A stretch of 58,887 bases of DNA, taken from assembly GCA_944390525.1 (NCBI GenBank), contig CALXQH010000027.1:1-58887 (forward strand). Reading direction: 5' to 3'. The notes under the pieces were generated by a model that saw only the letters and a list, made by a program, of their open reading frames with translations, was not told the DNA's origin and made no database searches. The position numbers and the translations under genes were made by a program. Below, one piece after another: positions 1-58,887 of the stretch. The DNA is from an uncultured Clostridia bacterium. Lineage in GTDB: Bacteria; Bacillota; Clostridia; TANB77; CAG-508. Numbering within the stretch: position 1 is the first letter of the stretch; each line of letters opens with the position of its first letter.

Positions 1-74
1 CTATATGGTATTATCATAAATGAGACTATATAGTGGGTATTACTGTTATAAAATTTTGAAGAAAGGAGATATTT

Positions 75-1343
75 ATGATAAGTGTAACAGTAAGCACACA
101 AACAAAATTAGAAAAAAGTCCTTTTTATTATGCCGTTTTACACTGGACGGACCCTATTGTGGAAAAGGACAAATACAAATGGAAAACTACAAAAATAAAA
201 TATATAGATGAAAAACAAAAGAGATTACACAAACAAGCTGAACAAGAAGCAAATAATAAAGCCGAAGAAATCAGAAAAGAATTTGAAGAGAAACTTAATA
301 CAAAAAATACTATTCCAAATGCAAAAAATAGTAATGATAAGTCAAAACAAAAATTTTCTGATTATTTATTGGAATGGGCTGAAAATCAAGTAGGTACAAA
401 AGAAGCTACTACTAGTTCTACATATATAACTAATATTAAAGGCATCATAGCACCATATTTTGAAGAAAGAGCTATAACTCTTGGAGAACTAAAACCAATC
501 CATATACAAGAATTTTACAATGCACAATATAAAAGAATATTAACAAAAGGAAAAAATAAAGGAAAAACAGTAAGCAAAAATACTGTTAATCATTATCATC
601 AAAATATTCATAAGGCTTTGAATGATGCTGTAAAATTAGATATTATACCTTATAATCCTGATGATAAAACAATAGTTGCCCCACCTGATGATTATATTGC
701 AAGTTACTATAATGAAGAAGAAGCTATGGAATTATTAGAAAAAGCAAAGGATACATCATTAGAACTAATAATAAACATTGCTACATGTTATGGTCTTAGA
801 AGGTCTGAAATATTAGGTTTAAAATGGGGAGCTATCAATTTTACTACTAACACCATCACTATAAAACATAAAGTCACACAAGCTACAATAGAAAATAAAC
901 GAGTAGTTATACAAAAAGATAAAATGAAAAACAAATCTAGTTATAGGTCATTACCTTTAATTGATAACATTAGAGAATTATTACTTAAAGAAAAAGGTAG
1001 ACAAGAAAAAAATAAAAAGTTATATGGAAATACATATAAAAACAAAGATAACTATATTTGTGTTCAAGATGATGGAGAACTACTAAAACCTGATACTATA
1101 ACTAACCAAGTTCCAAACTTTATAGAAAGTGTTGGCTTAAGAAGAATTACACTTCATAATTTAAGACATAGTTGTGCCAGCATTTTACTTGCAAATGGTA
1201 TAAGTATGAAAGAAATTCAAGAATGGCTGGGTCATAGTTCATATAATACTACTGCTAATATTTATGCTCATCTAGATACTACTGCAAAAGAAAAATCTGC
1301 TAATACTATGAATAATATACTCAACAAAAGAAAAACCTCATAG
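75..1343 (+). CDS. tyrosine-type site-specific recombinase (phage/ICE integrase)
   Basis: 422-aa ORF with a GGAG RBS. The C-terminal catalytic region has RRSE..., HNLRHSCASILL and IYAHL-type motifs. It lies next to the 3' end of a tRNA gene. Confidence 0.85.
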   Translation: MISVTVSTQTKLEKSPFYYAVLHWTDPIVEKDKYKWKTTKIKYIDEKQKRLHKQAEQEANNKAEEIRKEFEEKLNTKNTIPNAKNSNDKSKQKFSDYLLEWAENQVGTKEATTSSTYITNIKGIIAPYFEERAITLGELKPIHIQEFYNAQYKRILTKGKNKGKTVSKNTVNHYHQNIHKALNDAVKLDIIPYNPDDKTIVAPPDDYIASYYNEEEAMELLEKAKDTSLELIINIATCYGLRRSEILGLKWGAINFTTNTITIKHKVTQATIENKRVVIQKDKMKNKSSYRSLPLIDNIRELLLKEKGRQEKNKKLYGNTYKNKDNYICVQDDGELLKPDTITNQVPNFIESVGLRRITLHNLRHSCASILLANGISMKEIQEWLGHSSYNTTANIYAHLDTTAKEKSANTMNNILNKRKTS

Positions 1344-1347
1344 AATA

Positions 1348-1396
1348 AGTTCTAACAAATTTCTAACAATTCCATTAGAACTTTCATTAGAACTTT
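1348..1396. repeat. four copies of the 8-mer AGTTCTAA (two direct, two inverted, the latter inside a tandem 12-mer CATTAGAACTTT x2); candidate integrase/excisionase arm sites
   Basis: Read directly between the integrase stop and the tRNA: agTTCTAAcaaatTTCTAAcaa ... caTTAGAACTttcaTTAGAACTtt. Confidence 0.5.
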
Positions 1397-1453
1397 GAAA
1401 AAATAGGCAAAAAAATAATACCAAGAGAATTGCTCAAACCCTTGATATTACTA

Positions 1454-1542
1454 TGGTGCAGATGGCCGGAATCGAACCGGCACGAGGTTTAACCCTCGCA
1501 GGATTTTAAGTCCTGTGCGTCTGCCAGTTCCGCCACATCTGC
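1454..1542 (-). tRNA. tRNA-Leu (anticodon UAA), long variable arm, encoded CCA
   Basis: Reverse complement reads GCAGATGTGGCGGAACTGGCAGACGCACAGGACTTAAAATCCTG...GGTTCGATTCCGGCCATCTGCACCA. Acceptor stem is 7 bp, anticodon loop is CTTAAAA, and a T-loop GGTTCGATTCC is present. Confidence 0.9.
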
Positions 1543-1767
1543 ATTTGTTTGAACTGACATTAATTATTTTACTACGACTAATTATTGTTTGTCAATATTT
1601 ATTATAAAATTTTTTCTATTATTTTTATAAATTACTAAAATATCTTAAAAAATTTGATAAAGAGTCTTATATAATTAAATATTTTTTAAAGATGATTAAG
1701 TTAAAATTATAAGTGATTTGGTGGTCTAAATAAAACATAGGGAAAAAGTCTTTATAATTATTATTTA

Positions 1768-1813
1768 CACCTCAAAACAGTTTATGTTTTAGTTGTTTTG
1801 AGGTGTATTTTTT
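1768..1813. terminator. hairpin terminator downstream of the ATP-grasp gene
   Basis: cacctcaaaaca / tgttttgaggtg 12-bp stem followed by a T-rich run. Confidence 0.5.
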
Positions 1814-1835
1814 AATTTATATAAATTGTTTAAAT

Positions 1836-3083
1836 TTACCATTTAAATTTTTTGTATTTTTTCTTATAATTTATGTCTTTCATTATTAAATATAGATTTC
1901 TTTTTATGCTTTTATCTTTTTTATATTTTAAAGGATTAATCATTTTTCCTTTTTTTATTAAATCTAAAGCTTGTTTTTTTAATGGTTCACTTGTTACATA
2001 TTTTTTTACAACATTTTTTGGTACGAAACTTAATAGTATTTTTTCTTTTAGCAAAATACATTCTTTTTCTTTGTTATAGATTAGGTCATCTACTAAATAT
2101 TGAATTAAATTATGACCTCCAGCACTTAAATAATAACTGCTTCTAGCTTGTCTAGGATTTATTTCTAAAACTTTGTATTTTCCATCTCTATAATCATATT
2201 TTAAATCAAATTCGGCAAATCCTTGGTATCCTATTCTTTCCATAAAATTTTTTAGTGGTTCTACTATTTTTTTGTCATATCCATGTTCACTAAATCCATT
2301 TACTAATAATGTACAATTTCCTATTCCTCCTGGATTTCTTTCTTGTAATCCAATTTGTGCAAATGTCATTAATTGTACTTTTTTATTTTTGCTACAGTAA
2401 AATACAGAATCAAATAAAGCACAATCATCTCCTGGTATAAATTCTTGAATAATTAAATTGCTTTTGTAACCTGATTTTTCTATTTTTTCTATTACTTCTT
2501 GTAATTCTTTTTTTGAAAATACCTTAAATACTTTATACATTCCTTCAAATTTATGATTATGGTATTCTATATTATTTCCTGGTTTTACTATTAAAGGATA
2601 CATTAATTTTTCTATTTTTTCCTCGTCTAGTAGTTCATTTACTCTACAAGGATAAATATATGTTTTAGGTATTTCAAATTCACAATTTTCAAAGTTTTGA
2701 TAAAATGTGTCTTTTACTAATATTTGATTTAATATTTCTAAGCTAGGATAGTTGTGTATATATTTTTTGTTTAGTTTTTCTTTATTTTCAATAATAAGTC
2801 TAACTAATTCATCACTTGTTCCAATTAGTATTATTTTTTCTTTATCACTTTTTTTTGCATATTCATTTAATGTTTCTACAAATTTTTTATGTTCTTCAAA
2901 ATTTGGAACTTCTTTAAAGTTTACAATTTTACTATATGAAACAACTCCTATTGCTTTTTTACTTATTACATCTACTTTCTGATTATATAATTCATGATAA
3001 CATCTCGCCATATAATATGCATTGAAGTCACTTCCTAAAATAAGCACGTCAAAATTTTTTTCTTTATTATATATTTTTTTCAT
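1836..3083 (-). CDS. ATP-grasp family carboxylate-amine ligase (COG3919-like)
   Basis: 415 aa with ATP-grasp style motifs (IVKPG..., QEFIPGDD, EINPRQARSSYY). Its start overlaps the alr stop by 17 nt. Confidence 0.65.
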   Translation of the reverse strand: MKKIYNKEKNFDVLILGSDFNAYYMARCYHELYNQKVDVISKKAIGVVSYSKIVNFKEVPNFEEHKKFVETLNEYAKKSDKEKIILIGTSDELVRLIIENKEKLNKKYIHNYPSLEILNQILVKDTFYQNFENCEFEIPKTYIYPCRVNELLDEEKIEKLMYPLIVKPGNNIEYHNHKFEGMYKVFKVFSKKELQEVIEKIEKSGYKSNLIIQEFIPGDDCALFDSVFYCSKNKKVQLMTFAQIGLQERNPGGIGNCTLLVNGFSEHGYDKKIVEPLKNFMERIGYQGFAEFDLKYDYRDGKYKVLEINPRQARSSYYLSAGGHNLIQYLVDDLIYNKEKECILLKEKILLSFVPKNVVKKYVTSEPLKKQALDLIKKGKMINPLKYKKDKSIKRNLYLIMKDINYKKKYKKFKW

Positions 3084-4269
3084 CTATTTCTATCACTTCT
3101 CCATTTTTTATTAATACTCTTGGGACCCAATCATTTATCATGCAAGATCCTTCATATATGCTAGTTCCTATATATGACGCAACTTCTTTCATAGGTATTT
3201 TTTCTCCAATTAAGGTTACTTTATCTCCTGTTTTAACGCTTTCATCTACTTTTGCAATTATCATTCCCATATTAATTTCACCAATTAAATCATATCTTTT
3301 GTTATTTATTACTATTTGTCTTCCTCTGTTTCTTCTACAAAAGCCATCTGCATATCCTATTGAAATAATTGCTACATACATATCCTTTTCAGCTTTATAA
3401 ATTCTTCCATAACCTACAAAACTTCCTTTTTTTATTTTTTTAACTTGAGTTACTTCACTATATAGCGAAAATGCAGGTTTTACGTCTATATCAACATCTG
3501 TAATTGTTTTACTAATATTATGTTTTTTGTTGTATAACTTTCTTTTTAACTTTCTTAGACGATTTATAAAATCATTTGGTAATGGTTTTGGTGTTGTATT
3601 ATATCCATACATTATAATTCCTAAGCGAATTGCATTTGCAAATGGAATTTTAGGATGATTTAATAATGTTTGACTTCTTCCTAAATGTATTATTGGTATT
3701 TGAGATAAATCAATTTCTGAAGTTAATTCTTGAAATTTTTTATATTGATTGTCCCAAGATTCATCATAAATTCCATCTGTTGAAAAATGAGTAAAAATAC
3801 CTTCAAGTTCAATATTTGGTTTTAGCTTTAAATTTTGAACTACTTCTTTTATTTGTTCTTTATTATATAATCCTAGTCTACAGAGACCACTATCTATTTT
3901 TAAATGTACTTTTAATGGTTTGTTAATTTCTAGCTTTATTAATTTTCTATAATAGTCGTAGTCGTGAACAGTTATAGTAATATTATTTTCAATACATTTT
4001 TCAATATACTTAATATCTATTGGTTCTAAGCATAAAATAGGAATTTTTTTTACATCTTTTCTTAGGCTTATTCCTTCTTCTAAAGAAGAAATTGCTAAAT
4101 AATTTATTCCGCTTTCTACTATATATTTGCAAATTTTATCACTATGTCCATAAGCATTGCCTTTTACAACTCCAATATAATATTCGTATTCTGGATACTT
4201 TTTTATAATTTCTTCAACATTATGTTGTAAGTTGTCTATATTTATTTCTGCATAAGTATTTCTATACAT
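3067..4269 (-). CDS. alr: alanine racemase
   Basis: N-terminal PLP-lysine motif VVKGNAYGHS. Overall Alr-like length with an internal basic insertion. Confidence 0.8.
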   Translation of the reverse strand: MYRNTYAEINIDNLQHNVEEIIKKYPEYEYYIGVVKGNAYGHSDKICKYIVESGINYLAISSLEEGISLRKDVKKIPILCLEPIDIKYIEKCIENNITITVHDYDYYRKLIKLEINKPLKVHLKIDSGLCRLGLYNKEQIKEVVQNLKLKPNIELEGIFTHFSTDGIYDESWDNQYKKFQELTSEIDLSQIPIIHLGRSQTLLNHPKIPFANAIRLGIIMYGYNTTPKPLPNDFINRLRKLKRKLYNKKHNISKTITDVDIDVKPAFSLYSEVTQVKKIKKGSFVGYGRIYKAEKDMYVAIISIGYADGFCRRNRGRQIVINNKRYDLIGEINMGMIIAKVDESVKTGDKVTLIGEKIPMKEVASYIGTSIYEGSCMINDWVPRVLIKNGEVIEIDEKNI

Positions 4270-4435
4270 TTAATTCCTCCGTTTATTATATTTATAATTT
4301 GAATTATATCACAGTAATATATTTTTTAGAACACTTTTTTATATATTTGCTAAATATTTGTAAATATTAAAAAGAGATATAGATTTATTTCTATATCTCT
4401 TAATATGAATTCATATAATTTATATAAATTTCAGA

Positions 4436-4714
4436 TTATTTTTTGTTTACTAAGTCTTTTAAAGCTTTTCCTGCTTTAAATGTTGGTGCTTTTGATGCAG
4501 GTATTTTGATTTCTTCTTTAGTTTGTGGGTTTCTTCCTTTTCTAGCAGCTCTTTTCTTTACGTCAAAAGATCCAAATCCAACTAATTGAACTTTTTCTCC
4601 TTTTACTAATGAATCTGTTACAACTTCAACAAATGCGTTTAATGCTGCTTCAGTATTTTTCTTTGTTTCTCCTGTTTTTTCTGCCATAGCTGCAATTATT
4701 TCTGATTTGTTCAT
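4436..4714 (-). CDS. hup: DNA-binding protein HU
   Basis: 92 aa, [15 protein letters not shown]...GFGSF...RKGRNPQT...KAGKALKD, a classic HU/IHF fold sequence. Confidence 0.95.
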
Positions 4715-4895
4715 TTAAATTACCTCCTATAAGTTTTTAAAATGTGTAGAAATTGTTATCTACTAATATCATTATTCGTCATTTTTTTTAAAAACCCTTC
4801 TTTTTTTATTTATTTTTTTCTTTCAAATCTAGTTTTTTCTAAGGTTTGCAAGAACGTTGCTTGTCAAACAGTTGATATTACTAATGTTTCGGCAT

Positions 4896-6531
4896 TTAAT
4901 ATATTTTCATTTTTTTGAGAAAACTTAAAATTTTCTTACCATATGGTATCATATAGATATCTTCTTCTGAAAAAATTTTTAATACAATAATTAAAATGCA
5001 ATAAATAATAATTGCTATTCCGCAATGCAAAAATAGTTGAAATTTTTTCTCCAAATCTTGGTATGTTTAAAATATAAATTCCGTATGTTGTTATTCCCAT
5101 CATAGTTGTTGCTAATATTGGTTTTATTAAAAATTTATTTTTACTCATTTTTAATTTTATGTTGTTTCTTAATATTTTAAATTCAATAATTACAACTATT
5201 ATGTGACATATTACTGTGGAAATGGCTGCTCCCGCAGTTCCTCCTAGTATAAAATCATTTGAATTAATAGGAACTAAAATAAAATTTAAAATTAATTTTA
5301 TAGTTACTCCTATTCCTAAAGCTATTGCTGGTATGGTCATTTTACCTAAACCATGAAGGGCTCCACTAATAGTTTGTTCTAAAACTATAAATATAATTCC
5401 TAAGCAACTAATTTGATATATAAAACTTCCTGAAGTAGCATTTGGAAATAATAGTTCTAATATAGGTTTTGCAAATAAAATCATACCTACCATACAGGGC
5501 AATCCTATTAAAATAGTTATTAATATTGAAAAGGAAACTCTTTTTTTTACAGTTTCAATGTCTCCTATTGCTTTAGAAGAAGAAATAGATGGTACTAATG
5601 CAGTAGCAAAAGCCATATTTAAAGACATTGGCAATGTAACTAAAGTTTCTACTTTTCCAGTTAAAATTCCATATTGTATTTTTGCTTGTTCTTCTGTTAA
5701 AAAATTTTTTAGTCCTCTTACTACTGTTAAAGAATCTATGTTTTTATTAATAGTTCCTAAAATGGCACTCATTGACATTGGAATAGAAACAGATAAAATC
5801 TGTTTTATTGTTTTTATTATTCTTGTAGGTTTATAATTAGTTGTAGATTTTAGTTCTATGGCTATTTCTTTTCTTATCATATAATAATATCTATATAAAT
5901 AAAAGAAACATAAGGTTGTTGCTAATGTTGTAGCTAAATTAGCTCCTGCTGCCATTAGTTTTGTATCTATTCCTGATACTATAGCTATAAATTCCACTAG
6001 TATAACAGATAATACTGTTTTAAATAATTGTTCTAAGGTATGTGCTTTTGCTGTTACTTTTAAATTTTCTCTTCCTGTAAAATACCCTCTTATTACACAA
6101 GAAATTGTTACAAAAAATATTGATGGAGACAATGCTACTAGTGTAAGTTCTGCTTCTGAAATTTGTAAAAAAGAAGTAGCTATATAATTAGCACCAAAAA
6201 ATAAAATACAACTACTTAAAAATCCTATTAATCCAAAAGTTACAAAAGCAATTTTAAAAATTCTATGAGCTCCTTTATAATCTCCTATAGCAATATGCTC
6301 GGATACAATTTTACCTAGGGCTCCTGGTATTCCAACAGATGATATAGTTAAAAACAGTGCATATATTTGAAATCCACTACTATAAATTGCATTACCTTTA
6401 TCTCCAAATCCTTCTCTATTTGTTAAGTATAATTTATATATAGTTCCAAGTGCTTTAATTAATATTTGTGATATCATTAATATAAATACACTTTTCATAA
6501 AACTTTCTTTTTTTAAATTTTTTCTTTTCAT
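4896..6531 (-). pseudogene. SpoVB/MurJ-like MOP-family flippase. Frame breaks near the C-terminus as written and is intact if a +1 shift occurs at CGG 5020-5022.
   Basis: Multi-TM 503 codons run to UUG (5023-5025). Then in-frame CGG AAU AGC... gives an odd tail ending at 4936. Skipping the C (plus-strand 5022) gives GIAIIIYCILIIVLKIFSEEDIYMIPYGKKILSFLKKMKIY*, a final TM helix plus a typical SpoVB tail, with the stop at 4896. Confidence 0.7.
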
Positions 6532-6722
6532 ATATTCCTCTAAAAATTTCTTTATTTAATACATACTAAAAAAGTTTAACTTTTATGAATTGAATTATAT
6601 AAAAAAATAATATTAATAATAATTTGTTTTTAAATTAATTTAAAATTATATAAGTTATAATAGTTTTATACATTTTTTCTTAAAAAGTCTTGTTTTTTTC
6701 TTAATTTTATAAGATAATATAA

Positions 6723-9107
6723 ATGTATAGTTTTAAATTGAAAGTGGTGAATTTCTTGAAATTATTTGACAAATTTTTAAAATCTTTAAAAACTGATAGA
6801 AATACATTTGTAACATATATTTTAACTTTAATATCAGCATATATTTTAATAGACAGAATTGTAGAATTATTATTTATTATTTTTACTGGTGTTAGTTATG
6901 CTTATTGGGGGCCAATTAAATATACTTTAGCTTTTGCTTGTTTAGCTTTTGCTTTCTTTTTCTCTGGTTCTTCTAAGTTTGCTAAATCAGATGTTAATAA
7001 ATTAAGAATTTTTCATTCTTTTATAGTTTCGTTTTATATTTTAGTAGTATCAGCAGTTGTTCAATGGTTAAATCAAGCTGTTTGGATTAGCATTTTATCT
7101 TTACCTAATTATCCTGAACTAGCAAGAGAATTCTTTTACTTGTTTAAACCAGCATTTACGGCTATTGGTATTTATATACCTCTTGTTACTTTTTATAAAG
7201 TTATAAAATGGCTTATATTTAAAATTAATGATAGTAAAGATACTCGTGATTCTATAGCCGATTATGGTGGAATAAGTTTAACTTCAGATAAAGAATCTCA
7301 TGGAGTTTATACTTGTGAAGTAAAGGTTTGTACAGATAGTGAAAGTGGAGCAGATATTTGTATTCCAGAAAATAAACGTTTTGAATCCTTTTTAGTAGTT
7401 GGAGTTTCTGGTTCTGGTAAAACCACAATGGTTTATGAGCCAATGCTTGCTAGGGACATTGAAAGAAAGTCTTTTTTTAAAGAAGTTTCTAAAGAAATGG
7501 GGTTTACAGCTTTAAGAACTGGTTTAGCTACACTTAATTGTCCTTATGATAATGCATATATTAATGAGCATTTTTCTTTAAATATGCTAGTACCTAATAG
7601 TGATAAAATAGATACTTATAAAAATTATATGAGAAAAATGATTGTTACAAGTTCTGGTGATAAAATTACTTACCGTAATATGGGTATTACTTACGTTTCT
7701 GCAGAACATGAATCTGTTGATAAAATTGCTAAAGTAGCTCAAAATTTTCATATTCCAGTTAATATAGTTGATCCTAATAGAACAGATTCTCCTGGATTAA
7801 ATCCGTTTGTTTACTCAGATCCTATAAAAACTGGTCTTGCAGTTTCTTCAGTTTTAAAAGGATTGTTTATGCATAATAAACCTGATACAGAACTTGCTTT
7901 TAGAGAAAACGAAGCAATTCAAATTATAGAAAATGTTTCTATTTTACTAAAGGAAATTTATCCATTAGAAAATAGTGGTTTACTACCTAACTTAGAAGAT
8001 GTATTAGAATTACTTACAGATTTTAATTTAATAGTAAATATGGTAGAAAAAATGAAGCAAATTCCAGAACTAGCTGAAAAATATCGTATTTTAATAAGAT
8101 ATTTTCAAAACAATTTTTATCCTGATAGCCCAAATGAGTTGAACTCTAAACGTTCTGTGGCAACTGCTTCTGCAGAAATAGATAACTTACTACGTTATCC
8201 TGGAGTAAAATCAATATTATGTAATCGTTCTAATAATTTAGATTATGATAAAATTTTAGCAAATGGTGAAGTAACTTTAGTATGTACACGTAGAGGTGAT
8301 TTGGGAGAAACAGCCCATAAGGCTTTTGGTTTATTCTTTTTATTACTAATGCAACAATCTATTCTCTCAAGACCTGGAAATGATAAAACTAGAGTGCCAC
8401 ATTTCTTATATATAGACGATTTTCCAACTTATATATGTAAAGCTACAGAACCAATTTATACTTTGTATCGTAAATATAATGTTGCTACAGTATTAGATTC
8501 TCAAAATTTAACTCAATTAAAAGGAGATTATTCTGCAGATTCTAGGGGTAATTACTATAAAGATTTAATACTTGCAAATACAGTTAATAAATTCATTTTT
8601 GGTAATGCTTTACCTGAAGATGCAGAATGGTGGAAAACAGAATTACAAAATAAGAGAGAATGGTCTTGGAACGAAACTTATAATACTGATAAGGTTGAAT
8701 ATGATTCTAAAAAATCTAATATTTCTTATAAATGGAAACCTAATTTTGAAACTAGTAAAATAATGTCTTTAAAATCAAAACAGGTTATATATAAAATTAA
8801 GGATTCTTCAGGAAAAAGTATTGTTAATAAAGGTAAAGTAGATTTTATAGAGTCTAAATATAAAGAATCTCAAAAAGTTAAAAATTATGACTTCAATAAG
8901 TTTATAAGTAGTATTTCAGATCCTGAATCAGCTGCAAGAAAAGCTTTAAATAAGAAAAAAGCAGATTACTCTGCTATTACTGAAAGCAATAATAACTATA
9001 GTACAGAACATGAAGTAGATCCTATTAAAACAGATACATCAGATTCTAAATATTTATTTGATAATGAAGATGCTATAGTAGTAAATTTTAAGCCTAAAAA
9101 AGATTAA
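6723..9107 (+). CDS. type IV coupling protein-like P-loop ATPase (VirD4/TraD/TcpA-like) with N-terminal TM domain
   Basis: 794 aa: about 170 aa of TM helices, Walker A GVSGSGKTT, a Walker-B-like HFLYIDDFP, and a long low-complexity C-terminus. Confidence 0.55.
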   Translation: MYSFKLKVVNFLKLFDKFLKSLKTDRNTFVTYILTLISAYILIDRIVELLFIIFTGVSYAYWGPIKYTLAFACLAFAFFFSGSSKFAKSDVNKLRIFHSFIVSFYILVVSAVVQWLNQAVWISILSLPNYPELAREFFYLFKPAFTAIGIYIPLVTFYKVIKWLIFKINDSKDTRDSIADYGGISLTSDKESHGVYTCEVKVCTDSESGADICIPENKRFESFLVVGVSGSGKTTMVYEPMLARDIERKSFFKEVSKEMGFTALRTGLATLNCPYDNAYINEHFSLNMLVPNSDKIDTYKNYMRKMIVTSSGDKITYRNMGITYVSAEHESVDKIAKVAQNFHIPVNIVDPNRTDSPGLNPFVYSDPIKTGLAVSSVLKGLFMHNKPDTELAFRENEAIQIIENVSILLKEIYPLENSGLLPNLEDVLELLTDFNLIVNMVEKMKQIPELAEKYRILIRYFQNNFYPDSPNELNSKRSVATASAEIDNLLRYPGVKSILCNRSNNLDYDKILANGEVTLVCTRRGDLGETAHKAFGLFFLLLMQQSILSRPGNDKTRVPHFLYIDDFPTYICKATEPIYTLYRKYNVATVLDSQNLTQLKGDYSADSRGNYYKDLILANTVNKFIFGNALPEDAEWWKTELQNKREWSWNETYNTDKVEYDSKKSNISYKWKPNFETSKIMSLKSKQVIYKIKDSSGKSIVNKGKVDFIESKYKESQKVKNYDFNKFISSISDPESAARKALNKKKADYSAITESNNNYSTEHEVDPIKTDTSDSKYLFDNEDAIVVNFKPKKD

Positions 9108-9108
9108 T

Positions 9109-9148
9109 AAAAAATAGTAATATCAATAATTGATATTACTATTTTTTT
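9109..9148. terminator. bidirectional hairpin terminator between convergent genes
   Basis: agtaatatca / tgatattact 10-bp stem flanked by an A-run and a T-run. Confidence 0.7.
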
Positions 9149-9149
9149 A

Positions 9150-10091
9150 TTAAATACCTAAAAGTTTTATTTCTACATTTTCCATTTTATACTTTTTAGT
9201 TTCTTCATCTAATCCAAAACATACTAATGTTTTTTCTAATGTTTCTTCGTTTTGTCTTAAGTCTGTTGTAAAATATAATTTTATATTAGAAATTTCAAGT
9301 CCATTAATAACTATGGTTTTGAATGTTTCTGCCATGTGTTTTTCATCTTCACAAATAATTATAAGTTGTGGCATACTCATATATCCAGAGTCTCCTGTAT
9401 TAAAATTTTCGTAAAAATCTTTATACAGTCTTATTTTCTCTACTAATTTCTTTTCCCAATCATCCTCTCTACGTATTACTTCAAATATAAATTCTATAGA
9501 TTTATTATTTTTAGTTAGTTTTACACTTCCTCCACTTGCTTTAAAAATTTTTCCTGTCATTTTAGCATTAAGAGCTGGTTTTGTAGTATATGAATCAAAT
9601 GCTTTTACTTTTCTTAAATAAGCAATTAACGTTTGGTTTCCAGCAAGTCTCTTTTTTATCATTGCAACTGGTTTTGTGTTGTCTGTGGGTTGCCATTTAC
9701 ATTCAGTTCCTCTAGAATTTAGTAAATATTTTCCCATTTTTTCTAAGCAATAAATTCTATAAATTCCTTTTCCATCTTCTGAATTAAAATAATATCTTGT
9801 TAAAATTTTAGTTTTTACTAATTGCTCTAATTTATTGTTTAGCTTATCTTGTGATCCAATTTCAATACCTTTCCATTCTAACATTTGTAATAACTGCCTT
9901 GATGTTATAAATTCAAATTCATTAACTAATTCTATAATAGCAAAATGGATATCATTAATATGTCCTATATTTATTCTATGTATAATTTGATTCATAGAAA
10001 CATAGCCGTCTTTTCCATCAAATATTTTTATTTCTCCTTCTCTAATAGCAAAAGGTGATACTGTTGCTTTTATTGCATTATCTTCTACCAT
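9150..10091 (-). CDS. hypothetical protein, possibly replication-relaxation family (winged-helix N-terminus)
   Basis: 313 aa. Resemblance to the replication-relaxation family is from memory only (FITSRQLLQML..., YCLEKMGKYLL). Not verified. Confidence 0.35.
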   Translation of the reverse strand: MVEDNAIKATVSPFAIREGEIKIFDGKDGYVSMNQIIHRINIGHINDIHFAIIELVNEFEFITSRQLLQMLEWKGIEIGSQDKLNNKLEQLVKTKILTRYYFNSEDGKGIYRIYCLEKMGKYLLNSRGTECKWQPTDNTKPVAMIKKRLAGNQTLIAYLRKVKAFDSYTTKPALNAKMTGKIFKASGGSVKLTKNNKSIEFIFEVIRREDDWEKKLVEKIRLYKDFYENFNTGDSGYMSMPQLIIICEDEKHMAETFKTIVINGLEISNIKLYFTTDLRQNEETLEKTLVCFGLDEETKKYKMENVEIKLLGI

Positions 10092-10198
10092 TTTTTACTC
10101 CCTTCTAATCTTTATTAAAGATTAAAAATTTTAAAATTATATGATGTTTTCACTATGAAAAATAAATAGTTATTATTATATTAACATACTTTTTATAA

Positions 10199-20385: not shown

Positions 20386-20682
20386 AATTTTTCCTCCTTA
20401 AATGGATTGATATTTTTATAAACTCACTACAATATTATTATACCACAAAATCAGCAAAAAGTACAGTGTTTTTGCTGATTTTGTGTCATTTTTATACATT
20501 TTTTATTTTTCTATATATTTAATATTTTTAATTAAAATAATTACTAATCTGTTCTAATTTTTTTTAATCCCACTTGTATGAATATTTCATATGCAATTAC
20601 AGATTAGCTTCTATAGCTGCACAAGTTCTTGCAATATTTCCTGTGTATTTTGTGATATTTCAGGTTCGTTTAATTTCATGTT

Positions 20683-21420
20683 TTAAACTTCCCTTAGTTT
20701 TACTACTAGTCTTTGTTTTCCGTGATTAGTACAAGTTATTAAAGTAAGTTCTCTTCTGCCATTTGTTAACTGACTAGTACATCTAGTGTCCGTTGGTTCT
20801 ACAACAAATTTATCATATACTTGATATGTAACTGTATTTCCAGACATGTCTGTTAATTCTGCTTTATCTCCATTTTTTAATTTATGTAATTTTCCAAACA
20901 TTTTTCCACTTTCATAATAATGTCCTACTATACAATAGTTTCCTATTTCATTTGGTTTTAAATTTTCTGGCCAATATTTATTTAAAGAAACATATAATAA
21001 TTCTGGAGAAGTAGTTGAAAGAACAGGGTATTCAATGTTAATTGCTGGTATTTTAAGTACTGCTTCTGTTGTATATTCTACTCCATCTTCTGATACATAA
21101 GTTTGAGTTTCTTGTTGCTCTTCTTGTTGCGTTTGAGCTTCTTGCTGTGCTTCTTCTTCTTGTCCTATATCTAGTATAACTACTATAGGAGCATTATCTT
21201 CTGGCTCTTTAATAGTTGTATCTTTATTGTATTTTAAACTAGCTAATATTTGTTGTGATACTTGTTCACTTTTATTTCTATCATATTCTGCATAAATATA
21301 ATAAGAAAATAAAAGGCATATTAAAAATACAGACAAAAAGAACTCTAGTTTATACATAAGTTTTTTTCTCTTCATTTCAGGTGTTATATATAATTTTTCA
21401 GTTACTAATATTTGGTTCAT
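20683..21420 (-). CDS. sortase family transpeptidase
   Basis: N-terminal TM anchor, Gln/Glu-rich linker, a catalytic His context (CIVGH) and the TLITC motif. Confidence 0.8.
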   Translation of the reverse strand: MNQILVTEKLYITPEMKRKKLMYKLEFFLSVFLICLLFSYYIYAEYDRNKSEQVSQQILASLKYNKDTTIKEPEDNAPIVVILDIGQEEEAQQEAQTQQEEQQETQTYVSEDGVEYTTEAVLKIPAINIEYPVLSTTSPELLYVSLNKYWPENLKPNEIGNYCIVGHYYESGKMFGKLHKLKNGDKAELTDMSGNTVTYQVYDKFVVEPTDTRCTSQLTNGRRELTLITCTNHGKQRLVVKLREV

Positions 21421-21564
21421 CTAAATTTACACCTTTCCCATTTTATAATCTAAAACTATTATATCATTTATTTTTATATTTTGGAATAGGTTTTTAATTA
21501 AAAATATAAAAATTATATTTTATAAAATATTGATTTATTTAAAATAATTTGTTATAATTCATAG

Positions 21565-21802
21565 CATAATAATATAGGCGTTTGATAAGAGATTAATAGT
21601 AAGTAATTTTTATATAGAGAGACTATGTTTGGTGTAAATAGTTTAAAATAGCTTATGAATCTACTCTTAAAAGCTTTTTATGAAAATAAAACCGTGTAAT
21701 GCTCGGTTATCTGCATTTTATTAAGATATTTATTATATATAAATAAATTAAGGTGGTACCGTGAGAAATTATACTCGCCCTTATTATAGGGTGAGTTTTT
21801 TG
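21565..21802 (+). promoter_or_regulatory. T-box leader (Ser specifier UCU) controlling serS
   Basis: TTGATT-17-TATAAT promoter (21530-21558), AGAGA box, specifier loop GAA-UCU-A (21660-21662), T-box AAUUAAGGUGGUACCGUGAG, and the terminator ctcgccct...agggtgag plus a U-run. Confidence 0.85.
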
Positions 21803-21833
21803 GTTTTTTATTGTATCAAGAAAGGAAAATATT

Positions 21834-23123
21834 ATGATAGACATTAAATTTTTAAGAGAACATCCTGATTTAGTAAAAGAAAACATTAAAAGAAAATTTC
21901 AAGATTACAAGTTAATTTTAGTTGATGAAGTACTTGAATTAGATATTAAAAACCGTGAAGCTAAATTAAATGGTGATGAATTAAGAAGTAAAAGAAATTC
22001 TTTAAGTAGCCAAATTGGTAATCTAATGAAACAAGGAAAAAAAGATGAAGCAGAAAGTATAAAAATTCAAGTTCAAGAAATTAATAATCAGCTAGTAGAA
22101 AATGAAAAATTAGAAGAAGAGTATTTTATGCAAATTCAAGAAAGAATGATGAAAATTCCTAATATTATACATCCTTCTGTTCCTATTGGAGAAGATGATA
22201 GCAAAAATGTTGAAATTCAAAAATTTGGAGAACCAATTGTACCTAATTACTCAATTCCATATCATACAGATATTATGGAATCTTTAGAAGGTATTGATTT
22301 AGAATCTGCTCGTAGAGTTGCTGGTAATGGTTTCTATTATTTAATGGGAGATATAGCAAGACTTCATTCAGCAGTTATTTCTTATGCTAGAGATTTTATG
22401 ATTAACAAAGGCTTTACTTATTGTATTCCACCTTATATGATTCGTAGTAATGTAGTAACAGGTGTTATGAGTTTTGATGAAATGGATGCTATGATGTATA
22501 AGATTGAAGGTGAAGATTTATATTTAATTGGTACTAGTGAGCATTCTATGATTGGCAAGTTTAAAGAACAACTTCTTTTAAAAGATAAATTACCTTATAC
22601 TATGACTTCTTATTCTCCTTGTTTTAGAAAAGAAAAAGGTGCGCATGGTATTGAAGAACGTGGTGTTTACCGTATTCATCAATTTGAGAAACAAGAAATG
22701 ATAGTTGTTTGTGAACCTGAAGATAGTTGGAATTGGTATGATAAGCTATGGTCATATACCGTTGAATTTTTTAGAAGTATGGATATTCCAGTTCGTACTT
22801 TAGAATGTTGTAGCGGTGATTTGGCTGATTTAAAAGCAAAAAGTTGTGATGTAGAGGCTTGGAGTCCTAGACAACAAAAATATTTTGAAGTTGGAAGCTG
22901 TTCTAATTTAACAGATGCACAAGCTAGACGTTTAGGTATTAGAATTAAAGGTGAAAAACAAAATTATTATGCTCATACTTTAAATAATACTGTTGTTGCT
23001 CCACCACGTATGCTAATTGCTCTTCTTGAAAATAATTATAAAGAAGATGGAAGTGTTACTATTCCAGAAGTTTTATGGCCATATATCGGTGGAACTAAAA
23101 TTTTAAAACCTTCTAAGCATTAA
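21834..23123 (+). CDS. serS: serine--tRNA ligase
   Basis: 429 aa with an N-terminal coiled-coil arm and class II core motifs, sitting downstream of the Ser T-box. Confidence 0.95.
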   Translation: MIDIKFLREHPDLVKENIKRKFQDYKLILVDEVLELDIKNREAKLNGDELRSKRNSLSSQIGNLMKQGKKDEAESIKIQVQEINNQLVENEKLEEEYFMQIQERMMKIPNIIHPSVPIGEDDSKNVEIQKFGEPIVPNYSIPYHTDIMESLEGIDLESARRVAGNGFYYLMGDIARLHSAVISYARDFMINKGFTYCIPPYMIRSNVVTGVMSFDEMDAMMYKIEGEDLYLIGTSEHSMIGKFKEQLLLKDKLPYTMTSYSPCFRKEKGAHGIEERGVYRIHQFEKQEMIVVCEPEDSWNWYDKLWSYTVEFFRSMDIPVRTLECCSGDLADLKAKSCDVEAWSPRQQKYFEVGSCSNLTDAQARRLGIRIKGEKQNYYAHTLNNTVVAPPRMLIALLENNYKEDGSVTIPEVLWPYIGGTKILKPSKH

Positions 23124-23143
23124 AATACTAAAAGGAGAATGTA

Positions 23144-23725
23144 ATGTTAGTTAAAAATCCAAAATTAAAAATTTCTGCTGTTAGTCCTAAACAATACCCA
23201 ACAAATAACTTACCCCAAATTGTATTAGTTGGAAAATCAAATGTTGGTAAATCTAGTTTTATTAATACATTAGTTAATCGCAAAAAATTAGCTAGAACTA
23301 GCAGTGAACCTGGTAAAACAAGGCAAATTAATTTTTATGATATTGATAATAAATTTTATTTAGTTGATTTACCTGGTTATGGCTTTAGTAAAATGTCAAA
23401 GATTGAACAAGAAAAAGTTGGTAATTTTATTGAGGAATATTTACAAAAAAGTAAAAATATTTCTTTAATAATATTTTTAATTGACATTAGACATAATCCA
23501 ACAGAAAATGACAAATTAATGTATAATTATATTTTAAAAAACAATTTTCCTTGTATGGTAATTGTAAATAAAGCAGATAAGCTAGCTGTTACTAAAGTTT
23601 TAAATGAAGTAGAAAATTTGCAAAAAATATTAAATCCTTTAAAAGACATTACTTTTCTACCTTGTTCTAGTGAAAGAAAAATTTACACTGATAGAGTTTG
23701 GGAAGAAATAGAAAAATATATATAA
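23144..23725 (+). CDS. engB: ribosome biogenesis GTPase YihA/YsxC
   Basis: G1 motif GKSNVGKSS, DLPGYG, NKADK. Confidence 0.9.
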   Translation: MLVKNPKLKISAVSPKQYPTNNLPQIVLVGKSNVGKSSFINTLVNRKKLARTSSEPGKTRQINFYDIDNKFYLVDLPGYGFSKMSKIEQEKVGNFIEEYLQKSKNISLIIFLIDIRHNPTENDKLMYNYILKNNFPCMVIVNKADKLAVTKVLNEVENLQKILNPLKDITFLPCSSERKIYTDRVWEEIEKYI

Positions 23726-23762
23726 TTTTTTCTAAATCAAAGCTATTTAAAATTTACTTTAA

Positions 23763-23791
23763 TTGACTATTTTTAAATTTTGTTATATAAT
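23763..23791 (+). promoter_or_regulatory. near-consensus sigma-A promoter (TTGACT-17-TATAAT)
   Basis: Read directly. The spacer is exactly 17 nt. Confidence 0.7.
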
Positions 23792-23797
23792 AGTTTT

Positions 23798-24124
23798 AAT
23801 CCCTTTTGGGAATAAATTTTATTGGAGGTTATTCTATGGTTCAACTGCGGAAATTTATCAAGGTAAGTTTTGACAGCCCCCAGAATGCAGAAAAAGCATT
23901 GGAAATGGCTCAGAACAAATTTGCCACTCCCAACAAAATCTCTTCCAGAAATTTTGACCGTGTTGACAAAAACGCTGTCCTTTTTGAAAGGACAGGGAGT
24001 GCAGCAAAAGACTGTTGTGTAAAGCAGTTTTTGCTTTCTCTTCAGGGTGCTCTTCCTGAAAATTGCCACATTAGTTGAGAATATCACTTCAAAAAACAGG
24101 TACTCATATGAGTACCTGTTTTTT
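23798..24124 (+). ncRNA. unidentified roughly 330-nt transcript: candidate structured RNA, or an 80-aa ORF (23836-24078) with foreign codon usage
   Basis: Own promoter and a strong terminator (24091-24125). Locally higher GC. 5' and 3' ends can pair (UAUUCU/AGAAUA, UCAACU/AGUUGA), with internal helices CACUCCC/GGGAGUG, CUGUCC/GGACAG and AAAGCA/UGCUUU. No downstream gene on this strand. Confidence 0.45.
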
Positions 24125-24311
24125 AAATTTTATTTTTACTTTCTTTTTTAGTTATTATTTTTAATGCTTTTTGACGTTCTAACATAATTATATGTCCACA
24201 GCCTAGACACTTCATTTTAAAGTCAACACCAACTCTAGTTAATTCCCATAGTTTACTTCCACAAGGATGTTGTTTTTTTGTTCTTACAATATCGCCTACT
24301 TCATATTCCAT
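24123..24311 (-). CDS. DUF951 family small protein
   Basis: 62 aa, VGDIV..KKQHPCGS..W...R.G.D...KC..CG, the pattern typical of DUF951. Confidence 0.7.
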   Translation of the reverse strand: MEYEVGDIVRTKKQHPCGSKLWELTRVGVDFKMKCLGCGHIIMLERQKALKIITKKESKNKI

Positions 24312-24326
24312 AGGAATTTCCCCTTT

Positions 24327-25979
24327 CTATTTTTCTATTATATTTTTTATTCTTTTTTCTACGCTTTCTTTTCCAATAACTTGCATAATTTCATAAAGAT
24401 CTGGAGTTTGTTGTTTTCCTGTTAAGGCTACTCTTAGTACAGTACTAATGTCTCCAACATGACCTGGCCATTTTTCAGGCTCTTGTTTAAATATTTTTAC
24501 TTCTCTAGCATAGCCTAATTCTTCTGATAAATCTTTTAATTTATTAAACCATGTCTGTTTATCATCATTTATGTCAAAATATTTTTGTAAATATATTGAT
24601 AATATTTTTCTTATCTCTTCCTTGTCATTTATTTTTGCATATTCAAAATTATTATCTTCAGCAAAAAATTTTTCATCATACATATAATAAATTATATTTT
24701 TTATATCAGACCATTTTGCAATATCTTTTCTTGGTTTTGTTGTTCCTCTTTCTATTCCAAATACCTTTAATGAATAGTCTTTATCTTGTAGCATTTCTTC
24801 TAGTTCCTTGTCATAACGTTTTGCCCAGTTTAATGCATTTTCATAGACTTTTTCTTTAGAGTATGTAGATATTACATTTTTAGCTATATCTAACAATTTT
24901 ACCATATCAAAAATTGCTCCACTTACACTCATTTTATTTAATTCAAATTTAAATTCTGATATATCTTTGTCTGGATTTGCTCTTCTCCAAGTTTCAAAAC
25001 TAGAATTAGCAATATTTAATAAATATTGATATACTGCTTCGGCTGGTATTCCTTCTTCATGATAGTAACTTACTGCAGCTTCAGGATCTTTACGTTTACT
25101 AATTTTACGTTTTTTACCATTATCTTCCTTTAATATGGCTGAGGTATGAGCATATTTAGGCACTTGAAATCCTAATGCTTTGAATAATTCTAAATGTAAT
25201 GGTATAGAAGAAAGCCATTCATCTGCACGTATTACGTGTGTAACTCTCATTAAGTGATCATCTACAGCATGTGCAAAGTGATAAGTTGGTAGTCCGTCTG
25301 CTTTAATAATAACTATGTCTTGGTCATTTTCAGGAAATTCTACATTTCCTTTAATAATATCATGATGTCTTATTTTTCTTTCTTCATTTCCCATAGATTT
25401 AAAACGTATAATATAAGGCTCTCCAGATTTAATTTTTTCTGTAGCTTCTTCTACTGTTAAATTGCGGTATTTAGCCCATACGCCATAATATCCAGGTCTT
25501 ATTTTAGCAGCTTCTTGTTTTTTGCGCATTTCTTCTAATTCTTCTGTAGTTGCAAAACAAGGATATGCCTTTCCTTGTTCTATTAAATATTTTGCAAAAG
25601 CTTGATATATATCTTTTCTAGCGCTCTGTTTATATGGACCATATAAGCCTTTTTCTTCTGTTTCATTTATCATACCTTCATCAAATACAATACCAAAATC
25701 TTTAACAGCTTCTACTATTTGTATTACTCCGTTTTCAATTAATCTTTTTTGGTCAGTATCTTCTATTCTTAATATACTAACACCTTTTGTTTGCCTAGCT
25801 ATTGTTGTACAAATAATACTTTGATATAGCCCTCCTATATGAACATATCCTGTAGGGCTTGGTGCAAAACGTACTACCATTGCTCCTTCTGGCAAATTTC
25901 TTTCTGGATATTTTTCTTCATAATAAGAAATTGGTTTTGCATCTGGAAATATTAAATTTGCTAAATCTTTATAATCCAT
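24327..25979 (-). CDS. gltX: glutamate--tRNA ligase (long form)
   Basis: Class I HIGH-like PSPTGYVHIGG and KMSKS-like KISKRK. Confidence 0.9.
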   Translation of the reverse strand: MDYKDLANLIFPDAKPISYYEEKYPERNLPEGAMVVRFAPSPTGYVHIGGLYQSIICTTIARQTKGVSILRIEDTDQKRLIENGVIQIVEAVKDFGIVFDEGMINETEEKGLYGPYKQSARKDIYQAFAKYLIEQGKAYPCFATTEELEEMRKKQEAAKIRPGYYGVWAKYRNLTVEEATEKIKSGEPYIIRFKSMGNEERKIRHHDIIKGNVEFPENDQDIVIIKADGLPTYHFAHAVDDHLMRVTHVIRADEWLSSIPLHLELFKALGFQVPKYAHTSAILKEDNGKKRKISKRKDPEAAVSYYHEEGIPAEAVYQYLLNIANSSFETWRRANPDKDISEFKFELNKMSVSGAIFDMVKLLDIAKNVISTYSKEKVYENALNWAKRYDKELEEMLQDKDYSLKVFGIERGTTKPRKDIAKWSDIKNIIYYMYDEKFFAEDNNFEYAKINDKEEIRKILSIYLQKYFDINDDKQTWFNKLKDLSEELGYAREVKIFKQEPEKWPGHVGDISTVLRVALTGKQQTPDLYEIMQVIGKESVEKRIKNIIEK

Positions 25980-26025
25980 ATTTATATATTCCTTTCAATT
26001 ATCTTTAATAATAATATTTATTTTA

Positions 26026-27894
26026 CTAAACTTCAGTAATTATTGGTAATATCATAGGGTTTCTTTTTGTTTTTTCAAATATATAATCTCTTAAACTATC
26101 TTTTATATTAGACTTTATAGTTGCCCAGTCACGTATATGATTTTCCTCACATTTTCTAACTTCTTCACGTATTACTTTTTTTACGTTTTCCATTAAATTT
26201 TCTGATTCTCTAACATATACAAAACCTCTAGATACAACATCTGGTTCTGATATTATTTCACCAGTACTTGAATCCATTGTCATAACAATAACTATTAATC
26301 CATCTTGTGATAAATGTTGTCTATCACGAAGTACTATATTTCCAACATCTCCTACTCCTAGTCCATCTACTAATACTTTTCCATTAGGAACTGTTGTTGT
26401 AAGCATAGCTTCATTCTCATTTAATTCTAACACTTTACCATTTGTCATCATAAATATATTTTTTTCTTCTATTCCTAGTTTTTTTGCAGTTTCTGCATGT
26501 GCTACAAGTTGTCTATATTCACCATGCACAGGTATAAAATATTTTGGTTTTGCTAATGTTATTATTAATTTTTGTTCTTCTTGACAAGCATGTCCTGATA
26601 CGTGAATATCTTCTAATGAACTATATATTACTTCTGCTCCTATTTTCATAAGGTCATCTATTACTTTTGATACATATTTTTCATTTCCTGGTATTGGTGT
26701 TGCAGATATAATTACCATATCGTTTGGAGTAATAGTTACTTTTTTGTGGTCTCCGTTAGCCATTCTAGTTAAAGCTGACATTGCTTCTCCTTGACTTCCT
26801 GTAGTAATTATTACTAATTGGTCATCACGATAATTTTTTATATTATCTATATCAATAAATATGTTTTCTGCATCTTGAATATAGCCTAATTCTCTTGCAG
26901 CTTCTATCATATTTATCATACTTCTACCACATATTGCAATTTTTCTACCATATTTAACAGAAGAATTTACTATTTGTTGTACTCGATGCACATTTGATGC
27001 AAATGTTGCTACTACTATTCTTTTTGTATTATTTAAAAATAGTCTGTCAAATACTTCTCCTACAGAGCTTTCTGACATAGTAAAGCCCTTTCTTTCACTA
27101 TTAGTACTATCTGAAAGTAAAGCTAAAATGCCATTATTACCTAATTCTGCAATTCTTCCTAAATTTATTACTTTATCATCTATTGGTGTATAGTCAATTT
27201 TAAAATCTCCTGTGTGAAGTATTGTTCCTACAGGTGTGTTTATTGCTAGCATTACAGCATCTGGTATGCTGTGATTACTATTAATAAATTCTATTTGCAT
27301 ATTTTCAAAATTAATTGTTTGCCCTTGCTCTACAGTAATTAGTTTTGTTGTATTTAATAAATTGTGTTCTTCTAACTTATTTTTTATTAAAGAAATAGTT
27401 AATTTAGTAGCATATATAGGAATATTGATTTGTTTTAAAATATATGGAATAGCTCCTATATGATCTTCATGTCCATGTGTAATAATTAGTGCCTTTACTT
27501 TTTCTTGGTTTTTTAGTAAATAGCTAATATCTGGAATTACTAAATCAACACCTAACATATCATCTCCAGGAAATTCTAGTCCGCAGTCTACTAATATTAT
27601 TTCATTTTCATATTCAAAAACTGTAATGTTTTTTCCTATTTCTTGTAGTCCTCCTAAAGGTATTATTTTTAAATTAGATTTTTTAAAATTAAATCTAGTA
27701 ATATTGTTTTTGGTTTCATTTTTTGCATTTCTTGTTTTTCTTACTGTAGTGGTTTGTTTTTTTTCTATTTGGCTTGTCCTTGTATTTCTTTTTGTAGGAT
27801 AACTACTTTTTTCATCTGTATTTTTATTTTGTTCTTTTAGCTTTGCTCTATTGTCTTTTATCTTTTCATCATATTGTTTTGGTTTATTTACCAT
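26026..27894 (-). CDS. rnj: ribonuclease J with a roughly 75-aa basic N-terminal extension
   Basis: The conserved core starts at KIIPLGGLQEIGKN. Has the HGHEDHIG metallo-beta-lactamase motif and beta-CASP region. Confidence 0.9.
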   Translation of the reverse strand: MVNKPKQYDEKIKDNRAKLKEQNKNTDEKSSYPTKRNTRTSQIEKKQTTTVRKTRNAKNETKNNITRFNFKKSNLKIIPLGGLQEIGKNITVFEYENEIILVDCGLEFPGDDMLGVDLVIPDISYLLKNQEKVKALIITHGHEDHIGAIPYILKQINIPIYATKLTISLIKNKLEEHNLLNTTKLITVEQGQTINFENMQIEFINSNHSIPDAVMLAINTPVGTILHTGDFKIDYTPIDDKVINLGRIAELGNNGILALLSDSTNSERKGFTMSESSVGEVFDRLFLNNTKRIVVATFASNVHRVQQIVNSSVKYGRKIAICGRSMINMIEAARELGYIQDAENIFIDIDNIKNYRDDQLVIITTGSQGEAMSALTRMANGDHKKVTITPNDMVIISATPIPGNEKYVSKVIDDLMKIGAEVIYSSLEDIHVSGHACQEEQKLIITLAKPKYFIPVHGEYRQLVAHAETAKKLGIEEKNIFMMTNGKVLELNENEAMLTTTVPNGKVLVDGLGVGDVGNIVLRDRQHLSQDGLIVIVMTMDSSTGEIISEPDVVSRGFVYVRESENLMENVKKVIREEVRKCEENHIRDWATIKSNIKDSLRDYIFEKTKRNPMILPIITEV

Positions 27895-28136
27895 ATAAAT
27901 TTTTCTCTCCTTCTTATTTTATTGTTGTTTAATTTTATTTATTTTTTTATAATCTAATTGCTTAAATAATCTTTATTTTAAGCAATATAAAAACAGATAT
28001 GTTTTTTATTTACGTTCCAAAAAACATATTATTTTTTAAAGTACATTAATCCGATCCAAAATTACTTATAATATTACTTTTATTAATATTCAAAAATAAA
28101 TCTCTTCTTTACCAATTTTGGTAACAACTGTTATGT

Positions 28137-28165
28137 ATTATACTATTTTTTTTTTATTTTGTCAA
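28137..28165 (-). promoter_or_regulatory. consensus sigma-A promoter (TTGACA-17-TATAAT), giving rnj a leader of about 235 nt
   Basis: The reverse complement reads TTGACAaaataaaaaaaaaatagTATAAT. Several hairpins lie between it and the rnj ATG. Confidence 0.6.
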
Positions 28166-28293
28166 ACTTAGTATTAACATGATAGTAGAAATCTATCTGC
28201 TGTAAGGATTAATTTTGTTTTATTTTCATTATTAAATTATATTAATACAGATAATTTTGCAAATGTAGTTAAAAGCAAATTAGCACTAAATGT

Positions 28294-28329
28294 AAAAAAA
28301 CAAATTACCTAAATTGCTTTAGGTAATTT
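28294..28329 (-). terminator. rho-independent terminator of the pilin-like gene
   Basis: aaattacctaaa / tttaggtaattt 12-bp stem plus a U-run on the minus strand. Confidence 0.75.
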
Positions 28330-28391
28330 ATTTTAAGATTTTTTACTAAAAATTATTTAATTTTACAAAAATTTTTCTTTTTTGTTTATTC

Positions 28392-29340
28392 CTACATTTC
28401 TGGTATTATACTATATTGGAAGTTAGTTTTTGGAATTAAAACTATCGGACGAAGCCCGCCATCTGGTGAACACGTAGTCGCTGCTGTCCAAATTGCCGTC
28501 GTCCCCGTCCACGTTGACCACACAGCCGCCGAAGCTGCTGCTAGCAGAGGCTAAACACCAATAACTTCTTGTTATATATTCCGTTATTATATGTTTCTAA
28601 TAACCAATTACCAACAATATTATGGTTATATCCAGTTGAAGTACAAGTTATCTCTATTGTGTTTGTTGTTTCTTCACTTTTGTTATATGAATTCATAAAT
28701 AATTCTAGTGTTGGGCTTCCTATTGCATAAGCTGCATTCCCTTCACTATCTTTATATCCTGCCCATACTGATTGATCCATTAAATATGCTACTGCTTTGC
28801 AGCGTTTGTTGTACTTTCAGATCCACTTAGTTGGGTATACCACTGTTGATTTAAAAATCTTAAGTTTGAATCTATTTCATCTGATCCATTTGTGTATTTG
28901 CCTGATATTTCGTTAGATAAAGTGCAACTAGCCACTGGATTACTTCCATCTGATGTTTTTTCTGATATTAAATATACATAAGTTTCGTCATAATAAAATA
29001 TTCTCCATGTTAAGTCTGTATAATCTTTTGCTACATAGTCCACTTTTTTACCTATGTCTTCTGCAAAAACTTCTGTGCTGTTTGGTTCTTTATTTACTAA
29101 ATCTTCTAATTGCTGATTTAATTCTTCCATTGCTGCTATATCATTTTGCACTGACTGATTTGTTTTTTCTGCTGCTAATTTTGCTCTCGTTATTAACCCA
29201 TTTTCTCCTACTAATGCTGTTATACTTACTGCTGCTAATATTAACAATACTACTATTGTTACTACCAGTGCTATTAAGGTTATTCCTTTTTCTCTCTTTT
29301 TTCTTTTTATTAATGGTTTTTTCTCTTTTAGCTTTTCCAT
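28392..29340 (-). pseudogene. prepilin-type N-terminal domain protein with a C-terminal YWxLAS...GLRP domain. Needs three frame changes as written.
   Basis: N-terminus KGITLIALVVTIVVLLILAAV (class III signal-like). Colinear pieces lie in three frames: ...TTNAAK / AVAYLMDQSVWAGY...NNGIYNK / SYWCLASASSSFGGCVVNVDGDDGNLDSSDYVFTRW / GLRPIVLIPKTNFQYSIIPEM*. Confidence 0.7.
28446..28552 (-). other. GC-rich NNC-codon tract (DGR variable-region-like) inside the pilin-like gene
   Basis: In the coding frame, 19 of 26 consecutive codons (28465-28542) end in C (AGC AGC AGC TTC GGC GGC ... GAC GAC GGC ... GAC AGC AGC GAC TAC ... TTC ACC). Elsewhere in this genome third positions are overwhelmingly A/T. 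Confidence 0.5.
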
Positions 29341-29587
29341 TAATTTGTTCCTCCTTTGTTTTTATTATTTATTTTTTATTTTTTATTTTATTTGTATATA
29401 CTTTACTATTTTATATTATATCATATCACTTCACGTTTTTTCATACTTTTTATATTTTTTATTATTTTTTTCATCAAAAAATCTTTTTAATCTTCCATCA
29501 GCAGTTTCATAAAGATAATGTAATGATAAATCACTAATTGTTATATTTGTCAAATTATCTATAAATTTTAAAAATAACTTTAATAGA

Positions 29588-29622
29588 CAAAAAAGAGCCA
29601 ACAAATTGTTAGCTCTTTTTTT
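29588..29622 (-). terminator. rho-independent terminator after the Spo0A_C gene
   Basis: aagagc...gctctt hairpin with an inner aacaa/ttgtt pairing, followed by a U-run on the minus strand. Confidence 0.65.
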
Positions 29623-29629
29623 GAGATAT

Positions 29630-30124
29630 TTACAGATCTTCCATTCTCATTCTTTCTACAACAGCAGTTATAAATTCACTATTTGTAGGCTTACCTTTTT
29701 TTGAAAAGCTATTAGTTCCAAAGAACTCGTATAACTGTTCAAAATTTGTAGTATTAAATATATTTTCTATGGCGTGCCTAATAGTTCTTTCTACCTGCGT
29801 ACTTGTTACGTTATTCTTTCTGGCGACCTCAGGATAAAGAAATCCTACAAAGGGCATTGTCTGAGAATCAGCTTGATAGAATATACATATTGCATCTTTG
29901 CAATATTTGAATCCTTTTAAATTGGTCTGCATACCAAGATTTAAGAGGATATTGCTTACTCTTATTTCAAGATTCTTTCCTTTAGTTGCTTCAGAAGATA
30001 TTTGGGTTGTTTTTAACTTTTCTTTTTCTAAGGTAGTAATTTCTTCTATAAGGTTGATTAAGTCTCTTATACCATATCCTTTCTCATCTAAAGTTTGCAG
30101 AATTTGAATAGTCCGCTCTGTCAT
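29630..30124 (-). CDS. stand-alone Spo0A C-terminal (DNA-binding) domain protein without a receiver domain
   Basis: 164 aa with ...LKGFKYCKDAI..., LYPEVARKNNVTSTQVERTIRHAIE and KGKPTNSEFI, matching the Spo0A effector domain. The N-terminal roughly 55 aa is not a REC domain. Confidence 0.75.
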   Translation of the reverse strand: MTERTIQILQTLDEKGYGIRDLINLIEEITTLEKEKLKTTQISSEATKGKNLEIRVSNILLNLGMQTNLKGFKYCKDAICIFYQADSQTMPFVGFLYPEVARKNNVTSTQVERTIRHAIENIFNTTNFEQLYEFFGTNSFSKKGKPTNSEFITAVVERMRMEDL

Positions 30125-30169
30125 TTCTATCTCTCCTATTATAAATTCAGCACTTGGCTGTTACTAGAT

Positions 30170-30198
30170 ATTATACAATTTTATGTCACCCTTGTCAA
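30170..30198 (-). promoter_or_regulatory. consensus sigma-A promoter (TTGACA-17-TATAAT) for the Spo0A_C gene
   Basis: The reverse complement reads TTGACAagggtgacataaaattgTATAAT. Confidence 0.65.
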
Positions 30199-30218
30199 AT
30201 TTTAAGTACAATCACTTT

Positions 30219-32819
30219 TTATACTTCTTTTCCATAATAACTATCTAGCAATATTTGTTTTAGTTCTGTTACTAATGGAAGTCTTGGATTTGCAGTAGTG
30301 CATTGATCTTCAAAAGCTCTATCTGCTAACATATCTACTTTTGCTAAAAATTCTTGTTCTTCAATTCCTGCTTCTTTAAATGATTTAGGAATATTTAAGT
30401 CTTCATTTAATTTTTGTATTTCTTTTATTAATGAATTTACTCCTTGTTCATTATCTTTTGCTGCGAAATTCATTCTTCTTGATAATTCTGCATATTTTTG
30501 GTCTGCAATGAAAAATTCATATTTTGGAAAAGATACAAACTTAGTTGGTTTTTGGCTATTATATTTAATAACATATGGCAATAATATTGCATTTATTCTT
30601 CCATGTGGTAAATGAAATTCTGCTCCTATTTTATGTGCCAAAGAATGGTTAATTCCTAAAAATGCATTTGTAAATGCCATACCTGCTATAGTGCTTGCAT
30701 TGTGCATTTTTTCTCTAGCATAGCTATTGCTTCCATTATTATATGCTTCTTTTATATTTTTAAATACTAACTCTACAGCTTTTTCTGCTAATCCATCAGT
30801 ATAGTCTGATGCCATATTTGATACATAAGCTTCAATAGCGTGTGTTAAAACATCCATACCAGTATCTGCTGTAATTGTTTTTGGTAAGCTCATAACTAAA
30901 TCAGGGTCTACAATAGCAACATCTGGTGTTAATTCATAATCTGCTAAAGGATATTTTTTATTATTTTTTTTGTCTGTAATAACTGCAAAAGATGTAACTT
31001 CTGAACCTGTTCCTGAGGTTGTTGGAATTGCTACTAATTGTGCTTTTATTCCTAATTTAGGGAATTTGTAAGTACGCTTACGTATATCCATAAATTTAAG
31101 TTTCATTCCTTCTGCATCAGCTTCTGGGTGTTCATAAAATAGCCACATACCCTTTGCTGCATCTATTGGGCTTCCTCCACCTAAAGCAATAATTACATCA
31201 GGCTTAAATTCTCTCATCATTTCAACACCTTTATATATTGTGTCAAAAGAAGGATCTGATTCTACATCTGAGAATATTTCTGAATGCACATATGTTTTTC
31301 TTTTTCTTAAATGATATAAAATTTTATCTACATACCCTAATTTCACCATTGATGGATCTGTTACTATAAATGCTCTAGTAATGTCTGGCATTTTTTCTAA
31401 GTATGCTATAGAACCTGCTTCAAAATATATTTTTTTTGGTATTTTAAACCATTGCATATTAACTCTCCTTTTTGCTACTCTTTTTATATTAATTAAATTT
31501 ACACTTGATACATTGGCTGTAGTTGAATTGCCTCCAAATGTTCCACATCCTAAAGTTAAAGATGGCATATTTGTATTATATATATCTCCTATAGCTCCAT
31601 GTGTTGATGGAGAGTTTACTATTATTCTTCCTACTTTTACTTTTTCTGAGAATTTTTCTATTGTTTCTTTGTCTTCTGAATGAATAACTGCAGAGTGCCC
31701 TAATCCACCAAATTCTATCAATTTTTCTGCTAAATCAATTCCTTCATCAGCATTTTCAACTATATAATAAGCTAATACAGGGCTTAATTTTTCTTTTGAA
31801 AATGGATATTCAATTCCTACGCCATTTTCTTTTAATACTAATACTTTAGTATCTTTTGGTACATCTATTTTTGCTCCTTTTGCTATATTATATGGACTTT
31901 TTCCTACTATATCTGCATTTAAAGCACATCCTTTTTCTTTTATAAACATACTGTTGCGTAGTTTTTCTGTTTCTTCTGCATTTAAAAAATAGCAGCCTGC
32001 TTCTTTCATAAGTTTTTCAAATTCTGTGTGAATTTCTTTATCTACTATGACGGATTGTTCTGATGCGCAAATCATTCCATTGTCAAATGATTTTGATAAT
32101 ACTAAATCATTTACAGAAGTTTTTAGTTTAGCTGTTTTGTCTATGTAGCAAGGTACATTTCCAGGTCCTACTCCTAATGCAGGTTTTCCACAAGAATAAG
32201 CAGATTTTACCATTCCACTTCCACCAGTTGCTAATATTAAGTTAACATCTGGATGATTCATAAGTGCTGTTGTTGCTTCTATTGATGGTTCTTCAATCCA
32301 TAATATACAATCTTTAGGTGCTCCTGCTTTTACAGCAGCTTCTCTTAATATTTTTGCTGCTGTTGAGCTTGATTTTTGTGCAGATGGATGAAATCCAAAT
32401 ATAATTACATTTCTTGTTTTGGCTGCAATTATAGATTTGAACATAGTTGTAGAAGTTGGGTTTGTAACAGGTGTTACTCCTGCTATAATTCCTATTGGTT
32501 CAGCAATTTCTTCATATCCTTCTTCTTCATTTTCAGAAATTACTCCAACAGTTTTGTCATATTTTATACTATGATATATATATTCTGTTGCAAACATATT
32601 TTTTGTGATTTTGTCTTCGTAAATTCCTCTATTTGTTTCTTCAACAGCTAATTTTGCAAGCTCCATATGATGTTCTAATCCTGCCATAGCCATTTGCTTT
32701 ACTATTTCGTCTATTTGTTCTTGGTCTAATTTCAAATATTCTTCAGAAGCTTTTTTTGCTCTTTCTACTAATTTATTTATCATTTCTTGAACTTTTAATT
32801 CTTCATTTTCTTTAGACAT
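30219..32819 (-). CDS. adhE: bifunctional acetaldehyde-CoA/alcohol dehydrogenase
   Basis: About 866 aa: an ALDH domain plus an Fe-ADH domain (GGGSPIDAAK). Start set at the ATG at 32819 (MSKENEE...), preceded by GGAGGAGGA. Confidence 0.95.
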   Translation of the reverse strand: MSKENEELKVQEMINKLVERAKKASEEYLKLDQEQIDEIVKQMAMAGLEHHMELAKLAVEETNRGIYEDKITKNMFATEYIYHSIKYDKTVGVISENEEEGYEEIAEPIGIIAGVTPVTNPTSTTMFKSIIAAKTRNVIIFGFHPSAQKSSSTAAKILREAAVKAGAPKDCILWIEEPSIEATTALMNHPDVNLILATGGSGMVKSAYSCGKPALGVGPGNVPCYIDKTAKLKTSVNDLVLSKSFDNGMICASEQSVIVDKEIHTEFEKLMKEAGCYFLNAEETEKLRNSMFIKEKGCALNADIVGKSPYNIAKGAKIDVPKDTKVLVLKENGVGIEYPFSKEKLSPVLAYYIVENADEGIDLAEKLIEFGGLGHSAVIHSEDKETIEKFSEKVKVGRIIVNSPSTHGAIGDIYNTNMPSLTLGCGTFGGNSTTANVSSVNLINIKRVAKRRVNMQWFKIPKKIYFEAGSIAYLEKMPDITRAFIVTDPSMVKLGYVDKILYHLRKRKTYVHSEIFSDVESDPSFDTIYKGVEMMREFKPDVIIALGGGSPIDAAKGMWLFYEHPEADAEGMKLKFMDIRKRTYKFPKLGIKAQLVAIPTTSGTGSEVTSFAVITDKKNNKKYPLADYELTPDVAIVDPDLVMSLPKTITADTGMDVLTHAIEAYVSNMASDYTDGLAEKAVELVFKNIKEAYNNGSNSYAREKMHNASTIAGMAFTNAFLGINHSLAHKIGAEFHLPHGRINAILLPYVIKYNSQKPTKFVSFPKYEFFIADQKYAELSRRMNFAAKDNEQGVNSLIKEIQKLNEDLNIPKSFKEAGIEEQEFLAKVDMLADRAFEDQCTTANPRLPLVTELKQILLDSYYGKEV

Positions 32820-32920
32820 TTTTATCCTCCTCCAGTTTTTTATTTTAAAATTTTCTATATAATTATATACCAACTTTTTGAAATTGTAAACTGATTAATA
32901 TTTTATTATTCATTATTTTT

Positions 32921-32960
32921 ATATAAAAACTACCCTAGGTGTTAATATCACCTAGGGTAG
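32921..32960 (-). terminator. strong rho-independent terminator
   Basis: ctaccctaggtg / cacctagggtag 12-bp GC-containing stem plus a U-run on the minus strand. Confidence 0.8.
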
Positions 32961-32967
32961 TATAGGC

Positions 32968-33306
32968 TTACATATCGCAGTTTGTTGTTTCTTCTTCCAT
33001 TGCCATAATTCCAGCTCTTACTATGAGGAGTTCTTTTATGGCTTCATCTATTTCTCTGTATGCTGTATTTGCAGACATTTTGCATTTGTACACTTTTCGC
33101 AGTGTATCTGCAATATGCATAGAATCATCTGCAAGCATACAAAGCTTGGATTTTGTTGAAACATACTCGCAATATGGTTCAAGTTCGTCTCTGCAGGACT
33201 TACCTCTTTCTATATTCCTAAGAATATATTGTACGTCCTTAAGAGCTCCTATTACTTCACTGATTTCTACACTCAACCGTTTCATTTTTCTAGTAATGGG
33301 TAACAT
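32968..33306 (-). CDS. hypothetical Cys-rich 112-aa protein with atypical (higher GC) codon usage
   Basis: AGGAGG RBS, own promoter and terminator. No family recognised. Confidence 0.55.
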   Translation of the reverse strand: MLPITRKMKRLSVEISEVIGALKDVQYILRNIERGKSCRDELEPYCEYVSTKSKLCMLADDSMHIADTLRKVYKCKMSANTAYREIDEAIKELLIVRAGIMAMEEETTNCDM

Positions 33307-33340
33307 TGTTTTTCCTCCTTGATTAGAGCCTATTTTTATT

Positions 33341-33394
33341 TACAAGAATTTCTTGTATAGTAAAAATTATATCATAAATCTCATTTTTTTGCAA
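33341..33394 (-). promoter_or_regulatory. TTGCAA-17-TATAAT promoter with a 17-bp perfect palindrome (TACAAGAAtTTCTTGTA) at the predicted transcription start
   Basis: Palindrome at 33341-33357, -10 at 33366-33371, -35 at 33389-33394. Confidence 0.55.
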
Positions 33395-33472
33395 TTTTTC
33401 CTTTCTTTTTGATTCAAAATGATATATAATATAGCCCTAGATTGATTATATAAATCTTAAGGAGTGAAGTTT

Positions 33473-35899
33473 ATGGGGTATAGTTTTAAAAATATTGAAA
33501 AAAAGTGGCAGGATAAATGGTATTCTGAAGGTACTTTTTATGCAGAAAATAATACTTCTAAGAAAAAATGGTATGGTTTAATTGAATTTCCTTATCCTTC
33601 TGGACAAGGGCTTCATGTTGGACATCCAAGAAGTTATACTGCATTGGATATTATTGCCAGAAAAAAGAGAATGGAAGGATATAATGTACTATATCCTATT
33701 GGCTTTGATGCTTTTGGTTTACCAGCTGAAAATTATGCTATAAAAAATCATGTACATCCTAAAGTTGTAACAGAGCAAAATATAAAACATTTTACAGATC
33801 AATTAAAAGCATTAGGGTTTTCTTTTGATTGGTCTAGAGTAGTAAATACTACTGACCCTAATTATTATAAATGGACTCAATGGATTTTTGTTCAATTGTT
33901 TAAACATGGACTAGCTTACAAAACTACTATGCCTATTAATTTTTGTACAGGTTGTAAAGTAGGTTTAGCTAATGAAGAAGTTGTTAATGGTGTTTGTGAA
34001 AGATGCGGAAGTCCAGTAGTTCAAAAAGAAAAAAGTCAATGGATGCTAAAAATTACTGAATATGCTCAAAGACTTATTGATGATTTAGATGAAGTTGATT
34101 ATTTAGAAAAAATTAAAACACAACAAAAAAATTGGATTGGTAGAAGTGAAGGTGCTGAAGTTAAGTTTAAAATCGTAGGTCACCATAAAGAACTAGTTGT
34201 TTATACAACAAGACCTGATACTTTATTTGGTGCAACATATATGGTAGTAGCTCCAGAACATCCTATTATTAAAGAATTAGAGTCAGAAATTACTAATTTA
34301 GAAGAAGTACAAACATATCAGAAACAAGCTCAGTTAAAGTCTGATTTTGAACGTTCTGAATTAAATAAAGAAAAAACTGGTGTAGAAATTAAAGGTATTA
34401 AAGCTCTAAATCCTTTAACTAATACTGAAATTCCAATTTGGGTTTCAGATTATGTTTTAATTACTTATGGTACAGGTGCTATTATGGCTGTTCCTTCTCA
34501 CGATACTAGAGACTGGGAATTTGCTAAAAAGTTTAATTTGCCTATTATTCAAGTAATTGAGTCTATTGATAAAAATACTATTTGTGATATTGAAAAAGAA
34601 GCTTTTACAGATGTTGCAACAGGTAGATTAATAAATTCTGGATTTTTAAATGGATTATCTGTAGAAGATGCCAAGAAAAAGGTTATTGATTGTTTAGAAG
34701 AAAACGGTATTGGTACAAGAAAGGTAAATTATAAATTACGTGATTGGGTATTTTCAAGACAACGTTATTGGGGAGAACCCATTCCAATGATTTATTGTAA
34801 ACAATGTGGATGGGTTCCTGTTCCAGAAGAAGAACTTCCTTTAGTATTACCAGACATTGAAGATTATGAACCTGGAGAAAATGGTGAGTCTCCTTTGGCC
34901 AAACATAAGGAATGGATTAAAACAAAATGTCCTCATTGTGGAAAAGATGCTCAAAGGGAAACTGATACAATGCCTCAGTGGGCTGGTTCTTCTTGGTATT
35001 TCTTGCGTTATATGGATCCTCATAATACAGAAGCTCTTGCTTCAAAAGAAGCTTTAAATTATTGGAGTCCGATTGACTGGTATAATGGTGGTATGGAACA
35101 TACAACACTTCATTTATTATATTCTAGATTTTGGCACAAATTTTTATATGATATAGGAGTTGTTCCAACTAAAGAGCCTTATGCAAAACGTACTTCTCAT
35201 GGTATGATTTTAGGGGCAAATGGAGAAAAGATGTCTAAATCAAAAGGTAATGTTATAAACCCTGATGATATTATAGAAGAATTTGGTGCAGACACATTTC
35301 GTGTTTATGAAATGTTTATGGGGCCATTTGATCAAACCGCCCCTTGGTCTATGGAAAGTATTCGTGGATGTAATAAATTTTTAGATAGAGTTTGGAATAT
35401 GCAAGAATTTTTAGTAGATGGAAATTCTTATTCTCCTGAATTTGAAAAGATGATGCATAAAGCTATTAAAAAAGTTTCTTCTGACATTGAAGAAATGAAA
35501 TTTAATACTTCAGTTTCTACTTTTATGACTATGACAAATGAATTTTATAAGCAAAAAAGAATAAATAAAGCAGAATATAGCACTTTTCTACAATTATTAA
35601 ATCCTTTTGCTCCACATATGACGGAAGAATTATTTGAAATAATTGGTTCTAAAAACACAATAGCTAATACTCCTTGGCCAACTTATGATGAATCTAAAAC
35701 TATTGATGATGAAATTGTTGTTCCTATCCAGGTAAATGGTAAAGTAAAAGCAACCATTTCTATAACTTTAGATTCTGACGAAGATTTAGTAGCACAAAAG
35801 GTTCATGAAAATCAATCAATTAAAAATGCTGTTGCTGATAGAACTATAATAAAAGAAATTTATGTAAAAAATAAAATTTACAATATTGTAGTAAAATAA
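33473..35899 (+). CDS. leuS: leucine--tRNA ligase
   Basis: HIGH-type motif ([12 protein letters not shown]), KMSKS, CP1 editing domain. Start at the ATG at 33473, after AAGGAG. Confidence 0.95.
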
Positions 35900-36076
35900 A
35901 TTACACTCTTTAGTTATGATTTTTTATAAAAAGAATAATATTAAAAATTAGAATTTTTAATATTATTCTTTTTTTGTAATATTTTAGTAATTAATTTGTA
36001 ATAATATTGTAATACTATTTTGTAGTTTTATGTTGTATAATTAAATAGTAAATTACTAAGGAGAAATATATTATTG

Positions 36077-37156
36077 ATGAACATTGAAGCAGAATTAAAA
36101 AAAGATGGAATAGAAATTGTTGGTAGATTAGATACTCTTAGTGTTAACTCTATTGCTAAAAGTGTTGCTGAAAAAATTTGTAAAGCTTTTCCTAGAGCTC
36201 ACTTTATTTATGAAGAATTATTTATTGAGTTTTCTAGAATACCAATGTACATAGCAAAAATGCCAGAAGGTTTTGCAGAAGCTAATTATTTTTATAAAAA
36301 TTCGTCTATTTATTTTAAATATGGTCTTTCTTTACAAGATTTAGAAAAATTTGCTATTCATGAAATTATTCATTTTATTCAAGAAGTAAAAGATAGTAAA
36401 GGAATTTTATACCGTTTGGGTTTATGTGAATATGGTGAATTTAAAACTTATGGAATGGCTCTAAATGAAGGTGCTGTGCAATTAGCTACTGCTAAAATTT
36501 TAGATACTAAGCAAGATTTAGTAAAATATTATGATATTTCTTTACCTACTAATAGCCCAAATTGTTATCCTATTCTTTGTAATTTAGTTAATCAAATGGC
36601 ATATTTAATTGGTAAAGATGTTTTATTTGATAGTACTCTTTTTAGTACAGATGAATTTAAGTTAAAATGTATTAATTCATTTGGTAAGAAAAACTTTTTT
36701 AAAATACAGGCAAATTTAGATACATTGTTAAATACAGAAGAAAAAATTATTTTACTTAATAATGAATTAATAAATGAAAATTGTGAAGATATTAAAACTC
36801 AAAAAAATGCACGTAAGGTTTTAGAATATAAAAATAATGTAAAAGATGTATTTATTAAAACTCAAAATTTAATATTTACTTCTTATTTTGATAATGAATT
36901 TAATAAAATAAAAACAACACAAGAAATTGAGTTTTACCGTACAAAATTATATAATTATAAAAATTATTTGGGTATTACTGAAAATTATAATGTTTTTAAT
37001 GATTATTATATTGATAAAATGATGGCTTTAGAAGCATTATTTGAGTCTATTACAAATAATGTTGCTTTAGTGGTTGTTAAAGAAAATAAACTTACTAAAT
37101 TTTTTAAAACTTTGCAAACTTTATTTAATATTAAAAAACAAACTGAAAAAAATTAA
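36077..37156 (+). CDS. hypothetical protein with HExxH zinc-metallopeptidase-like motif
   Basis: FAIHEIIHFIQ followed by ALNEGAVQ (a possible third ligand). The rest is a helical Asn/Lys-rich region. Confidence 0.45.
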   Translation: MNIEAELKKDGIEIVGRLDTLSVNSIAKSVAEKICKAFPRAHFIYEELFIEFSRIPMYIAKMPEGFAEANYFYKNSSIYFKYGLSLQDLEKFAIHEIIHFIQEVKDSKGILYRLGLCEYGEFKTYGMALNEGAVQLATAKILDTKQDLVKYYDISLPTNSPNCYPILCNLVNQMAYLIGKDVLFDSTLFSTDEFKLKCINSFGKKNFFKIQANLDTLLNTEEKIILLNNELINENCEDIKTQKNARKVLEYKNNVKDVFIKTQNLIFTSYFDNEFNKIKTTQEIEFYRTKLYNYKNYLGITENYNVFNDYYIDKMMALEALFESITNNVALVVVKENKLTKFFKTLQTLFNIKKQTEKN

Positions 37157-37181
37157 AAGAGATTAAACTCTTTTAATTTTT

Positions 37182-38441
37182 TTAACTTTCTAAATAGCTA
37201 GCTATTTTATTGGCAACTTCTCTTCCATCTCTTGCAGCCCAAGCAACAGTAGAATTTTTTCCTAATATATCTCCGCCTGCAAATATTTTTTTATGTGATG
37301 TTTGATTATTTTCATTTACTAAAACATATTTATTTTTTGTTGTTTCCAAATGATATTTTTTTAATAGATTTTCATCTACTTTTCCTCCAATAGCCATAAC
37401 AACATAATCCATATCTATTATATAATTGCTACCATCAATATTAACAGGTGATTTTCTATTTTCTCCTTGTTTTTCTACTAATTGTGTTTTTACACATTCT
37501 ATTTTTTCTACTTTATTTTTTCCTAATATTCTTACTATATTGTTTAAATATAAAAATTTTATTTCTTCTTTTTTTGCTTCTAAAATTTCTTTTTCTTCAG
37601 CTGGCATTTCTTGTTCAGATCTTCTATATATTATAATAACTTCTTTAGCTCCTAATTTTTTTATTGTTCTAGCACAATCTATTGCTACGTTTCCTCCCCC
37701 AATGATAGCAACTTTTTTATTGTTATAGTCAGGATGATTTTGATTTTCTAATAAAGAGTTTCCACCATATACTCCTTCTAATTCTTCTCCTTCAATAACC
37801 ATTTTTCTAGGAATGTTTGCTCCTATACTTAAAAATATGGCATCATATTCATTTTCTAATTCCTCTAAGTTTAAATTTTTTCCTAATTCTTTTTCATAAT
37901 GTACTTTTATTCCTAGAGATAAAATTTGTTCTATAGTTTTTTCAACAATAAATTTTTGTAACCTAAACTCTGGTATTCCTCTTTTTAATATTCCTCCTAA
38001 ATCTTTTTGTTTTTCATATATTGTTACTTTAAATCCTTTTTTTCTTAGAAAAGCTGCTGCTGTAAGTCCCGCTGGTCCTCCCCCTACTATAGCTACTTTT
38101 TTATTAGTCTCTTTAGGTATGCCCCAACTGTTTAATAAACTGTTTTCTTGTTTTAAAGCCCAATCACCAACAAAAGCTTCTAAATCTCCTATAGAAACTG
38201 GTTCTGATTTAATGCCTCTTATACATCTTCCTTGGCATTGTTTTTGATGTGGACAAACTCTACCACATATTGATGATAATACTGTAGTTTCTGTTAATAT
38301 TTTATATGCTTCTTCTATATTTTGTTCTTTTACTTTTTGTATAAATGCTGGTATATTATTTCCTAGTGGGCACCCTATTGTGCATTGTGGATTTTTACAA
38401 TTTAAACAATATTCTACTTTTTGTTTTATTTCTTCGCTCAT
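37182..38441 (-). CDS. GltD/NfnB-family FAD/NAD(P)-dependent oxidoreductase with N-terminal Fe-S cysteines
   Basis: N-terminal Cys clusters and two Rossmann motifs (GGGPAGLTAA, IIGGGNVAIDCA). Confidence 0.7.
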   Translation of the reverse strand: MSEEIKQKVEYCLNCKNPQCTIGCPLGNNIPAFIQKVKEQNIEEAYKILTETTVLSSICGRVCPHQKQCQGRCIRGIKSEPVSIGDLEAFVGDWALKQENSLLNSWGIPKETNKKVAIVGGGPAGLTAAAFLRKKGFKVTIYEKQKDLGGILKRGIPEFRLQKFIVEKTIEQILSLGIKVHYEKELGKNLNLEELENEYDAIFLSIGANIPRKMVIEGEELEGVYGGNSLLENQNHPDYNNKKVAIIGGGNVAIDCARTIKKLGAKEVIIIYRRSEQEMPAEEKEILEAKKEEIKFLYLNNIVRILGKNKVEKIECVKTQLVEKQGENRKSPVNIDGSNYIIDMDYVVMAIGGKVDENLLKKYHLETTKNKYVLVNENNQTSHKKIFAGGDILGKNSTVAWAARDGREVANKIASYLES

Positions 38442-38465
38442 ATTTTTTTCTTATTTTACTCCTAA

Positions 38466-39026
38466 TTAATAATTTATTTCATTATATTTTTCTACAACTT
38501 GTTTTAAGTCTTTCCAAAATTCAACTTTTTTGTTTTCATCTCTAAGTAAAGCTGCTGGATGCCAAGTTGGCATATATTTTATTCCTTTTTGTTCAATCCA
38601 ATTTCCTCTACTTAATGTTATGCTATATTCTTTTCCTAATATATTTTTTAGTGCTGTACTCCCTAATAATACAATTATTTTAGGTTTTATAAGTATTACT
38701 TGATTACGTAGATAATTTAAACAAGCTTCTGCTTCATTATCTTCTGGTACTCTGTTTAAAGGAGGTCTACATTTTACAATATTAGTTATATATATTTCTT
38801 GTCTTTTTATTCCTAATCCTTGAAATGCTTTATCCATAAGTTGACCTGCTTTACCTACAAAAGGTAGTCCTTGAATATCTTCATCAGCGCCAGGACCTTC
38901 TCCTATAAACATTAAATTTGCTTTTTTATTGCCTTCACCAAATACAATATTTTTTCTTTCTATACATAATTTACATTTTTTGCAATTTTTAATACTATTT
39001 TCTAATTCTTCCCAATTATTGTACAT
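38466..39026 (-). CDS. family 4 uracil-DNA glycosylase
   Basis: CxxCxLC N-terminus, GEGPGADED and HPAALLR motifs. Confidence 0.8.
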   Translation of the reverse strand: MYNNWEELENSIKNCKKCKLCIERKNIVFGEGNKKANLMFIGEGPGADEDIQGLPFVGKAGQLMDKAFQGLGIKRQEIYITNIVKCRPPLNRVPEDNEAEACLNYLRNQVILIKPKIIVLLGSTALKNILGKEYSITLSRGNWIEQKGIKYMPTWHPAALLRDENKKVEFWKDLKQVVEKYNEINY

Positions 39027-39103
39027 TTTTATTTTTCCTTTTTATTTAATATATATTATTTTTTCATAAAATACAAGCTTTTTGCTTTTTAACATATTAA
39101 CTT

Positions 39104-40015
39104 TTATTCAACACACTTTTCTAATAATTGTATTTTTGTATCTAGAGATGTATCAATCTTAGCCATTGTTCCAATAGGTATAACTGTTTTTTTGTCAATG
39201 TGTCCAAAATTATTGGTTTTAATAATTGGAAATTTGTATTCTCCCTCCAATGTATCTAATAAAATTTGCTCTATACTAGTAGCTCCATCATAATTTCCAA
39301 GCCAAATTCCTTTAATTTTGTCAAACACTCCATTTTGTTTCATATGGTATAAATAGCTACTTACTAAAGCTGGTGGTGTTTCTACAAATAGTTCTTCTAA
39401 AAATAATATTTTATCTGTAAAATCTATATTATATTTTCCTGATACCATTTGATTTACTAAGCTTAAATTTCCGCCTACTAAAATTCCTTTAGCATTTCCC
39501 TGTTTAATGGTTATATGCTCATCTTCTACTTTTCCTAAACTTAATCCACCTTCTACAAATCTTTTCATTACTTCTTCATACCCATATTGAGTTTGCCACG
39601 AAGTTAATGCTTTAAATGTTGGCCCGTGAAAAGTTACTAGTCCAGTTTTAGCATAAATAACATTTAATATTGATGTAGAATCACTAAATCCACATATTAT
39701 TTTTGGATTATATTTTATTTTATCATAATCTAAATAATCAAATGTAATATTTGAATTAAATCCTCCAGAAATACAAAAAATTGCTTTTATTTCTTCATTT
39801 TGGAACATATAGTTTATATCTTCTGCTTTTTGCTTTGCAGTTGCTGAATAGCCTAGTTTATTTGATAATGCGTTTGGTGCAAATTTAATATTAAATCCAT
39901 TTTTTTTCATAAGATTTATTGAATTATTTATTATTTCTAAGTCCTCTTTTTGTATAGGATCTGATGGAGCAATTAAACCTATTGTATCTCCTTTTTTTAA
40001 CTTTTTTGGTATCAT
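39104..40015 (-). CDS. S66 LD-carboxypeptidase (LdcA/MccF-like)
   Basis: GDTIGLIAPS..., GFSDST nucleophile motif. 303 aa. Confidence 0.75.
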   Translation of the reverse strand: MIPKKLKKGDTIGLIAPSDPIQKEDLEIINNSINLMKKNGFNIKFAPNALSNKLGYSATAKQKAEDINYMFQNEEIKAIFCISGGFNSNITFDYLDYDKIKYNPKIICGFSDSTSILNVIYAKTGLVTFHGPTFKALTSWQTQYGYEEVMKRFVEGGLSLGKVEDEHITIKQGNAKGILVGGNLSLVNQMVSGKYNIDFTDKILFLEELFVETPPALVSSYLYHMKQNGVFDKIKGIWLGNYDGATSIEQILLDTLEGEYKFPIIKTNNFGHIDKKTVIPIGTMAKIDTSLDTKIQLLEKCVE

Positions 40016-40026
40016 ACTCTGCCTCC

Positions 40027-40830
40027 TTATTTTAATATTGATATTAAAGCTGCATTTCTTCCAGAATTTTCTTTATCTATACGGTATGAATGAAATAAAT
40101 TTGAATGGCACATTGTACAAATTCCGCTATCTATAATATTTTCTAATTTTAATCCCGCATTTTTAAGCAATTCTATATTTATTTTTACTGTATCAATATA
40201 ATACTTTTGTTTTTCTTTTTTTATATTTCCTTTTTGTATAATCTTATCTATATTTTTTAGTTTATTATACTTTTTATAAAATAACTTTTCTACATCTTCA
40301 TCAACTTCAAAGCAACATTTTCTAATACTTGGGCATATACAACATATAATATCTTTTACATTACTTCCATAAACATTTTTCATTTTTTCTATTGCTTTTA
40401 ATATAATACCATTTAAAGTACCCTTCCATCCTGAATGAATGCTTCCAACAACATTTTTTACTGGGTCATATAAAAGTAAAGAGATACAATCTGCAGAAGT
40501 AGTAAGTAATGTTATTTCTTTTTTATTTGTTAATAATCCATCAACTTCATTAAAATATTTAATTTCATCAACTATTTGTACATTGTCAGTGTGTGTTTGA
40601 TGTGGCTTTACAATTTTATTATTATCTAAATTTAAACAGTTACATATTTTTTTATAACTTAGTTTTAATGTTTTTTCATCTTTATATGCTGGTGGAAAAT
40701 TTAATTTGTTACCGCTTCTTAAAGTATAGCAATGAGTTATTTGAGAATATTGTAATAATCTTTTAAATTGAATATATTCTATACCATTTTTGTTTTGATA
40801 AACTATATTGTCATTAAAAATATTTTTCAT
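40027..40830 (-). CDS. pgeF: YfiH/PgeF (DUF152) purine nucleoside phosphorylase/peptidoglycan editing factor family
   Basis: HQTHTDNV, TADC and HSGWKG motifs. Confidence 0.8.
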   Translation of the reverse strand: MKNIFNDNIVYQNKNGIEYIQFKRLLQYSQITHCYTLRSGNKLNFPPAYKDEKTLKLSYKKICNCLNLDNNKIVKPHQTHTDNVQIVDEIKYFNEVDGLLTNKKEITLLTTSADCISLLLYDPVKNVVGSIHSGWKGTLNGIILKAIEKMKNVYGSNVKDIICCICPSIRKCCFEVDEDVEKLFYKKYNKLKNIDKIIQKGNIKKEKQKYYIDTVKINIELLKNAGLKLENIIDSGICTMCHSNLFHSYRIDKENSGRNAALISILK

Positions 40831-40849
40831 TTTATATTCCTCTCATATT

Positions 40850-43800
40850 TTAAGTATTATTTGAAATTCTATTTAGTACATATTCTTTATTTGCATTTGT
40901 TATATAATTATAATCATTTTTTGTAATTTGATTAAATTGGCAAATTGACTTATAACTACAATATTCACAAGGAATTTTTTTGTCTTTTATACGATAATAA
41001 GGTTTAATATTAATTTTTCCTTCTAAAATTTCTTCAGAAATTTCTTTTATGATTTTTTCCATATATTTTTGTAAATTTTCAAACTGTTTAGAGTTTATAA
41101 TGTTTGATCTATCAGTTATTTTTTCGTCTTTTCCTATATATGCAGGAATAATATTAGAACTTCCATTGTCTAACTCTGTATCCATTTTTCTTACAATATT
41201 ACTATCGGCTAATATGAGCCCTTGCATTTTAAATTGTTTTCTAATTTCTTGCTTTATTTCTTCATCTGTCATATTTTGATCTGCATTTAATATAGGATCT
41301 ATTACATTAAAATATAAAACTCCTGCTGGCATTGCTTCTTCAGTTTTACATGTTACATCTAAATATGTTAAAAGTTGAAGCTGTAATCCTGCTAAAACCT
41401 CGTTTAAATCAATATTTTTTATAGAAGACTTATAATCTATAATACGTATATACTTATTGTCTGTTGTTTTTGCTATATCCACTCTATCAATTTTTCCGGT
41501 TATTTCAATTTTTCTTCCATCTTTTAGTTCTAACATTATTGGTGGGTATTTTCCGCCTTTTTTAAATTCTATTTCATGTCCTAAAACCTCAAATTCACTA
41601 TATTTAAGGCTGTCTACAATGTATTTCATTGATTTTATAATAACTTTTTGTAATCTTAAAGCTAACACTTTATATTTTGGTATTGTATTAAATATATCAT
41701 ATTTTTTTAAATTTAATTTTTCTTCTATTATATGTTTGGTTATTTCTTCTATTTGTTCATCTTCAATTTTTTTTACAGATAAATTAATTTCTTCTAATTT
41801 TTCAAAAAAGCTATCTATTACATCATGCATTAAATTTCCTGTATCAGCAAATTCTACATTAAAGGTATCTTTTTCTTTTAATTTTAGACCATATTTTAAA
41901 TAATAAGAAAAAGCACAGGATTTATATTGTTCTAATTTAGATATACTAGTTTTTAATGTGTTTCCATATAATTTTTCTAATTGTTTTTTATCTAATTTTT
42001 CTGGTTCATTTTTATATTGTATGGCTTTTAATGCATTTTCTAATTGTTCTTTATAGTTATTTTCATAATAGTTATAGACTTCAAACCAGATTTTATCTAT
42101 TTTTTCTCCTTGAATAAAATTTCTTAAATTTGTTAATAATTCGTCAAATGTAGTAGTAGAAAGTAATATGTTACTTTCTTTTTTTATAATATCACTTTGC
42201 TCCTGTAAAGCTGGAAATATTTTTTTAATTTTATTTATTAATGTTGAAGCCCTTAAAGATTTACCATCAATATCTGCTGAAGCATACGATAAATATAATT
42301 TTTTTTCTGCAGTTGAAAAAGCTTTATATATATTAAAATTATCATCATATATTTGTTCTATTGTTCCTTTTGCAAGTTCTATTCCTTGATTTTTTAATAT
42401 ATTTCTATCTTTATCATCTAAAAATCCTTCATTTTTTTGAATACTCGGAAAATAGCCATCATTTAGTCCTATTACAAATACAATATCTACTTTTTGAGAC
42501 CTTGATCTGTCAACATCTCCAATTATTACTTGATCAGCTGTTGCAGGTATTACTCCTAAATCACTTTGGCTAAATCCCATTTTTAATATTTTTGCATATT
42601 TATCAAAGGTAATTTTTTTATCTCCTAAAATTAATACTATTTCATCAAATAATCTAGTTAAAATTTGTATACTTGATTCATATTCTTTTGCTAGTTCTAT
42701 TTGTCCATTTTCTTTTAAATCTTGCACATTTTTTTCTACTCTTATATATATTTGATTATCAATTATAAACTTATAAATTTGAGTAGTAATCTCTTTTACA
42801 GTTTTTAAGTTTTGCAAACTCTTCTTAAACTTTAAAAGTGGTTGTATTACTTTATTTTTAGCATATAAAATACAGTTTTGCTGTTCTTCTGTTTCATTAT
42901 AAAATTTCCATTCTTTAGCATACCATTTACTTCCTTTAATTCCCCATTTTATGCAATAATTTTCTAATAGTGCTATTTCCTCTACATCTAGGTCTATTAA
43001 TCCCGATTTTATGTAAGTAAACATTGCTTCATAAGACCAATTTTTGGCAAATATTTCTAATAAAGATAAAATAAATCTTATTAGTATATTACTTCCTAAG
43101 TCTTTTTTTTCATCTATAAAAACTGGTATTTGATATTTTGTAAAAATAGCTTTACACAAACTTGAATATTGTTCTATATTTTTTGTAATTACAGATATTT
43201 GTTCATATCTATAACCCATTTTAACAAGTTTTGTTATTTCTATAGCAACTTTTTCTATCTCTGTATATGGATTATTGGCAAGAAATAAATATAAATCTTT
43301 TACCTGTTTGGAATATTTTTTATAAAAAGATGTTTTTATATTTTCTGCTAAAAATTTTAATTCTTCTGTTTTAAATCTTTTAGGTTCATTTAGGCATATT
43401 GGATTTTCTATTTCTATCTTTTCTTGCTTAGCAATATCCAAAACTCTTTTTACAGTTTGTTTGTTTGTATAAAAAATATCTACATCTGGGTTTGTATTTT
43501 GTATTAAATTGTCAGTACATATAGTTATTACAAGTTTATGTGATATTTTCATTAATTGCCTTAAAATTTCATATTCTTGTAAAGTAAATCCTGCAAATTC
43601 ATCTATATATATATCACAATTTTTAAATTCTTGTGAACTTTTTAATTTTTGCGCTAAAAGAGTTAATCCATCATTTTCATCTATGTATTGATTTTTTATG
43701 CAATTTGTATATATGTCATACAAATTTACAATATCATTAAGTTTTCTTTGTAAATATTTATCTTCAGTTTTATTGGTAACATCTTTTAATTTTTCAACCT

Positions 43801-44194
43801 GAACCCTATGTTTTTTTAGTTCAGTTAGTTGCCTTGATATCATTTCTACATTTTCATCTGATTTTCCCAAAAATGAAAATTTTTCGTTTTCTGTTAATAA
43901 AATATGATCAATAAGCATTGCTTTCCCTGAGTTAGATAAGCTTGTCCTTGTTATTCCTCCAACTTCGTTTAGTATTCTATATGCCATTCGTTCAAACGTA
44001 ATTACTTCAGCTGTAATCATAGCCTGAGAAGGAGAAATTTCTAATAGTTTTTGTTCTGCTGTAAAAGAAAATTGTTCTGGTGTTATTAATTTTATATTAT
44101 GTTTAGTATCTTTTTTTATTTTTTCATTTATTTCATTAAATATATATGTACTTTTACCTGTTCCAGCTGTTCCATATACAAATTGTATGCTCAA
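40850..44194 (-). CDS. addB: helicase-nuclease AddAB subunit B
   Basis: 1114 aa, N-terminal Walker A GTAGTGKST, C-terminal nuclease domain with Fe-S cysteines (CEYCSYKSIC). Confidence 0.85.
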   Translation of the reverse strand: MSIQFVYGTAGTGKSTYIFNEINEKIKKDTKHNIKLITPEQFSFTAEQKLLEISPSQAMITAEVITFERMAYRILNEVGGITRTSLSNSGKAMLIDHILLTENEKFSFLGKSDENVEMISRQLTELKKHRVQVEKLKDVTNKTEDKYLQRKLNDIVNLYDIYTNCIKNQYIDENDGLTLLAQKLKSSQEFKNCDIYIDEFAGFTLQEYEILRQLMKISHKLVITICTDNLIQNTNPDVDIFYTNKQTVKRVLDIAKQEKIEIENPICLNEPKRFKTEELKFLAENIKTSFYKKYSKQVKDLYLFLANNPYTEIEKVAIEITKLVKMGYRYEQISVITKNIEQYSSLCKAIFTKYQIPVFIDEKKDLGSNILIRFILSLLEIFAKNWSYEAMFTYIKSGLIDLDVEEIALLENYCIKWGIKGSKWYAKEWKFYNETEEQQNCILYAKNKVIQPLLKFKKSLQNLKTVKEITTQIYKFIIDNQIYIRVEKNVQDLKENGQIELAKEYESSIQILTRLFDEIVLILGDKKITFDKYAKILKMGFSQSDLGVIPATADQVIIGDVDRSRSQKVDIVFVIGLNDGYFPSIQKNEGFLDDKDRNILKNQGIELAKGTIEQIYDDNFNIYKAFSTAEKKLYLSYASADIDGKSLRASTLINKIKKIFPALQEQSDIIKKESNILLSTTTFDELLTNLRNFIQGEKIDKIWFEVYNYYENNYKEQLENALKAIQYKNEPEKLDKKQLEKLYGNTLKTSISKLEQYKSCAFSYYLKYGLKLKEKDTFNVEFADTGNLMHDVIDSFFEKLEEINLSVKKIEDEQIEEITKHIIEEKLNLKKYDIFNTIPKYKVLALRLQKVIIKSMKYIVDSLKYSEFEVLGHEIEFKKGGKYPPIMLELKDGRKIEITGKIDRVDIAKTTDNKYIRIIDYKSSIKNIDLNEVLAGLQLQLLTYLDVTCKTEEAMPAGVLYFNVIDPILNADQNMTDEEIKQEIRKQFKMQGLILADSNIVRKMDTELDNGSSNIIPAYIGKDEKITDRSNIINSKQFENLQKYMEKIIKEISEEILEGKINIKPYYRIKDKKIPCEYCSYKSICQFNQITKNDYNYITNANKEYVLNRISNNT

Positions 44195-44219
44195 AATTTT
44201 TTCTCCTTTCTAATAAATA

Positions 44220-45086
44220 TTAAGCTTCACGTTTCCAGTAAAATAAATACTGTTGTGCTAATCCCGCCAAGTTTCCATATTTCTGTACTGCTAAGTTTTC
44301 AATTTGCTGTCTTTTTAATTTTGTTTCATCTGGTAAGTTAAAATATAATTCATTCATAACTCTTCTTACCCAAACATCTACAGGAAACACGTTTAAGTAT
44401 TTTAATGTAGAAAATAATAAAATGCAATCTGCTACTTTTGGCCCTACACCTGGCATTTTAAGTAGTGTTTCTTTTATCTTTTTGCTTTCTTTTTCTTCCT
44501 TTAATTTATTTAAATCTATTTGATTTGTAAATACAAGCTTAGTAGTTTCATATACTCTTTGATCTCTAAATCCTAATCCTAAACTTCTTAAGTCTTTTAC
44601 CGTAGCTTTTGATAGTTCTTTTGGAGTAGGAAAAGTATAATATTCTTTACCTTTCCATTCTATTTTTTTTCCATATGTTTTTGATAACTTTTCTATAATT
44701 CCTTTAATTCTTGGAATATTATTGTTTGCAGATATTATAAATGAAATTATAGTTTCCCATAAATCTTGGTTTAATAGTCTAATTCCTTGTCCATATTCTA
44801 TACTAATTTTCATATTATTGTCTATTTTTGAGAGTTCTTCTTTTATTTTTTTATAATTTCTTTTTAAATCAAAATATTCTTCTATTTCTTCTTTTATATT
44901 GTCTTTACATATACCTTCAAATATAACTTTGTTGTTTTCTTTTTTTACATTTATAACATTGTTTTTAAAAATTCCTGTATAACTTCCATCTAGTTCTTTA
45001 TTCCATCTAAAGCATTGTCCACACTCAAATATATCTTTTAGTTCAAATGAATCTATGTTATTAACTACATATTTTTGTTCTCTCAT
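44220..45086 (-). CDS. ogg: 8-oxoguanine DNA glycosylase/AP lyase (HhH-GPD)
   Basis: HhH-GPD motif LLKMPGVGPKVADCILLF with a downstream Asp (FPVDVW). Confidence 0.8.
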   Translation of the reverse strand: MREQKYVVNNIDSFELKDIFECGQCFRWNKELDGSYTGIFKNNVINVKKENNKVIFEGICKDNIKEEIEEYFDLKRNYKKIKEELSKIDNNMKISIEYGQGIRLLNQDLWETIISFIISANNNIPRIKGIIEKLSKTYGKKIEWKGKEYYTFPTPKELSKATVKDLRSLGLGFRDQRVYETTKLVFTNQIDLNKLKEEKESKKIKETLLKMPGVGPKVADCILLFSTLKYLNVFPVDVWVRRVMNELYFNLPDETKLKRQQIENLAVQKYGNLAGLAQQYLFYWKREA

Positions 45087-45141
45087 AATAACTCACCTTC
45101 AAAATTATTATACTATATTTTTTAGCTTTTATATATATTTT

Positions 45142-45987
45142 CTATTTAAATATTTCATAAATTATATAACCTATAGACTGAATTATAAATAAATTTAATA
45201 TGTTAGAAGTTAGTAAATTATTAGTTGCTTCTATTACACCGTCCTCTTGATTTTCATTTTTTTTATGATGTTTTTGTGCTTCTAAAAATGTAATAAGTTC
45301 TGGTATACTTGTTACAAATCCTAATAATATTCCTATTATTACTTGAGATATATTAAATTTTATACATAACTCATTTAAAGTATCGCTTAGCAAATCTCCC
45401 ACAAAATATAAGGATATTGCTATTATAATTAAATAAATAGTATATTTTATTATTATTGTTTTTTTCCCTTTAACCCATTTTGATTCTTCCTCTATTTGTT
45501 TTTCTTGTATAGTTTTTTTATTTAAATATAATTTATGATTTTGACGATTAATATAATAAAATAATAAAAATAGTAGTATAAATATTGGAACAATATTTAT
45601 ATTTTGTTCTATTTTTATTGATAAAATTAATATTGGAATTAGTATTGTTAGTAATACTAATACTAAATCTATTTTTATTGCTTTTTTATTTAATATTTTT
45701 TGATTTTTATTAATATATATAGATGCTAAATATTGTATAATGTTTATTATATTTGAACTAATAATATTATGCATACTAGCATGTAATAAACCTATTGCAG
45801 CAGAAAAAGACACTGTAAGAAATTCTGGAACAGATGTAGCTATTCCTGAAATATTTCCTACTGTTTTAGCTTTTAAATTTAAACTCTCTGCTAATTTTCT
45901 TAATACTGGTACTAAAATATATTTAGATATTATAACAATTAACATTAAATAAAAAATAAATTGTAAAAATTCCCAAAATAAACTCAT
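45142..45987 (-). CDS. CaCA-family cation/Ca2+ exchanger-like membrane protein
   Basis: Two alpha-repeat-like motifs, GIATSVPEF and FVTSIPELI. Confidence 0.6.
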   Translation of the reverse strand: MSLFWEFLQFIFYLMLIVIISKYILVPVLRKLAESLNLKAKTVGNISGIATSVPEFLTVSFSAAIGLLHASMHNIISSNIINIIQYLASIYINKNQKILNKKAIKIDLVLVLLTILIPILILSIKIEQNINIVPIFILLFLLFYYINRQNHKLYLNKKTIQEKQIEEESKWVKGKKTIIIKYTIYLIIIAISLYFVGDLLSDTLNELCIKFNISQVIIGILLGFVTSIPELITFLEAQKHHKKNENQEDGVIEATNNLLTSNILNLFIIQSIGYIIYEIFK

Positions 45988-45998
45988 AATATTTCCTT

Positions 45999-46871
45999 TT
46001 AAATAGATTTTTTAAATCCTTTTCCCCATGTTTCTCTTGCATTACTAATAATTATAAAAGCTTTTTTATCTATTTGAGTAGCTATTTGTTTAATTTTAGC
46101 TATTTCGTTTCTGCTTCCTACACATAATAGCATCATTCTTTTTTCATTAGTATACATCCCTTTAGCATAAATAGCTGTACTTCCTCTTTGCAATTTTGTT
46201 CCTACCTCTTTTGCTATTTCTCTATATCTATTTGATATAATAAACATCATTTTAGTGAAATTAACTCCTTCAAATATAATATCTATCATTTTTCCCATTA
46301 GATATATACTAATTGCAGAATATAAACCTATTTCAACTTCTTTAAAGAAAATAACATTAATAGATATTATAATTATATCAATAATAACCATTATATTACT
46401 AGTTCTTATATAAGGTTTATAAGATTTAGCAATATAAGTTATTAAATCTGTTCCTCCTGTTGATGCATTTGCTTTTAAAACAAGAGCTAGCCCTATTCCT
46501 ATAAAAATACCTCCATAAATACAGGCTAAAAATCTGTCTTGAGTTAATGCTGGAATTCTTTCAAATAAGTCAATAAAAACTGATAACAATGTTGTTCCTA
46601 TAACTGATTTAGTTATTAACTTTTTTCCAATTTTTAAAAATGCCCATATAAAAAATGGAATGTTTAGAAAAAATATTACTGTTCCAAGTGGTAAATTAAA
46701 TAAATAGTATAAGATTGTTGCAATACCTGTAAATCCTCCTGAGGAAAGTTTATTAGGAAGTAAAAAAAGTGAAGTTCCTATTGCCATTATACAACATCCT
46801 GGAGCTAAATATAATATTTCTATTAAAAATTCTTTTATTAAATAAGTTTTTTTGTTTTTTATATAATCCAT
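45999..46871 (-). CDS. YitT family membrane protein (DUF2179 C-terminus)
   Basis: 290 aa with 5-6 TM helices plus a soluble C-terminal domain typical of YitT. Confidence 0.7.
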   Translation of the reverse strand: MDYIKNKKTYLIKEFLIEILYLAPGCCIMAIGTSLFLLPNKLSSGGFTGIATILYYLFNLPLGTVIFFLNIPFFIWAFLKIGKKLITKSVIGTTLLSVFIDLFERIPALTQDRFLACIYGGIFIGIGLALVLKANASTGGTDLITYIAKSYKPYIRTSNIMVIIDIIIISINVIFFKEVEIGLYSAISIYLMGKMIDIIFEGVNFTKMMFIISNRYREIAKEVGTKLQRGSTAIYAKGMYTNEKRMMLLCVGSRNEIAKIKQIATQIDKKAFIIISNARETWGKGFKKSI

Positions 46872-46924
46872 AAAAAATCACCTATTAATACTAATTATTA
46901 GCAATAATAGGTAATTTTATACTT

Positions 46925-48001
46925 TTATTTTTTTATTTTACTTTTTTGCTCTTCTAACAAATCTTCATATGTTTTGTCAACTTCTATTTCAAATTTTCCT
47001 TTTTTTATAGTTTCATCAGGCTTTATTATTACATCTACATCATATAAATCTTTTAATTTTAAAATGTTTTCTTTTTTATGTCCTATAATATTATTTATAT
47101 TTTCGGGATTTGCTTTAATAGTTACCTGCATAACTTTTATATTAAATTTTTTAATTTTCTCCACAATTTCATCATACCATATTCCAGATTCTACTAATTG
47201 TCTAAATGCTGGATGGTATGGTCCTGCGACTACTTGGCTACCTTTTTGCTTAGGATCTGTTATTTCTTCTGTATTTTGAAGACCTATTCTTATTACTTCT
47301 ATTTTAGATTTATTAAATAACTTCATTATATCTTTTGCTCGCTCTACAGCCTGTTGTACAGTTAGAGGAATATATTCTTTATTTTCATATTCTTTTAAAA
47401 GAGGCGTATTTTTTATTACAAGCACAGGATATATCCTTACTATTTTTGGTTTTAATTTTATTAAAGTTTTAGCTGTATTAATCTCATCCAATAATGTACT
47501 TTCAGGTAAACCTATCATCATTTGATGTCCAAGAGTAAAACCATATAGTTTAATAAGTTTTGAAGCCTTTTTTACATCTTTAAATGTGTGACCTCTTTGA
47601 CATCTTTCTAAAATATAGTCATTGGTAGATTGTACTCCTAATTCTATAGTTTTTACATTGTACTTTTTTAACCTTTTTAAAATATCTTTGCTTATATAAT
47701 CAGGTCTTGTTGATATTCTTATACTTTTTACTCTTCCTTGCTTTATAAATTCATTAGCTGCTTCTAATAATTCATTTTGAATATTTTCTTCTATTGCAGT
47801 GAAGCTTCCACCATAAAAAGCAACTTCAACATATTTAGAGTCATCTTTAAAATTTTTTAAATAATACTCTATTGTTTCTTTTACATCATTTCTATTTACT
47901 TGCTTAGTTTGTCCACTAATTTCTTTTTGGTTACAAAAAGTACATTGGTGGGGGCAACCCAAATGAGGTACAAAAATTGGTATAATATATTCTTTCTTCA
48001 T
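46925..48001 (-). CDS. radical SAM protein (Elp3-like family)
   Basis: FVPHLGCPHQCTFCNQ CxxxCxxC motif. Lies upstream of rnc. Confidence 0.75.
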   Translation of the reverse strand: MKKEYIIPIFVPHLGCPHQCTFCNQKEISGQTKQVNRNDVKETIEYYLKNFKDDSKYVEVAFYGGSFTAIEENIQNELLEAANEFIKQGRVKSIRISTRPDYISKDILKRLKKYNVKTIELGVQSTNDYILERCQRGHTFKDVKKASKLIKLYGFTLGHQMMIGLPESTLLDEINTAKTLIKLKPKIVRIYPVLVIKNTPLLKEYENKEYIPLTVQQAVERAKDIMKLFNKSKIEVIRIGLQNTEEITDPKQKGSQVVAGPYHPAFRQLVESGIWYDEIVEKIKKFNIKVMQVTIKANPENINNIIGHKKENILKLKDLYDVDVIIKPDETIKKGKFEIEVDKTYEDLLEEQKSKIKK

Positions 48002-48062
48002 TTTTTCTCCTTTTGTTACTACATAGTTTCACTTTTTTAAATTATAATTTTCTTCTATGTTT

Positions 48063-48731
48063 TTATTTTATTTTTTGTAATGCTTTCTCTGCTGCCTTCA
48101 TTTCAGCCTGTTTTTTTGTTTTTCCTTCTCCTATAGCTAAAGGCTCTTCATTACAAAATACTTGAACTGTAAATGTTTTATCATGATCTGGTCCACTAGT
48201 TTTTATTACATCATATTTAATGTGTACTGTTCCATTTTCTTGTAATTTTTCTTGTAATACTGTTTTATGGTCTTTTTTACCAACATTTTTACTAGATTCT
48301 TCTACAGCTTCTTTTAAATTTTCTATAATAAACTTTTGGGCTTGTTCTAATCCACTGTCAAAGTAAATTGCTGCAATAACTGCTTCAACACTATCTGATA
48401 AAATAGTTGGTTTTAACTCTCCATGACTTGCAGCTTCACTTTTTCCTAAATATAAGAAATCACTAAAATGATGCTTTTGAGCAACTAAATAAAGACTATC
48501 TTCACAGACAACTTCTGCCCTCACTTTAGTCATTTCTCCTTCTTTTAAATATGGATAATTTGTATAAATATATTTACTAGATATAAATTCTAAAATACTA
48601 TCACCCAAAAATTCTAATTTTTCATTACTTTCTATGTGATTTTCATATGCATATGAAGTATGTGTTAATGCTTTTTTTAATAAATTTTTGTTTTTAAATA
48701 TATATCCTATACTTTTTTCTAAGCTTTCCAT
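48063..48731 (-). CDS. rnc: ribonuclease III
   Basis: Signature EKLEFLGDSILE and a C-terminal dsRBD. Confidence 0.95.
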   Translation of the reverse strand: MESLEKSIGYIFKNKNLLKKALTHTSYAYENHIESNEKLEFLGDSILEFISSKYIYTNYPYLKEGEMTKVRAEVVCEDSLYLVAQKHHFSDFLYLGKSEAASHGELKPTILSDSVEAVIAAIYFDSGLEQAQKFIIENLKEAVEESSKNVGKKDHKTVLQEKLQENGTVHIKYDVIKTSGPDHDKTFTVQVFCNEEPLAIGEGKTKKQAEMKAAEKALQKIK

Positions 48732-48888
48732 TTTTTCTCCTTTCTTAGTTTTTATTTATTATACATTAGATGTATATAATTTGCAAATTGATTTTTATTC
48801 TCTTACTAGCATTTTTACTTAATTCAACTTAATTATTTTAAAAAAAGTAGTATAATAAAATAAAAAAGGAAGATTTATTTCTTCCCTT

Positions 48889-49131
48889 TTAAGCAACATG
48901 CTCTTTTATATATTCTACAACATCGCCTACAGTAATTATTTTTTCTGCATCAGAATCTGGAATTTCTAAATCAAATTCTTCTTCCAATGCCATTATTAAT
49001 TCAACGATATCTAATGAGTCAGCTCCTAAATCATCAATAAAAGATGATTCCATGGTAACTGCTGTATCTGCAACACCTAATTGTTCTACAATAGTTTCCT
49101 TTATTTTTTCAAAAACTTCTTCTGTATTCAT
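48889..49131 (-). CDS. acpP: acyl carrier protein
   Basis: 80 aa with the DLGADSLD phosphopantetheine-attachment motif. Confidence 0.95.
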
Positions 49132-49232
49132 TTTTTAAGTCACCTCCCTTAATTTTTTCTCTTGCTTTGTTTAATACAAGATATTACATATAATATAAAT
49201 TGTCAATAATTTTTACAAAAATATTTTATTTT

Positions 49233-50288
49233 TTATTCATTTGTTATTTCTGTTTTATTTTTCTCTTCCATTTCTTTTGAAAATTGATTAATTAGTTTGT
49301 CAACAGCCTTATTTTTTACAAATTGTTCTGCCTGTTTTATTGTAAACTCAAATACTTTTGCATCACTGCTTCCATGTGCTTTTACAACTGGTTTTTTAAC
49401 TCCTAAGAATAACGCTCCACCATATTCTTTATAATCTACACTTTTGGCAAACCTTTTAATTGCTGGTAAGCTTGGTATAGAAGCTAGCTTAGATAATAAA
49501 TTCTTTTTTAAGCTTTCTGATAGAGTCCTCTTTACAAATTTTCCTAATCCTTCTACTGCTTTTAAAAAGTTATTTCCTGTAAATCCGTCTGTTACTACAA
49601 TATCTACTTTCCCAGAAAAAGCATCTCTTCCTTCTATATTTCCAATAAAATTAACTCCTAATTCATTGCTTTTTTCTTTTAAAAGTTTGTATGATTCTTT
49701 TGTTAAATCATTACCTTTCGTTTCTTCTGTTCCAATATTTAGTAAGCCGACTTTTGGATTATCAACTCCTATTGTTGTTTCTAAGTAAATACTTGCCATT
49801 TGTGCAAATTGCAATAGATTAATTGGTTTGCAATTTGTGTTTGCACCACAGTCCATTAAAACTAATCTACTTTTATATGCTGGTAATATTCCTGCTAGTG
49901 CTGGTCTATCTACTCCTTTTATTCTTCCTACTAAAAGAGTTGCTCCTGTAAGTAAAGCTCCTGAATTTCCTGCAGAAATAAATACATCTCCTTTGCCTTC
50001 TTTTAGTAAGTTAAATCCTACTACCATTGAAGAATCTTTTTTATTCTTTATGGCTACAGTTGGTATATCTTCCATTTCTATAGTTTCTGTTGTATGATAA
50101 ATTTTTAATTTTGGAGATATTTCAGTAATATCTTCTTTATTATATAGTTCTTTTACTTTCTTATTTATTATATCTTTATTTCCTACTAATAAAATTTCAG
50201 ATTCAATTTGATTTATAGCCTTTACTGCTCCTTTTATAGTAGCTTCTGGTGCATTGTCTCCACCCATAGCATCTAGTATTATTATCAT
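49233..50288 (-). CDS. plsX: phosphate acyltransferase PlsX
   Basis: MIIILDAMGGDNAPE N-terminus. Start set at 50288, after GGGAGA. Confidence 0.9.
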   Translation of the reverse strand: MIIILDAMGGDNAPEATIKGAVKAINQIESEILLVGNKDIINKKVKELYNKEDITEISPKLKIYHTTETIEMEDIPTVAIKNKKDSSMVVGFNLLKEGKGDVFISAGNSGALLTGATLLVGRIKGVDRPALAGILPAYKSRLVLMDCGANTNCKPINLLQFAQMASIYLETTIGVDNPKVGLLNIGTEETKGNDLTKESYKLLKEKSNELGVNFIGNIEGRDAFSGKVDIVVTDGFTGNNFLKAVEGLGKFVKRTLSESLKKNLLSKLASIPSLPAIKRFAKSVDYKEYGGALFLGVKKPVVKAHGSSDAKVFEFTIKQAEQFVKNKAVDKLINQFSKEMEEKNKTEITNE

Positions 50289-50429
50289 AATATATTCTTC
50301 TCCCTTTTGTAATTTATTAATATATATAATTTTCTTTTCTATTTTATAACTTATATTTATTAAAGTCAATTATAAATTATTATTATTTGAATAAACTAAT
50401 GTTTTAAAAGCTTTTGATTTTTATAGCAT

Positions 50430-50465
50430 AAAAAAGAACGTTTCTTCTTTTTAGAAGTAACGTTC
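50430..50465 (-). terminator. rho-independent terminator after rplL
   Basis: gaacgtttcttc / gaagtaacgttc stem plus a U-run on the minus strand. Confidence 0.7.
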
Positions 50466-50482
50466 AAATATATTTTTTAGAA

Positions 50483-50851
50483 TTATGCTAATTCTACTGT
50501 AGCGCCAGCTTCTTCAAATTTAGCTTTTAATGCTTCTGCTTCTTCTTTAGCTACATTTTCTTTAACAGTTTTTGGAGCTCCATCAACTAAATCTTTAGCT
50601 TCTTTTAATCCTAAGCCTGTAGCATCTCTAACTACTTTAATTACTTGTATTTTGTTTGCTCCTGCTTCTTTTAATACTACATTAAATGCAGTTTTTTCTT
50701 CTGCTGCTCCTGCTGTTGCTCCACCAGCTACTGGTGCTGCTACTGCTGCTGCAGATACTCCATATTTTTCTTCAATTCCTTTTACTAATTCTGATAATTC
50801 TACTACTGTTAAAGTATCAATAGTTTCTAATAATTCATCAATTTTTGCCAT
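50483..50851 (-). CDS. rplL: 50S ribosomal protein L7/L12
   Basis: Ala-rich hinge and the conserved C-terminal domain ...[16 protein letters not shown]... Confidence 0.97.
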
Positions 50852-50900
50852 TTTAAATGACCTCCTTCTTAATTTTTAAATTTTATTTTTATAATTTTAT

Positions 50901-51401
50901 TTAAGCATTTGCTTTTTGTTCTCTAACTGCATCAAGCGCAACAGCCAATTTGGTAATATTTCCAAGTAAAGCTCCTGCCAATTTTGCAATAAGTTCTTGT
51001 CTTGATGGTAATTTTGCTAAAGTAATTATTTCTTCTGCTGACATTACTTTACCATCTATAATTCCACCTTTAATTTTATAAAATTCATTATTTTTAGAGA
51101 AATTGTAAATTACTTTAGATGGTTCTAAATAATCTTCAGTTCCAATTACAACTGCAGTTGGTCCTTCTAATAATTCATCTAATCCATTTTCTCCATTTAA
51201 GTTTAAAGCTCTTTTAATAATGTTGTTTTTTATAACTTTGTATTCTCCATTTACATTTCTTAAATCTGTTCTTAATTTAGTTACATCTGCAACATTAATA
51301 CCTCTGTAGTCTGTTAAAAGAATAACTTTTGCTCCTTTTAATTTTTCAGATAGTTGTTTTACATCTTCTTCCTTTTGCTTTAAAACATTTTGACTTGCCA
51401 T
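50901..51401 (-). CDS. rplJ: 50S ribosomal protein L10
   Basis: 166 aa, positioned between rplA and rplL. Confidence 0.95.
   Translation of the reverse strand: MASQNVLKQKEEDVKQLSEKLKGAKVILLTDYRGINVADVTKLRTDLRNVNGEYKVIKNNIIKRALNLNGENGLDELLEGPTAVVIGTEDYLEPSKVIYNFSKNNEFYKIKGGIIDGKVMSAEEIITLAKLPSRQELIAKLAGALLGNITKLAVALDAVREQKANA

Positions 51402-58887: not shown

What the first reader, a model, noticed from the sequence alone, without database searches (positions are those of the whole stretch)
28446..28552. DGR variable-region-like tract: about 100 nt of GC-rich NNC codons at the C-terminus of a pilin-like surface protein
In a genome where third positions are almost always A/T, the coding frame here reads AGC AGC AGC TTC GGC GGC TGT GTG GTC AAC GTG GAC GGG GAC GAC GGC AAT TTG GAC AGC AGC GAC TAC GTG TTC ACC. 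Nineteen of the 26 codons end in C, which is the pattern expected when AAC-rich template codons are diversified by adenine-specific mutagenesis.

The tract sits between the conserved flanks YWxLAS and GLRP, the place where C-terminal variable regions of diversity-generating retroelement targets lie. No template repeat, Avd or reverse transcriptase is present in this window, so a cognate DGR would have to act in trans.

Alternatives are gene conversion from a GC-rich donor or a foreign mosaic segment.
Basis: partly seen in the sequence, partly recalled or inferred. Interest (0 to 1): 0.75.

Follow-up and report, generated by a model that had tools for sequence, protein, structure and literature searches.

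The report
Stranded DGR variable region in pilin-like pseudogene
The GC-rich stretch is a real variable region written by a diversity-generating retroelement at the end of a pilin-like adhesin gene, but here the gene is broken by frameshifts, none of the retroelement parts looked for (template repeat, accessory proteins, reverse transcriptase) is nearby, and the stretch looks frozen, so it is an ordinary relic of a known system.

Summary
The tract is real. It has 62.6% GC against 26.4% for the window, and 19 of 26 codons end in C against a 5% background (P about 1e-19).

It lies on the minus strand in a type IV pilin-like gene (29340-28392). The C-terminal domain of that gene's family is the DUF6273/C-type-lectin-like fold already known from DGR targets.

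Homologous loci in related uncultured gut Clostridia carry target, MutS-like protein, bAvd and template repeat, and some also carry a reverse transcriptase. Their AAC-rich template repeats align codon for codon with the window tract. Differences concentrate at template adenines (23/43 against 10/74 elsewhere). The 16-nt 3' element GGGCTTCGTCCGATAG is identical. A DGR origin is therefore well supported.

- The gene is a pseudogene with three frameshifts, one inside the tract, so YWxLAS and GLRP are in different frames.
- A second assembly, from a named sample, has the identical tract, and a third matches its first 47 nt.
- No template repeat, bAvd, MutS-like protein, reverse transcriptase or spacer RNA is in the 58.9 kb, and none was found in the collections I could scan.

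Most likely this is a recently written, now static, stranded variable region. It is a new member of a known kind, of low to moderate interest.

The parts
28392..29340 (-). Pilin-like DGR target gene, now a pseudogene read in three frames. Pieces: 29340-28789, 28780-28541, then SYWCLAS...VFT, then GGLRPIV...PEM*.
   Evidence: ORF list and three-frame translation. 6447 homologues were found, many of them hitting PF19789/DUF6273. Intact relative P0001 is 76% identical over 100% of the stitched protein. DNA alignments to L003 and L004 place the indels.
29224..29301 (-). Prepilin-type N-terminal methylation and hydrophobic helix segment (KGITLIALVVTIVVLLILAAV...)
   Evidence: Pfam N_methyl, E = 3.5e-4, 20.5 bits against a cut-off of 21.2, residues 14-39. 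Profile hits to the N-termini of pilins in the PDB. The motif is invariant in alignment A1.
28788..28803 (-). Frameshift 1: GCAAAG (A3) where L003 and L004 have GCAAAAG (A4). This leads to the stop at 28789-28791.
   Evidence: Pairwise alignments. L242, from a named sample, is identical to the window across this site.
28558..28573 (-). Frameshift 2: net 8-nt deletion just upstream of the variable region (AACAAGAAGTTATTGG against AATAATGGAACAGGTTCATATTGG in P0012). This leads to TAG at 28541.
   Evidence: Comparison with L232, L001 and L244. The same lesion is present in L004 and L242.
28442..28560 (-). Variable region: the full stretch homologous to DGR template repeats (TGGTGTTTAGCC...CCGATAG).
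   Evidence: Alignment to the L232 template repeat: 23 of 43 template A positions differ against 10 of 74 non-A positions, Fisher P = 1e-5. Replacements are A to G 15, T 7, C 1. Ungapped 74-nt core: 5 non-A mismatches to the L232 repeat, 9 to the L001 repeat.
28465..28542 (-). Block of 26 codons, 19 of them NNC (AGC AGC AGC TTC GGC GGC ... TTC ACC)
   Evidence: Corresponds to the AAC-rich codons of the template repeats.
28452..28467 (-). Frameshift 3: one extra nucleotide inside the variable region. There are 13 nt between GTG and GGG where the template repeats have 12.
   Evidence: Alignments to the L232 and L001 template repeats. Identical in L242.
28442..28457 (-). IMH-like GC-rich 3' boundary element GGGCTTCGTCCGATAG
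   Evidence: Identical 16-mer at the 3' end of both the template repeat and the variable region of L232, and in L003. Template and variable region diverge right after it...ATAGC against ...ATAGT.
28392..28441 (-). Conserved C-terminal tail after the variable region (..VLIPKTNFQYSIIPEM*)
   Evidence: Conserved in homologues (alignment A1). 87% nucleotide identity to L003 over 60 nt.
28302..28329 (-). Inverted repeat AAATTACCTAAAGCAATTTAGGTAATTT downstream of the gene; possible terminator, not scanned.
   Evidence: Read directly from the sequence. Not tested with the terminator scan.

Best explanation
The tract is the variable region of a diversity-generating retroelement (DGR) target gene.

The gene. 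It encoded a type IV pilin-like protein: an N-terminal methylation motif and hydrophobic helix, then a DUF6273/C-type-lectin-like ligand-binding domain. The last 30 or so residues of that domain, between WWLASP and GLRPIV, are the diversified surface.

How the tract was written (inferred from the known DGR mechanism).
- An AAC-rich template repeat is transcribed.
- A DGR reverse transcriptase, working with bAvd and a MutS-like accessory protein, copies it and misreads adenines. In this clade the replacement is mostly G.
- The cDNA replaces the target sequence up to the boundary element GGGCTTCGTCCGATAG.
- This turns AAC codons into NNC codons and raises GC to about 55-63% in a 26% GC genome.

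The state in this window.
- The gene is dead. It has three frameshifts, one of them inside the variable region.
- The 58.9 kb holds no template repeat, bAvd, MutS-like protein, reverse transcriptase or spacer RNA.
- The tract is the same in a second assembly and, as far as it can be read, in a third.

I therefore read it as a recently written but now static, stranded variable region. It still has undecayed third-position C. It may have been moved or kept by recombination among the multi-copy pilin-like genes.

Shown: homology to template repeats, the adenine bias, the domain family, the frameshifts, and identity across assemblies. Inferred: the retrohoming event itself, its recency, and present inactivity.
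For: Composition and periodicity are far beyond chance.

Homologous loci carry DGR parts:
- L001 and L232 have target, MutS_I, bAvd and template repeat.
- L170 and L137 also have an RVT_1 reverse transcriptase.

The template repeats match the window tract:
- Against the L232 repeat, 23/43 A positions are changed against 10/74 non-A positions, P = 1e-5.
- The 3' 16-mer is identical.
- The L232 repeat against its own variable region shows the same pattern (27/46 against 5/79) and the same G bias.

The system is active in a sister species. P0006, P0007, P0018, P0019 and P0049 are 98-99.6% identical upstream but only 29-45% identical in the variable region.

The domain fits:
- Homologues hit the C-terminal end of PF19789.
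- An AlphaFold model of the C-terminal domain (pLDDT 93.8) best matches phage DUF6273 proteins (E = 1.4e-4, probability 1.0) and DUF1566 proteins.
- DUF6273 is a published C-lectin-like DGR target domain with the variable region at its C-terminus (PMC10743442, PMC11792537).

Relic status:
- Three frameshifts.
- L242 is identical over 28852-25604.
- L004 shares frameshift 2 and the first 47 nt of the tract.
- No DGR parts in the window.

Recency: 19/26 codons end in C, against 17/26 in the L232 template (hand count from the sequence). The allele in L003 has 2/29 (hand count from the sequence).
Against: - The cognate template repeat was not found, so the adenine-only rule is tested only against repeats of other species. 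Those leave 5 to 10 non-A mismatches, one extra codon and one extra nucleotide.
- The rest of this genome could not be searched, so a DGR acting in trans is not excluded.
- Retrohoming does not need an intact reading frame, so pseudogene status alone does not prove inactivity.
- L242 differs from the window by only 2 of 3270 nt. It is the same strain, I do not know which sample the window came from, and identity of the tract over such a short divergence is weak evidence of stasis.
- L004 becomes unrelated after 47 nt of the tract and is probably chimeric, so it covers less than half of the tract.
Confidence: 0.62

Rival explanations
1. Active remote target. A DGR elsewhere in the same chromosome (template repeat, bAvd, MutS-like protein and reverse transcriptase more than about 28 kb away) still rewrites this tract in trans. 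The frameshifts are either tolerated or very recent.
For: - Non-adjacent and remote targets are documented. 45 of 372 DGRs have them, some more than 100 kb away (PMC5758913).
- The IMH-like element is intact and identical to that of an active relative.
- Third-position C has not decayed.
- L232 shows template-repeat cassettes with no reverse transcriptase in the 16.5 kb fetched, so action in trans seems normal in this clade.
- A second pilin-like gene with a GC-rich variable-region-like end (L243) comes from the same sample, at similar coverage, as L242.
Against: - The tract is identical in L242, and its first 47 nt are identical in L004, which differs elsewhere by a Big_2 insertion and about 1-4% divergence.
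- Three frameshifts mean no selectable product.
- No cognate template repeat was found in the collections scanned.
- P0012, another target with no DGR parts within 6 kb, is also identical in four samples.
Confidence: 0.22
2. Imported by homologous recombination. The tract was written by a DGR in a different, DGR-linked paralogue or strain and was then moved into this locus by gene conversion among the multi-copy pilin-like genes. The frameshifts mark the decay of a redundant copy. This is compatible with the best explanation rather than exclusive of it.
For: - Identity to L003 is mosaic: 100% for the first 410 nt or so, then falling, with a different 3' third and a synteny break straight after the gene.
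- There is a 100% identical block with L004 from about 130 nt upstream of the tract to 47 nt into it, next to 1-4% divergence upstream.
- Contigs break at the conserved pilin N-terminus, which points to several copies per genome.
- Sister genomes carry targets at different sites.
Against: No donor copy was found. The pattern could also arise from allelic recombination at a single locus.
Confidence: 0.3
3. The tract is a foreign GC-rich insert, an assembly chimera, or a chance compositional island unrelated to DGRs.
For: The GC jump is abrupt. One related contig (L004) does switch inside the tract into an unrelated dockerin-encoding sequence.
Against: - The tract is homologous codon by codon to template repeats and variable regions of AT-rich relatives, with conserved flanks on both sides.
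- The identical sequence is in a second assembly from a named sample.
- The codon periodicity has P about 1e-19.
Confidence: 0.02

Closest known systems
DGRs with a MutS-like accessory gene (Architecture D of Wu et al. 2018, NAR 46:11; the Legionella DGR is one example)
   Same: Relatives of the window gene sit in cassettes of target, small MutS_I-domain protein, bAvd, template repeat and sometimes a reverse transcriptase. Substitutions are adenine-specific.
   Different: The window holds only the target's variable region. It has no accessory genes, template repeat or reverse transcriptase. The L232 locus has no reverse transcriptase in the 16.5 kb fetched, and none is in the 12.5 kb of L001, which ends at a contig end.
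DUF6273 C-lectin-like DGR target proteins of gut phages (tentaclins, PMC10743442; Faecalibacterium prophages, PMC11792537)
   Same: The domain family is the same and the variable region maps to the C-terminal end of DUF6273.
   Different: Here the domain is fused to a type IV pilin-like N-terminus in a chromosomal, non-phage setting. IMG/VR gave no relative of the target and no match to the spacer motif, the template/spacer junction or the tract pattern.
Bordetella phage BPP-1 DGR (Mtd variable region, template repeat, IMH, bAvd, bRT)
   Same: C-terminal variable region, AAC-rich template, adenine mutagenesis, a GC-rich 3' boundary element shared by template and variable region, and a bAvd homologue in relatives.
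   Different: The target fold family and accessory set differ. IMH function was not tested here. No hairpin downstream of the variable region was looked for.
Treponema denticola TvpA DGR and other DGRs with remote targets (PMC5758913)
   Same: A target gene lying away from the DGR cassette.
   Different: Those remote targets match a template repeat in the same genome with A-only differences. Here no template repeat from the same genome is known, and the gene is a pseudogene.
Bacteroides DGRs that diversify type V pilus adhesins (bioRxiv 10.1101/2024.11.15.621889)
   Same: Gut bacteria use DGRs to vary a pilus-associated adhesive domain. This comes from that paper's abstract.
   Different: A different pilus type (type V against a type IV-like prepilin N-terminus), a different phylum and a different target domain. 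Whether the Clostridia proteins assemble into a pilus is unknown.

Membership tests
DGR variable region (target of mutagenic retrohoming) | A template repeat in the same genome that differs from the variable region almost only at template adenines | tested here: inconclusive
   No template repeat in the window (adenine-tolerant scan). None in IMG/VR or the JGI metagenomes. Template repeats of other species do show the adenine bias: 23/43 against 10/74, P = 1e-5 for L232 and P = 0.003 for L001. The rest of the genome was not available.
DGR variable region (target of mutagenic retrohoming) | A DGR-type reverse transcriptase encoded nearby or in the genome | tested here: not met
   tblastn with the L170 reverse transcriptase (RVT_1) finds nothing in the 58.9-kb window. 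Presence elsewhere in the genome is not testable here.
DGR variable region (target of mutagenic retrohoming) | An accessory gene (Avd, MutS-like or HRDC) next to the template repeat | tested here: not met
   No bAvd or MutS-like homologue in the window. Both are present beside homologous targets in L001, L232, L170 and L137.
DGR variable region (target of mutagenic retrohoming) | A GC-rich 3' boundary (IMH-like) shared with the template repeat, after which the two diverge | tested here: met
   GGGCTTCGTCCGATAG at 28442-28457 is identical to the 3' end of the L232 template repeat and variable region. The template continues ...GCTTTTCT and the variable regions continue ...GTTTTAAT or ...GTTATAAT. 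Function was not tested.
DGR variable region (target of mutagenic retrohoming) | AAC-derived NNC codon pattern | tested here: met
   19 of 26 codons end in C against a 5% background, P = 9e-20.
DGR variable region (target of mutagenic retrohoming) | Hypervariability confined to the variable region among otherwise near-identical sequences | tested here: not met
   At this locus L242 is identical and L004 is identical over the first 47 nt. The feature is met in a sister species, 98-99.6% against 29-45% identity. Read-level data were not available.
DUF6273 / C-type-lectin-like DGR target domain | The variable region lies at the C-terminal end of a DUF6273 or C-lectin-like fold | tested here: met
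   Precomputed PF19789 hits on many homologues. In my own scan P0024 residues 299-350 match PF19789 positions 117-171 of 172 at 20.8 bits, below the 23.5-bit cut-off. Foldseek with the AlphaFold model gives DUF6273 phage proteins at E = 1.4e-4 and DUF1566 proteins. PDB matches to the Lcl C-terminal domain and to C-type lectins are only weak. The stitched window protein itself gave no PF19789 hit.
Type IV pilin / pseudopilin-like proteins | A prepilin-type N-terminal cleavage and methylation motif followed by a hydrophobic helix | tested here: inconclusive
   N_methyl scores 20.5 bits, just under the 21.2-bit cut-off. The profile matches pilin N-termini in the PDB at E = 0.02-1. G-ITLIALV is invariant in the family. 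Processing and assembly were not tested.

The most novel reading that the evidence does not exclude
This lineage of uncultured low-GC gut Clostridia may run a dispersed DGR economy. Many pilin-like DUF6273 genes scattered round the chromosome would carry variable regions. Template-repeat cassettes (MutS-like protein, bAvd, template repeat, and a conserved spacer RNA of about 190 nt) would often lack their own reverse transcriptase and be served in trans. The +1 frameshift inside this window's variable region would then have been written by the retroelement itself, as a cDNA indel on AAC repeats. That would make this a target gene killed by its own diversifier and then left to decay.
Probability: 0.15. 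Interest if true: 0.55.

Novelty: new member of a known kind. Interest (0 to 1): 0.3.

Why it matters
This confirms that a tool-free reading of codon periodicity can spot a DGR variable region in an AT-rich genome.

It also points to a large, mostly unannotated family of chromosomal pilin-like DGR targets in uncultured gut Clostridia: 6447 homologues of the target and more than 1000 bAvd relatives.

Stranded variable regions such as this one could serve as compositional clocks. A freshly written region keeps its third-position C, while an old one (L003) has drifted to the genome's AT bias. That could be used to date the loss of DGR activity.

None of this changes what is known about how DGRs work.

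Tried and rejected
- **Template repeat in the window.** An adenine-tolerant ungapped scan of both strands for a repeat matching 28440-28565 found only the tract itself. General repeat finding gave nothing relevant.
- **First collection scan for the template repeat.** The 87-nt version then matched only what look like low-complexity stretches, many at contig ends, which I did not read. Fixing the third-position C solved that, and the pattern then found nothing in IMG/VR or the JGI metagenomes.
- **The 16-mer GGGCTYCGYCCGATAG in IMG/VR.** It gave 24 hits, none in a template-repeat-like context.
- **The template/spacer junction and the conserved spacer motif.** Neither was found in IMG/VR, nor the junction in the JGI metagenomes, nor the spacer motif in the window.
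- **Relatives of the target in IMG/VR.** None. Phage-collection blastn also found nothing.
- **Regex search for reverse-transcriptase motifs.** It missed the real enzymes, which carry YQDD, so I replaced it with ORF listing, Pfam and tblastn.
- **Other copies of this locus through neighbouring genes.** Contigs carrying the Spo0A_C neighbour all end at or just inside the pilin gene. The RNase J neighbour and the 79-aa ORF both gave only L242.
- **bAvd homologue search.** It returned more than 1000 proteins. None was intermediate between the L232/L001 group (90-100% identical) and a 66-78% cloud, so I could not pick a candidate for the window's species.
- **Foldseek with the full-length model.** It was uninformative. 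The C-terminal domain alone was needed.
- **L004 as an independent full copy.** It turns into a dockerin-coding sequence on the other strand after 47 nt of the tract, so I treat it as probably chimeric.
- **The idea that frameshift 2 carries sequence from upstream of the template repeat.** I rejected it. The window sequence is explained by small deletions of the native sequence seen in L232 and P0012.

Full report
**Observation.**
- The tract lies on the minus strand.
- Third-position C is 5.0% in 13,115 codons of the window's long ORFs, so the binomial probability is about 9e-20.
- The tract is 62.6% GC in a 26.4% GC window and is the top 100-nt GC peak. The only comparable peak is a tRNA-Leu gene.
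- The composition and periodicity are therefore real and not chance.

The gene is not intact.
- The prepilin-like ORF (29340-28789) stops after ...TTNAAKQ.
- The protein continues in another frame (28780-28541) and stops at ...NNGIYNKKLLVFSLC*.
- The NNC block is in a third reading, SYWCLAS...DYVFT.
- The conserved end GGLRPIVLIPKTNFQYSIIPEM* is shifted by one more nucleotide.
- Alignment with close relatives places the three lesions:
  - an A3 run where relatives have A4 (28788-28803);
  - a net 8-nt deletion (28558-28573);
  - one extra nucleotide inside the tract (28452-28467).
- YWxLAS and GLRP are thus in different frames.

**What the gene is.**
- A stitched translation finds 6447 homologues, many with PF19789 (DUF6273) and all with a G-ITLIALV prepilin-like N-terminus.
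- The stretch between WWLASP and GLRPIV is the only hypervariable part of the family.
- In one sister species, five proteins are 98-99.6% identical over the 236 upstream residues but only 29-45% identical in that stretch.
- An AlphaFold model of the C-terminal 227 residues of homologue P0024 (pLDDT 93.8) matches phage DUF6273 proteins (Foldseek E = 1.4e-4, probability 1.0) and DUF1566 proteins. It matches the Legionella Lcl C-terminal domain and C-type lectins only weakly.
- DUF6273 is already described as a C-lectin-like DGR target domain whose C-terminal end carries the variable region (PMC10743442, PMC11792537).

**The link to DGRs.**
- Contigs encoding homologues P0019 (L001, L002) and P0024 (L232) have, straight after the target, a 147-aa MutS_I-domain protein, a bAvd protein and then an AAC-rich template repeat.
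- GTDB MAG loci L170 and L137 add an RVT_1 reverse transcriptase.
- This is the MutS-like ('MSL') architecture catalogued by Wu et al. 2018 (PMC5758913).
- The L232 template repeat reads TGGTTAGCTTCTCCT AAC AGC AAC AAC AGT AAC AAT GTG TTC AAT GTG AAC GGA AAC AAC GGC AAT TTG AAC AAC AAC AAC GTG AAC AAC AGC AAT GGGCTTCGTCCGATAG. It aligns codon for codon with the window tract.
- Of 43 template A positions, 23 differ. Of 74 non-A positions, 10 differ (Fisher P = 1e-5).
- Replacements are G 15, T 7 and C 1. This is the same G bias as the L232 repeat shows against its own variable region (G 14, T 9, C 4).
- The 16-nt 3' element is identical, and template and variable region diverge straight after it, as expected for an IMH-type boundary.
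- The GC-richness therefore needs no GC-rich donor. It comes from G/C at fixed template positions plus A-to-G mutagenesis. Template repeats are 40-45% GC, active variable regions about 54%, and the window tract (the 126 nt at 28440-28565 used in that comparison) 57%.

**Is it being diversified now?**
- The window has no template repeat, no MutS-like, bAvd or reverse-transcriptase homologue, and no copy of the conserved spacer that follows the template repeat in four loci.
- Strict adenine-tolerant patterns and patterns for the template/spacer junction found nothing in IMG/VR or the JGI metagenomes.
- Among all fetched loci the best template is that of L232, with 5 non-A mismatches in a 74-nt core. 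It belongs to another species, so the cognate template remains unknown.
- A contig from sample ERZ24773491 (L242) is identical to the window from 28852 to 25604, including the tract and all three frameshifts. I do not know which sample the window came from.
- A contig from another study (L004) lacks frameshift 1 and has a Big_2 insertion. It shares frameshift 2 and the first 47 nt of the tract exactly, and then turns into an unrelated dockerin sequence, so it is probably chimeric.
- This argues for a static tract, but weakly. L242 is the same strain, with only 2 differences in 3270 nt.

**Context and history.**
- L003, which is 96% identical to the window over 2.2 kb, carries an intact allele.
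- Its corresponding segment is AT-rich (I count 2 of 29 codons ending in C in the sequence shown) yet still ends in GGGCTTCGTCCGATAG.
- It shows faded template-like codons, for example GTA TTC TTT GTA AAC against GTG TTC AAT GTG AAC.
- Synteny breaks straight after the gene.
- The window tract, with undecayed third-position C, is therefore young compared with that allele.
- Identity to L003 and L004 is mosaic, and contigs break at the conserved pilin N-terminus. This points to several recombining copies per genome.
- The same sample as L242 has a second pilin-like gene with another GC-rich variable-region-like end (L243).
- An intact sister-species target, P0012, also has a 56% GC variable region, no DGR parts within 6 kb, and identical sequence in four samples.
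- Stranded, apparently static variable regions thus seem common in this lineage.
- Because frameshift 3 lies inside the rewritten stretch, it must date from the last retrohoming event or later. L004 shows that frameshift 2 came before frameshift 1. Both points are inference.

**Verdict.**
- The idea that the tract is being diversified in trans is untested and, on present evidence, less likely than a relic.
- The system is a known kind: a MutS-like/bAvd DGR with a DUF6273 target. Remote targets are also known. This instance is a new, degraded member.
- My confidence in the DGR origin is about 0.9. My confidence that the tract is now static is about 0.6-0.65.
- Interest is low to moderate.

Noticed in passing
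L232:9187-10390 and L001:11230-12420: These cassettes have target, MutS_I protein, bAvd and template repeat, but no reverse-transcriptase homologue in the DNA fetched (16.5 kb for L232; 12.5 kb for L001, which ends at a contig end). The targets of the L001 species nonetheless vary between samples, so the enzyme is presumably supplied from elsewhere.
   Followed up: partly
Alignment A4: L001:12130-12420, L232:10090-10390, L170:12250-12480, L137:3465-3720: A non-coding stretch of about 190 nt straight after the template repeat is conserved across four loci and ends in a terminator-like hairpin (AAGGTAGTAAT...ATTACTACCTTTTT). It is probably the spacer part of the DGR RNA. It is absent from the window, and its conserved core motif has no match in IMG/VR.
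   Followed up: partly
L244:879-1985 (also L245, L246, L247): Intact homologue P0012 has a 56% GC variable region but no template repeat, bAvd or reverse transcriptase within 6 kb. The protein sequence is identical in contigs from four samples. L246 has an HTH gene and a MutS_I gene 2 kb downstream.
   Followed up: partly
window 24120-27838 compared with L245: In the sister species the target lies between the glutamyl/glutaminyl-tRNA synthetase gene and the RNase J gene, convergent with RNase J. In the window those two genes are adjacent and the target lies upstream of RNase J. Target genes therefore occupy different sites in related genomes.
   Followed up: no
L243:2307-3308: A second pilin-like gene (P0085) comes from the same sample, at similar coverage, as L242. 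Its N-terminal DNA is 88% identical to the window gene. Its C-terminus is of a different, longer variable-region type (about 50% GC, ending GFRPVF) that resembles the L170 and L137 template repeats. The contig ends 63 nt after the stop codon.
   Followed up: partly
L003:2205-2335: The allele in a strain 96% identical to the window has an AT-rich, drifted version of the variable region but keeps GGGCTTCGTCCGATAG. Downstream synteny differs: a xanthine/uracil permease gene instead of RNase J.
   Followed up: partly
P0006 against P0007 (sister species): The variable stretch differs in length (28 against 29 residues) between proteins that are otherwise 99.6% identical. The L001 variable region also has one codon more than its template repeat. 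Whole-codon indels therefore arise in these variable regions.
   Followed up: no
L004:1097-1489: This contig switches, 47 nt into the tract, to a minus-strand ORF with a dockerin type I domain. It is probably an assembly chimera.
   Followed up: partly
window 29630-30124 (minus strand): The gene just upstream of the target encodes a 164-aa protein with only the Spo0A C-terminal domain and no receiver domain. A full-length Spo0A-like regulator lies near a homologous target in L229.
   Followed up: no
window about 50675-50775 and 14750-14850 (plus strand): Runs with C at every third base on the plus strand rival the tract's count. They lie opposite minus-strand ORFs, so they probably reflect GNN-rich codons of those genes rather than coding third positions.
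   Followed up: no
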